NCBI GenBank assembly: GCA_022813865.1
Contig: JALDZX010000002.1
Span: 372,001 to 436,000, forward strand
Length of the DNA: 64,000 bases
From: Xylographa opegraphella
Lineage: Eukaryota
Direction: 5' to 3'
Shown: positions 1 to 64,000 of the stretch, one piece after another
Numbering within the stretch: position 1 is the first letter of the stretch
Layout: each line of letters opens with the position of its first letter
Made by a program: the position numbers and the translations under genes
Notes under the pieces: model-generated
Database searches by the model: none
What the model was told of the DNA's origin: nothing
The model's input: only the letters and a program-made list of their open reading frames with translations

Positions 1-66
1 TAACTGACATAAATCTCCCACATTCTTTGCCCACATCTTCATCTCTAACAACGCAGCCTTCACTGC

Positions 67-2456
67 ATGTCTGCACATATTGGTCGATCCAGTATGGCTA
101 CTCTCGACATCCCCACGCAGGGCCTAGAGCTTCTCGACGTTCCTGTCGGCAATGACACTCCTTCCACCTCCAATCCTACTCTCAACACTCGCCAGGTAAT
201 GCTGTTGGACGTACCTGGCAGTTTCCTTGACGAGATTCTAACTAACGCTCGTTCGGGCGGGAAGGATACCCAAATAACATTAGGCAAGGCGCCTGTAAGT
301 CTCGTTGTCCTTGTCTACTTGGTCTTTCCTTGCTAAGGTGTCTGGTGCAGGCTCTCAATGTCAAAGGCAAACAACACACCGTTCATCTGACGCCAACCCA
401 AACTGCCTTCAAACTGCTATTCAGCATCAATAAGCGTATCGCTCCACCAGCTAAGAAAACGTTGCAGTGCGAAGGCTTCGTTACCCGACAGATCAGACTC
501 GGAAATATCAAGGTTGCAGAAACGGAGGAAAATGACCCTGCTCTGCTAGCACTTCAGCGCGGCTTGGCTGACGCCGAAAAGAAGAAGCGGTCCAACACGT
601 AAGACCTTACGTTCTCTCAACCGTTTGCTCTAGCTTGACTAACATGAATGGCTTCAAGAACTATCTTCCTCAAAGATTCAAGACTTCCTACCAAAGGAAA
701 AGCAAAGGCGAAAGCAGGCCCGTTAGCTTTCCTTAAAAAGTCTCAGCTCCCCGGGATTTTCGATCATCGTAATGCCACTACCCGCTCTATGCCAGCGAGT
801 CCATCGCTCGCAGCTGTTGCACCTCCAAAACCGCGCCAGGACGAGAAAGCGCGCAAGGCCGAAGCAATGAAGACTGCGCTCATCCATCTCCTTGCCGTCC
901 GTCCAGTCTCCGAACGTTTCATTTGTAACACGTTGAAATGCACGCCAGAAGAAATTAAGGGACTGTTACATACATATGGCCGAGAGTCACCGATTGACAA
1001 GAAGAAGCTCATGCTATCTGACAGGGGCTACCAAATATTGGACGTATGGAAGTTCCCCTATGCAAGCCAGGATGACCGACAGGCTGCAATAGATCGTGCC
1101 ATCAAAGCCTTTGACAGACGCCGAGTCTCTCGTGAAGAGAATGCGTGGCAGTTGTTACTACCAAAAAAAGACCGTGGCAAGGGGATCATCTTATCGTTGC
1201 TAAATCTCCATGGTCACCCTATAGACCAAATTGTCGGGACACCTCGCATCAATGTTCAGGACGCTGATGGCACCAAATTGGGGGGAGACGCTACAGGCAC
1301 TGATGGCGCGGGTACTGATAGCGACAATCGCAGAGGTCGACTGGCTCCGGATAACTCTCAGCCAATAGCTCGCTCGAGATCACAAGACTCGATCAAGAAG
1401 CAAAGGGTTAGTGAGAAAGAAGCGCAGAGTCGACGTCTTCTCTCGAAAAACCCAAAGAAAGCCTCACAAGCTGCCGTCACCAAGAGAAACAAAGTAACTA
1501 TGAATAAGGAGGCGAAGACGGCCGGCTCCACTGACACGACGAAGGTCAAGTCCGCAGAGTTTGTTCGAGACTCCGACGAGGACGTCGAGATGGAGGATGT
1601 AGCCGAGGTTGAAAGTACCCAGGTCAACTCACGACATGTCAAGAATGACTCGAAGCGGGGTGATTCAAACACGAAGAAGGATACGGCATCGCAAAAGGTT
1701 CTTTCAAAGCCAGAGAACTTTGATCCTAAGAGATCTGTTGCACAAAAAACCTTGCCACAGAAGATTCTAGTCCCAGCGTCCAAAGCGAACTCTGAAAAAA
1801 AGCCAACTTTAACCAATTCTTCCAGCTCCGGCTCGATCAATCGGCTCTCTGACACAAGTCAAGCATCAACTGATATGCGGCGCACCATCTCACACAAGCG
1901 GACTACCAGCTCACCCATAAAACCATCCCCACTCGGGTCTTCTCCACCGGCCAATGCATCTGATTTCGACAATGAGAAGCGCAAGTCTCAAGGTTCCTCG
2001 TCCTCAGCATCTCCCTTGGTGCAGAACTGCCGCGAGGATCAGAATGTGAAGACGGATGGTGTCACCCGTTCTGTCAACAAGGTGTCGAGCAATAGGCTAG
2101 AACGTGGAGACTCGGATCGTGGTCTCAAACGCAAGGCCAAAGATCTCGACTCTGAGATACGTAACCACGAAGATGCCAAACTGGCGAACGGAATCGAGCC
2201 TCCGGCCAAGCGTCAGCAAACATATACAGATTCATCACCCACGTCTGATAGCAGCAGTGCAGCTTCTCCCAGCATTTCAAGCAGTATCATCCCCATGGCG
2301 CAGGAGTTCAAAAAATTCTACCAGACTTATCAGACAGCCCATCGTGAGGTTGTAGAGATGGACGAGCCGCCACAAGATAAGGTCGAAAAGGTGCTGCGGA
2401 TGCACAAGAGATTGGTTGAGATGAAGGCCGAGATCACCAAAGCAGTAGCATCTTGA
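67..2456 (+). CDS. RNA polymerase II elongation factor ELL-like protein (3 exons)
   Basis: Exons 67-294, 351-598 and 659-2456 join in frame via GTAAGT..GCTAAG..CAG and GTAAGA..ACTAAC..AAG introns. The middle has a conserved-looking block (LIHLLAVRPVS...LDVWKFPY...WQLLLP). The C-terminus is helical and occludin/ELL-like (FKKFYQTYQTAHRE...LRMHKRLVEMKAEI). The start may be the ATG at 94. Confidence 0.65.
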
Positions 2457-3398
2457 GCGGGCTTGGAAATTGGCAGATATTAAATATGATAAACGACTTT
2501 GCATATGGATTGGATGGGATCCCTGGGCATACCCACAAGGCGAGGCGCTGGCGGCAATTGTACGCACTTTTTTAATTTTTATGGCGCATGGCGCATTTGT
2601 TTTGGCATGTCTGTAACGATGCTACGGCAGGAGATGTGCTGACTTGGGCGAGATGCCCATCAATTTGCATGTAGAATCTCTTTATGGATTGTCCGAATGA
2701 CACCCGCTGCGGTGTGAAAAGTTTGCAATCATGTAGCATACGGGCCTGTCGATACGTCAGGCTCCGCTTTACTGGCTTTGTTTGGCTTTGCTTTTCTTAT
2801 GTAGAATAGCATCACATAGCAATGGCACATTTTCCAATGGCCTCTCTGCCTTGCATTGTGTGTTGACTCCACCAGTCGTGTTTCGAGCGACCAAAAGACC
2901 AGTTTCTGCTGTCCACCGAATAGTGTATTTGAACTTTCGGATTCTCTACCAGAATCTATGTTCGAGAATTGGAGTGCTGTCTTGCAACTATGATCTGATG
3001 TCTCGCCAATCCTCTATCTCAGTCATGTCCGTTTGGTAGCCTGCGACTTATGAATCCAATCTCAGTGCCTGGTTCATTTGCCGTATCGCGGCAGCTAGTC
3101 TTTCTACATTCGTGTATATTTGACTGGTTCGATGGATGGTTCGATTTCATCACTCTCTCATTCCCGATTCAACCATCGTATCCTATATCAGTCTGCTATA
3201 CCGCATTACACACAATAATGTTTCATGTGGTCCCTAATCTAAAATCAGATGAATTCAATTCACCGACCCCTTAAATGACGCTGGCTGACACAATAAGTTC
3301 AACATTATCTGTACCCACACCCAAACCGCCCAGCGATAAGAAACGTGAGCGTGACTGGCACACCCTCCGCTCCGCTAAACCGCGCTCGAATTGCACAC

Positions 3399-3800
3399 TT
3401 ACAGTCCCAACCCTCTCCGCTCCGCCCCCTGCGCTCCACCATCCTCATCTCTCCTCCCCAACCGGCGGATCCACGGCGCCCCTGGCGCAGGCGCCTGCGC
3501 GACCGCCGCCGCTGCGCCCCAGTTAATCGCCGACGGGTCGTCGGCCAGTGGGCCCCTGCCCTGGCCCAGCACTCCGATCGTCGCGGGTGTATTTCCCATC
3601 AGCGGGCCCAGGCCTTCGCGCGGCGGTGTGGCATTGTAGTCGCTGGCGTGGATGGCGCACTGCCCGTCGGATTGGAAGAAGCTGCGCGTTTGCTGGCCGC
3701 AGGGGTAGGGGGAGTGCAGTCGTCGATGGCAGATGATGTGATTGCGGCGGTGGGTGTCTTCGCAGCCGCAGGCTAGGTAGAAGGTGTTGGTGTGGCACAT
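3399..3800 (-). CDS. small hypothetical Cys/His-rich protein
   Basis: 133-aa ATG-started ORF with GC-rich codons. The N-terminus MCHTNTFYLACGC...HIICH...PCG resembles small fungal 'MC...CG' proteins. Confidence 0.4.
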   Translation of the reverse strand: MCHTNTFYLACGCEDTHRRNHIICHRRLHSPYPCGQQTRSFFQSDGQCAIHASDYNATPPREGLGPLMGNTPATIGVLGQGRGPLADDPSAINWGAAAAVAQAPAPGAPWIRRLGRRDEDGGAQGAERRGLGL

Positions 3801-4373
3801 TATCGCTGCGGTAGGATGGTTGGGAAGAGGGTCTGTGGAGGCTGGCTTGTGCGTTGAGCTGTGTGCTGGGTAGGTTGCTGAGGATTCGAGTGGGGGATTG
3901 TGTTGGAGGGTTAGCTTTTGTTGACCTTCTAGGTTCGTGATGAGCTGGGGTGGGGATGGGGTGCTACTTTTATAGTATTAAGAGCTCAGCTAGCAGGGAG
4001 AAGATCGAGGGCCTGGTGGACCGAAGAGTAAGGGGAACACGGTATGGCAATAGGCATTGAGGTGGACAATGGTACATTGTTGGAAGAAGACAAGGCCAGT
4101 CCTCCTTTCCTTGTTGCTTCTGATTACACAAAGACGACAGAGCACAAAGCCGCTTTATGAGACGATCTTTACAATCGCGTCTTTGATCGAATGCGTCTTT
4201 CGTCGATGAAGAATAGAAAAGGACTTGGCTACACCCCAAAGTCTTGTTTGGCCGAAAGACGAATCCTGAAGCGGTGATTTTATTGCTATCTGACGTACTC
4301 CTCACAATCAGTTTCACACCCGCTTCTTCCTCGAATGTAAACTAAATCTAGCAATCCAACCCACCTCGCTACG

Positions 4374-4844
4374 ATGTGTCGAACGGCCACATGGGAGGAC
4401 CTCGCCAGCTTTGTTCCATACCACGACGTCACCCAAATCGGCCTCCTTGGCGATGTCATGAAGCATATCAAGGAACGCTGTGAAACACCCGTCACATGCA
4501 GCTTATACATCGAGCATCACAAACGCTGCGAGGAGAACCGCGAGATGGACAGAATGATTGCGCAGGTCGTGCAAAGACGAGACTGGGTCCACAAGGCCGA
4601 CAAGGCCGTCTTCGAATCCGTATACCAAGCAGCGTCATCCCCGCCGGTGATGGCGGAAGAAAGCAACCTGGAGTTGCAGGACGCCATCGGCCGGGGGGAT
4701 GTCTTCTTTGAAGGTTACCTGAAGGCGCAGGCCGAATGTAGAGCGCTGGTGAAGGGGATGCTCATTCGCCGCGCAGGGTGGGAGGCGGAGGAGAAGATCA
4801 GTGCCACTGCATCACTATACGGGACGGGAGAGTTGAGCACTTAA
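4374..4844 (+). CDS. hypothetical protein
   Basis: 156-aa ATG-started single-exon ORF with coding-like codon usage and helical composition. No family recognised. Confidence 0.5.
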   Translation: MCRTATWEDLASFVPYHDVTQIGLLGDVMKHIKERCETPVTCSLYIEHHKRCEENREMDRMIAQVVQRRDWVHKADKAVFESVYQAASSPPVMAEESNLELQDAIGRGDVFFEGYLKAQAECRALVKGMLIRRAGWEAEEKISATASLYGTGELST

Positions 4845-5457
4845 TCGAAACTGGATTTCGAGGTAATGCGCGAGGACGAAATTACGAGTTTTTTTAATTT
4901 CCAATTTTCCTTTTGGAGTCTCATGTCTGCTCGACAGATAGAATTGCTTTGCTAGCTTTCCACTATGATGTATAGGATTCTCGCAAAGTGTACAGTTGAT
5001 GTAATGATTAAAACGCAATACTCCATACCGAGTACAGATATACACAACTTTCCTTGCTCAAGGGGTTTGGTTGGACGTCTGGGATAACTAGTCTAGTTCT
5101 GGCCTGGCTCATAGGTGCTAGGCTTGTCCTAATTTAGCGAAGGTTATCAGTCAACAAATATTTCGCAATGCATGCTGCATCACAATGGTCATTCTCGAAT
5201 GCTTGTGTGAGGAGTTACTTGCTCGGACAGCTTTATCTTCTATGCATTGTAGAGGATGAACTTGACACAGAACGACCGGGCCGTTTTTCCACGCCGCAAT
5301 GGCAAGCCGCCCATGCGCAGCCAGGCAGCAGTAATGGAGATAGGATTTCCAAACAGACATCGGCTCCCAGATTCCTTTAGGACGGTAGTCTACTTCAACA
5401 GTACTCTACGGTGCTGACATTTACTTACTTTATTTCCATTGGTACCAGTTCTTGGAT

Positions 5458-7222
5458 ATGTCAAGGCCATCTCGATTATTCCTTCTATCGCTTTTCGTGT
5501 GCTGCTACGCTCTAAGACCTGCTGGTGCATTGACGTGGAATAAATTTGACCTACAAAAGCTGCTTGGTAATACTCGAACCTCGAGCGTGACCACACCTCC
5601 ATTGGCTCTTTTCCTACCGACAACCGATTGTACTAGGTGGCTGAAGAATAGTGGTGATACGATCGTTTATAGCTATGGTATCAATGAAACATTGTCAGGT
5701 GCTCGCGCTTTGCGAGATTGTCTTTACCGGGAGGGAGCGGAGGAGTCACGAAAGAGAGTACGCAAAATTGAGCTTGCTTACCCTCTCGCAGGTAGACCAA
5801 GTCACGAGCAGCAATCATTGTTCGATTTGGTTAAAATACTGCCATATCTAGAGTCAATTAGGTATGTCAACGTTGAACTGTCGGAGAGTGTGAGAGACAT
5901 CTTCTTTCCCACATCGCAATGCTCACAAATCCTTATAAAGTCATAACATGTGGCGAGCACATTACCGCGTCTTCAATGCGCTGAAAAAGGAACAATCCAA
6001 ATACAACGGCACCTGGACTTTGACGCAGACTAATGATAACCAACTTTATGTAGAATGTTCAGAAACTATGAAGGTCGATTCGTCGTATGGAACCCAGGAC
6101 GGTAACGCCATCGATCCACTTTACAAGGTGCTTGTTGCCTGTCCAACAACGAAATCCTTGAGTCTTTCGGTCAGCCAAGGGGGATGCAGCATAGGGGACG
6201 ATCCGTGGTCTTTCAATTGGAGAGCAGGCGATCGATTTCCGGACCTTGAAGCTTTGACTCTGTCGGGATACGATTGGGAGTCTGAAAGTGGTTTCGATTG
6301 GTCAACCCGCAGACCACCGAGTATAGATGCTTGGAAAGCCGCGATGAACTGGGATCTGCTGAAGCGACTTGACCTGGATCGCCCGCCGAACTCGTTTCTT
6401 GAAGCTTTCCGAGGCGAATTACGTAGTCTTGAAGCACTCATTCTACGACCGCGATGGGGCTTCTGGGGCGATGAGGATACGTTTTGCGTTTTTGATGAAG
6501 CCGCTAAACAGCTGCGTGAAAACTATACTACCTTCATCGCAGCACTACCTCCCTTACGCGAGTTGAGTATCAGTGGCATGGGCGAGCTCCTCAATATCAC
6601 CCCTATACTCGAAGCACATGGGCCGAGTCTACGGAAGCTCATCATTCACGAATTTGAGCGAGACTGCACATACGAGTCGGGTAATGCAACTCTAATCCGT
6701 CCGTTTCTAAATGTTGCACAGATAGAGGAGATCAAGACAGCCGCGCCGAATCTCGAATCGTTGTCGTTGGATGTCTACCGAAGCGCGAACCGATGGCCAA
6801 CTACAATATTCAAGGCGCTGACAGCTTTTCCCAACCTTTCCAACCTCACTCTGCACTTCGACCTCGAAGATGCTTGGCGTAGCAGGCGAACAAAACAGTG
6901 CTATCTCCGTAATGAGGATAGTATTTGGGACAAATACTGTACCGTGCATGAGCTTATGCAGCCCATCCTCAATCGGACAGCTGCTCAAACGATCATCCAC
7001 GATCTACGCCTGAATCAGTCGAGTATGAAACTCCAGCATGTCACTATGTACGTTGGAGATTTCGAGCGGCGGCAAGGCGGTGGTTTGAGGCATGAGGCTC
7101 ACAATGAACACAATAGACCAATGCGATTTGATTGTTGGGTAGAGGAAGGGGGTTTGGAGAGGTGCAAGGCTGTTGAAGGTTCCCTTTACGATGGAGATGA
7201 GAGTCTAGGCTTTGACGAGTAG
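5458..7222 (+). CDS. putative secreted leucine-rich-repeat-like protein (2 exons)
   Basis: Exons 5458-5861 and 5941-7222 join in frame via a GTATGT..GCTCAC..AAG intron. It has a signal-peptide-like N-terminus and repeated LxxLxL motifs (FPDLEALTLSG, LPPLRELSISG, APNLESLSLDV, FPNLSNLTLHF). Confidence 0.65.
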
Positions 7223-7567
7223 ATAATCAGTAACGTATTTCGATCGAGCTTTTCAAAGGCTATCATGAAGTCTGAAATCAACATTAATCATGGATGTGCT
7301 TTCGGCAGTCTCATTTTCGGGAACGGACGAGGGACCACTTACACTAGAACAGTCTAGTCTATCCTAGCGTTAAGCAGATCGGAAGTTGCCGATCGGCCTG
7401 GCCCCAGCCCTAAGGTAGAAAGCCATTTCCGGGTGGAGTAAACGTCACTACCTCATGGACAGTAGTGACATAATGTTGCGGCGACGCTTATGTGTCTGGC
7501 ATATGCTCAGCTTGTCTGTAAGCAATTGCACGAAGCACTACTATCGTCTTCGCTTCTCATCTGTTGG

Positions 7568-8404
7568 ATGCACCGCCGTGATATCTTCTATCTTTTCTTT
7601 GTCTTCACCTGTCCAATCCTCGCAGCAATTGTGGCTTTCCGCATGATGGCAACCAAACCAGCTAGTTCTACTAAGCCCAGCAACCACAACCTCAATGGTG
7701 AGCTTGAGCTCTTTACTTGATTACTGCACATGTAGTGCTGCGGTATGAGGACCGACGGAGCTTGCGCCGGTTTTGAAAGGTGCTGCGTCTGATGTAGTAC
7801 TGTGGGCATCGTGTTGTGTTTGATTTTGCTCGCAATTTACGCTTCGAAGCTCACAACCTACAATTATGCAATGAATTAGAATATAGATGCGGTTGCTAAC
7901 TTTGGCTGGTTGGTAGTCCTCAAGAAGCCTCTTGGCCTCTTCTCTAAACAGCCCATGACCGGCTTCTACCGAGATGGCTATTGTCGCACTGGCCCAGATG
8001 ACAAGGGCAACCATGCCGTTGCTGGTAAGCATGTATCTTCATGAGGTCTTATTCAAATCTACTGACTTGAATTTATAGGTCTTCTCACCAACGAATTCCT
8101 CGACTTCTCCGCTTCCCGTGGCAACAACCTCCGTAACATTGGCCTCACCGACGGCTGCAAATGGTGCCTGTGCACAAACCGGTGGAAAGAGGCTATGGAG
8201 GCTGCGAAGTCTGCCGATGATCCTGTGGTACCGAAGGTGTTCCTGCACGCTACCGACGAGTCGGCGCTCAAATCGATTGGACTCGAGGACTTGAAGAAGT
8301 TCGCTGCCGACGGGGAGACGGGCAGTGGAGGTGGAGCGACAAGAAATCCTGTCACACAGACACCAAGTGCAGATGGGAGGGGTCCCATTAGGGAGACGCA
8401 CTAG
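7568..8404 (+). CDS. DUF2237-family protein (3 exons)
   Basis: Exons 7568(or 7643)-7697, 7917-8024 and 8079-8404. The spliced product NVLKKPLGLFSKQPMTGFYRDGYCRTGPDDKGNHAVAG...FLDFSASRGNNL...GCKWCLCTNRWKEA...PKVFLHAT matches the DUF2237 signature. Confidence 0.85.
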
Positions 8405-10565
8405 ACGAGGTAATGGCGGAGAGGAAATGCTGAGTTGGACATGTACTGCTAGCGGTGTATATTGTATTCTAAAGGAAAAGTCGTTGCGCCTCATGTTGGG
8501 CAATTTGGATTGAAAGACTCAAGATGAAGTCTTAGAGGTGCTGAGAACAGTTGCGTTGACTCCGTACCTTAGGATACCCCAAGCAAGGTGTGTGCAGATA
8601 TCTTGAGTTTGTATGACAGTACTACCCGTATCCTCGCTCGTTTCCTATTTGGTCTATTCCGTACGTTACGGCGGACGCATAGATTCCCGAGACGTCAAGT
8701 TCACGACTGCACTTGGATTTTGTTCGAGGTCTTTGTACCGCTGATCGGGGTCCTTTCGAGATGCCATGCTTTCTTTTTTGCTTTGCTTTTGGGTCCTCAT
8801 CTGTGATCGCGCAGTCGGTGTGCCGTCGGTTTACTGGGGAGCTCGGGTACACTGTGAATATGCGAATAACGGTGCTGATTTTGGTGTAAAATCACTCATG
8901 GAGTCTTGGGTTACCAAGACAGTCGTGATCTTCGTCTTTCTGTGTCTTTCATACTTCAGTTCGTTGGCCTTTTCATTTCCCCGGGAAAAATTTCGTGTTT
9001 AGATCGATTTACCCTTTGCTTATTAGCCAAAGCTGGGTGACAACCTTTCCATAAACAGCAAGAGAGAGTTTCAAAACCAGATTGCAAAGTGAGACATTCT
9101 TCTGAGTCGAATACGAGCATTGAAGAATCTTAGATTGATTGAGGCTGTGAAGCAGCACGTCTTGCCGGCGGAGATGCTTCGTGACTTGAACGAGGAGAAA
9201 TTGTTCGTGTTTAAGGAGAAGGATTCGAATAACTTGAGGCGCTCCCCTTTGTGGGTATTTCCGTGTTCCTAATCTCGCAAATGCTCAGAAAGCGAGTTCC
9301 AGTGCCTTGGGTGGTGCATATGAGCACGATGAGGGGACAGACGAAGAGGCTGGCAGAGTGAACGGAAACGATATTGACGGTCTTCGTGCGAATACTGAAT
9401 TTACTATCAAAACCATATTCGACTTACAAAGAGCAAGGTTCTGCCAGATCGGTAAGGCGGGAACCTTGCCGACAAGAACGGATTGCCCACCTCGCTCTCC
9501 TCCCCCTCCATATCTGGAAGTGATAAGGGACGACTAGATTGCGGAGCAGGGGTTGAAAACCGATGTCAACTCGATGAGGGCGGCAGATGTATTATGCGCT
9601 GATTTTATGAAGCGCGTCGACGAGAATACATCAAGCAACTCCACGAGGTCTGTACAGAGAGCGGAGTCCGCCGGTCGACGAAGCAGAGGAAGCACGCAAG
9701 GCAAGAAAAGGAGAATGCAACGGGGGGAGCAGACGAGGAGAGCCAACGGGAAGCGGAGCCCTCTGGCGGATACATCAGTCGCCGGATACCAACTTTCTCT
9801 CACTATCCATAAGCTCCCAGTGGCTACACCTCTCTGCCTATGCCTTCATCAGTGGTCTCTGCCACCTCCACTGCCGCTACCGCTGTCTAGCACCCTACAC
9901 TCTCGTCTGCCGCTATACTCATCCTTAAAACACACAGACATCCTCCGAACGCAGGATCGAGCCAAGGCTTCGAAAACTTGTACCCAGAGATCGATTTTAG
10001 GATTCTCGCGGTGTATGGACATGAGAGACAAGCATGAGAGGGTGACGGTAGCGATCTCAAGCATAAGAACAAATGGCACAGGACGAGAAATATGAGATAA
10101 AGTCGTAATGGAAGCAAGACGGAATTTTCTCTTCAGGTTGTAAGACCTCCGAGAGATGAGATGTTCATCGATGAGAGCGTCTAGTCCAATTGTTACGTTT
10201 CTTTCTGCAGTAGCTTGCGGAAATGAACGAACGAACAGCTCTAGGAGCAGTACATAGTGCCTTTGCTAGAAAATAGAAACGAATGTATATTTTTGGCGTT
10301 CTGCAACTCAGAGAAGCACGACAGAATGCAGTTTTATTCGGAGTTGTTGTACATGGCTAGCTTGCAGCACTCTATGACGACGAGTTGGGTCTACACAAAG
10401 AAAAAATAATGCAGATATATAACATAAGGCATCTTTTAGTGCTGCCATTGTCCTTTGGATGGAAGCACCTAGTCAAGGTGGACTGTACACTCTTCCAGCT
10501 CTTTCCATTCTCCCAATCCCACCGTCCTTCCTCTCATCCAATTCTCACTCCTAGCTATTACTTCT

Positions 10566-11521
10566 CTATGCACCATCATGCGGTGTTGCTGTTTCGTGGT
10601 GGTGCACGTCGCCATTGTAACCAACAAGCTTTCGCCGACCGGCCATTTCTCCAACAGTGAAGAAGCCTAGTACTTCTGCCGTGAGAACGCCTGCAGAGAC
10701 GACTTGTGCCCGATCCATATTACGGATGCGAGAGAGAATCGCTTCGGGAGTGATGGCACCGGAGGAGGGTGTGCCGGATATCAGGGATGAGGGATTGCGG
10801 ACAGCGTGTAGGATGGGGCTGAGGTAGGATTGGAATGTGGCGATGTCGCTACATATCAAATTGTCAGTGTTGTGATAATATTAGTTTCTGGTGAGAGGAC
10901 AGGAAATTGGAGAAGACTTTGGAGCTTTGGAGGGTGAACCATACGGAGGCGTCATTTTGCGGCCTTGAAAGACGAGCTTGGAGAGCTCGAGGCCGACTTT
11001 AGAGTAGTATATCGTTGGTGGAATCATAGCTAGAAGAAGTCCCGGTCAGCAAGGTGACCACTGAAGCCAACAATCATGTAACTGGAGCTTCCGGCCAATT
11101 AAGCAGAAGTTGTCCCAAGCGTGTGCTTTGTGAAGAAGCCCCGTGCTCATGCGTATCGGGCGACTCATCATATGGCTGATTGCCTGTAATGGGTTGCCCA
11201 CTCTCCAGTACTCAATTGACGCATTCACTCACTCTGCACGAACGAAATCAATCTTCCAGTCCTCCCACCCAGCTTTCCCAGCGTACTGCTGACCGCCTGA
11301 CCCGCTCTGCTCAACCCTGACCCAGCCGAAGAAGTTACCCTGGAGAGTCCTTCCGATGCTTTTGAAGTAGCATTGGAAGCTGTTTCTTTTGCCTTGGCGG
11401 CTGTCTTCGAGGCAGCTTCGGTAGCTTGTGACGTGGTAGAGGCATTACGGCGGGCTGCTTGGCGGACAACCAGCTGCGGTGGTCGCCGAAATATCGTGCG
11501 AGACGCTGTAGCAGCGGACAT
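10566..11521 (-). CDS. ATP20: mitochondrial ATP synthase subunit g (3 exons)
   Basis: Exons 11521-11233, 11029-10945 and 10848-10566. It has an Arg/Ser/Ala-rich presequence, IPPTIYYSKVGLELSKLVFQGRKMTPP, and a C-terminal AEVLGFFTVGEMAGRRKLVGY motif. Confidence 0.93.
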
Positions 11522-11965
11522 ACTGACAATGCTGCCTGCTACTGGGTGAGCTGGTGTTGAGTATGGTGGGAAGAACTTGCGGAGCCCGTAGTGGTTGGTG
11601 CTTTGAGTCGGGAAGAAGTTTGCGAAAAATTGTCTGATTGGTCGGAAGCTTCGCATTGGGTGCTCGGAGAATTTGCCGGGCTACATCACATTCTAGCAAC
11701 TACATATTACGTTCACAAACATTGATCAGCTTTCAAAGTGTCGGCTTGCTTATATACTCTGGTTGAAACTGTTCAACCATATACTGGCTGTTTTTAAAGC
11801 ACTTATCAAATATCCTACATCGCAAGCAAGTTTTGTTCGGTTATCCATCAAGGAGATATTATTTGGCGGGTGTACCAAATGAAAAACCACCGTAAATAAA
11901 ACGTACTTAAAACTGCTCTAGACTTAGTAGTCGATAAGCTGAATTTTGAAAAGATTTTCTGGAAA

Positions 11966-12313
11966 TCAACGAGGTAAAAATCTGGAAGGAGGTGAAAACC
12001 TGCCACTGCTGGTAAAATGAGTGAAAGAATCGGACTCCTGGTACACCCCCTGCAATGCTCCTTGTATCATGAGATCTACATCATGGGCAATTGTACCCAG
12101 ATGTCCCTCCAATCGCAGAACTAACAGCACCCAAGTGATACCCTTGCGCGGATTCGGGAGTGATGCCTCTAGGATTGCATTTTTCCAGAAGACCACAACC
12201 TCATCGTCCGACTTCCCTTCGGCTTTGAGTTGCTCGAAGACGGGTAAGACTTGCCTCCGGTAAAGCTCATAAGTTCGACGCATTTCTTCGTTAGATATGA
12301 TGGACGTCGACAT
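11966..12313 (-). CDS. hypothetical protein or gene fragment
   Basis: 115-aa ATG-started ORF with protein-like composition. No family recognised. Confidence 0.25.
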   Translation of the reverse strand: MSTSIISNEEMRRTYELYRRQVLPVFEQLKAEGKSDDEVVVFWKNAILEASLPNPRKGITWVLLVLRLEGHLGTIAHDVDLMIQGALQGVYQESDSFTHFTSSGRFSPPSRFLPR

Positions 12314-13396
12314 TGAAAATGTCAGCGTAGGCGTTCAGTTCTCCTTGTAGCGGCAGAATCGTTGTATAAAGTGGTCTGTGAAGCTTCCTGATATCCAGTG
12401 GAGGAAGGGAAAGTCTGTCGGAGAATAATGAGAGAGATTGAATCTTGCTTTTATGGACTCCATAATAGCGATTGTTCTCCACTTCAGACTGAGAGGATTG
12501 CGGATTAAACAATGGACAATGGATAATGGGACAAGGAAATAATCGGACAATTTTGACACTCTGACAGGTACACAAGCTGGACAGAGGAGGTGAGAGGTGA
12601 CAAAGAAAACAAAGAGATATTTACATAAGCGGATTGATGGATGGCTGTGATATGTAGTAATCCAACCAGGCGTAGGTGAGGAATCAAATGTGTAGTAAAT
12701 TCCCGAACGATCACACAGGGTCTTGAATGACCTTGCGGGGTTGCATCCGCGGTAAAATAAGGAGTTTGCAGAAACCACGGCTGGCCTGTGACTGGGCAGA
12801 ACTGCAACGAAAACTTCTGCAGCATCAACAGAGAGCTAAGGAATACCGCATGCTGCTCTATGCCAAAGAAACATCATGTCTTTTAGATGCAAACAATCAC
12901 TTTAGGTAGCTGCCGGCATTTCTCTAGGTATCAACCTCTTCAAGCTCTGAAATGAGACGTAATCCGATAATTATACTTCTAAGTACCAGTAGTCTTGGAA
13001 TATTGTGTATCAGTGGGCAGACAAAGATGAACGTCGACCATAAAGGCAACCAATAAAAGTGTTCGAGTCAGCAGAACACCTAAGTAGCTTGCAAATAATA
13101 CATTATAAACTCTTGCTTATCCTAATCGAACAGAGGGGCTGCCCAATATTCGAAAGTAGTATAGAATGCTAATGGCTCTGTCAAACATCAACTTTCTGAG
13201 AGCACTGCTAGGTCATAAATGACCTACCATCCAGGATATAGACAGTTTGACCTCTGGAAGGGCTTTGCCCTTATCGACGATATCCTGTGAGGATTTTATA
13301 AATCGTTATCGTATTGCTCGGCCGGTATATCCCGTGCCTGCTTATTGCACATCCGTGTTTGATTGATGCGGAAACCGAAGACAAACCTCAATACAC

Positions 13397-14376
13397 TCAA
13401 CTGGACCTCTTTTCTTGATTCCTAGGCGAATTGATATGGATTCGTATAGTTGCAATCATCTTCGTGAACCAGAAGGCGCTGAGCGACATGACAACCGCAT
13501 TGCTGATCATAAAGGTAGAGGCAAGCCACCAAGGCGCCTGATGTTCAAGAGTGAGAGGCTTCTCCGACAACGAGTATTGATACTGTGTCCAACTGGGTTG
13601 TGGTGCATGCAATGCCGTCCACACGTCACGGAAAAAGACAAGGGTGAGATAGGAGCCCCAAATAAGCCGGCAGCAGGCGAAGGTCAGAATGAGAAGCACG
13701 CCATTGACGATCTGAAAGGTCGACCCTGCTTTATTCATCTTGTTGAGGAACCAGTGGATGTTGACCAGCGGTGTAGATAGCTCTACCAATGCGTACTGTA
13801 TGCCATAGTATAAGCCGAATGGATACTGTTGCGGAATCAGCTTGCGGGCTCAGCACGATATACAAGATGCCGAGGTGACGCGTAGGAAAGCCGACATACA
13901 AACCCTAATGTGGCGATGCTTAAGGCAACGACAGCATGCAGCAGATCCGTCACTCCTAGAGTCTCGAGATTCGAAAGACACACTTGAACGTCCCACACGA
14001 AATATCCCGCACCTGATGCCTGTACCATCCCCCCTAATCCTGTATATCCCCACATCCTCTCTTCCCATGTCTCATTCAGGCGATCTTGATCCACATAAAG
14101 GACGTATAGTGCAGCCATTGACACAAAAGTCGAGTTCACGAATGACGTGATATGTATATTCCATTGCAGCTTTGTGCGTAAGGGGAACTTGCCGTAAGTC
14201 TCAGGGAGCAGGTAGGCGGAGATACGTGGCGCGACGACGGTATTGAGCAGTGTGTAGAAACCGTAGCTAATTATGACTTCGTGGACATGGAGAGGAAGGG
14301 TGTGTAAGTGGAGGAAATTGGTAAAGGGTTTGATTGCGTCACGGAGGAAGGGTGGGACTTGCAAAGGGTCAAGCAT
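13397..14376 (-). CDS. TLC (TRAM/LAG1/CLN8) domain membrane protein, TMEM56-like (2 exons)
   Basis: Exons 14376-13900 and 13825-13397 (GTATGT..CAG). Motifs: LHTLPLHVHEV, WNIHITSFVNS, ERMWGYTG, GYFVWD, ELSTPLVNIHWFL, FACCRLIWG. Confidence 0.88.
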
Positions 14377-14915
14377 CGAGTCTTCGGCAGAGTTAAGGCG
14401 GAGATGACGATTGTGACAGGGTGTATGTCCTTCGTGCTGTAATGAAAAGCCCAAGTCTATAGGTTGATGGACGTGAAAGTGTCTGGTGGGACATAAAAAG
14501 TGTGAATCCGGAGAGCTCGAGCATCATCTGTAGAATATCCAAAGGCCACACTGAGTTTTCCAGCACAAGTTATGGGATGCCTAGAAATTCAATGGTGATC
14601 TCCAAACACTATATGGCGGGGACCGAATCGATTGGCCTTGATATCCCAGCGGGCATCAATACGGATAATTGGACGTGCTGAGATAATGCTCCCAATGCTA
14701 CTGAAGACTGCCAAAGGATTTTAGAGAGCGGGCCCCATAGGACCCACCTACCACGGCTAAAACGCTGTTGCAAATCAGGACAACCACTTTAAATTTTGAC
14801 ACTCCCGCTCCCTCCATGGGTTTTACAGACTTAATATCTTTGTCGATATCACTGAAACATTTGTCAAACCATTGTATACTCGATCTATCATATCTATGTG
14901 CAGTTCTATAGTTAC

Positions 14916-16166
14916 TCAGAAATGAGGTATGAATGAGGACCACTGAACCGTTTCGAACGCTACCGCCGGTAATGAGCGTAAGCCCACAAATGGCTCGATA
15001 AGGATATAGAGCCGTATAGTCACATAAACCAGACATATAACAGTGTACAACAACATTCTTATAGGCGTTACAGCCAGCTTTTCGTCAATTGAGAGTTTCT
15101 TTTGCCTCTCGTGAAGCTCTACCCCTGCATCAACGGCCCAAAATGCCACGACCAAGGAGAACAACATGACCGTGCAGATCCGCCAGACTGTCTGCTCTGA
15201 TTTTGTTGGGAAACTGATGTTCCATCCTGCGACATAGACAGCGCCGAAGATAAGGGACAAGGTCATGAGAAAGTGGCCGAGAAGCCAGTCTCTTTCAAGA
15301 GGTGGAAAGCGATCGTTGCGGAAACGGATTTTCTGGGCCGGCTGGGAGAGCTCAGAACTGTTAATACAAGGGAGATACTGTCCAACGTCCACCAGAAAAT
15401 TAGGCCTAAGGTCGTCGAATCTCTCCAACGGAGACCATTTCCAATTGATTGCTTCTGATGTGGGATCTAGAACTTCAGGCCCAGCCATTGCCAATAAGCC
15501 CTCAAGCGTTCGATCAATCTTAACAACAATTGGAACGAAAACATCTTTCGGCTTGGCCCACCACATAATGTTCGTACCTATGGTGCAAACAACAAAGGCT
15601 ATAGTGCTGAGCTCTAGCGTCGTTATACTGATATGCTGTAGCAGGCGCGCCAGGCACTGAAGGATGAACCAACCCGTCTGTACGATTGTGAACAGTTTTG
15701 CGATTCCATCTGCTTTACTTCTGTCCTCAATCAGAGCCGGAGTGAAGCTCTCGGGCTTTACAAGGCCGAGTTTAATCAGAACAAATAGATGCTTCGAGGT
15801 GACGGGGAATTCATCGTCCTCGAGCTTGATCCTGACACCCCCCATGTCCGCAAAGAAGGACTGCCGCATCGTCCATTCGATACCGCCATCCTGGAATTGT
15901 TTTTTCGCCCGTCTTGCGATGGACCACTGTGCGCCCGCCATGGCGAGGAGCCATTCGGGACCGAGGAGAGCAATGACCGCCCATCGCATCTTTGTGCGAG
16001 TGAAAGCCCACAGCGTAGTGTCCGGGCTTGGTACGTTGAGCGTCAGTACCGTCCAGACGCAGAGGAAAATCGTGAGTATGCATCCCCAAATTATGTCAAT
16101 GGTGCCTCTACCATTGGGAGAATCAACCCAGCCTAGCCGCACATCAGTGCTGTTGCTCGTAGACAT
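14916..16166 (-). CDS. multi-pass membrane protein of a widespread uncharacterised fungal family
   Basis: Single exon from the ATG at 16166. Motifs: GWVDSPNGRGTIDIIWGC, SFFADMGG, IEDRSKADGIAK, LELSTIAF, WWAKPKDV, AGWNISFPT, FVGLRSLP. Confidence 0.85.
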   Translation of the reverse strand: MSTSNSTDVRLGWVDSPNGRGTIDIIWGCILTIFLCVWTVLTLNVPSPDTTLWAFTRTKMRWAVIALLGPEWLLAMAGAQWSIARRAKKQFQDGGIEWTMRQSFFADMGGVRIKLEDDEFPVTSKHLFVLIKLGLVKPESFTPALIEDRSKADGIAKLFTIVQTGWFILQCLARLLQHISITTLELSTIAFVVCTIGTNIMWWAKPKDVFVPIVVKIDRTLEGLLAMAGPEVLDPTSEAINWKWSPLERFDDLRPNFLVDVGQYLPCINSSELSQPAQKIRFRNDRFPPLERDWLLGHFLMTLSLIFGAVYVAGWNISFPTKSEQTVWRICTVMLFSLVVAFWAVDAGVELHERQKKLSIDEKLAVTPIRMLLYTVICLVYVTIRLYILIEPFVGLRSLPAVAFETVQWSSFIPHF

Positions 16167-17221
16167 TAAATTCGTCGAAGAACGACGAGTCTCGAAAGCT
16201 GAAAGATTCGATTCACAAACTCGATACGCTGTGCAGATGTGTAGTTGAGCGGAGACAACACAATTCACACTAAAAAGAGACAGAGAGAGTAACAAGTCAG
16301 GCGTAAGATTTGCTAGCAACAAGGACTTCAGAGCAAGGCGGACGGTGATGTTCTTGTCGAATCTCTCCTTGTGACGGGCTCATTAAGACCTCGATGATAA
16401 GATAATGAGGTGGCATCTCCGTGCGAAGGACTTTCTCAAGCTGAATGAGCCGATCATATGTAACAGCCACTCGATATTCGCATTTAGCGCCAGTTCGACC
16501 GCATTCAGCGTAAGAATATGGGTTGCCCAGACTCGCCAGATTACCTAGATCGGCAGTGTCGCTTGATTGGTCAGAAACTGCGGCTCTGGGAATCGAGGCA
16601 TCGTCGCCACATGTGTCTAGGCCACTCAGCCTTGACTCCGGGGCACCCTTCAAGCAAGATCTGCAGAATGGGTGTGGTGAACGTTCCAAAATTCGGGAAC
16701 GACTTGTACACTTCGCGTGTATCCTGAACCTATCTGGACTTTGGATGTACTGATACCCTGATGCCCGCCTAATAAGTTCTCATTCATGTTGGCTCGTGCC
16801 ATTGCGTCGTGCGTTCACAGCCGTGCACTAGCACGAAGCTATGCTGACCTGCGGTGGTTTTACCACAATGCCCGTACAGTGTCCGAGCTTTAGGATTTCA
16901 TCGCTCGTAGAGTAAGTTAATTTTGTGGCATATACCGACTCCCTGCATCCAATTAATGACTGCTCGAATACGGAGCCGGTTCATTTACAGGAGCTAAAGA
17001 TGTAAAGTGCAGAGTGGCTGGAGTTAGCCAGCCCCAGCAGTTACAGTGCGGCGTGTTCATATCCGAAGCACAAAACGCTATTTACACGTTCCGGAAAAAC
17101 TAAGGTACGTATGGAACAACGATCTCAAACTCTGGCAGCGGCGCGATCACTAGGTCATCCTCAAACATCTCTGAGAAGCAGCATCGTCTTCACAGGAATA
17201 ACTTTCCTGTCTCCGAGACCG

Positions 17222-18400
17222 ATGGCTAGGCAACGGCGTGGATCAAATGCCTCAAACACCTCTTCTATGCCGACAGGAGACCAGGTCTGTGACTTCGTCG
17301 AGTATGGATCACGCAAGAGGACAAACGCTGACAGCGACGTCGATTATTGCTAGGAGCTCGGGAGCATGTACGATTACCTGGCGAAAATCATATTGCTGGG
17401 GCCAAGTGGAAGCGGCAAGTCCGTTGCTTCGACAGGCTATGGACTGTTTTAGGGCTTATGGTTCCTAGATCTTGCCTTCTCCATCGATTCGTAAAAAACG
17501 AGTGTGAGTTCATCGTGGCTAGGAAGGATCAAGCTTGAGACTGAACTGGGAGTAGGGCGAATCCTGACTTCGCAAACCATTGGGGTTGAGTTCGCGTCAA
17601 AGATCATCAAGGTTGGAACTGGGTCACGACGGCAGAGGATAAAACTGCAGTTGTGGGATACAGCAGGGACTGAGCGCTTCCGATCCGTCTCAAGATCTTA
17701 TTATCGAGGCGCTGCAGGAGCCATCCTTGTTTACGACATCGCATCTCATGCCTCATTCACCGCCCTACCTACCTTCCTCAACGATGCACGCGCTCTGGCG
17801 TCGCCAAACCTCACCGTTCTTCTGGCCGGTAACAAGCTAGACGTATCATCGGGTTCGCCAGGCACCGGAAACTTTCCAAGTCATTCTCCAGAACCACCGC
17901 CTAATAGGTTCAGTAAACAGGGAAATAACACTCACGGAAGAAGTGGCTCAATAAGCTCGTCTCCTGGTTATGGTCTGGGAGCAAGGTTAGCCGCAACCAA
18001 TGCGCCAGACGGGCGCGAAGTCAGCTCGGCGGAAGCTTCACGCTGGGCATCATCAATATCTGTGCCAGTTGCAGTTGAAGTCAGCGCCTACAATGGCGAG
18101 GGTGTCGATGAACTATTTTCGAGACTTGCGAGAATGATCCTGACCAAAATTGAGCTAGGCGAGATCGATCCTGACGATCCGCAGAGTGGAATTCAGTATG
18201 GAGATAGCGCTGCATGGGGCATGGAAGATGGCAGCAGTGTAAGAAGTGGGACTACTACTACGGAAGAGGGAGGCTTGGCAAGAAGGCGAAGGAAGCGTAG
18301 AGGAACAGCAGGCACAGGTGGCTGGACAGGCATGCGGGAGTGGGAAGCAGTGTTCCGCCTTGACGCGGTGGGAAGAAGGCGGAGAGGTGGATGCTGCTAA
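17222..18400 (+). CDS. Rab family small GTPase, Rab4/Ypt4-type (4 exons)
   Basis: Exons 17222-17284, 17354-17418, 17469-17503 and 17556-18400. It has the GPSGSGKS P-loop, TIGVEF, WDTAGTERFRSVSRSYYRGA, GNKLD, EVSA and a C-terminal GGCC prenylation motif. Confidence 0.9.
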
Positions 18401-19248
18401 TAGTGTAGTTCACATGGGAATCTGAGGCCCAATCTGTCGAAACAATCATGGCCCGTCAATTCCATGGACATCCACAACGCCACTATCGAAGCATTTCTCG
18501 TTTTGTGGTTCCATGTTCCTTTCCATGGCCAGGGGCGTATCATTGCCACGAAGGAGATAGAGCAAGGAGTTCAGGCTGTCTGTGTCAGGAAGACTTGGAT
18601 TTGAGGGAGTCAACACAGCCTCTAAGCTTTGTGCCTTTCTTCCACAATAACGTAGAAAGCCTGCAAGCATGCTTGGCCAGTTCGGCTCGCTGCCAAATGG
18701 CTGGGCGGAGTAGGTCAAGAACGCCGTAGGTGCAATAATAGCGAGCTCGTTCAGGAGAAGATCAGGCCTTGCGGACAATGTGAATGCTGAGACTACCCCA
18801 GAGTACCGAGATTCGAATCCGTACGTCTAGATGCCCAGCAGCTCCGGTTCCTGGCCCATGTGGCGCTGCACATTTTCTGACGAACCTCCGACAAGCGGAC
18901 CCACCAAATCGGCACGGAGACCCAGGTCCGTACAGCCGAAACGACTTAATTCTCCCGGTCGCTCCCCACCACAGCGCATTTCTCAGCGACGAAAAAGACG
19001 TGGCCCCTTCGATCATACCCGTAGAAAGATGACAGTCTCTCCTAGCTCCTCCAGTGGTTTGGGCCCCGCTCTGCTCCTGCTCTGTACCCCACATTACTGG
19101 AGGGGCAAAGTCTCGTGAGTGCCAGACCATGTCTGGAACAATCAATATTAGACCTCGGGAACCGCACTGCCATTGAATGGAAATCAAAGGCTCTGCTTGC
19201 GCATTGACGACTCAGAAACCAGTGCGAATAGTTGCAGGCTCGACCACC

Positions 19249-21914
19249 ATGTCTCTCCGAAGTGTAACGCCCATCAACAAGGGATGGACGTTCAAGCAGG
19301 TTGACGATGAATCCTCGAAATTTCTGCCCGTGGCCCAGTTCCCCACCAATGTTCACCTGGATCTTATGCATCACAACTTAATCCCTGATCCGTTTGTTGG
19401 TAAGAATGAGAACCTCGTACAATGGGTTGGCGAAAGGGATTGGGTGTACAAGACCTCCTTTTCATCTGCGGATGCTCCCAAAGTTGGCAAATCCGTGATC
19501 GCTTTCGATGGACTCGACACCTATGCCACAGTGGTACTCAATGGCAAGGAGATCTTGAAAACGGAGGACATGTTCATTCCGGAGCGGGTGGATGTGACTG
19601 ATGTCTTGAAGCACGGCTCTGAAAACGAGCTCGAGATAACCTTCCACAGCACATGGATGGTAGGAAAGAAGCTCGTAGAGAAGTACTCGGATCACAATTG
19701 GGGCTGCTGGAATGGCGACGTCAGTCGGCTCGCTGTCCGAAAAGCGCAATACCACTACGTATGTAAATCGGGCTCCGTATAAATTTGGATTGCATGGCTA
19801 ACCCTTATGCCAGGGATGGGATTGGGGCCCAATGTTAATGACATGTGGTCCATGGAGACCAATCAATCTTGAAACGTACTCTTCCCGTCTTTCAGATCTT
19901 TACTTCACTACTACTGTGGACAAGTCGCTCAAGTCGGCAAAAGTAGTAGCCAACGCAGAAGTGGAAGGCGAGGCCGCCGAGGTCAAGTTTGAGCTATCGT
20001 TGAACGGTAAGACCATCGCCAGCGAAAGCGCCCAGGCGCAAAAGGGAACAGCGACGGTGACTTTCACTGTCGAGCAACCCGAGCTCTGGTACCCTCACAC
20101 ATATGGCAAGCAACCTCTCTACCAGCTATCCGCTACAGTATCATCGGGCGATACCAAGCTCGACACTATGAGCAAAAAACTTGGCATTCGTAAGGCGGAA
20201 CTTGTCCAGAGGAAGCTGGAAGATCAACCCGGAACGAGCTTCCACTTCGAAATCAATGACATTCCAGTTTTCTGTGGTGGAAGTGATTGGATTCCGGCGG
20301 ACAACTTTATACCTAGAATCTCATCTCAAAAGTATCGTGACTGGGTTAAATTGGTCCAGGAGGGGAACCAAGTTATGATTCGTGTCTGGGGAGGAGGTAT
20401 CTTCGAGGAGGCTGCTTTCTATGATGCCTGTGATGAAATGGGCATACTAGTTTGGCAGGACTTCATGTTCGGATGCGGCAATTATCCTACAAATGCAGAC
20501 TTCTTAGCATTGGTAAAGCGCGAAGCCACCGAAAACGTCAAGATATTACGGCATCACCCTTCTATCGTCATTTGGGCTGGGAATAATGAAGATTACCAGT
20601 ATCAAGAAAGCGAGAATCTCGACTATGATCCCCAAAACAAAGACGCAGAGAGCTGGCTAAAGTCGACCTTTCCTGCAAGATATATCTACGAGAAGATTCT
20701 ACCCGATGTTACGAAAGCCCTTTGCGCTGACACATTCTACCACCCCGGTTCGCCATTCGGTGGCAAGGATACAAGGGATCCTACTGTTGGAGATATCCAC
20801 CAATGGAATGGTAGGTCCAGTCCTTTTCAGGTCACGTAGCATATTGCTGATTGTGATACCAGTTTGGCACGGCACCCAAGAGAAGTATCAAAATTTTGAT
20901 AAGATCGGCGGACGTTTCGTGTCCGAGTTTGGTATGGAGGGCTTCCCAAGTATCAAGACCATCGATGCCTACTTGCCAGAGGGCAAGAAAGATGCAGATA
21001 GATACCCGCAATCATCAACTGTCGACTTCCACAACAAGGCCGACGGCCACGAGCGGAGAATTGCACTGTATCTAGTGGAGAACATGCAATACAAGTTCGA
21101 CCCATTCGAGCAATTCATCTACAGCACACAGCTCATGCAAGCTGAATGCTTGGCCAGTGCATACCGTCTCTGGAAGCGAGAGTGGAAGGGACCAGGTCGA
21201 GAATACTGCGCTGGAGCCTTGGTCTGGCAAATCAACGACTGCTGGCCGGTCACATCATGGGCCATTGTTGATTTCTATCTTCGTCCTAAGGCCGCCTACT
21301 ACACTGTCAAGCGGGAGCTTGCTCCAATCACCATCGGGCTGAAGCGTACCGTCACGAGCACGCCAGCCAACAAATATACACGTGTGGACGTCAAGACTGT
21401 TCACAAAATCGAGATGTGGGCGTCGAATCTGTCATTAGAGAAGCGAACGATGGGCGTACAGCTCAAGGCTTGGGATCTCGTGACAGGCAAAGAAAAGTAC
21501 TCGAAGTCTCTCCATGATGGTTTCGTGTTGGAGCCCAACCGGAGCGTGGAGATCACCGAGTTCGAAGTGCCGGTGGACAAGCAAAATGTGGAGGAAGAGC
21601 AACGAACGGTCGTTGCCGCCTACTTGACCGAGAATGGCAAGCAGGTGGCCCGCTATATCAACTGGCCAGAACCGCTGAAGTACACCCACCTCCAGAAGCC
21701 GAAGGACTTGAAAGTGAAACTTTCGGCTTCGGGTGATGCCCTTGAGATAACGGCGGAAGTACCGGTTAAGGGAGTAGCTCTTGAGGCCGCAGACGATGGA
21801 GTCGTGTTTTCGGACAATTGTGTGGATATTGTGCCGGGCGAGACCGTCTACATAGGTGTGAAGGGTTTGAAAAGTGGCGAGGAAGACAAGCTGGATGTAC
21901 GATATCTTAACTAA
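19249..21914 (+). CDS. mndB: beta-mannosidase, glycoside hydrolase family 2, intracellular MndB-type (3 exons)
   Basis: Exons 19249-19758, 19814-20810 and 20863-21914. Motifs: FDGLDTYA, RKAQYHYGWDWGP, MIRVWGGG, WAGNNE (acid/base Glu), FVSEFG (nucleophile Glu), WQINDCWP. No signal peptide. Confidence 0.9.
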
Positions 21915-22088
21915 GTGTAACACTGGTAGCAGGTATAGTGTATAGAAAATAAGCTTCGTTGCCTAGACAGTGAACCCTTTAGGATGTAAGGCGGGACTGA
22001 TTGTGATACAAAGTTCCAGATACCTTAGGCCTGTTGACCAATCGGCGCGAAGCCCGAGCAATCGAAATCTGTCAAGGCCATTCCCCCC

Positions 22089-23381
22089 TTAGTCCTTCAC
22101 GCCCTGAATCAGGGTCTTGATCCCCTCCCCACCCCTCACCGTTTCGAAGGCCTTCTCCGCGTCCCCAAACTCAACCTTCCCCGTCACTAACCCCTTCACG
22201 TCGATCTTTCCCCCTGCCACCAACTCCACCGCCAGTTTGTAATCTCCACTCCCGTACCGGAAGCTCCCCTTCACCGTCACCTCCTTGACGCACACCTTCA
22301 GAATCGGGAACGGGATCTCCGGACGGCCCATGCCGCCTTGCACGTACGTGCCTCCCGTCCGCAACACCTCTATGCCCGTTGCCACGCTCGGCGCCGCCCC
22401 GGACGCGTCGATCACCACGTCGGCGCCCTCGCCGAGCGAGTTCTCGGAGATGAGCCGGGCGGCGTTCTCTTCCGCGCTGGCGTCCTTGCCCGGCATGAAG
22501 GTGCTCGTCTTGGCGCCCTTGACCCAGTTCTGGGCGAAGGCGAGCCGCTTCTCCTGGATGTCCACGACGACCACGCGCTCCGCCCCGAAAGCGGCGCTCA
22601 CGCCTGCGCACAGCAGGCCCACCGGGCCGGCCCCGAACACGACCACGTTGTTCCCCGGCTTGATCGCCGCTTGCCGCACGATGTGCACGGCCACAGCTGT
22701 CGGCTCCACCAGCGCGCCCTCTTCGAGCGTCACGTGCTCGGGGAGTTTGTAGCAGAAGTCCGCGGGCAGGGTGTAGTACTTGGCGAGGGTGCCGTCGTAC
22801 GGTGGGGTGGACGCGAACGCCATGTGCGGGCACAGATTGTAAGTTCCCGATTTGCAACGCGGGCACCGGCGGCAGGGCACGCCTGGCTCGAGGGCGACGC
22901 GGTCGCCAGGAGAGAGGGATGTTACAGACGAGCCAACGCTATGGATGGTTCCGGAGGACTCGTGCCCGAGGACCATGGGGGCGGTGAGGACGAAAGCGCC
23001 GATGCGGCCTTCCGTGTAGTAGTGGACCTGTCAATGGGAAGAATCAGTATCGAAGAGCAGGATGCTGGGGAGGAGAGAGGAAGGCCATACATCACTGCCA
23101 CAGATGCCGGTCCAGTCAATCTGGACGAGGACGTCGTGAGGGGACTCGAGTTTTGGGACCGGGCGGTCTTCGTACTTGACTTTGAAGGGGGCTTCGAGGA
23201 CGAAGGAGAGGTTCTGAGACTTTGAGAGAACTGGTGTCAGTCTTGGAAGCAACGCTGAGGTATGGTGTCTGGAAAAGAATTGGTCTTTTGTCACGTAGCT
23301 GAGCCTCACCTTCTCATTGGCTTTCCCACTCGCCATTGCTGTTTCCGTGCTGGTCCCGCTGTGTACGCTGTCGAACGCCAT
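22089..23381 (-). CDS. xdhA: xylitol/sorbitol dehydrogenase (D-xylulose reductase), zinc MDR family (3 exons)
   Basis: Exons 23381(or 23336)-23310, 23213-23091 and 23027-22089. Motifs: GICGSDVHY, GHES, structural Zn CRRCPRCKSGTYNLC, Rossmann GAGPVG, GSFRY. Confidence 0.88.
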
Positions 23382-24230
23382 ATTGATCACGGGTAGTCGG
23401 ATTTCTCCAATTGGTTGCAAAGCTAGAAAATTGCTGCTCACAATCGAAACTGCTGGGCATGATGTTTTTCCACATCACTGATACCTGTTCCGTCATGGCG
23501 GCAGTACTTTTGGCGGGGCCCATAAACCCCCACTGTGTATCCTTGAAGCCGGCCTAGATGCGACCGCGTAGAAGACCTTGGCAAGGAGCTTAATTGCTCC
23601 ATTTACCCGACCAATCATGTATCACGCTGAGGTACTTCAATTCCTGAGACTTCGTAGACAGGAGGATGAGTGCCAAGGTCCTAGTTACCGTTGGGTCAAA
23701 AAGAGCAGCAGGCAGTTAGCTTTTAATTCCCTATCGGATGCATTTATTCATTAGTGTGTTATATATTCAATTAAGTGGACGCGCTTGCTGAAACGGCGCT
23801 CTTGAGGATCATGAACTGTTTGGACTTCAACGGCATGCACCATGCCAGTCGTACATCACCATACATAGTTGTTGTGTCCAGACTAATACGAAGTTCCTGG
23901 GAAAATATTATCAGCAAAACAGAAAGCATTGTAGATCGTATGTCTCTCTCAGAATAATTCTATCCATTGGGGACTGAATACAGTACAGAGAGTGATCCTG
24001 CTTAAGTTCACAATCTCAAACAGCATCGAGTGGCAGAGACTCGAAGGTGACGCAAGTTTAATATCATGAATTCACCGCTGAGTTAAAGCTACTGTGGCAG
24101 ATATGCTGGTCGGTCGTAACTGTAAAAGAGTGACACATGTAAACCGACAAAAGCCCCGGTACCGCATGAAGCAAACCTTCGTCGTTCACGAAGTGGATAG
24201 TACCTATGTTCCAGCATCCCACCGTTGGAA

Positions 24231-26972
24231 CTATGACCCTATTGAACCACCGCCGATGATACTCTGCTGGCTGACGTTAGGGTAGAAAAATGCTGCTACA
24301 GCAATGATAATGTAAGCCGCAATGAGTAACGCGCCCTCTAGGTAGTTACTTCGCCCGTCCAGCACAAGGAAATTGACTATGAAGGCGGAGACAAATAGGG
24401 AGACAGTTTCAAATAACGAGAAATACAGACTCATGTCTTTGCTAAGGATCCAGCCAAGTAGTACAATGACCGGAGTGACGAACAGTGAGATTTGAATACT
24501 GGAGCCCACAGCGACTCCTATGGCAAGGTCCATTTTGTTTTTGCTGGCAACGGTGACCGCGGTGACGTGCTCGGCGGCGTTACCAACAATGGGCAGGATG
24601 ATAAGACCGATAAACTCCTCGCTGACTCCAGAGTTGTCGACAAGATATCCGATGCTGCTCACAAGGAATTCGGCACAAACAGCTACTAGGCCAGTCGAGA
24701 TAAGCAGAAGAACAATCGCAGAAGTACGAGAAATATGTTCCTTGACTTCATGACTATCGTCCGAACGGATCGAGACAGATGACGCATTGGCCTGCATGGA
24801 GTGCTGTTGAGATCGCGCAGGAGTGGTTGCTGGCGCCTTGTTGAGACGGTCTGGAAGAGATGTCGTACGACGCAGTCCACGACCATAAGGGGCCGGAGGC
24901 ACGAAGATCTGAGCCGGTAGCGGAGCTGGCAAGTTGGAAGGATTTGGTGTTGAAAAGACTGTAGTAGTCAGCATTTTCGGTATCGTGGGGCGGACCGAGA
25001 TTCCTCGCAAGTTGAACGGTCTCCTGGGCGAGCTCTCAGGATCAACACGTATTTCGTCCATAAATGTCACACGTTGCGACTCTGGCGTTATCAGTTCTCC
25101 ATTATCTTGAGGCCCTTCCATCTTCTCAGACAGAGCTGGCTGCTTTTCTTCGTGTTTGTGATGCTTGCGATGCTTTCTCTTTCCCTTTATTTTCAGTCTG
25201 GATTCTGGTGATTTAGTACCAGATGCTCTTTCCACCTCAAAATCACGGTGAGACGGTGTGGCTATCTGTACTCTCGTATGACTAGCGTCGTTCTCACCAT
25301 CAGTATCGGCTTCGTCACCGCTGGCAATAGCACCAAGTCGATGGGATTCATTAATGCCAAACGGACTCGAGATCGACAATTGTTCATTGTGAGCACCAAT
25401 CGATGGGGTATGAATCGCCGAAGGCACTGAAGGCGTCTCTTTAGAGCTTGCGCTGGATTTCCGGCGTCTCCTACCACGAAATGCACGTTTTATCCGCTTA
25501 GCCGTGGTATTCGAACCTGACGAGCCATCCGAGTCACTATCGCGGGAAGAACCGCTCGTGTCCGATGAACTAGAAGAGCCTAGCATTTCCGCTAAGAGTC
25601 CGGGATGGGATTCTTCATCGATGACATGCTGTGGTGTACTTTCATACATGTATGCATGCGACTTCAGCTGAAAGAGAAGATAAAGCACGTATACTAAAAG
25701 AAGAATCTACACTTGTCAATAGATGTACGTCGCGGAAACGCGAATGTACTTACAATGCTGGATCCTCGACTGACTTGCAAGACAGCAACATCAGCTGCGT
25801 TCGTGTTGACAAAGCTCGCATGGAATGCGGTCTATAGTGATGCTTATCAGTATACTCGACATCAAACATGTGTAAATAGAGGTACTGACTGGTAAAAGCA
25901 AACTCATGACGCTGAGACTGAGTAGGCATGCACTCATCTGTGTCACTGTACTGTTGTAGATCTAGATGATGGTCAGTGGCTGAGGTATTTCGCTTCCCCA
26001 TTGGAAGATGGATCGTCGTACTTGTTCACGGAATCGAAGACCTCCAAACAGAAAGCACATTCCCAAGATAAGCATCAGATTTGCGAGTATGGAACCCAAT
26101 AGCGAGGCTTGGACGATACGTATTTCATTCTGTGAACGGTTAGTGACTGAACCTAATTGATGTCCAGTAGTTTCTGTCCGCACCTTGACAAGTGCAATAC
26201 TGTAATCATAGACATGACACGAGTAAGCATATGAATTATTTACAATCTTTCAATCAGCGCGGTGAAGAGGGATTGCAATATGGGACGTAATGCAGATAAG
26301 ACTGCACCTGAACAGCCTCGATCTGTTTATCGCCTTGATCACTATAAGTTTTACATACATGCTGTGCAAGTTAGTTTGGCTTTGCTCAGAACGAGACGGA
26401 GACACTGACAAGATGATAAGCTCTACCGCGTTACCGAAAGTAACATTCATGAGCGCCCCCACGGTATCACCCATACTCGAAGCAACAGCTTCTGTGGCAT
26501 GACTCAGAAGTCCTGCAAGAGGTATGATAGCAATGGCGTTTAGAGCAAATACGACAGTCGGGCTGACTCCGGCGAAGTTCATGGCTATACCCACAGGCAC
26601 AAATACGAGGAGTAAATTTATAACACTAGATAGTAATATCTCCTTGGCAGTATGGTAGAAGCGAATCGCGAAATTCGGCTTCTTTATGGTGGGAGATGCC
26701 TCTCCTTGTCCATTCTCAGACGAAGGAGGTAGTACTGCTGGATGTATATCGGATGAGGTATTCTCGACCACATTATTGCTTGTGGGGCTCGATTCTTTCC
26801 TGCTAGCAGCACCCGCAGTGACTCCGTCTGCAGTACCTCCATGGCCCTGACCAAGCAGGTTGCTTAGAGGAAGGGTAGGTTGTCGTGCAGCTCCAGAAGA
26901 ACGCGACTTCGAGACATGCGCTTTGGTTCGAAAGCGATCTAATAAATTCGGTTGGTCAGGAGTTTCCACCAT
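24231..26972 (-). CDS. Ca2+/H+ exchanger (CAX/Vcx1 family) with a long central loop
   Basis: Exons 26972-26410, [26361-26359 microexon], 26199-26184, 26129-26022, 25961-25890, 25831-25754 and 25706-24231. It has the alpha-repeat motifs TFGNAVE...GSILANL and GNAAEH...GSSIQI. Confidence 0.92.
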
Positions 26973-27698
26973 CGGCGTTGTGATCTAAAGTGTCAAAGGA
27001 GCGAAGCACTGAAGCACCGCAGAAGTCGTGTTCGAGAATGCGAAGTTGACGAGGTTGTCGATTGGAGTGTGAAGAGGCGGAGTAGGCGGTGCTCAGGTCA
27101 GGGCAATCTGATTGATAAACCGGGAAGCCGAGCGTGGTAGGATAAGGTAGTACGCTAAATCCGGAGTTTTAGGGGCGTCAACAGGGATATGCTCATCGGC
27201 AAATTGAAGGATTGAGGCTCGGGGTCTCAGCAGAAAGAATGTTCGTCAATGATCCATGAGGTTCACCGACAAATTAACGATTCTTATGGAAATGGAAATG
27301 TAGCAATAGACTACCGATATCGAAGTGCTGCAAAATTGAGACTGTGATGCAGCAGCTGCAACATCAAGGGATGGTTGATTGATTGAGGAAGCGGCAAATG
27401 TCTTTGCTAGGCGCTCGTCATGGCTTCAGGCGCAGTCACAGGCAACGAACGATTTCTTGGAAGTGACGACTCCTCGGCCAGGATTCGCCGCAGTCGTGAA
27501 TGCCAATGTACTACTACTGAATACCTAGTCACAATCATGATCAAGATTTCACATGCTCCTGGCGGTCGCCTCGAAGCGCCCCCTCATGCTGCATGATCGA
27601 CAACTAGTCCTGCACCGCCACAGGGACAGTTCCCCGGATTTTCGTGTGGCGGTCCTTGCATCACCATTTTTGTTTGAACATTTGCAACGCCAGGAGTA

Positions 27699-28784
27699 AT
27701 GGCATCCGAAGAGGTCTCCCACCAATTACAACGGGAGCTTCATGATTCTGTTAAACGTGCCATGAAGACCCGTAGACCAGTTCTGACACACTTAAATGCC
27801 GATACTTCGTGGCTCTTACAACTCCCTTATCCAGATGGCTTGAGTCCTCCTTTGGGCGGCTTGTTTTATAATATTCTTATTGACCCCTGGTTGTCAGGGC
27901 TACAGTCTGACTTCGCTTCCTGGTTCAGCACCCAATGGCACGCCCTACCATCCAGTGTTCAGACCATCGCCGAACTGAACGAGCGATTGAGCGATGTGGA
28001 AGCTTTGGGTTCGGTGAAGAGCCTAAGCAATGCTGAGGACGATTCCACGAAGAGACGTCCGCCGGTCATAGATTTGGTAGTTATTTCGCACGAGTTCACC
28101 GACCACATGCACCAGCCAACCCTACTTGAGATTGATCCTGATATACCTGTGCTTGCCACTCAGAAAGCCGCAGACTCCATTCATTCTTGGAATCACTTTA
28201 CCAGCATTGGTGTGGTTAATCATTTCTCAGACAAGGATCTAGATTGGAGGCATACCTCGATCAGTCCTTTACCGGAATGGATCGGTATATCGCGGCTGGT
28301 TACTGACTGGGATGCCATGTATTTGCACTCAGCCCTCCTCTTTACCTTCAATCTGGGTTCTGAATATAAGAAGCAAGGCACGGGTGACGAGGATAGTGCT
28401 GAAGCTATTATATATACACCGCATGGAATACTGGCCAATGATCTAAAAGTCCTATCCCAGGCAGCTCCACCGATAAGGACTTTGGCGCTACTACACGACT
28501 ACAACGAGGTAGATCTTAGTATACTCACGCGGCTGAACCTCGGGATTCATAACGGGCTGAAAGCTCAAAGGATGTGTAATGCCAGGTATTACATCGGAAC
28601 TCATGACGAGGCCAAGCAAGGAAAAGGAATTCTGTTGCCGTTCCTGCGACGGAAAGAGCTCACGATTCAGGATGCTTTGGAGAAAGAGCAAGTGGAGAAT
28701 GGCAATGCCGCAAATCATTTCTCTCATGAAAGACAAACCAAGTTTCTAGCACTGGGGAATGGGGAGAGTTTGCTTCTGGAATGA
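27699..28784 (+). CDS. metallo-beta-lactamase-fold protein of unknown function
   Basis: 361-aa ORF with THLNADTSWLL, ILIDPWL, VISHEFTDHMH (HxHxDH-like), YTPHG and GTHDE motifs. Confidence 0.75.
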   Translation: MASEEVSHQLQRELHDSVKRAMKTRRPVLTHLNADTSWLLQLPYPDGLSPPLGGLFYNILIDPWLSGLQSDFASWFSTQWHALPSSVQTIAELNERLSDVEALGSVKSLSNAEDDSTKRRPPVIDLVVISHEFTDHMHQPTLLEIDPDIPVLATQKAADSIHSWNHFTSIGVVNHFSDKDLDWRHTSISPLPEWIGISRLVTDWDAMYLHSALLFTFNLGSEYKKQGTGDEDSAEAIIYTPHGILANDLKVLSQAAPPIRTLALLHDYNEVDLSILTRLNLGIHNGLKAQRMCNARYYIGTHDEAKQGKGILLPFLRRKELTIQDALEKEQVENGNAANHFSHERQTKFLALGNGESLLLE

Positions 28785-31719
28785 AACAATATATCTGGCA
28801 CAAATGGACAAGAAAAAGACATGGTGATGATCATGCTCTATAGACGACAGTAAGACCAGACCTCTTGTAAGTCTGAATGCTTTAAAAAGAAGGATGTCTA
28901 GCTACCCTGGCGAAACAAAGGATCGTCAAAAAGCTATGTCATTGTCGAAGCGCGAGACATTGAAAGGATACTTAGATGAAATTGTGCTCTACATATTATT
29001 TCCCTTGGATGCTCTGGTATTGCTAGAAGCTATAGTAGTTCTTCATATCGATAGTGTAAAAGCTAGCTGTAGAATCGGTGATGGATGGTCCTCTGAGACC
29101 TTTTGGTCACTAAGAATAGTGATCAACCGGTTCATCGCCAAAACATCTACCTCAACCCTAATCAGAACGCTGTCACGACGGTTTCTTGTCTCTATCTGAT
29201 TTCGCCTGCTCGCGATGTGTCAAAGAAAGAGTAATCCTTCTGCTGATCATCGTTAGGTATCTGTAGTATTGGTCGGCTACCTTAGTCTTGATTGTGAAGG
29301 AAGGAGTGATGTAAGGCTGCAAGCAATCCTATCCCTGTCGCTTAACGACATGTCCTCAATTGGTACCAGCTTCAGAAGCAATTTATTGAAGTGGTAATGT
29401 CGTATCTCTTGAGATCACATAACTTCGACAAAATGATACGCTTACCCTGCGGGATTGAGTAGTTTGTTGTGAGGGCCATTGCACGACAAACAGCGTTCCA
29501 AAGCCAACATTTTGCTCGATATAATGAGCAATGATTTCTTTCACATCTGCAAGCATGGCGATTGGAACAACTACATTGACAGACGCGGTCCGAATTGAAC
29601 GACTAAAATACTGAACGAGTCTACCTATACACACTTTATTGGACTATAGCATGTCCACTTACTATACCGTAAGAGCCGGGAAACTTGCAGCCGCTATCCT
29701 TACTTTTAACTTCTGACACTGACAAGTGAAACCGATTGATCCAAGTGACAGATATCAATCAAGTTCCGAGGACCCAACGATCACCATGTCCCGTGTCAGC
29801 AAGATCTTCTGATTCTTGACTTCCCCGCTTCAAGAAATACAAAATTAGATACCGAATTTTCCACACATGACCAGGACCGCAAGGCGATGGCGCCCGTGTA
29901 GAGTGTTCTGACGAAAAAGCCTTGAATTCACATCGGAAGATTTACCGCCCATTAACAGATCCACTCGACGTCAGCTGCTTCACCCGCTTTTGCGCCGCGT
30001 GACTGTTGTCGATCGCTAAACGTACTTTTCAACCTTGCTGTTCGAAATGAAGATCCTCTTGTTCAAAGGGACCATGAAGACAATTGTCAGTACTCAGAGA
30101 AGCACTGACATCATGTATGTACACAGTTTACATGTTGGATATGCGAGGATACCTGGTCTGTCATCACCGTTAGTAGTCGCTTATCGTTGATTAGATCCAA
30201 ATGCCATGTTATTCGGCTGTGAAGCTGCATCTCGATACCGCACGTCTGTAGAACTGACCAATCTGGCGGTCCGCAAGCTGAGACTTGCAGCGGCCGGGGA
30301 AGCAGAGAGTGCTTCCACCCGTACTCCCGGACGATCATGCGTCTACGGTAGGTACAGTACCTAAGGTAGGGTGCAGTCCCATGTGGCGCATGGGCGCTTG
30401 AAGGTCCTCGCACAAGCTGTGGGCGACTAATGTCTGAGTCCTGAAACACCAAGGAGTGGATGGGCAGTCCACCGAGTTCTAAGACAGCTCGACGTCGGAT
30501 AGACGGAGATGGAGGCACAGAGGAACGTCGCAAGACCCGATCTATCGAGAAGAAGGCCGTGTAAAAGCTCGAGGTGGCACGTTGATGGCAGACATTTGAA
30601 GTCATGCAGGATGCAGTCTCACACGTCGACCCTACCTTAGCTGAGTGGTGGATCTTACGAATCCTCCCGAATCTAGCGTGGCTCGCCATCCCCAAGCGTG
30701 CCTATGGCCGAGATCAGCGCATGAGAGCCGGTAGAAACATGCACCTCTGCACCCCCTTCTCGTTCACCATGCCAAACCAGAATTCCTGTGTCGGCCTACG
30801 GGTTACAGTCGAGCAACGGCGTTCCGCACATTGCATCGTCCAATTCGGCAGGAAGAGACAGACCCAATCGACGCGGGCTCAGCTTGGGACTGTCGAATGC
30901 GGCTGACCTGCCCGTTTCGACCCAGCCGCTACCGCAAGCTATCCATGTCTTGAACCTTGTCGTCATATCTATCTTTTGCTTCAAAGGCGACTGCTGGTCT
31001 GGTACGTACATGGGATCGTAAGCTCCACCCGTTGCTCGTGAGCACGAGCACATCCCTTTGTGTAGCCAGCGTTGCCGGACTTCAGCCGGGCTAGTGTGCA
31101 GAGTCAAGGTTCGGTTGTTCAATGCTGCTCCTTCATCGCCCGTGAGGCAGGCACCGCATCGGCAGTCATACCGGTCGACCGACTTTGCTCGCTGGTCAGT
31201 GGCCAGCTTCTTCGGCCAGGCCAGGTCGAGTGAGGGACGAGGGTGGGGTCGCGAAGGTGGAGAGGGCGCTCGTTAGCGTGGCGCTATGGCGGCGACGAAC
31301 GAAAAGAACGGACGCTCATGCAGAGCAAGGAACTACCCGATTCACACACTCCAAAGCTCGAGGCCCGTATTTCCCCAGTATTTCTTCGTTGAAAGGAGAC
31401 GGCCAAAAGTCTATCTGCATTGATGATACGTGAATGGTACCGTACGTGAATGATAGACGCGCAGTTGCTGGCTATTCATCCTCTTGCGCTACCTGATGGC
31501 GCATCTCTCGCCCCCCATCGGCTGCTATCCCCTTTCAGCCAGTGCAGCCACGCTGATGACATGTGCATGGTACCTCTCAATCCAGCGATACTGCTCTGCA
31601 CATAACCACTCGAGTGCCCTTGCCAGCATCAACCTTCCTGCCCATCCTTCATCGATACATAGACGTTCGTATAACCTACCGTCCTCCATTTGTGTTGGCC
31701 CTATTTCCTTATTCCCGTC

Positions 31720-33451
31720 ATGTTGGTGGAGCATTCGCTTTTCTTTGTCTTGCTGTGAGCTTCGATTCCTTCACCGTGAACCAGGCGGAGAGGGATTGCA
31801 CAGCTGCTGATGTCCTGATAGAGCGTATCGATACCTCCGCCTAATTGTGAATGTTGCGGCCTTCTTGCTACTACGCCCAATTGCTGTTCCAGAAAACCCA
31901 TTGTTGACGTCTAAGGATGTTACCGTGGTCGTTCCTTCTCTGGCACTCGAGCAGGATCGAGATGAATTCCAGGAAACAATACGTGGCATTCTCACTACGG
32001 ATCCGTTAGAGGTCATTCTGGTTACGATAGACGAAAATGTCGAGCGTGTCAAGTTGATGGTGGATAGTATGGCGACCACCAAAGTCCGCGTCTTCAGTGT
32101 TTCTCAGCCGAACAAGCGTCGCCAAATGGTTCGAGCTATCCCCGAAGTTCGCACTAGTATCACCATCTTTGCCGATGACGATGTCAAGTGGCCTAAGACG
32201 ATTCTGCCCTGGATGTTGGCTCCTCTCGAAGATGAAGCTTATGGTGGAGTGGGAACCAATCAAAAACTACGCCGCGCGGTAGACCCGTTATTCTCTCAAC
32301 GAGTCTGGGGCTTCCTTGGAGCGATGTATTTGCTGAGAAGAAATTTTGACTGTGCTGCTTGCAATTACATGGATGGTGGTCTGCCATGTCTTTCTGGAAG
32401 AACAGTTGCATATCGAACCAAGATTCTCAGCGACACTGCCTTTACTGATGGCTTCACTCATGAGGAATGGAACAGCGAATACCAACTCAATGCGGATGAC
32501 GACAACTTCATTACCCGATGGCTTGTCTCGCATGGACACCGAATTGCGTTCCAGTACCACCGGGAGGCTGAGGTCGAGACTACGTTAGAGGATAACCCGA
32601 AATTCTTAAAGCAGTGTTTACGATGGTCTCGCAGCAATTGGCGGAGCAACATCACAAGCATGTTCATTGAACGACACATCTGGAGGTTAGCTCGGGATGT
32701 GCATACTGAGTCCAGACCTCGATAACTGACGAAGAGCAGACAACAGCCCTGGAGCACATACGCAGTGCATCTTACAACTCTTACACATTGGGCACTGTTG
32801 TGGGACATCGGATTGCTCTACTACTGCCCCAAGGAACCTTGGGTCTTTTGGCCAGTTGTCACGCTGATGGCCATCAGTAAATGGATCAAATTCGTTGGCC
32901 ACTTTCTGCGACATCCCGTGGATGTTCTACTGTTGCCTGTATCGGTGGTCTTTGGTTATCTTCACGGATTGATCAAGCTATATGCGGCTTGTACCCTGCA
33001 CGTGGTAAGGTTACCCTTTGTCTTACGCCCAATGGTGGCGCCGCTGGCGCTCCCTCGCCACCTCTAGAGATTTCCGAGATTCATCCGTCCGTCTACGTGT
33101 TGCTGATAAACTTTGATTGTGCAACAGACAGCTTGGGGGACTCGGGAAGGCGCTGACGCCAACGATGCCTATCGTATGATCCATCTGACTCAAACCGCCT
33201 ACGAGCAAGTTCTCGAAACTAAAGACTCGGTGAGTGTGACCACTGAGTTTTTCCCGCATGCTATACATTTGGCTCATGACGATTTATATTAGCAATTCAT
33301 ATCTCCTTGGCCACTTCGCCAAGAGCATTTCCTACACGGCAAGCATCTTAGCGATGGAATGGTTCGCCCTAGTGCGCATCCCTCCCGGGTGCCACGCGAT
33401 CCCTTCAAAAGGCCTGAGACGATCTGCCTCATACTTCCCAGTGACGAATGA
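31720..33451 (+). CDS. processive family-2 glycosyltransferase, Cps1-like polysaccharide synthase (5 exons)
   Basis: Exons 31720-31754, 31822-32685, 32740-33004, 33128-33229 and 33293-33451, all in frame. Motifs: DVTVVVP, FADDD (DxD), CLSGRT, ADDDNF, KQCLRW (QxxRW), C-terminal TM helices and TAWGTR. Confidence 0.85.
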
Positions 33452-33975
33452 TGATCAGCTCTCCTTCCAGGCGTATCAATAAACTTCGGGTGGGAGGTTG
33501 GCGTCATGACCTTGCGTGCTAGAGAAAAGTTTGGCGTGAGGATAAGGTACGGTTTTTAGAGCGAAATTGTACTACAGGGATTTGAGATTGACCAAATGTG
33601 GGCGACTTTGGTTGGGCCAATGCGGCACCCAGCTCAGGGCGGGGCGACGGTTGTAGTTATTGGTACTAATAGTGTAATCGGGTCTTGTGCCAGCCGTCGA
33701 AGTGAACTGCACAGCATTGCTCCAGAGCTCCCGTAGTCCGCTGGGAAGGCCCGGTACACCTATTGCGGCGGATGAGTTCAGAAAGTTCCTCCACTCACCC
33801 AGCTGATCGGGGCGTTTTTAGATCAACAATACAAGGCGCCGGACGAGGCTTGAGAAACGCACAGGACAGCAGCTAATAGCCGGCCAAGAGCCCGAAGGAT
33901 TCACGCTAAGTCAAACAAGCTTCGGGCAAGGACGGCCCAGATCTGGACAAGTTCAAGTGTGCAGGTTAAGGCCTC

Positions 33976-34011
33976 GAGGAGGAGGAGGAGGAGCGGGAAG
34001 AGGAAGAGGAG
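33976..34011. repeat. (GAG)n-rich microsatellite
   Basis: gaggaggaggaggaggagcgggaagaggaagaggag. Confidence 0.6.
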
Positions 34012-36459
34012 ACAGTCATTGCCATGCTCCCCCATTAGTCATCGGCTCCTTGATTGCCCCCCCTCTCTTCTCGGGGCTCCCTCCGACTGCGCGAAACGGC
34101 GGAGAGCCTGGGCCTTGTGATTGAATTCGAAGGCGACGCTGTCACAGGCCCAGGATGCGTGATTCATCGACGGCCGATGACATGTGCTCAACACCCACTC
34201 GTTCAACAACCCTTCACGGGTTGAAAAGCGCAGGGATGATTGCGCGAGCAGAAAACGCCACGGAAGAAATCTCTCCTGATTATGCACGACATGCTGTTGT
34301 CTCCTCTCCAGGCTTGCTGGAGTTAGCGGCGAAATGGGAATGTCTGTGCTGAAGCTCCCACGAACCTTAACTATATCATGCTTCGCGACCACGGCTTCTC
34401 TCTACCTACTAGTCCTCACCACGGCCAAAGCTCCGGATGTCGTTGCTGCGACCGACGTGGGAGTCGGCGGAGTTTTCATTCAGCACGGGACGCGGGCCCT
34501 GACATCGCTCTGGTACGCCATTGCGCTTTCACTTGCAAGCCTGCCGGCCTACCCATGGCCAGCCGTGGCTGACGCAGGGTCCTGGCTGAGAGACATCGCG
34601 TTTGACTAAAGTAGGTATCTACGGTGATTTATGATAGATCACACGAACTGTAGGTCGCTCCCTCAATTGAAAGGACGCGCTCCAGAGGGCTTTTATTACC
34701 ACCCAGTGGCATCGAGTGGCAGCCACGTCAACCCAAGCAGGTCGTCCTTCCCGCTCCACTCATGCCGGGCGGATGACATGCAGCTCTGACAGGAGCTGGT
34801 TGATCCTTGGCAAGGTATCGTGGAGAATTGACCACTATGACGCACATGCAATGTAATGTGAGTGCCGATGTACCACTGTTATCTGCCAACAGCATCGTTG
34901 AATGCGGGAGTCTACGACATCTGGCTGTGCATCTAGGGCCGGTGAAGGGAGTGGCATACTGGGCCAATTCTGCTCGACAGTCCTACGTGGGTACGACAAC
35001 GGATCAAACACAAGAACGAAGGCTAACAATGTGGCCGCTTGAGAACCCATGTCAATATGTGTGTGGATATGCTCAACAGATTCCCACACGGAGTACACTT
35101 ACATCCTTCATCAACACGGGTAGCCATGTTGGTGAGGAAGTTCAAAGCGACCCGAGCTCTATCCGTTGGATGACGACGGTGGGTAGAATTGTTCAGGGGG
35201 CGAGCCTCGTTCAGCAGCACGACGTCGGGGCAAGGACGAGGCAGCAGAGTGACAAGCAGACACAGACGGGAACACATGTACTGAAATGGCGTTCTCGTCG
35301 CTGAGGGCGACTTCGGATTGCCAGTAGCGAAGTACCTCTGTCGATCCAGTAGTACTCACAGTCTCCTGCGGCCGTGTTATCGGAGCGAGCTCACAATGGC
35401 TGCGCGGAATAGCTGCCTAGCAAGCCTTGACGGAAGCAGCACCTACCAAAAGCATATTTGCAATCGTCTCCTAATCGCTGCTCAGTGGTCACAAGTCCGG
35501 TCCTTGAGGCTTAATGGGGACTAGCTACCATAAGCAACAGGCCATCCTACCGAAGAAACCGTCCAGAGTACATGTAGTAGGTACCTTAGTTAAGGTAAAG
35601 AGGTATCTAACGTAGGTAAGGGAGGTAGGTACGCAGTACGGAGTACCTAGCACTCTTTCCACAACCTGGAGGTACCCGCAGCAACCACGGTCCACCACAC
35701 ACTGCCGGCGCATGCATGCATCTGCACACTGCAGAAGCGGCATGCCCAAGCCCGGCTTATCCACGCGAGCGGCTTGCGCTTATAGGCACGGCCCTCAGGT
35801 GGCGGCCGAGGGGACAAGGGTACCGCGTACAGGGGGGATGCTGTACAGGGTACAAGGTCGGAGCCTCCACCCCCGCTTCGGCTCGACGAACCACGATCAA
35901 GCACGACATGGGGGACATGACGATACTTTCCCTCGCCCAACAGAGACTTCCGATCGATAGCTCCATCTCGGCCGTCCCGATGTAGATGCGGGACGAGGCG
36001 AGGTTCTAAGCTGTACCTCGTCGTTCGAGCCGCCTCAACCGTTGAGATTCTCTGCTCGGGTGGGGTACCTCGATCGCTTCGATCTCTCACTTCAAGGTTC
36101 CTCCCCAATCAAGTGATTATTGAATGCACTGAAGGTGGCATGCGATTTCAACATAAGGCAAGGAAGGTAGGCACTTCATCTCCAGATTGTCTACCACCTC
36201 AACAATCGTCACTTCTCCACTTCTTCCATCCAGCCTCCCTTCCCTAGTCCGCTTCTCCAAAGACCATTTTACCACGTCCTTGGCTGAATAATGACGTGAA
36301 CCTTTTTTCCAGGGCTAATGAATATGCATTGCAACCCTCCATCTTGCTAAACATTCCTCTATACTCCTTAGCGGCTGTCGTACCCAAGGTACCTGGACGA
36401 AGCCTTCAGTAACCGTCATAACGCTATGCATTGCCACGGCACTGTACCTGCAGAGCTCG

Positions 36460-37250
36460 CACAACGAACTCGCTATTCGTTGAAGGATCCCGCGCACCCT
36501 CATTTCCCCAAGCCGTGGAGAAGGTCCTCCCGGTAAGACCCGCACTCCTGTCATCCCAGGCGTCCTTGCCTTGGCCTTTGGCCCATCCTGTTCCCGCTCC
36601 GCCTCATGGTTATTTACACCATCCGCTAGCTTGGTGCTCGGATCACCCGGGCGCCATCAAGCCGAAGGGAGACAATGAACCCTTCGGGATCTGCTCCCAG
36701 AGTTTCTCACGCGATGCGTGTCGATCTCGATACGGAAATCGTCCTGGGGGATGGGAGATATCACTCCTTCCTACCGAAACCCTAACTGGGTGGATTATTA
36801 CATTTTGGGACACTCCGTTTCCGAAACAGTGATTCATACCGTGCACAGACTACGGAGCTAGCGACCACGGGCAACGACAAGTACCTTAAATGTCAATCGC
36901 CAATTTCGTCACGATTGATTTTGTTCTTACGCCAACATCCCAAGAAAACCACCATATTTATCCTCCCGGCTCACCTGGACTTCTGGGTCTAGGTAATGGT
37001 TCCGGTCGCTGGGACGAGGGTCCGGAACCCTGGTCGAAAGCCAGAACGGCGACGCAGGGTCTGATGGATGGACTTCCGTTGTCGTGGACCACTTCCGGGT
37101 TTTCCAGCCGCAGAGGGGAGCTTAAGGCAAGCCTCCAGATTAAACTCTATCTACAATCATATGCATAGCCTTTTCACACTGAGTTATGGCACGTGACTGC
37201 CATGATATTAGCACGCAGCCTTTGGCTTCCCGCATAGAGTCGATCACTAG
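36460..37250 (+). ncRNA. candidate long structured non-coding RNA (possible telomerase RNA)
   Basis: More than ten local 6-10-bp helices, whose G-U pairs work only on the + strand. No protein-like ORF. Contains AACCCTAAC at 36778-36786. Boundaries are approximate. Confidence 0.4.
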
Positions 37251-37657
37251 GTTCGCAGCTCCATCGTCTGTATCGCCGTTCACTTCCGCCTGGCCTCCAA
37301 CTTCCTCTCCCCCTCCCCTCCACTCCACCTGTCCCTCCCGCCCCGCCACTCCTCCATTCCCCGAGCAACCGACTCCCCCTAAACGTAGATCATCCCCTCC
37401 ATACAGCCTCCCCGCCCATTTCTCCACCCCACCCTCCTCCAAGCGCTCGCCGAATCACCCTCGCCGTTCCCCTGCTGTCCCACTAGAAGACCTCCTTCCC
37501 GTAGCTCGCTCCTCCTCACGCTCTCGCTGCATGCTCACCTAAGCTGCACAGAACGCTCCGCAATGGACGTCCCGAAAGCCAAGGGATAGGAGGCTATTGA
37601 TCCCGCCAAACCCCGACAGCAGCCCACCACCACCACCACCGAGTCGGCCTCGAAAGT

Positions 37658-37990
37658 CCCCTCACGCCGTGAGGACCAGATGTCACCATGTCCCGACAGC
37701 AACCTGCTCCTTCCCCCCTTTCAAGCGGATGTGTCATGTTGGAGTATCGATGAATGATTCCTGACCCAGAAACGGGGTATGAAAGCGCCAGGTGGATATC
37801 AAAACAACCTCCCCCCTTTCCCCCCTCACCTCCGTGAAGACCAGATGTAACCATGTCCCGACAGCACGCGTTGCACACCTGCCCCTTCCCTCCCTTTCAA
37901 GCGGATGTGTCATGTAGAGTATCGATGAATGATTCCTGACCAAGAAACGGGGTATAAAGAGCGTCACGTGGTTATCAAAACAACCCCCCC
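37658..37990. repeat. tandem duplication, ~165-bp unit x2
   Basis: The blocks ccgtga.gaccagatgt.accatgtcccgacagca, ccctttcaagcggatgtgtcatgt and gagtatcgatgaatgattcctgacc.agaaacggggtat occur in units starting ~37667 and ~37832. Confidence 0.9.
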
Positions 37991-38030
37991 CCCCCATTCC
38001 ACCCAATTCCACCCCTCCCACCACGACGCC

Positions 38031-39411
38031 TCAATCGCCCAACCTCGCCTTGAAGCCGGCGTACGCGCCCTCGAGCTCAAAGGCACACTCCCGCGTCTCC
38101 TCCTCCCCCAGATTCTCGCCGGCGCGCATGCCGTTCAGGCGGATGAGCCACTTGATGATGTTGCCGCGGCCGTCGAAGTCGCCGTCGACGACCTTGTTGA
38201 CGGACTGGATGACCTCCGACAGGAGCGGGTGCAGCTGGTCCTTGGCGAGGATCTTGATGCGCAGCGCGTCGAGGAAGGTGATGAAGTTCTCCGTCGCGTT
38301 GGCGATCGAGGAGGCTGACGGCGTGGTGGTGGTGGTGGTGGTGTTGTTGTTGTTGCCGGTGGGTTTGGAGGCTGCGCCGGGGGCGTTTGGGGGCTGGTAG
38401 GTGGAGGAGTGTGGGGCGAAGGGGTAGGGCGTGGAGGTGGAGGGGTTGGGGTGGCTGGGGTTTACGAGCGTGGAGGGCAGGCCGATGCGGAGGCGCTCTG
38501 TGGCGCGCGGGCAGTCCATCTAGGGGCGGGAAGATGTCAGCTGCATGCGTCGTAGATGGTCAAGATCCTTGAGAGATGTCCCTCCGCGTCCGCGTGCGCT
38601 TCGTCCTTCCCTGCCCCGTAAGGAAGCTCCTACAGCGGACACAGAGACACTAGGGGGCAAATCCTCACATCGTACTCCCTCTTGAAACTCTCGAGATCCA
38701 CAAACGCCCGCCGCACCCGCTCATCGCTCAGCGCGCTGTTGTACTGCTTGATGAGCCGGCTGCAGATGTCGGTGTACTCCGTCTCCGAGACGGAGTCCCG
38801 CGTGTACGCCCGCTCGAGGTCGTCGAGCACGACCACGATGCTGTAGATCTCGGCGAGGGAGTCGAGCAGCTCCCGCTCCGCCGTGCCGTGCCGGGGGAGC
38901 TTGACTTCCTGTGGCGGTGAGTGCGTTAGCGGCCAGGTTGGAGCGTTGGTGGTTGAGGGTTGGGGGATTGGGAGTGCTGTGTGGGGATGGGGGATAAAGT
39001 GTGGGGAGGGATAAGGGGATATATTATATGGGTGAGTAATAGGGAGGGATAGAGTTGATATGATAGGTTGTGGTTGGAGAATGGTAAGATGGCATTAAAT
39101 GACACATGGTATTTCCTCTCATGGGTATAAGCCCTGGAGTGGGAGGGATGACCGCTGGCAAAAAGAATGCTGCGTATGAACATGACATGCCTCTTGTGGG
39201 AGGAATCCCGTATGGTAGAAGTTGTAAGCAGTCATTGCGAGGCGGAGAGGAGAAAGAAGTAGATGTATGATTGAATGCTAGAGTGCGGAAATATGTCTAC
39301 AGAAATGGGATGCCGTACCTCGTCAAGATTGATGGTTGCGTTGAGCGTTGTATCTGGCGTGTAGCTGTACGGCGAAGGTGCATATGAAGGGAGGCGTGAG
39401 GAGGTATACAT
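38031..39411 (-). CDS. VPS28: ESCRT-I subunit Vps28 (3 exons)
   Basis: Exons 39411-39319, 38908-38669 and 38519-38031. Motifs: INLDEEVKL, SLAEIYSIVVVLDDLERAY, CPRATERLRIGLP, ATENFITFLDAL, DQLHPLL. Confidence 0.93.
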
Positions 39412-39829
39412 TTTTCAAAAGGGTCCGGAAAGGGTGATTATGTCCGGTCCTTAAAGCAGGTAGGTATAATCGACCCTGCCGTAGCTTTTGTGATAAGTAA
39501 AGCTGAAGGCCGTGGGAGCCGGCTCACCAATCTGAAATAGTAGATGTAGATATAGTTTGGTCACTACCTAATAAATTTGCAGAGTATTGCGAGATGAGAG
39601 CTCAGGCTTTATGGATTAGGATACTGCCGATATGCCGAGGCTCAGGGTTCCGGCAAGGAGCGCTATGATTCGCGTTGGGAACATAGATACTGTTGATAAA
39701 TATTTCTGATGGAAAATACAAGATTCATATTCTGTGTCATTTATATCACGAGCCTACTAAACACGGGCGATGGTCCACAAGCGTATACTTAAATCACAGA
39801 TTATTATGTTTCAAGTCCATCTATAGAAT

Positions 39830-42010
39830 CTATGCTTCGATACCTCCCCACTCATCATCGCTACCATCTCCGGCATGTTGCATCTTTTCAGACAGTGTCC
39901 TCTGTCGTGCGCCTATGACTGCACCTTTTCTATTATTCGCCAGTCTCCTGTCAAAGCCACTCTTGGTGCTGATCCTCATCTTTCTCGCCTCCTTGCTCCC
40001 ACCATCATCAGCCCTAACAGTTCGTCTCGCTTCCACCCCTCCTCTCTTCAACTGTTGCTTGCTTTTTTTGCTGACATCAGGTAGTGCATCCAGGAGCCAC
40101 TTCTGAATCCCTGAGTCCTCGGAGTCTTCAGACTTACCCTTAATCTTCTGGCTTGTGGCTATTACGTTTGCTACATTCTTAACATAAGGAATATCCTCTT
40201 TTGTGTAGAGCGTGACGGCTATACCACCTTCTCGACCAGCCCGTCCTGTACGTCCAGCTCGATGTATGTATGCAGCTCCGGTATTAGGGATGTCATAACT
40301 GACGACTCCGTTTATCCCTCGGAAGTCAATTCCACGTGATAAGAGGTCAGTCGTGATGAGAACCCAAATCTCCCCTTTACGAAACTCGGCCATGATATTG
40401 GATCTCGCATTGTCCGAGAGATCAGAATGAAGCACTGCGATTCGGGCAGATCCACCTGCCTCAGGTGGGATATCATACAGAAGCTCTGAATGTAACGCCA
40501 CAGCTCGTGGAATAGTCTGCGTAAATACAAGGAAAGGGGGTCGCAGCGCTTTGGACGCTTCAGATATATCAGATGTTGCTGGATGTAGGAGTTGACGTAT
40601 AGCTAGAAGTTTCCCTTGCTCCGTCCCGGCGTAGATTAGACGATGAGAAATGGTTGGAAGAGCAGAGTCCTTGAGTCCTATGACGAGACGCAACAAGTAG
40701 TGGACAGAATTAGACTGTACTAGCTCTCCGCGCCGCTCTGATATGAACGATTGTGCAAGTGACTCTATGGAGGAATCAATAGTGGCAGACCACAAACTCG
40801 TCTGCAGCTTTTCATTTGTACAGTTTCTCCAAATTTCAAGGGTCTGAGCTCGAAATAGAGGATCAAGTAGGACATCAGCTTCGTCAAGGACAAGATAGCG
40901 AATGGAGTGCAGAACCCTAGCTTTCGAATTAGGCATGGCTGGCAAAGCGTGCAGCAGGACCAAAGGTGTAGTGACAAGCACATCCGCCTTCACAACATTC
41001 TCATGCGTTTCCGGATCCTTGTTGTTCTCATCTCGTGAACTAAACTCGAAGTTGAGCTGCATGCCCTTTCGCATCCCTGCTATCTTCAGACCAGTACCAC
41101 CGGCCAATTTCTTGCCTTCGTTGACAATCTGATTCGCCAATTCATGTGTGGGTGCTATTATAATAGCGCTGATGTGACAATGCACTGAAGAGCCGAGTCT
41201 ATCTTGTTCGTCTTTCCGACGGTCTTTTAGTAGCCCACACAGTACTGGTATGAGAAATGCCAAAGTCTTTCCACTTCCAGTTGGTGCAACAGTAAGCAAG
41301 TCAACCACATCCTTGACGTCCTTGTGGTCGTCCATAGACTTTGGCAGTCCGCGGTCCTCGTTAGTGCCAAGTAATAGAGGTAAGCTGCCCAATTGCACCT
41401 CGGTAGGTGTCCTGTATCCTTGAGAGTCTAAATTTTCAGCTAATCTCTTCGAGACTCCATAATGGGAACGCAATTCTGCAAATGACCTTAGAGGTTGGGG
41501 ATAAACAGGTATCATCAAAGGCTTTTCGGTAGTTGCAACGCTAGATCGAGCTTTTTTGTGTTTCTTTCCGTTAAAAGCACCGTTCTCACATTTTTTCAGT
41601 AAGGTCACTTTTATCTTATGAGACTTAAAAATCCTTCTGCATTCCTCGTGAGATAATTTGAGAGCCCCAAGTTCATTTTGGCGGTAATCTTGATCGGTAT
41701 CATTTATCGATGGTGTACTAGTTAGGGTTGATGGCTGCCTGTCACTTTCTTTGCCCGGTTCCCTGAAGAAATTCAATGTTTCCGCATGTACGGGAGTCTG
41801 CTTCTGAACTTGAATAGAGACTCCTCTTTTGCGCTTCTTTCCATTTTTCGAGTTCCTTGTATTGGATTGCACCTCAGACTCCTCGTTTCCAATGAAGACC
41901 TGAGGCTGGGTTGCTGGGCCTGCGGAAGGAGTATTCGGATTTTGAGAATTTCTATGAGAGAGATTCTTTTGCAGATTTGTCGAGCGAGAGAGTAGTTTCA
42001 GAATATCCAT
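39830..42010 (-). CDS. ROK1: DEAD-box RNA helicase Rok1 (DDX52)
   Basis: Single exon from the ATG at 42010 (MDILKLLSRST). It has the Q motif PTEVQ, APTGSGKT, PTHELA, DEAD, SAT, RGIDF and HRAGRTGRAG. Confidence 0.9.
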   Translation of the reverse strand: MDILKLLSRSTNLQKNLSHRNSQNPNTPSAGPATQPQVFIGNEESEVQSNTRNSKNGKKRKRGVSIQVQKQTPVHAETLNFFREPGKESDRQPSTLTSTPSINDTDQDYRQNELGALKLSHEECRRIFKSHKIKVTLLKKCENGAFNGKKHKKARSSVATTEKPLMIPVYPQPLRSFAELRSHYGVSKRLAENLDSQGYRTPTEVQLGSLPLLLGTNEDRGLPKSMDDHKDVKDVVDLLTVAPTGSGKTLAFLIPVLCGLLKDRRKDEQDRLGSSVHCHISAIIIAPTHELANQIVNEGKKLAGGTGLKIAGMRKGMQLNFEFSSRDENNKDPETHENVVKADVLVTTPLVLLHALPAMPNSKARVLHSIRYLVLDEADVLLDPLFRAQTLEIWRNCTNEKLQTSLWSATIDSSIESLAQSFISERRGELVQSNSVHYLLRLVIGLKDSALPTISHRLIYAGTEQGKLLAIRQLLHPATSDISEASKALRPPFLVFTQTIPRAVALHSELLYDIPPEAGGSARIAVLHSDLSDNARSNIMAEFRKGEIWVLITTDLLSRGIDFRGINGVVSYDIPNTGAAYIHRAGRTGRAGREGGIAVTLYTKEDIPYVKNVANVIATSQKIKGKSEDSEDSGIQKWLLDALPDVSKKSKQQLKRGGVEARRTVRADDGGSKEARKMRISTKSGFDRRLANNRKGAVIGARQRTLSEKMQHAGDGSDDEWGGIEA

Positions 42011-42476
42011 CGCAGCGTTACAACTATCAACAAAAAAGCCGATATTAGTTCCCAAGTTAACGTTAATCTATAGGTGAAAATGTAAGGTTCGAACAATCGC
42101 TTATCCTGATACCTAGAACTAGGATATCTTATCGGCTACTAGTCCTATCCTAGCGCGTCAACGCGTAGCCGATCATCATGTGGGCAGTAGGGCAGCCGTT
42201 ATTGACGTCGGAGTCCAGTCTTATTAGAATATCGACGCATCAGGCGGGCGTACACCGGTGGCGGAGTCAGATGCCAGCGACTACTGTTGTTTTCTCGATC
42301 GGCGGATCTAACGGTGCCTGACGCCACTCTTCATCTAAGTTGAAGAGAAATGCTGTGCATCTTTGGTGGGGCTTTTACTCAAAGGCTGTTCGAGCTTCAA
42401 AAAGTTCTTTGGCTTCCAAACACTATACCATGAATCTCTCACCCGCAATATCACTGAAACGCTTTTTAACGCCATT
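42011..42476. promoter_or_regulatory. bidirectional promoter region of ROK1 and ATG2
   Basis: Head-to-head start codons 466 bp apart. The region contains overlapping inverted repeats at 42119-42173 and ACGCGT at 42161-42166. Confidence 0.6.
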
Positions 42477-45400
42477 ATGGGCTTCTTCCTTCCCTCCTTC
42501 GTCCAAAAGAGGATTCTACGGTATGCTCTCTCGCGGCTGGATATACTCGACACCGATGCCTTGGACCTGGACAAATTGGACATTGTCTGGGGAAAGAGAA
42601 GCACTGTTGAGTTACGGGATGTTGGATTGCGGCTGAAGGTACGCTATTCAGCGATTTCTAAATCAATACCCGTGCGAAGAATCGCTTCGGCTGATTATCA
42701 TTTATTGGTTCTTATAGCGACTTACTTCACTACTTCGACTGCCATCCTATTTGAACATTAAAAAAGCAAAAGTGCTGCTTCTTCGAGTCACCATTCCCGC
42801 GGATATTTATAACAGTGGTATATTGGTGGAAGTCGAGGGAGTGGAAGGTCAGATACTCCTGACCTCAGGGTTCTCCGAGCCTGTTGATCAGAATATACCT
42901 ATCATCGAACGAGGAGGGCTGGCCAAAGGGACAGGATCAAGCAAGTCCAGGAGTGCAGATAATACGATATACGACCAGGGCGAAGCACGAAAGGTACCCA
43001 CAAGTTCCACTCAGCAGAGCGAAGATGGTGCGACAGAAGCAATCCCCAGTTCAGTAAATCTTGCCCATTCATTCCTTCAGACGGAGCCGCTGCATGGAAG
43101 AGTAAAACTTCAAGCTGCAATATCCAAGTCCCAGCGTCTCCAGCAATCGCTGTTAAGCGAAGAAGGAGAAGAACTTTCGGATACTGGATTGGGCGCTACG
43201 TATTCTTTACCAGGTTTCATTGCAGACTTTTTAAAGGGTATTGGAGACCGCCTAAAGCTTCAAATCAGAAAGATCCAGCTGGATGTTGATCTTGAACTAG
43301 AAGTGTCTCTGAGAGGTACTGCTACTAGCAATCGTTCCATGAGCTCGGACATGGTCACATTGAGAGTTGCCATAGATTCTATAGACATCGAACAGAACCG
43401 AACATCAAAAGATGCATACGATAGCAAGGACTCGCCTTCCTTTACAGGACCGAGTGGAACTCGGTGCATTTCTTTCACTAATGTACAACTTATGATAGTT
43501 TCTGAGTCGCTATTTTACAATTTTGTCTCTCAATTTTCCGAGCCGCATTCTCCGACAGCAACGCATACCTCTAATTTTGCTAGACCGACGGACGAAGCTT
43601 CACGAAATGCGTCCGATAGCAAGTCTCAGTCATCTTCGCGAGGTGCTAATCTTGGCACGGCGGAACCTACGATACTTGCTGAAACCGACACCCATAGCGA
43701 GAATCACGGTACGCAATCTTCACTCGCTGATAAGGACCACAGTGTGTTTCCTGAAGGCTGCGTAAGTGGGAGGCATAGGATACCCGGTAGCTCAGAGCAA
43801 GCAGCGCAATCCCCACTATTCGACAACAGCCATTCCCGGGAATCCTCTATTTGGGGAGGGATTTCCCCTATTCCAACAGAAGGAATTATCTCCGAAAGTT
43901 CCGGGATTATACCTACTTATGATTTCTACCAGTCTTTATGTGGAGAAAACGATACAGATCTATCCAACGAATCAATTGAAACATCTAACACTAATAGTTA
44001 CCCAGCAGCAAACCCCATGGGTGATCAATTCGATGAGCGACGGGATGTGTCTGTGTCTCCACCTTACAGCACAGCTAGATATTCATTAGATGAAGAGCAG
44101 ATACTTCGATCATCCTCTCATAGAGACTCTGACCAGTCCAAGCTGTTAAAGAACAGCCTAGATCGTCCCTCTTCAGCATCTATATTCTCGTCTACTACTG
44201 ATGCATTTTTACCCGCTTCATCAGCTCCAGCTTCTGATGAAGACTTGACACAGTCAAAAATCTTTAGCAACGACGAGGCTAAAAGCATGTATATGAGTGC
44301 TATCAGCCAAATTTCCACCAGCCAAGTACAGAAAGCACGAACTCCTGGTGCATGGGAGGCTTTCAGCGGTGACAGTGGAGATCAATCTGGTGCTGCCGAC
44401 GAAGGGGGAGGCAGAAATCTTATTGCCATTTCTGTGGAAGATCCTAAGGTCGAGCATACTCCTGATGTAAGGGGTAACGCTGAAACAAGTGACCATTCAC
44501 AAACACGGCCAGTATCTCAGCATTCACCTGTGGTACCGTTATCGGGAAGCATGGAGGATTTCTCTGCTGTTAAGTTGCAGCTGGAATCAGAGGGTACAAA
44601 GTCACAGAAATCAGAGGCTTCGTCCAGGCTGTCAAACAGCGGGAGTCGGACGGTGAAGCGTTTCATGACTATTGACTCAATTGCGATATTAATACCGGAG
44701 AGAGAAGCTAAAGATCTACCATATCGGTCCGAATCAGAGGAGAATCTCGATGTGAAGAACATGGCGGTGCCCGGTGCATTTTCCACTTCTTTTGTTTCGC
44801 AGTCCACCAAGTTCAACCCTCAATCGACTTCAATTCCGCTCAAAACCCAGGATACGCCGGAGAGTCAAGGATTGAGAGCAAAATCGAGGGATTCTCAGCC
44901 TGCTTCCGTTGCTATACACGATATTGCAATGTTTGTAGACCTCGGGCTAACAAGAATGATGGTAATTATCGCGCAACAAGTGTCAGCACTACAGCTTAGG
45001 GCTTCTGTCATGAGATCGAGCGAGGAGATACCAAAGCGTTCATCATCATCTATAACGGTGGATGTTGAGGGACTTTCTTGGAAGTTTGCTGACCTGATTC
45101 GCGGCTCCGTTGAAAATAGTCTAGATATTGATGGCGCACTGGATGGCCCCTCGTCTTTATCGGATTATGAGACACTGCTAGTGGCGAGCCTGGATAATCT
45201 ACAGTTCACTCACGATACGGAAGGTCCTTCGTCCCATACCAGAATCTCTCTTGGAAAGTTCACTTTTGGTTATCCATCAGATCATATAATCTCCTTTGCC
45301 TCGAACCTGCGCACGAGGGAGTCTACTCGCGATATACTCGCACCAGTGAACAAAGATCTAGAAATATCCATCATCCGGACTCCAATCTCACTCATGGTTA

Positions 45401-48400
45401 ATGCAACTACTCTCCCACTACATATTGTTGTAGACCTAGTTCGGCTTGACGAGACATTTGGTTGGTTTGGTGGACTTAGTACGGTTCTTGGTCTCGGGAA
45501 CTCGATGATATCTACAGTGACTGCAGTGGAAACGAAGACAAAAAACCCAACCAATGCAAAACGTTCCCGTGGGGTCAGGTTTGATACTTCAGGAGAAGAA
45601 AGACGGCCTTCTTCAGCAGTAACTACACAACAAAAGATAACGACCAGGATCGGAGGCCTTCTGATCGATCTTACAGGAAAGGAATCCTTGCTGCGTCTGG
45701 AGGGCTCCGCGATAAAGATGGTTAGCCGCGATGAAGGAATTGGGATTCAACTTGACAAGCTCAAATTTGTTGGGCCTTACCTACATGACATGGACGGATC
45801 ACCTGCAGTGTCGATGAACCTCGGAAATATCAGAGTCGAGTATCTTCCCGTTCCCACGGAGGTCGATCTGGCCAGACTCCTTGCCCTTCTTTCACCGTCT
45901 CGAGACAGGGATGAGCCAGATGACGATATACTTTTGGATACTTTTCTTCGTCAACGGCAACAAGGTGCTGTGGTTCGTTTCACTGTTGGGACGTTTGAGG
46001 GTGTCGTCACGAAGCTTCACGATCTAGGGCATTTCTCGGTTATTTCCAAGGAACTTGCTAAGCTCTCAACAGTAGCCAAGTATCTTCCAGAGGATGATCG
46101 TCCTGGATTACTGAGTCTCGTCCTCGTACGCGAGCTGAATTTGAACATCACTCCGAACAAAAGTTTTGGGGCGGCCAGCATTGTGTGTAGAGGCGTCGAA
46201 ATAGCTCATGTGACGCTTCCATCATTATTCCTTTTCGGTGTCAATAAGCTCTATGTCCATCGTGAGGAGGAGGAACTGATTGGTGAGGTTCTTTCTCAAA
46301 CTAGCGAACCCCAACAACAATCGCCGATGATCACGGTAAGATTTATTGGCAATGAAATGGAGCCTACTTTGAAATGCAAGCTTTGGAATCTTCGTGTAGA
46401 GTATCGTGTCTCTACCATCATGGCCATCCTTGGAATATCTGAAACAGCCACGGGAGAGATTATCATTACTGATATGGTCAGTTCCATTGCTACCTTAATG
46501 GAGCACCAGCCACGTCCTAAGCTTTCCAATCAAGTCTCTGAACTTAGTGAGAATTCTACCATGAGGGCGAAGGCTTTACGTTTCGACGTGACGGTTCGTG
46601 ATTCAGTCATCGGGTTGAATCCAAGACTTTCTTCTTCCAAGGGTCTCTTTGTGCTTTCCAATACAAGATTTACTGGCACTTTCCCGAGGAAAGATGATCC
46701 AGTGTTGGGCGGCATAGTGGAGATCAGTAAAGCATCTCTCATGATAATCGATAGCGTTATGAACGTCAAGGAGCGCGAAATCCAGAACGATCTTCTTCCA
46801 GCCAGCCAGCAAACACAAATACAGGCTCTGATTACTATGGGCTATATAGCGGTTAGTGATATATCAACAGCAAAAATATCCTGGCAAGTCGTGTCTGCTG
46901 GAAAAGATCGGGAGAGCTCAATAGACGTCGAAGTCAGAGATGATTTGTTCGTCCTAGAAACCTGTGCCGATTCTACACAGACGCTGCAATCCATCTTCAG
47001 TGGATTGCAACCACCAATGCCACCAAGTCAGGAGATTAAGTATAGGACAGAGGTCGTCCCGGTTGAGGATATGCTTGCTTCATTCACTGGGGATGCCTTT
47101 GCGACGACGGTGGAGAATGATACTCAGTTCGACGACTATCCCCTTGGTCTTGACGAAGGTGACCTCATGGACGATGACGTGCCCCAAAATCTCGAGTATG
47201 TTAGCAGCTTCTATGACCCCAATCCTGCTATAACAGCAGATGATATTGCCAATAGTATTCTTGAGGGCGACTTGGGATCTATGGCAGGCCCACCAATAAC
47301 CAGAGAAATAGGTGATAGACCATTGCTCCAGAGTTTTCAAGAGCAATACGAAATCGCCCCTGGGAGTGCGTCACTGGACTTCAACGATGATTATTTTGGA
47401 ACGGACTCAAAAAGAAACAATACTGCGCAGCGATGGGACTCAGATCGAAATGCTTATGAATTATCCCCCGAACAAAGGGCTCGGGATATTCCTTTGAGAT
47501 TACGTGTTCGAGACGTTCATATCATCTGGAATCTGTTTGACGGCTATGATTGGCAGCATACACGTGACACCATCAGTCAAGCAGTGGCTGATGTAGAGAC
47601 AAAGGCCGCTGAAAGGCTTGCTCGAAAGGACAATAGGAAGTCCATGGAGCCGGTGGATGAAGAGGAGTCTGTCATTGGGGATTTCCTCTTCAACTCGATT
47701 TATATTGGCATTCCTGCCAACCATGACCCACGAGAACTTTCGCGTCAGGTCAATCGCAACATTGACGATCTAGTTAGCGAAGCTGAAAGCTATGCCACGA
47801 CCACCACGATACATGGCTCTCCTAATCGACAAGGATATGCGTCACGAACCAAGAGGAAGAGATTGAGACTGCAGCGCAGCAAGCACCACAAGATGACTTT
47901 TGAACTCAAAGGTGTCGCCATGGACCTTGTTGTGTTTTCGCCCACGTCAGGCGAAACACAAAGCTCAATAGATATTCGTGTGCAAGATCTCGACATCTTC
48001 GATCATGTACCAACCTCGACTTGGAAAAAGTTTGCAACGTATATGCGCGAGGCAGGGGAGAGACAGAGTGGTTCGAGTATGGTTCACATCGAAATTTTAA
48101 ATGTTAGACCAGTACCGGAACTGGCTGCTTCCGAAATTATTCTCAAGGCTACTATCTTGCCTCTCCGACTACACGTTGATCAAGACGCTCTGGACTTTAT
48201 GACACGTTTCTTCGAGTTTAAGGCGGATACAGCACCAGTTCGAACCTCTAAAGCGGAAGTTCCGTTCATCCAGCGAGCGGAAATCAATTCCGTGCAGCTG
48301 AAGCTAGATTTCAAGCCGAAACGGGTTGACTATGCTGGTCTAAGATCAGGCCGTACCACAGAGTTCATGAACTTCTTCATCCTCGATCAAGCTGACATGG

Positions 48401-49151
48401 TTCTTCGACATGTCATCATCTATGGTGTGTCAGGATTTGACAAACTTGGCAAGACCCTCAACGATATCTGGATGCCAGATATCAAGCGCAATCAACTTCC
48501 CGGTGTTCTTGCCGGACTAGCGCCAGTGCGGTCGCTTGTCAATGTTGGAGAAAGTATGAAGAACTTGGTGGTAATACCAGTACGAGAATACCGCAAAGAT
48601 GGTCGCATTGTTCGTAGCATTCAGAAAGGTGCCCTCTCCTTTGCGAAAACAACAACTACCGAGCTTGCAAAGTTCGGCGCGAAGCTTGCCATCGGTACGC
48701 AGACAGTTCTACAGGGCGCAGAAGAATATCTCGTTCAGCCCTCCACAGTCCAGCGCATCGACGAATGGGAAGGCGCCGATTCGGACGACGAGAGAAAGCA
48801 TACCAGTCCATATGCAATACAACCCGAAGGTTTGCTGCAAGGTCTCCGAGGAGGAATGCAACAGCTGGAGCGCGATTTGCTCATGGCAAAGGATGCTATC
48901 ATAGCTATACCTGGGGAGGTAATGGATAGTAGAAGTGCGGCCGGGGTCGCAAGAGCAATGCTTAAGGGAGCACCCACAATGATTTTAAGGCCAGCGCTCG
49001 GAGTGACCAAAGTTGTAGGGCAAACCTTGATGGGAGCAACAAACAGTTTGGACAAAGGGGAGAGGAAGCGCGTCGCAGATGTGAGGATTGAATATTCTTA
49101 CCTATTTTGTGAGCAAGACACTGATTTTTACAGAAATACAAACAACGGTAA
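42477..49151 (+). CDS. ATG2: autophagy-related lipid-transfer protein Atg2 (3 exons)
   Basis: Exons 42477-42638, 42718-49080 and 49134-49151. It has a chorein-like N-terminus ([12 protein letters not shown]...[18 protein letters not shown]), [30 protein letters not shown] and C-terminal amphipathic helices. Confidence 0.95.
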
Positions 49152-49552
49152 ACATGCTAGCGGCGCATGCCTTGATAATGACATTTCTAAAAACTTGCTG
49201 TCTGAGTTATATGGAGCCACGGAGTGCGGGTAATTGATTCTGAATATAGGCATCAAGCAGTTATTTAGGGATAATAAGGGAAATTGCATAGTGTTGTCAT
49301 TTGCTGGACGAGTGGGCTGGAGTTTAGAGCTGGTATGCAGCAAAACGATAGTCGAAAGATACGAAGCGTTGGGGCATCCTTGCATAACTTGAATACCATT
49401 TTGTAAACAAAGATACATGTTAGTGATATAATCCTATCAAGGGCGCCTTTACTCCTAAAAACGAGAGCGTGCATCCCAATGCAGAATTTGTGAAGGAACA
49501 GACATGATTCCAGGTATTAATGCAACAAACATTGCGAGGGTAATACAAGCAA

Positions 49553-50242
49553 TCAATCCTCGTCTTCCTCATCCTCAAGGTCCCTATGTCGGGCCAGTAC
49601 TTTCCGCTTGAATTCCGGCATGTTGTGGTCCCATAGCTCTGCTGCTTCGCCGTTCAATGGACTTGCACTAGTGAAAGCAGATCAGCACAGGTAACGCACA
49701 CTCCAATGTACAAGTCACTTACTTATTAGGCTCGCCTAGTAAACTTTGCAGGCTGAGTAACACACTCTGCACGTTCAGTACCGCGCTCCATTTATCCTTG
49801 AGAATGTCGAGGCAGATACGGCCGCTGAAATCGACGTTAGGGTGGTAGATGGGTGTCTTGAAGAGAACTGTCGGCGGAGCGTATGGATAGTTCGAAGGAA
49901 AATTGAAAGATAGCTTGAAGGTCAAGTCTGCGTAAGGGGTGTCCGTTGGTCCGAGCAGAGTCGCCGTCCAGATGAGGAGGGAATTGCTGGATGGGAAGGC
50001 GGAGATACCCGGCGTTGAAGACATCATAAGAGTCATGAGTTCAGACTGAAGCCTGGTGGAAGAGGGAGAGTTAGTGAGCTCGAAACCGAGTAGCTTGAGG
50101 ACGCTATCAAAGGGATGAAGGGGGAGTACCTTTTGGTGACGCTCTGGGCGTCTTGCCGTCTCGGCGCAGCAAGCTTTACTGCTTCATGCATTGAGGAAAC
50201 GCCAGGTGCTGAATTCTGGGTGTCTTCCATGGTGTAGTCCAT
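49553..50242 (-). CDS. ubiquitin-conjugating enzyme E2, UbcH10/UBE2C (Ubc11) type (3 exons)
   Basis: Exons 50242-50130, 50052-49723 and 49667-49553. Motifs: [43 protein letters not shown] (catalytic Cys), LLGEPNNASPLN. Confidence 0.9.
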
Positions 50243-50691
50243 CTTTGGTACGGATATTTTGTCGAGGGTTTTACGTTGGGTTGGAGCCTCTTGAGCACAA
50301 GGGAAAGCCTGGATCTAGAACGAAAGCCCGTACAAAGGTCTTTTGGGAAATTTGTACAGCACCTTGATCGAGAAAGAGAAAAGGAATTGCAGACTTCGAG
50401 GTGGAACTTGATACGATTTTATAGATGTGGTGAAGAATGAAAGGGTGTAGGAGTGGTCGTGTGAGCGATTATGGGTATACACGGGGTTTGTTGTAGCAAC
50501 CAGATTGCAGGGATTAGGATAGTGCCCGCCAGAGCTTGAAACTCGAAAAACCGCGTCTAGTTCGCGACTGATTGGAAGCCATGACGCGAAATCCTGAAAC
50601 CGTAAGCCACATATGAGACATTTGGAGATGTGCCTGACGTCGTAGCTCAGATAGATTAAAGAGAAAAGCAAACTGCCGTTTTTGTGGTAAA
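50243..50691. promoter_or_regulatory. bidirectional promoter of the E2 and CHK1 genes with MCB/SCB-like CGCG boxes
   Basis: CGCGT at 50552-50556, TTCGCG at 50561-50566, ACGCGAAA at 50584-50591 and ATTGG (reverse CCAAT) at 50571-50575. Confidence 0.55.
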
Positions 50692-52366
50692 ATGATAGCT
50701 CACTCACAACTCGCCCCGCTTCCTAGCGAGCTGCCGTTCCAAATTATTTCCAAGACTATCGGGCAAGGAGCATATGCATGGCGAGTCTCGCAATATCGTG
50801 GTTATTCTCATATGCTAATACTGGACCAGTATCAAGAAAGCTCGGCGACCCGAAAATCCAACTTCGGTCTTTGCTGTCAAATTCATCCACAAAGCCTTTG
50901 CTATAAGGCATGGGCGCATTACTCTCAAACAGCTCAATCTTGAGATCACACTTCACAAACACCTCGGTCATCACTCCAATATAGTTCAATTCTTCCAATC
51001 TGGAGAAGATAGTTCGTGGAAATGGATTGCAATGGAGCTCGCAGAAGGGGGGGATCTCTTTGACAAGATTGAGTCCGACGTTGGAGTTGGAGAGGATGTG
51101 GCACACTTTTATTTCACCCAGCTGACCAATGCTGTGGCATTTATGCATTCGAAAGGCGTGGGCCATAGGGATATCAAGCCGGAGAACATTCTACTGTCTG
51201 CGGAGGGAAACCTCAAGATTGCGGATTTCGGTCTTGCTACTTTGTTCTCGTATCAGGGAGTCCGCAAATACTGCAAGACTAGCTGCGGAAGTCCACCCTA
51301 CACCGCACCTGAAGTCGTCACATGTGATACGGCCACTGCAAAGAGATTGGGCCAGGGATACTCTGGCGACTTGGTAGATATCTGGTCATGCGGCGTCGTG
51401 CTCTTTGTCCTTCTCGCGGGCAATACGCCTTGGGACGAGCCCCTTGACCGCAGCTACGAGTTCAATGAATACGTAAAAACGAACGGACGGCCAGATGACG
51501 AGCTTTGGCAGAGACTCCCGGCCGAGACGCTCTCTCTACTACGAGGAATGATGAAGGTGGAGCCCACTGAGCGATTTTCTCTGGATGATGTGAAGAGACA
51601 TCCATGGTTCACCAGACGTAATCCGTACCTCACTATGGATGGGAAGCTGAAGGATCCCGTTGCGATGGCTACCCAGATGTTCGAGAACATGAAGATCGAT
51701 TTCAATCAGGACCCTCTGGCATTGCAACATAGCCTACGCTCAGTTGATGCTATGGATATCGACAGTCAGGACTTCCGAAGCCGATTCTCGTTCACGCAAC
51801 CAGAGACGCCGACAAATGATATAATGTTCGATTGGGAAAAACCGCCGCGACTCGTAGCGACTGGGGGCATCTCCGCCAGTCAGCCCACTGCTAATGGAGC
51901 CCTGGCCCGTCTAACCGACGATAGCCTGAATGAACGCTTGGCCGAAGAGCCTTCATTCTCGCAGTTTTCGATGACCCCAGCTGTACCGCTGAGCCGGACT
52001 CAATTTGCGCGACAATTCAAAGACATCATTCCGTCCCACTCGCTGACCCGCTTCTTCTCCCTCTGGGCGTTTCAGGCGCTGCTGCCAGCTTTGTCGGAAG
52101 CTCTACACCGTTTGGGAGTGCACATACCGGCACTGCCACCATCGACCTTGGAGGGTAGCGACGAGGTTGCATGGATCAAGGTCAAAACAATGGATACAAG
52201 GAAGTGTGGCATGAATGGGGATATCGTGGTGGAGAGGATGGGAGGTATGAAAGAAGGGCTCGTGGAGGTGAATTTCCTCAAGGTCAAGGGGGATCCGGTG
52301 GAGTGGAGACGGTTCTTCAAGAAGGTGGTGGTCCTGTGCAAGGACGCCGTGTACAAGCCCGAATAG
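50692..52366 (+). CDS. CHK1: checkpoint Ser/Thr kinase Chk1 (2 exons, GC-AG intron)
   Basis: Exons 50692-50780 and 50830-52366. Motifs: IGQGAYACIKKA, AVKFIH, GGDLFDKIE, HRDIKPEN, DFG, NTPWDEP, and a C-terminal KA1-like LTRFFS...KGDPVEWRRFFK. Confidence 0.92.
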
Positions 52367-53777
52367 CAGAGGTCGGGAAGCAGGATGTGCATGCATAGCC
52401 ATGGCGTTGGTGCATCAACTTTTCAGCATTATTGGCTCGACGGTCAGGCTTTGGAAATGACTTGGTGATGGGCACTTGGCCAGTGGGTACAGATATAAAC
52501 AAACAATAACATCAACAGGAATGTAATAGCTCTTCGCTCTTCCAGAGCAAGTTCACGGATCAGATTCTGATATGCAGGCCGTTTGTATGGCCAGGGATCG
52601 TCCCAGCTGTGAAGAAGGCATGAATTGAATTGATACCTTACCCTTTCTGCCTCCGGGCCAGTGGTCCTTAGGTCTTGGACAAAATACGTTTTTGCTCTAT
52701 GGTCGGTGAAATGGAAAACAATGATCCGAACGTATCCTACATGGGGGTCCAGTAAATTGTTTAACGAGAAAAAGGCCCATTTCTGTTTTCGTCAGCGGAG
52801 AAGTAGTAGCGTAATTCCATTTGCGGCTTCGATCCTACAGATTCGTCCGAAGCCGGCTAAAATAGGGACGATCCGTGCCGGGGAAGGAGCCACAGTGGCT
52901 CCGTAAGTTGTGCTTAATACATCAGAGAGATAGCTTTGGTTGGGACTTGCGGCGCTGCGCATCTGAATTGTCCGAGACTCGCCGTGGTGGCGCGGACAGA
53001 AATGTTGGCCTCGTGAGCACAGAGTACATTGTGACAACAGATCCACAGCGTATCCAGCATCAGCTACCTAGGTATGGTTGTCAAGGGAGATGAGCATAAT
53101 ATTGATGGTGATTGGAGGCTGGGGATGGGCCAAACAAGAATAGTGGCAGTCGCCCGCCCACTCACTCAAGCTTAATGCATTTCTAGCCCCCGTGGCACCC
53201 CCGCGCAGTCTGCCCCGGCCGAGGCGCAAGAAGAAGAAAAGGCCTGCGCTCGTCTCAGTGGACTGGCGATACTTTCCGCAACCGCTGCGTGGGTGCAAGC
53301 ATCATTAATCCGGCACGCCTCCACAGCCTCGTCACTCGTCATCCATTATTTTGCTTACTCTCCGACGGGGGTTCAGCTTTCACGATCATCCTAGTCCCGA
53401 AGGAGGAGTCGACCAGCATCGTTATTCCTTTGATGTTGTGATTGTCGCATCGATCTATGCCTTCTTGCCGTGCCCCAACATAGATCACAATCCCGCGTGC
53501 CTATCCTTCCGAAAGAGGCAGTGTGTTTCAAGGAGCAACGAGTTTGCGGGGGAGCGACGTATCTGCAACTCTCTTGTCAACCTTCTATGTTCATTCATCC
53601 CTTGTAACCATCGTCAAACGAACTGTCCAACAGTGCCGCTATCGGGACAGAGACGTTGATGAAATGTCTCGTCCAGAAATGTCGATTTAACACCAATTTC
53701 GTTGGAAGTTCGCTGCACCAAGGACTGCCTCAATTTCTGCGAGGACCAGGCCGTGAGACGGGTCCAAGAGTCTCGTC

Positions 53778-55244
53778 ATGAATTCTAGGTCGGGATTTAG
53801 CCCGACGAGCCCGCAACATATGGGAAGCAGTACAGCTTCCACACTCTCCTCTGCGCCAAATACTGGTTGGACGACACCGACTACTTCGTATCCCACGTCA
53901 GCCCGGTCGGACAAGGGCAGTGGGTGGCCGCCACGGAACTTGGGCCAGAGCATCGAGTCGCCTCCTGCAGAGATGGGCTCGCGCACAAAGCCTGGGAATC
54001 TGAGTCTCGTCAGTCCAGTCACTGTGGTTGCGGGCAAGAACACTGCAGGTCATGCGAAGCTCCACAAAAGAGAATATTCCTCCTCGTCGATCCCAACTCC
54101 GAAGACGGCAGCCTTCCCAGCATTCGATCCTAGTTATCAAGACATGGTCAGCCCTCCGGCAATATACCATGATGCCTATGCGCCGCCCTCGCCCGCGACA
54201 TCCATCCGAAGCAAAGTGAAGATAAAGCCTCTGTTGCGAAAACTCCAAGTACAAGAGAAAACATCACTCGACCTGTCCAGGTCGGCTGCTGAGAATGAAG
54301 GCCTAGGCATATACACCTCGAACAACACCAGAGATGGCCGTGGTAACTCGGATGCTAGCGGAGGAAGGCGGGGATATCACACTCGTACTACAAGCGGCAC
54401 CTCGCAAATGTCGTCGACCACGACGTTCAGCGTCCATCGATCAGGGTCACAGTACGTCCATCCCATGCGGCAAACCCCGCGTCCATTCACTCCCCCAGCG
54501 GTGCATTCACAGCACCCATCACTCGCAAACAGCGACCTCTCCTCCATCAACACACCCGATCGACCGCAGCTCTATCGCTATACTTCCTCATCCAACCCAT
54601 CCTCCTATGCTCCTCTGCCCACGCTCAAGCGCACTCCACCACCGCTTCACATCCGCACTCACTCCTCCTCACGCCTGACCTCGTCCTCACAGACGAACCT
54701 CCCCGGTACGCCATCATCATTGCGCTACGCCGACACCTTCGCCCCTCCAGACCCCATGCCCCTCACCGCGCGCTCGTCCTTTGATACCTTCCACAAACGC
54801 TCTCGCACCAATACGGCGACCGATCCCGCGGCCCAGCTCGCTGCTGTACAGGCCCTACGCGCGGAGTTCAATGCCCGCGAGACGGCTAAGGACCTGAAGT
54901 TCCAGCAAGCCACAGCCCGCCTGCAGCAAAAAGATGCTCGCAAGCAGGAGAAGCGCGATGAGTCCGCACGGAGGAAGTCGGAAGCACAGGAGAGGAAGAA
55001 AACACGGAGCACGGCTGCGAGCGAGAAAAGCGTGCCATTGAGTGCAGAGTATACTCAGACTCTGGCCGCGCCGATGGTGACGGGTTTTGATACGGAGGCG
55101 CAAGAGGTGAAGAGACCGAAGAGGGCAAGGACGGCGACGGCGGGGAGCGCAGGAAAGGCGGTGGGAAGCCAGTGGAGTTTGTTTTGGTTTCGGTTCAAGA
55201 CACTGTGGTTGAAATTCAAGAGGAGTATGTCGCGAGGTTTTTGA
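53778..55244 (+). CDS. Ser/Pro/Thr-rich hypothetical protein with a C-terminal coiled coil
   Basis: 488-aa ORF with conserved-looking islands KIKPLLRKL, LDLSRS, GLGIY and YVHPMRQTPRPFTPP, and an amphipathic aromatic C-terminus (WFRFKTLWLKFKR). Confidence 0.75.
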   Translation: MNSRSGFSPTSPQHMGSSTASTLSSAPNTGWTTPTTSYPTSARSDKGSGWPPRNLGQSIESPPAEMGSRTKPGNLSLVSPVTVVAGKNTAGHAKLHKREYSSSSIPTPKTAAFPAFDPSYQDMVSPPAIYHDAYAPPSPATSIRSKVKIKPLLRKLQVQEKTSLDLSRSAAENEGLGIYTSNNTRDGRGNSDASGGRRGYHTRTTSGTSQMSSTTTFSVHRSGSQYVHPMRQTPRPFTPPAVHSQHPSLANSDLSSINTPDRPQLYRYTSSSNPSSYAPLPTLKRTPPPLHIRTHSSSRLTSSSQTNLPGTPSSLRYADTFAPPDPMPLTARSSFDTFHKRSRTNTATDPAAQLAAVQALRAEFNARETAKDLKFQQATARLQQKDARKQEKRDESARRKSEAQERKKTRSTAASEKSVPLSAEYTQTLAAPMVTGFDTEAQEVKRPKRARTATAGSAGKAVGSQWSLFWFRFKTLWLKFKRSMSRGF

Positions 55245-56716
55245 GGCTTTGGAATCAGCAATGGTGGTGATGACGGATGGTAAGTTTAGGGTTGGTGACG
55301 TACGGACGGAATTTGATTACGAGCAACAACGAGGGTGCATAATCCCGTCAACGGAAGGCGTTTACACATATCATACCTTCGATGAGAAACCGGTGTACGG
55401 GGGCGGGGGATGGCGCGTGGTTTTGCATTCGGGGACATTTGTGGCGGATCCTTTTACGGCATGGGGTTCTGCGGCATCTTTTCCTTTCTTGTTGGAGGCC
55501 TCTTGGCTTTGAGCACGATACCACTGGCTGCAGCAGGCATGCTTTCTATTTGGGGCGATTTGGCACGGCGTCCGGAGTCCGCTTGGGCGTTGAGAACATA
55601 CGCGGGAGTTTTCCGGGGGCTGGTCTTTAATGGCGGTACAGGTACATATCGATGCTGCTCCCCTCACATAAGTGATCAGAATGCGCGCGGGCTTGGACAA
55701 TGAACCAATGAATGTCGAGATGCAAGATACTGCGATGTGTGTGTGAGGTGCTTATGATCCCTGATGCCGACGTCGTTATCGGCTTTTGAAGTCTTTGTCT
55801 CGCCTAACCAATACTTATCAGCCCACGATCCGAACACTCTCATCGCTCGAAAGATTCATAGCTCTCTAGATACCTGTTGCATCTCACAGCAGCTCGCCTG
55901 GCCACTACATCCCACTCCCACTGTCCCCAAACCACAGTTGCCCATGAATGCCCCCCTCACCCCCACACTGCCCCCGTCCACTACATCCTCCTTGCTCTAG
56001 CTACCCAACCGACACCCAGATCTGATCGATCCGAATGACTAGCTATATACCGCCCCATCCCTCCATTCCCCTCCCGCTCGTCCATCACGGTACGAACATA
56101 TACCCGAGTCGAAGTATACGTAGGACGTAGAACCCCCGATGGAGATCAAGTCCAAGTCAAGTCCCTAGCCTAATCTAACACATCCGTCCTCTCTCCGAAG
56201 CAGCGGGTGTCACATAGAGCCGCGAGAAGAAGGATTGGAAACCGAAATGTAGATTTTGTGCAGCGGACATCACCACGGTAGGCAACAAGCATGGGGTGCC
56301 CTCTCTGCCTCGGACATATCGTCCGCGAAAAAGGTATTCTGGATGATAAACGCCCGTCTTACTATTAGCTTTTAGAGGCACACCGCACGCAAGTCACTCG
56401 AAAACAGGGTTGAATGGCAATCTTTTTATTTATCCATCGAAGCAGAAATCTCTCCCTATTGCAGGGCCTATCAGATACATACAATGTGACGCGCGCACGA
56501 AGGATCGGGAAAGAAAAACAAAACAAAACCATGCATTTGTGCTTAATGGAACCTGTCTATAAACAAAAGCGACCCTATAGGTCCACAAGTATGGGCATCC
56601 CGCCTCACGTCGAGCTATCGTACAACTTTGATTTCGGCCACTCGGCCCCCCCTCCGCACCGGCACTCCTCCCACCACTGAAATTATGACCAGTCCCGTCC
56701 CCCCCCAACCCCCCAA

Positions 56717-57010
56717 CCGTAGACATACACCGAAGTCAGTCAATACGGAAGAAGGGAAGGGGGGAGTTGTGTAGACACCATCTCTTCCACCACGCCACCT
56801 TGACCAGACCCCCCCACCGTAGACATACACCGAAGTCAGTCAATACGGCAGGGGGGGCTGTGTGGACACCATCTCTCCCGTTTGCGCCTGCTCAATTGGT
56901 ACGACATACACCGAAGTCAGTCGAGTACCAAGAGCGCTACAAAGGGGCGGGAGAGATGGTGTTGTGTTGTGTGTGGTGGATAAGATGGCGACAGTACACC
57001 GAGACGGCCA
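56717..57010 (-). repeat. array of 3 (plus 1 degenerate) hairpins with a shared C(UUCG)G-capped core in the nucleoporin 3' UTR
   Basis: The core gacatacaccgaagtcagtc is identical at 56722, 56822 and 56903, with a degenerate copy at ~56990. Each core is flanked by inverted repeats. Confidence 0.85.
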
Positions 57011-57015
57011 GGATT

Positions 57016-60000
57016 TCAGTTGGACTTGTTCTCCTCCAGGAGGAGTGCCAGCTCCGCTGCCCTTTCTTTCGACCCGACCATAATAGTCCACTGACTTATC
57101 CTCCCGGTGTCGGTAGCGACACCGAAGGTCACCGTTTTGTCAGTGACGTGGTTGTAGGTCATGCCTTCCATAAGAGCGGTGTTGAGAATTATCTTGCCGA
57201 CCGTTTCCACCCGATGTACAATTCGAACTCTGCCTGTGGAGCGGTGTTTCAGAACTCTCAGGGGTCCAAGACCTTTCTTAACCCATTCCTTCTTTTGCAG
57301 CTCTAATGATTTTGCTTTGACCTCTAAGAGACATTCCTCATTCTCTTCGCCAGCACGAGCACTCGTAAGATCGATCTGTGGAAGGAGTGGCATAGCTGAC
57401 TGATCATCTTCTGCAGCACTTTCACCGCCGGTTGAGATCTCGGGAGAAGTAGTGCGCGAAGAAGTGGCAGAATTTGAAGATAGTGGCACAGCAAGGGAGC
57501 TAAAAGGTTTGGATGGTTCGCCAAATATAAAGCCAACAGCGGGAACTGGTGGACTTGACTTTGGCGAGGTTGAGAAAATTGACTCTGTCTTTGCACTCGG
57601 AGTGTTACTGAATGATGCTCCGAATGATGCTCCGAATGATGCTCCGAATGATGCTCCGAATGATGCTCCTAATGTAGTAGGCTGGCTAGCAAAAGAGTTT
57701 GTGGCCGGTTTCGCTCCAAACAGTGTAGAGGAGGGATTTTGACTCTGTTCATTCTCTATCGGCTTGGTTGGCGAGGGTGATGTAAAGCTCAGGGTCGGAG
57801 CAGTGCTTGCACTGCCAAACTTTATGGGAGTATTAATCTTCCACGTGGTATTGGGCTGCGGTCTTGGCAATGCCGTCTTGGGATTTGAAGAGCTATCTGA
57901 CGCGGTTCCGAACGGACCCATTGACTGGGAGTTCGAGAACGGCTGACCAAACAGACCGCTACGAGGGGCAGTTGGCGTTGACGCAGAGGTGCCTTGCAAT
58001 GTAGATGGCTGACCGAACAGCCCAATTGATCGCCCAGTTTCGTTCTGCTTGTTCTCGGACGCAGAGGGAATTTCGCGCTTAAGACTGCCATCAGAATTTG
58101 TCTCGATCCTATCGAAGATACTCCGTGGAGCTAAAATGGAGCTTGCGTCTGAGGCGAGGGCTGCTTCTATCTTGCTTGCTTGTGTTTCAGACTCGTCTTC
58201 ATCGCTACCTTCGCTCTGATCATCATCACCTTGAGCCTCATTGTTAACTTGCGTATTAAGATTTGCCCATGGATTCTGCCAATGCGACTCAGAAGGATTT
58301 TCGAGAACAAAAGGGTCTTCGAGAACAGAACTCGGGCCGGAGATGTCACTGGATGCAGATGCTACAGTTGCAGGTTGAGGAGATCTTGATGCCGACTTCG
58401 CATCCTTGGTGCTATGACCAAGAGCTTTGTTCGGCACAAACTTAAAAGTGGTATTAGTTTTTGCTTCTTCAATTTTTCGCTTTTTGGCCCGTTGCTCATC
58501 TTCATATTTACGTTCCCACGCTGCTTCCGCATCCTCACCGTCATCAGAGTCATACTCATCTGCTTTTCGTTTTGCTTTCGCCTCCTTGGCTATTTCTTCT
58601 TCCGTCTTCTTAGCACTCTGCCTGAATTGGCTCAAAAAGTTAGTACCAGAAGGTGTGCCGAAGCTGGGCACCTTGAAAGTAGAAGACTGCACAAGAGCAA
58701 CAGTCTTGTCCACCAGGGCAGGACCAGGAGTATTTGCAAAGAGGCTAGCACCGGGCTTACTAGGAGCGGCGGGAGCTTTCTGCAGTGTAGCAGCATTCAC
58801 ATTGAAGGTCGGTCCTTTATCTGGAGCGGAAGCACTGGCAGAGCTGCTGGCATTACCCTTGGCAGCTTTCGCAAATAAACGCGAAGTTTCAGTTTTTTGC
58901 GGTAGTGTAGGGTGGGTTATATTACCACGCGCTTTTTTGGCGTTGTCAGAAACCCCATTTTTGCCACTGCCTTTGCTGATTTCTTCCGTGGCTTTTCGCT
59001 TTGAATTGTTACTGTTTGACGAGGTCGTGAGAGGCCCGTCACCATTTGTCCAAGTAGCATTGTTGGCAATCTGCTTATTCAGCCCGTTGCCCTGATCCTC
59101 ACCAAGTCGTTTCCTTTTGGTGCCGGGATCTTGAAGCGATAAACTTCCATCACGGAGAATCAGATCCATCTTCGCTTGATAAAATCCAAGAACGCCAGCA
59201 TCTACGGGAAAGATAATGGCGCTGTCAATGTATTTCTTGAAAGCATGATTGAGCGATCTAATACGATAATGAGTGATGTACTCTCGCTTCTGGTTTTCGG
59301 TGAAATTTTTAGGACATGTTGGAGGCATTAGAGTTTCCATTTGCTGACCCGCCGATGAAGTTTTTTCTGAGTAAGATGATGCTTCCGAGGCTTCGATTGT
59401 GGTCTTCGCAATAGGAACGTTATTTGAAGTTGGAAAGGAGCCACCGCTCTGCGACGATGGCTCTATAGGAGTGCTATCTGAAGTAAAAACGAAGCCACTG
59501 CTTTGGGTCGACTTTGCAATAGGCGCATTACTTGATGGAGGAATGGAGCGACTGATCTGGGACGAAGGCGCTTCTTTGCTACTTGTGGGGAAAATTGTTG
59601 TTTGCGATGGATTGGAAGTAGGGATTAGCGGCTTGAACAAGGGTTCCTTTGTCGAAGCTAGCTTTGGCGTTGCCGCTTCGCCTCCATTTGACATATGAGT
59701 GGGCTGAAAGCTCTGAGATGTGGCTGGAGTAGGTAATAACGACTTGAACAACGGTGCCTTTCTCGGGGCTGGCGTTGGTGTCATCGCTTCGCTCCCATTT
59801 GACATATGAGTGGGCTGAAAACTCTGAGATGTATCGGAAGGAGGGATTGGCGGATTGAACATCGTTCGGCTTGTCGGAGCAGGCCTTGGCGTATGGTCTT
59901 CGTCCCCATCTGACATATGAGTGGACTCGATGGCCTGAGACGTGTCCATGTCGGAGTCAAGCATTTCGGCTTCATTGGCGTCCGCCGCGTTAATAGGGTT

Positions 60001-61494
60001 TGAACCAGGGTTGTGAGTGGCTGTACGTGCTACATCAGATGGGCTGGGAGGATTCCACGATGATCCGAAACTGAAACTTTGTGGAGCAAATGAGCTTGAC
60101 GGCGCAGGCGAGCAGTCTGATGGCTGTTGGGATTCGTAAGAAGGATCGGAGATTGACATGGGATCTTCGCCAACTTTTGAGGCCAGCGAATCCGTTCCTA
60201 TCGCTGTCTTGCCCATTGTCGAACTGACGCTACCCAGTGATGAACTGGTGTCTGACTGGCCCGTTGACATATGGCAATCTTTGGGACTCAGTGGTGGATT
60301 AACATGGGTGCCGGAATCAGACTCTGATCCATGCTCCTGGTCCTCCTGATCCTCCTCCTGCTGTTGCGGCTGCCTATAAGGTTGATTGAAGCCACCATCG
60401 AAAGAAGATGATTGCTGTTGCGGCTGACCGTTGCCTGGAGAGACAAACTGTGATGGCTGCTGCTGGTGTTGCTGGTCAGACGATTGATAAGGGTCTCCTA
60501 AGAAAGATGATTGAGCTGGCGCCTGGAGATTCGTGAAAGATGATTGAGCTGGCGCCTGGAAATTCGTGAAAGAGGACTGTGCTGGCTGTGCTGGCGGTGC
60601 TGGCTGTGCTGGCTGAGTTGGTTGTGCTGGCTGTGCTTGCTGTGGTCGCTTGCCAAATTCCCGAAAGGTCACCGCAAAGAACGACGACTGTGGTTGTGGT
60701 TGTTGCTCCTGCTGTTGCGGCTGCTGCGGTGGTGGCTGCTGCTGCTGCTGTGGCTGAGGAACGTATTGGCTGGAAGGATTTGATAACGACTCCTTTTTCA
60801 GAGCATCCGTGAAAGCACTCTTGGTGTTATATGGAATTTGATCTGCTGGACTCTGTAGGAAAGGAGCATTTGGAGCCCACAGCTTTCCTTCGTTGTTTTT
60901 ATTCAGATTAGGATCACATCTATAGATTACTGGTCCTTTTGGCGGCGGCGTTGCAGGTATTACCTGTGCTGGAGCGGGTGTAGTGGACGGCATCGAGAAA
61001 ATGCTGCCTGCATAACCACTCATGGGATTAACACCGTTAGACGGCTGGGCAACCCCTGATGCGAACGGATTATTGACAGGAAGTGTGCCGCCATTTGGGT
61101 TGAAATCAAATCCAGAGCCTCCAGGTGTATCTGACTGCGGAACAAAGCCTGGAGACATGGTAGAAATGTTATATTCACGAAGGTTGAAAGCTGGCGAGTG
61201 TATATCGAGACCTGGATTGATAGTGGTTGACGTAGATAGGGAGTTCTGTTGACTATTGCTACCGTTGGCTATATTTGGATCGACGTTGTCAAATGGAACA
61301 TGAGGTTGCTGCTGTTGCCCCAAACCAGTTCCATGGTTTTGGCCTGGAAGAGTGCCAGGCACTCTTCCTGCTCTTCGACCGGTCGCCATCCTGTGTTGAG
61401 CATCAGCATCGCGTCTGGACGTTGTACGGCTAACATGAATTGGATCGTTGTATGCTCTATCACGATTCGTGCGAAGGTTATAACGTTTCGGCAT
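57016..61494 (-). CDS. FG-nucleoporin with a C-terminal Ran-binding domain, Nup2-like
   Basis: 1492-aa ORF with scattered FG/FxFG motifs, a central helical block REYITHYRIRSLNHAFKKY and a C-terminal RanBD1-like domain (GEENEE...WVKKGLGPLRVLKH...GRVRIVHR). Confidence 0.8.
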   Translation of the reverse strand: MPKRYNLRTNRDRAYNDPIHVSRTTSRRDADAQHRMATGRRAGRVPGTLPGQNHGTGLGQQQQPHVPFDNVDPNIANGSNSQQNSLSTSTTINPGLDIHSPAFNLREYNISTMSPGFVPQSDTPGGSGFDFNPNGGTLPVNNPFASGVAQPSNGVNPMSGYAGSIFSMPSTTPAPAQVIPATPPPKGPVIYRCDPNLNKNNEGKLWAPNAPFLQSPADQIPYNTKSAFTDALKKESLSNPSSQYVPQPQQQQQPPPQQPQQQEQQPQPQSSFFAVTFREFGKRPQQAQPAQPTQPAQPAPPAQPAQSSFTNFQAPAQSSFTNLQAPAQSSFLGDPYQSSDQQHQQQPSQFVSPGNGQPQQQSSSFDGGFNQPYRQPQQQEEDQEDQEHGSESDSGTHVNPPLSPKDCHMSTGQSDTSSSLGSVSSTMGKTAIGTDSLASKVGEDPMSISDPSYESQQPSDCSPAPSSSFAPQSFSFGSSWNPPSPSDVARTATHNPGSNPINAADANEAEMLDSDMDTSQAIESTHMSDGDEDHTPRPAPTSRTMFNPPIPPSDTSQSFQPTHMSNGSEAMTPTPAPRKAPLFKSLLPTPATSQSFQPTHMSNGGEAATPKLASTKEPLFKPLIPTSNPSQTTIFPTSSKEAPSSQISRSIPPSSNAPIAKSTQSSGFVFTSDSTPIEPSSQSGGSFPTSNNVPIAKTTIEASEASSYSEKTSSAGQQMETLMPPTCPKNFTENQKREYITHYRIRSLNHAFKKYIDSAIIFPVDAGVLGFYQAKMDLILRDGSLSLQDPGTKRKRLGEDQGNGLNKQIANNATWTNGDGPLTTSSNSNNSKRKATEEISKGSGKNGVSDNAKKARGNITHPTLPQKTETSRLFAKAAKGNASSSASASAPDKGPTFNVNAATLQKAPAAPSKPGASLFANTPGPALVDKTVALVQSSTFKVPSFGTPSGTNFLSQFRQSAKKTEEEIAKEAKAKRKADEYDSDDGEDAEAAWERKYEDEQRAKKRKIEEAKTNTTFKFVPNKALGHSTKDAKSASRSPQPATVASASSDISGPSSVLEDPFVLENPSESHWQNPWANLNTQVNNEAQGDDDQSEGSDEDESETQASKIEAALASDASSILAPRSIFDRIETNSDGSLKREIPSASENKQNETGRSIGLFGQPSTLQGTSASTPTAPRSGLFGQPFSNSQSMGPFGTASDSSSNPKTALPRPQPNTTWKINTPIKFGSASTAPTLSFTSPSPTKPIENEQSQNPSSTLFGAKPATNSFASQPTTLGASFGASFGASFGASFGASFSNTPSAKTESIFSTSPKSSPPVPAVGFIFGEPSKPFSSLAVPLSSNSATSSRTTSPEISTGGESAAEDDQSAMPLLPQIDLTSARAGEENEECLLEVKAKSLELQKKEWVKKGLGPLRVLKHRSTGRVRIVHRVETVGKIILNTALMEGMTYNHVTDKTVTFGVATDTGRISQWTIMVGSKERAAELALLLEENKSN
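57610..57669. repeat. 12-bp perfect tandem repeat x5 encoding (GASF)n within the nucleoporin
   Basis: (gaatgatgctcc)5. Confidence 0.95.
59613..59945 (-). repeat. 111-bp (37-aa) intragenic repeat x3 in the nucleoporin
   Basis: ccat(t/c)tgacatatgagtgg at 59684, 59795 and 59906. The protein repeats TSQxxxxTHMSxG...TP...F. Confidence 0.85.
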
Positions 61495-61517
61495 GATGAC
61501 GGTGATGGTAGAAAATG

Positions 61518-61565
61518 TTTCTGTGTTTGAAAATTTGTGTATTTCTGTGTTTGAGAATTTGTGTA
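61518..61565. repeat. 24-bp tandem duplication just upstream of the nucleoporin ATG
   Basis: tttctgtgtttga(a/g)aatttgtgta x2. Confidence 0.85.
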
Positions 61566-62663
61566 GGTGGGAGAGTGTAGGAAGAGAGAGAAATGCAGAA
61601 TTAAGTAGGTGTTAGCTCCGTGGTGTGAGTGTTAATGGTCATCATTTCATTTTAAAATGTGAATGTGGTGATAGCACAGCAACAAGTCGCCGGCGCGAAT
61701 AACACAAACAACAACAATTCCGTTCTGACTCACTTTCTTTTCGCCAATTGAGCAGCCGTAGCTCTCTGCGAACTATCACTCTCACTTCCATTGTCTTTTC
61801 CACCACCATTAAATGCTCCTAATCGACTTGATTGCGCTTCCGAGTCGCGTTTTGCCATTCTGCTCACTTCTTCGAGGAAGACGGTTCGATATTCGATATT
61901 CGATGTAGGAGAGTTCAGGAGGCCGTTAACTTGTTGTAGTGAGTGAAGATTCCCGACAACACCTTGCCAATCCCCGATAATGTGTATCTACAGGGTGGTC
62001 GACGGATCGCGCGCTCTGGAGAATCAAGTCCGCATCCAGGGCCCCTCAACATTCGCGCTTGGGCCTTAGGCACCGATCCATCAACACTTCTGTACAGACA
62101 TCAAGCCAAACCACATTGGTTAGGGACACAATTTGCAAGAAGTGTTAATCGAAAAGGTGGTCGGGTTCAGCTCACTCTTCTTCGACGCTGTGAATATCCG
62201 TCGTGAGGGTGATGTTGTGCTAGTAAGACATTTGGCGATGCGATTCTTGGCAGTCACGTGGTCAAGCAAGATTTATACACGTGCGTGAAGTCCAGACTGC
62301 ACTCTGCTTCTCTATAACATATTATACTACTTGATCCTACTTTCGGGAATTCTCTGACCAGCGGCCTCTGTGTCTTAAGTTCTGTACGACGATAAATAAA
62401 TGCCACGTTTGCTGTGCTTGGAGCTCGGTCACTCTATAGTAAGCACCGTAAATATATCAAATAGAGTTGAATCGGCTCCTGCTCTGAAAGCCAACCTCTT
62501 GACTGTGGGCTACTGATACTTTACTGCTGTATATTATCAAAACTAGGATACCACGAAAACCGGTCCAATAGTTCCACAAGGCTCAAGAGAATCTACCACA
62601 ATATAGATAATTTAATGAGGCTATAAACACCACTGTCTATCTATAAAACCTAGTCTATAGCAT

Positions 62664-63240
62664 CTATAGCTTCGCCTTTGTACCTATCTGCGCTTTCTTC
62701 AATATTGGTTCCATTTTTGTAGCCTTCATAACGTTCCCCTTCACCTTCAGTTTCCCTGACATGAACAGCCGTTGCGCCTGGGTCTTTCCTGCAACCAGCT
62801 TGCTGAAGTCGTCGTCAGATAATGAGAGAGTGACTGCCAGCATTAAGTCAGCAGTAGTTCCGATGGCATCCGCAGGTATGTAGAGCTTAATCTGGTCATA
62901 CACGCCGCATGGAACTCCGAGGAGGATCAGTTATCCGCAATATGGGACTCACCATCAGCTTTACCGCCTTTAGGAGCCTCTCCCTTGGCAACCTCACCCT
63001 TGTCCTTCAGATCAATATACCAACTATCCGTCTCGCCCTGTGCGTTTTTCAGGACAAAAGCGAAGATGGCTTGCCCGGCCTTCACAGCACTCTTGCGCTC
63101 GGCATCATCGGATTGCAAAGAGCTGTTGATGGCATCGAACGCTACCGATGAGGGGAAGGAGTCTTGCCAGAAGTGCCAATGTCAGCAGCAATAAAGCACG
63201 AGGATTTAGCTGCAAGTGAAGTACCGTTCTTGAGAGACAT
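62664..63240 (-). CDS. SCP2 sterol/fatty-acid carrier protein, peroxisomal (3 exons)
   Basis: Exons 63240-63225, 63162-62953 and 62833-62664. The product reads MSLKNDSFPSSVAFDAI...SWYIDLK...AQRLFMSGKLKVKGNVMKA and ends in the PTS1 signal AKL. Confidence 0.9.
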
Positions 63241-64000
63241 GATGCAGGTAGACGTGTGACACCTCGATTGGTCGCTGTGTTCAACAGTCCGAGTCGCACC
63301 TTCCGTGTACAAGGCGAGAGAGTATGTGCCGACTTTCTCCAAGCCAGGAGTCAATATCGAACAGTCTGAAATCGAATGATCATGACAACACGAGAGTCTG
63401 CAGACCGGCGTTGCAGTTGAACTCTGGTGGATCGCTGGCATGTGATGAGGCTTGCGGCGCCATCCAGCTTGACGCATGCGGAACTCGGGCCGAGGCACAG
63501 ACCTTGAATCCGGAGTACCTCTGTATCAAGTAGAGCCATCTCATGTATTATAAAAAATTTTCAGTCGTAGAAACTCAGTGGCTTTCACGATTTTGGCTAT
63601 ATCTTCCAGGTTGTGAGTGGCTGCTTCCTGTCAATGTAAACCGAGCTCGGAAAGCCACCAAAGTCTTCACCACAGTCCTTCACCAAAGGTCCCCGCCAAA
63701 GCCGTTGCAGTCCTTTTGAAGCTGGATCATTGCAAGATACGACGGGATCAGACACCATGTAATTAGTATGGAAGGACAGGAGGGTTTTTGAGATCTGTCA
63801 AATTGGTCACGGCGCAAAACTACGAATTCGTTTTATTAATAGTAAAAGCATGCGATTAGTCTAGATACTGTTATTTGCCAAATGAGGTGCATATGGGGAA
63901 AGCTCAACCCACGCTGAACTTGAAAAAGTAAGCTGCAGTCGTCTTGAATGGCAAATTCAGAACGTTACAGGTGATGCGATCATCGACTTCATTTAATTGC

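Follow-up and report, generated by a model that had tools for sequence, protein, structure and literature searches.

The hairpin array downstream of a Nup2-like gene

The question raised by this locus is what a small hairpin, repeated several times behind the stop codon of a nucleoporin gene of Xylographa opegraphella, represents. The gene lies in the window, i.e., the whole 64-kb stretch of DNA that was analyzed. The ORF list, the translation, and Pfam identified a Nup2-like nucleoporin ORF of 1492 aa on the - strand (57016..61494; stop codon, 57016-57018) with FG repeats and a C-terminal RanBD (Pfam Ran_BP1 at residues 1380-1491; E value, 8.2e-16). The best named homologues of residues 1000-1492 belong to Xylographa pallens (70%), X. 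bjoerkii (63%), and X. trunciseda (62%).

A first-pass annotation had described three copies of a UUCG-capped hairpin on the - strand behind this gene, and their letters, coordinates, and stems were recovered as described. The apex GACUGACUUCGGUGUAUGUC (- strand) occurs exactly three times in the window, at 56722-41, 56822-41, and 56903-22, which places the array 93 to 293 nt past the stop of the Nup2-like (RanBD) ORF; no further match was found in the 64 kb. A search allowing up to 3 mismatches returned the same number of matches (3 in 64 kb, against 0.01 expected), a count reached in 0 of 100 shuffles.

Hairpin 1 (56700..56766, - strand; minimum free energy [MFE], -39.1 kcal/mol; 60.1 bits with the covariance model R1) has C-run/G-run lower stems and its apex at 56722-56741. 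Hairpin 2 (56803..56861, - strand; MFE, -35.3; R1, 60.5 bits) is built of a C7/G7 lower stem, a CCGUA/UACGG closing stem, a UU bulge, and the apex at 56822-56841. The CCGUA/UACGG stem is common to copies 1 and 2 (56717-48 and 56817-48), and both copies lie within a direct repeat, D1, of 49 nt with 92% identity at a spacing of 100 nt. A second direct repeat, D3, links the same two hairpins (29 nt, 86%, spacing 91). Because copies 1 and 2 share the 92% repeat, they represent one tandem duplication and are not independent of each other, and hairpin 1 is listed as the tandem duplicate of hairpin 2. Hairpin 3 (56866..56962, - strand; MFE, -50.5 kcal/mol; R1, 62.6 bits) fits the family consensus and is the canonical member in the window. 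From the outside inward it consists of a 15-bp outer stem formed by a perfect 15-nt inverted repeat (56866-80/56948-62), a GCUC/GAGC tier, which copies 1 and 2 lack, a UUGGUAC/GUACCAA closing stem (copy 3, 56896-56931), a UC bulge, and the apex at 56903-56922.

The annotation had also claimed a degenerate fourth copy next to the stop codon (56986..57010, - strand). The letters are present and have UCGGUGUA..UGUC in common with the apex; membership in the family did not hold up. Folded alone, this segment is no better than its shuffles (z score, 0.06), and R1, run with filters off and E<=10, did not find it. It is at most a relic. A weak model match within the CDS (57084-57143; E value, 1.3) was taken as chance.

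Folding and register of the apex

The extended hairpins 1, 2, and 3 fold far better than their shuffles, with z scores of -5.2, -5.1, and -7.2, and for each of them 0 of 200 shuffles folded as well. The whole 326-nt array yielded z scores of -8.7 in the - sense and -6.5 on the + strand; within the window by itself, the fold quality of the two strands is about equal. When the apex was folded with ViennaRNA, the preferred form had a UUCGGU hexaloop and a 2x2 internal loop, at -3.3 kcal/mol; the alternative, in which a C(UUCG)G tetraloop is combined with a 2x4 loop, reached -0.8. Support for the tetraloop reading consequently comes from comparative variants and not from energy. In a set of 22 rows, whose variants come from second copies, the letters fit a U-N-C-G loop closed by C-G in 21 of 22 copies (UUCG, UCCG, UGCG). 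In the one other copy the loop is replaced by an extended ACUU/GAGU stem, and the AC/GU pairs are kept.

Recurrence of the motif and its gene contexts

The exact 20-mer apex was found at 21 loci (24 matches) in an exact-match scan of metagenome contigs. These loci derive from Lecanoromycete-like fungi, and the 27 apex instances obtained when the window is included fall into 19 distinct 100-nt contexts; for first copies, the invariance of the apex partly reflects the exact-match criterion of the scan. The same 20-mer has 0 occurrences in 596 billion bases of prokaryote genomes. With respect to breadth, the Nup2-like protein is closest to Xylographa (Ostropomycetidae), and a protein with a KEN motif, encoded upstream of other copies, is closest to Lepraria, Lecanora, Cladonia, and Alectoria (Lecanoromycetidae).

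The first-pass annotation would have been refuted by absence of the motif from orthologous UTRs and elsewhere; the motif does recur elsewhere in the genome and, at orthologous positions behind genes other than nup2, in related fungi. Two additional contigs of the source genome (26.7 kb and 10.0 kb) carry matches to hairpin 3 in its long form, at about 84 to 90%, and the similarity stops where the 15-nt inverted repeat ends, which looks like recent copying of a module. The tandem arrangement recurs as well: a second copy lies 102 to 165 nt downstream in 11 of the 13 metagenome loci checked, and two KEN lineages with ~60% aa identity have a copy spacing of exactly 106 nt with spacers that cannot be aligned. 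Some copies have long near-perfect stems of 25 to 35 bp; three loci (L009, L011, and L014) have no long outer stem.

Four gene contexts were identified, namely those of Nup2-like, Nup53/35-like, Cep57-like spindle-pole, and KEN-motif proteins. In each of them the motif and the upstream ORF read on the same strand, as the annotation had held for the nucleoporin gene; since only four contexts are known, the orientation argument alone is worth 1 in 16. In 11 of the 13 loci inspected, the first motif is preceded at 97 to 334 nt by the end of a sense ORF of at least 346 aa. In the two other loci, L014 and L019, a Nup53/35-like C terminus ends 1040 nt upstream, also in sense. Over all contexts, the distance from the stop to the motif is 93 to 437 nt in three and 1040 nt in the fourth. 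The Cep57_MT_bd domain was recognized in upstream ORFs with E values of 3e-28 and 6e-30. The KEN-motif protein has the KEN invariant in 23/23 aligned homologues; it matched no Pfam family at threshold and no solved relative, and an Atlas match to securin (0.79) is a weak lead. The downstream neighbors vary (a convergent MAT1, a tandem DNA ligase, and a convergent ORF of unknown type), and the only feature common to all loci is the 3' end of the upstream gene.

L014 and L019 are 98% identical, too close for exons to show. Neither tblastn nor tblastx related L014 to the window or to the other loci, and the ORF downstream of the motif in L014 had no Atlas match.

The distance of 1 kb between the hairpin and the nearest stop in L014/L019 would suit one or more independent small noncoding RNA genes that tend to lie downstream of coding genes. 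In the other three contexts, however, the motif follows an ORF on the same strand at a short, fixed distance. Outside the hairpins, the KEN-gene regions contain no conserved sequence to serve as a promoter or as further parts of an RNA, and no Rfam family was matched. Noncoding RNA genes are thus a very improbable explanation.

Conservation and covariation of the hairpins

Conservation was measured behind the KEN gene. Six orthologues (43 to 79% aa identity) carry both hairpins at the orthologous place (6/6). Within the KEN-gene 3' regions, 54% of the columns of hairpin 1 and 63% of those of hairpin 2 are invariant. The corresponding values are 3%, 1%, and 1% for the 3' flanks, and the final 150 nt of the CDS reach 16%. 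Hairpin 2 was outside the search selection in four of the six orthologues.

Compensatory stem changes, which the annotation had read from the window copies, were confirmed across loci. When 17 hairpins were aligned with MAFFT, pairing held in 92.6% of cells, compared to 83.6% in shuffles (a value reached by 0/500), and 7 of 16 pairs have changed on both sides; slid registers pair at 24 to 46%. A model alignment of 22 rows gave the same picture of pairing and covariation. The annotation's view that the structure belongs to the sense strand was likewise upheld. There are 35 G.U cells and 6 A.C cells, and pairing is 93.9% on the sense strand versus 85.1% if the motif is read as antisense. The excess of G.U over A.C indicates selection on one RNA strand.

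These data bear on the possibility that a MITE-like or otherwise mobile palindromic repeat landed here by chance and has no host function. The hairpins resemble MITEs in being short palindromic DNA at several loci of one genome, with the homology of the 84-90% copies on other contigs ending together with the inverted repeat, and the tandem duplication in the window is recent. The pattern of variation, however, is the reverse of that of transposon termini, since it is the arms that vary between loci and the centre, with its 20 interior nt, that is invariant; the ends of 56866-56962 show no evident target-site duplication. The presence of both hairpins at the orthologous site in all six KEN-gene orthologues, with flanks that cannot be aligned, differs from insertion polymorphism. 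The motif is always on the sense strand and shows the G.U bias, and the lack of another copy in the 64-kb window indicates a low copy number. Mobile DNA as the sole explanation is therefore largely refuted and has very little probability left, and the annotation's reading of the repeats as something other than transposon or MITE termini stands.

The annotation had also offered small-RNA precursors, i.e., microRNA-like hairpins cut by Dicer from the 3' region. The hairpins are stable and 60 to 100 nt long, and the only Rfam matches, all below threshold, are to miRNA precursor models. In a microRNA-like precursor one arm is conserved and the loop varies; the opposite was observed here, with an invariant loop and apex and freely covarying arms. 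In addition, several family members have a stem of just ~15 bp, and the Rfam scores are far under threshold. This part of the annotation is disfavored, and we consider such precursors highly improbable.

Location relative to the 3' end of the transcript

The window contains a GC-poor, U-rich stretch (56400..56600, - strand) 100 to 300 nt beyond hairpin 1, where GC dips to 0.42 (56400-56599) versus 0.52 to 0.60 around it. We infer it, and only infer it, to be a candidate 3'-end processing zone. The poly(A) site of the Nup2-like transcript may lie before, within, or after the array.

The hairpins could accordingly act as a cotranscriptional processing or termination signal at or past the poly(A) site, with an endonuclease, RNase III-like or of another kind, or a termination factor recognizing them and so setting or backing up 3'-end formation between close genes. 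A conserved sense-strand structure is compatible with such a signal, the UTR location being putative, and three of the four contexts consist of gene pairs that are closely spaced or convergent. Long near-perfect stems of 25 to 35 bp suit double-strand-specific nucleases, and yeast has fail-safe terminators that consist of RNase III hairpins. On the other hand, the invariant part is the small apex, and long outer stems are optional. Yeast Rnt1, an RNase III, reads an AGNN tetraloop capping a stem; the loop found here is UNCG, which differs from that of an Rnt1 substrate. The first hairpin lies only 93 to 331 nt past the stop in three of four contexts, a distance within the ordinary length of a fungal 3' UTR, and the U-rich zone of the window follows the array instead of preceding it. 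A processing signal is unlikely on this evidence, although it retains more weight than any of the other alternatives.

Comparison with known RNA elements

The annotation had not recognized the motif as a described one. Searches with Rfam 15 agreed: the window gave 0 matches at the gathering threshold (best subthreshold match, 22.5 bits versus 71.8), and seven related loci gave 0 matches at E<=0.01.

One close analogy is the iron-responsive element (IRE), which is defined by a CAGUGN apical loop and, 5 bp lower, a C bulge. The transferrin-receptor 3' UTR carries tandem IREs, where multivalent binding of IRP controls mRNA stability. The IRE array and the hairpins described here are alike in being tandem small hairpins with an invariant loop and bulge and stems that vary yet stay paired; they differ in sequence, geometry, lineage, and gene set. 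The letters of all copies contain neither a CAGUGN loop nor a single C bulge. The histone 3' stem-loop with SLBP, the Smaug/Vts1 SRE, and the Roquin CDE are further hairpins that mark related mRNAs for common posttranscriptional control, and SRE and CDE hairpins can be tandem too. Their defining loops are UYUN on a 6-bp stem (histone), CNGG (SRE), and a pyrimidine-purine-pyrimidine triloop (CDE). In contrast, the conserved unpaired bases of the present hairpins lie in an internal loop and a bulge beneath a UNCG cap. The histone and CDE loops are absent, and the standard loop region UUCGGU contains no CNGG; only the UCCG variant of locus L005 would fit a Smaug/Vts1 element.

A literature search with exact motif strings (as DNA, RNA, and reverse complement) returned no paper, and the results of keyword searches held no description of the motif. 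Li and Breaker (2017; PMC5640933) reported rps0 and rps20 3'-UTR motifs in fungi as well as a SART-1 motif that likewise has a UNCG loop, and Gao, Jones, and Rivas (2021; PMC8216456) reported 3'-UTR structures of thioredoxin, RING-finger, and thioesterase genes. In the parts of these two surveys that were accessible, no motif with the present genes is among those listed, and UUCG, nucleoporins, and the spindle are not mentioned. The motifs described there are conserved, covarying hairpins of Pezizomycotina 3' UTRs with mostly unknown function, and the present family, with its putative 3'-UTR location, resembles them. As far as those parts show, they belong to one gene each and are mostly single copy per genome, whereas the present family occurs at four or more unrelated genes and in tandem arrays.

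A putative protein-binding element

The alignments define a core of ~46 nt on the mRNA strand: GCUC - 5-7 bp stem ending GUA - UY bulge - GAC - UG - AC-UNCG-GU - GUAU - GUC - UAC.. - UU - GAGC. The core is often lengthened by a variable outer stem, and two to three tandem copies of it follow the stop codons of a limited group of genes.

Within the core, a GUAUGU 5' splice-site hexamer stands opposite a branch-point-like CUGAC, invariant in 22/22 copies, and by a post hoc estimate both signals in one 20-mer are improbable by chance. The hairpin might thus be a splice-signal decoy or an unusual 3'-UTR intron that engages U1, BBP, or U2 or is spliced. Several features argue against this. The branch point precedes the donor in the hairpin; the boundaries (GUAUYG ... 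UUGAG) have no G at +5 and a disfavored GAG acceptor, and they are missing in L009, L011, and window copies 1 and 2. The predicted intron would be ~35 nt, and between tandem copies the first AG lies at least 30 nt past the branch point. A role in splicing is hence very doubtful, about as improbable as the microRNA-like reading.

The explanation that we favor, with a probability of roughly 0.6, is that the array represents, at this locus, a previously undescribed structured RNA motif found in lichen-forming Lecanoromycetes and that each hairpin binds one RNA-binding protein. Judged from sequence comparison, the hairpins are probably a multivalent protein-binding site in putative 3' UTRs; their presence in the mature mRNA, the binding of a protein, and an effect on the mRNA are what we infer from the pattern. 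Each hairpin would be a sequence-and-shape-specific site for one trans-acting protein, which would read the invariant unpaired nucleotides, i.e., the UG/GUAU internal loop and the UY bulge. Cap (UNCG) and covarying stems would serve only to hold the shape, and tandem copies would add avidity. The bound protein would set the fate of all carrier mRNAs together. As for the effect, our best guess is that stability or translation is timed to coincide with mitosis and with the duplication of nuclear pores and spindle poles; a second guess is tethering and local translation at the nuclear envelope.

A further-reaching and tentative proposal, which we regard as possible but not probable, is a posttranscriptional regulon of Lecanoromycetes dedicated to the machines of the nuclear envelope, in which a single reader protein would time or place the translation of the Nup2-like, Nup53/35-like, Cep57-like, and KEN (APC/C-substrate-like) mRNAs in step with the duplication of pores and poles. 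The theme of pore, pole, and mitosis rests on few genes, and the KEN gene is without an assigned function. A pore component with an RRM-type fold might serve as the reader, e.g., the Nup53/35 protein, which is itself encoded by a gene with the hairpin. The near-identical long forms on three contigs of the source genome suggest that the hairpin module could be copied between 3' UTRs and that such a regulon could grow by a MITE-like route.

Implications for lichen-forming fungi

Very little is known about gene control at the RNA level in lichen-forming fungi. Published screens for structured RNAs in fungi began with model species, so a lineage-restricted motif would have been missed. The hairpin is small and sharply defined, occurs in two subclasses of Lecanoromycetes, and follows unrelated genes of the pore, the spindle pole, and probably mitosis. 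Its varying copy number (two, three, and perhaps a decayed fourth), together with the near-identical copies, provides a case for studying how regulatory hairpins spread among 3' UTRs. The hairpin is a ready bait for its reader protein and a candidate new RNA family for curation, and it may show how cells coordinate the production of the machines of the nuclear envelope.

A hairpin array behind a nucleoporin ORF

Analysis of the minus strand revealed a Nup2-like ORF of 1492 aa (57016-61494) with FG repeats and, at its C-terminal end, a RanBP1 domain (residues 1380-1491; Pfam, E 8.2e-16). The closest named homologues of residues 1000-1492 are from Xylographa pallens (70%), X. bjoerkii (63%), and X. 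trunciseda (62%), followed by Lambiella (39%); Xylographa is a lichen-forming genus of the Lecanoromycetes, Ostropomycetidae. A convergent ORF of 488 aa (53778-55244, plus strand), for which Pfam gave no match, lies downstream of the hairpin array, and the two stops are 1.77 kb apart.

The 20-mer GACUGACUUCGGUGUAUGUC occurs exactly three times on the minus strand (copy 3, 56903-22; copy 2, 56822-41; copy 1, 56722-41), first 93 nt past the nucleoporin stop, and no other copy of this apex was found within the 64-kb window. By chance, 0.01 matches were expected, and 0 of 100 shuffles reached three. Copies 1 and 2 are parts of one roughly 100-nt tandem duplication (49 nt at 92%, 29 nt at 86%) and therefore count as a single evolutionary event. 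The closing stem of copy 3 is unlike that of copies 1 and 2 yet fully paired, and its outer stem is perfect over 15 bp, which bears out the repeated hairpin with changed but paired stems described in the first-pass annotation. The extended hairpins gave folding z scores of -5.1 to -7.2. The whole array of 326 nt scored -8.7 on the mRNA sense versus -6.5 on the other strand; since both strands fold, the window alone cannot tell the strand. A degenerate fourth copy had also been proposed. The candidate (56986-57010) has 12 letters in common with the apex, folds no better than shuffles, and is missed, with filters off, by the covariance model built here; this copy was dropped.

Hairpins 1 and 2 have lower stems in which C-runs pair with G-runs of G6 to G8 (56700-56721, 56749-56766, 56803-56816, and 56849-56861, minus strand). 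On the mRNA sense, a G-quadruplex could arise instead from the G-runs that follow hairpin 1 (GGGGGGUUGGGGGGGGACGGG). The 5' arm of the hairpin 3 outer stem (56946-56962) can pair 15/15 with the arm after hairpin 3 (56866-56880), and 88% of its 17 nt are pairable with the duplicate arm after hairpin 2 (56775-56791). Because of these two possible partners, hairpins 3 and 2 would both be enclosed in an alternative fold, which probably just reflects the tandem duplication.

Related loci and their gene contexts

All relatives were obtained from a single exact-match scan of JGI metagenome contigs, one related series of assemblies. The 20-mer gave 24 matches at 21 loci, on contigs of up to 833 kb, and none in prokaryote genomes totalling 596 billion bases. 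Including the three in the window, there are 27 instances in 19 distinct 100-nt contexts. Thirteen loci were oriented by the motif and inspected for ORFs; in 11 of them, a sense ORF of at least 346 aa (within the 1.5-kb flank) ends 97 to 334 nt upstream of the first motif. These ORFs belong to two families. The first carries a Cep57 microtubule-binding domain (Pfam; locus L011, E 3.2e-28; locus L001, E 6.3e-30). The second is a protein without a Pfam match, represented by six diverged orthologues (L005, L008, L009, L004, L002, and L012; 43 to 79% aa identity), with a KEN motif invariant in 23/23 aligned homologues and named relatives in Lepraria, Lecanora, Cladonia, Alectoria, Stereocaulon, and Psora (Lecanoromycetidae). 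This KEN protein of about 365 aa is Lecanoromycete-wide (L005:82-1167; homologues P0002-P0121) and shows an invariant KEN..PP, an RSPxKxKxxGILSRRR stretch, and a C-terminal IWESESAK; a DNA-ligase gene follows its gene in every locus seen.

In L014 and L019, the sense strand 1040 nt upstream of the motif encodes the C-terminal 152 residues of a protein that shares 98% identity with protein P0242. In Uncinocarpus and Coccidioides, P0242 has homologues under the name Nucleoporin NUP53, and one homologue exceeds the Pfam RRM_Nup35 cut-off (28.1 versus 24 bits). The same region (L014:441-910, also L019) contains five copies of another element of 43 nt (60 to 79% identity, spacing 67 to 141 nt), an array that opens at the final codons of the Nup53/35-like ORF and extends into the sequence 3' of it. 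Every copy can fold into a short hairpin with a conserved UUGAGACCGAAUGGCA loop and a compensated stem change (GGACA/UGUCC versus GGAGA/UCUCC); the element is absent from the window and the other 19 loci.

The downstream neighbour is a convergent MAT1 for the Cep57-like gene, a DNA-ligase ORF on the same strand at least 550 nt beyond for the KEN gene, and a convergent ORF of no recognised family for the window nucleoporin. As these neighbours vary, the 3' end of the upstream gene is the sole constant.

Family anatomy, covariation, and strand

Alignment of 17 hairpins, together with a covariance-model alignment of 22, gave the consensus GCUC - N - 5-7 bp stem ending GUA - UY bulge - GAC - UG - AC UNCG GU - GUAU - GUC - UAC... 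- U(U/C) - GAGC, often extended by a variable outer stem. Window hairpin 3 fits it exactly, and hairpins 1 and 2 have C-runs/G-runs in place of the GCUC/GAGC tier. Closing stems vary among loci yet stay paired (CCAGUA/UACUGG, CUGUA/UACAG, UUCGUA/UACGAA, CCAUG/UGUGG, CCGGUA/UAUCGG, UUGGUAC/GUACCAA, and CCGUA/UACGG). In a structure-blind MAFFT alignment of the 17 hairpins, 92.6% of cells were paired versus 83.6% in shuffles (0/500 as high), both sides had changed in 7 of 16 pairs, and sliding the partner by 1 to 3 columns lowered pairing to 24 to 46%. The 22-row model alignment agreed, and the compensatory stem changes claimed earlier are thus supported. G.U pairs outnumbered A.C pairs (35 versus 6), with pairing of 93.9% on the sense strand versus 85.1% on the other.

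The proposed C(UUCG)G tetraloop fared less clearly: ViennaRNA favoured a hexaloop register for the apex (-3.3 versus -0.8 kcal/mol), whereas second-copy variants favour, without proving it, the AC/GU plus tetraloop register. The invariant apex (56722-56741, 56822-56841, and 56903-56922, minus strand) contains a perfect fungal 5' splice-site hexamer, GUAUGU, which faces a branch-point-like CUGAC across the internal loop. An intron reading of these two sites fails on order, boundaries, and length, and a role as a splice-signal decoy is an unlikely alternative.

Tandem copies and conservation

Two copies spaced 102 to 165 nt are present in 11 of the 13 metagenome loci checked. L004, L008, and L016 are exact doublets; the covariance model added a diverged downstream copy in L005, L009, L015, L020, L012, L002, and L001. 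L011 and the L014/L019 pair have a single copy. Second copies keep U-N-C-G in the loop (UUCG, UCCG, or UGCG); two carry a 2-nt insertion on the GUAU side of the internal loop, and one has an extended ACUU/GAGU stem with a GUUG loop instead. The two hairpins start exactly 106 nt apart (motif starts 1501 and 1607) in both the L005/L008/L016 and the L009/L015/L020 lineage, which share about 60% aa identity. This constant distance, despite a spacer that does not align, suggests that the spacing may be constrained.

The 3' regions of the six KEN-gene orthologues were aligned, and columns invariant in all six were counted. The hairpin 1 apex was fixed by the exact-match search; hairpin 2 was not fixed in 4 of the 6. 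Invariant columns made up 54% of hairpin 1 and 63% of hairpin 2, compared with 3% between the stop and hairpin 1, 1% of the spacer, 1% of the 200 nt after hairpin 2, and 16% of the last 150 nt of the KEN CDS. The hairpins are therefore the only conserved islands amid unalignable sequence, conserved above the end of the protein. An invariant apex with variable arms, the reverse of miRNA-like hairpins, argues against the small-RNA precursors suggested earlier as an alternative. Conservation confined to the hairpins, at a fixed position behind ORFs, makes an independent small RNA gene improbable. Taken together, the comparisons indicate a structured RNA element that is read on the sense strand, kept by purifying selection, and common to at least four unrelated genes in two subclasses of Lecanoromycetes.

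Further copies in the source genome

Contigs of the sequencing run probably behind the assembly were compared with the array region. One contig, of 26.7 kb, matches 56820-56960, which spans the hairpin 2 apex and hairpin 3, at 13 differences and 3 gaps; a second, of 10.0 kb, covers 56876-56962 and differs at 14 positions; and the match of a further contig is limited to 56721-56743. The flanks of all three are unrelated, so the hairpin forms a small dispersed family in the source genome. The motif thus recurs both on other contigs of this genome and behind orthologous KEN genes. Within the same study, the run of a different organism contains two short low-depth contigs with matches of 33 and 59 nt. 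Two listed differences in the source-genome copies are stem C-to-U changes on the mRNA sense that keep a U.G pair; read on the opposite strand, they would give an A.C mismatch. A short CUUCCAC(A) repeat run lies upstream of the hairpin, in motif sense, behind the Cep57-like gene (L001:1521-1570, minus strand), and the flank of one extra source-genome copy (the loose end behind 56960) carries the same heptamer when reverse-complemented; this contig might be the Cep57-like locus.

The near-identical long forms suggest that the hairpin module can be copied. Retention at orthologous places, an invariant centre with variable arms, strand bias, and low copy number contradict a functionless MITE.

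Relation to described motifs

Rfam 15 gave nothing at threshold for the window or seven related loci, in agreement with the initial impression of an unfamiliar motif. Exact motif strings occurred in no paper among about 8.4 million full texts, and a keyword literature search retrieved no description of the hairpin. The terms UUCG, nucleoporin, spindle, and cell cycle have 0 occurrences in the text of Li and Breaker 2017 (PMC5640933) and of Gao, Jones and Rivas 2021 (PMC8216456). The latter tabulates 17 structures; they include 3'-UTR structures of thioredoxin, RING-finger, thioesterase, GLY1, and MET13 genes, mostly single copy per genome. Within the limits of Rfam and of the literature searched, the motif is undescribed; its general kind is already known.

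Possible function

The position of the element and the strand-specific selection on it, together with a GC-poor U-rich zone that follows the array in the window, suggest that it may be part of the mature mRNA; alternatively, and less probably, it may lie at or past the poly(A) site and serve as a signal for processing or termination. The genes bearing it encode a Nup2-like basket nucleoporin, a Nup53/35-like inner-ring nucleoporin, a Cep57-like protein, and the KEN-motif protein. Spindle-pole components are found among Cep57_MT_bd proteins, and KEN motifs are a hallmark of APC/C substrates, of which the KEN protein is possibly one. This set, comprising four contexts only, one for a protein of no assigned function and one with a 1-kb gap, suggests a theme of nuclear-envelope machines and mitosis. 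Tandem hairpins whose unpaired nucleotides are invariant while their stems covary bear the signature of a protein-binding site, as known from the IRE, SLBP, SRE, and CDE elements. The present hairpins show this pattern and are therefore read as a probable multivalent RNA-binding-protein site, which would coordinate the fate of the mRNAs that bear it.
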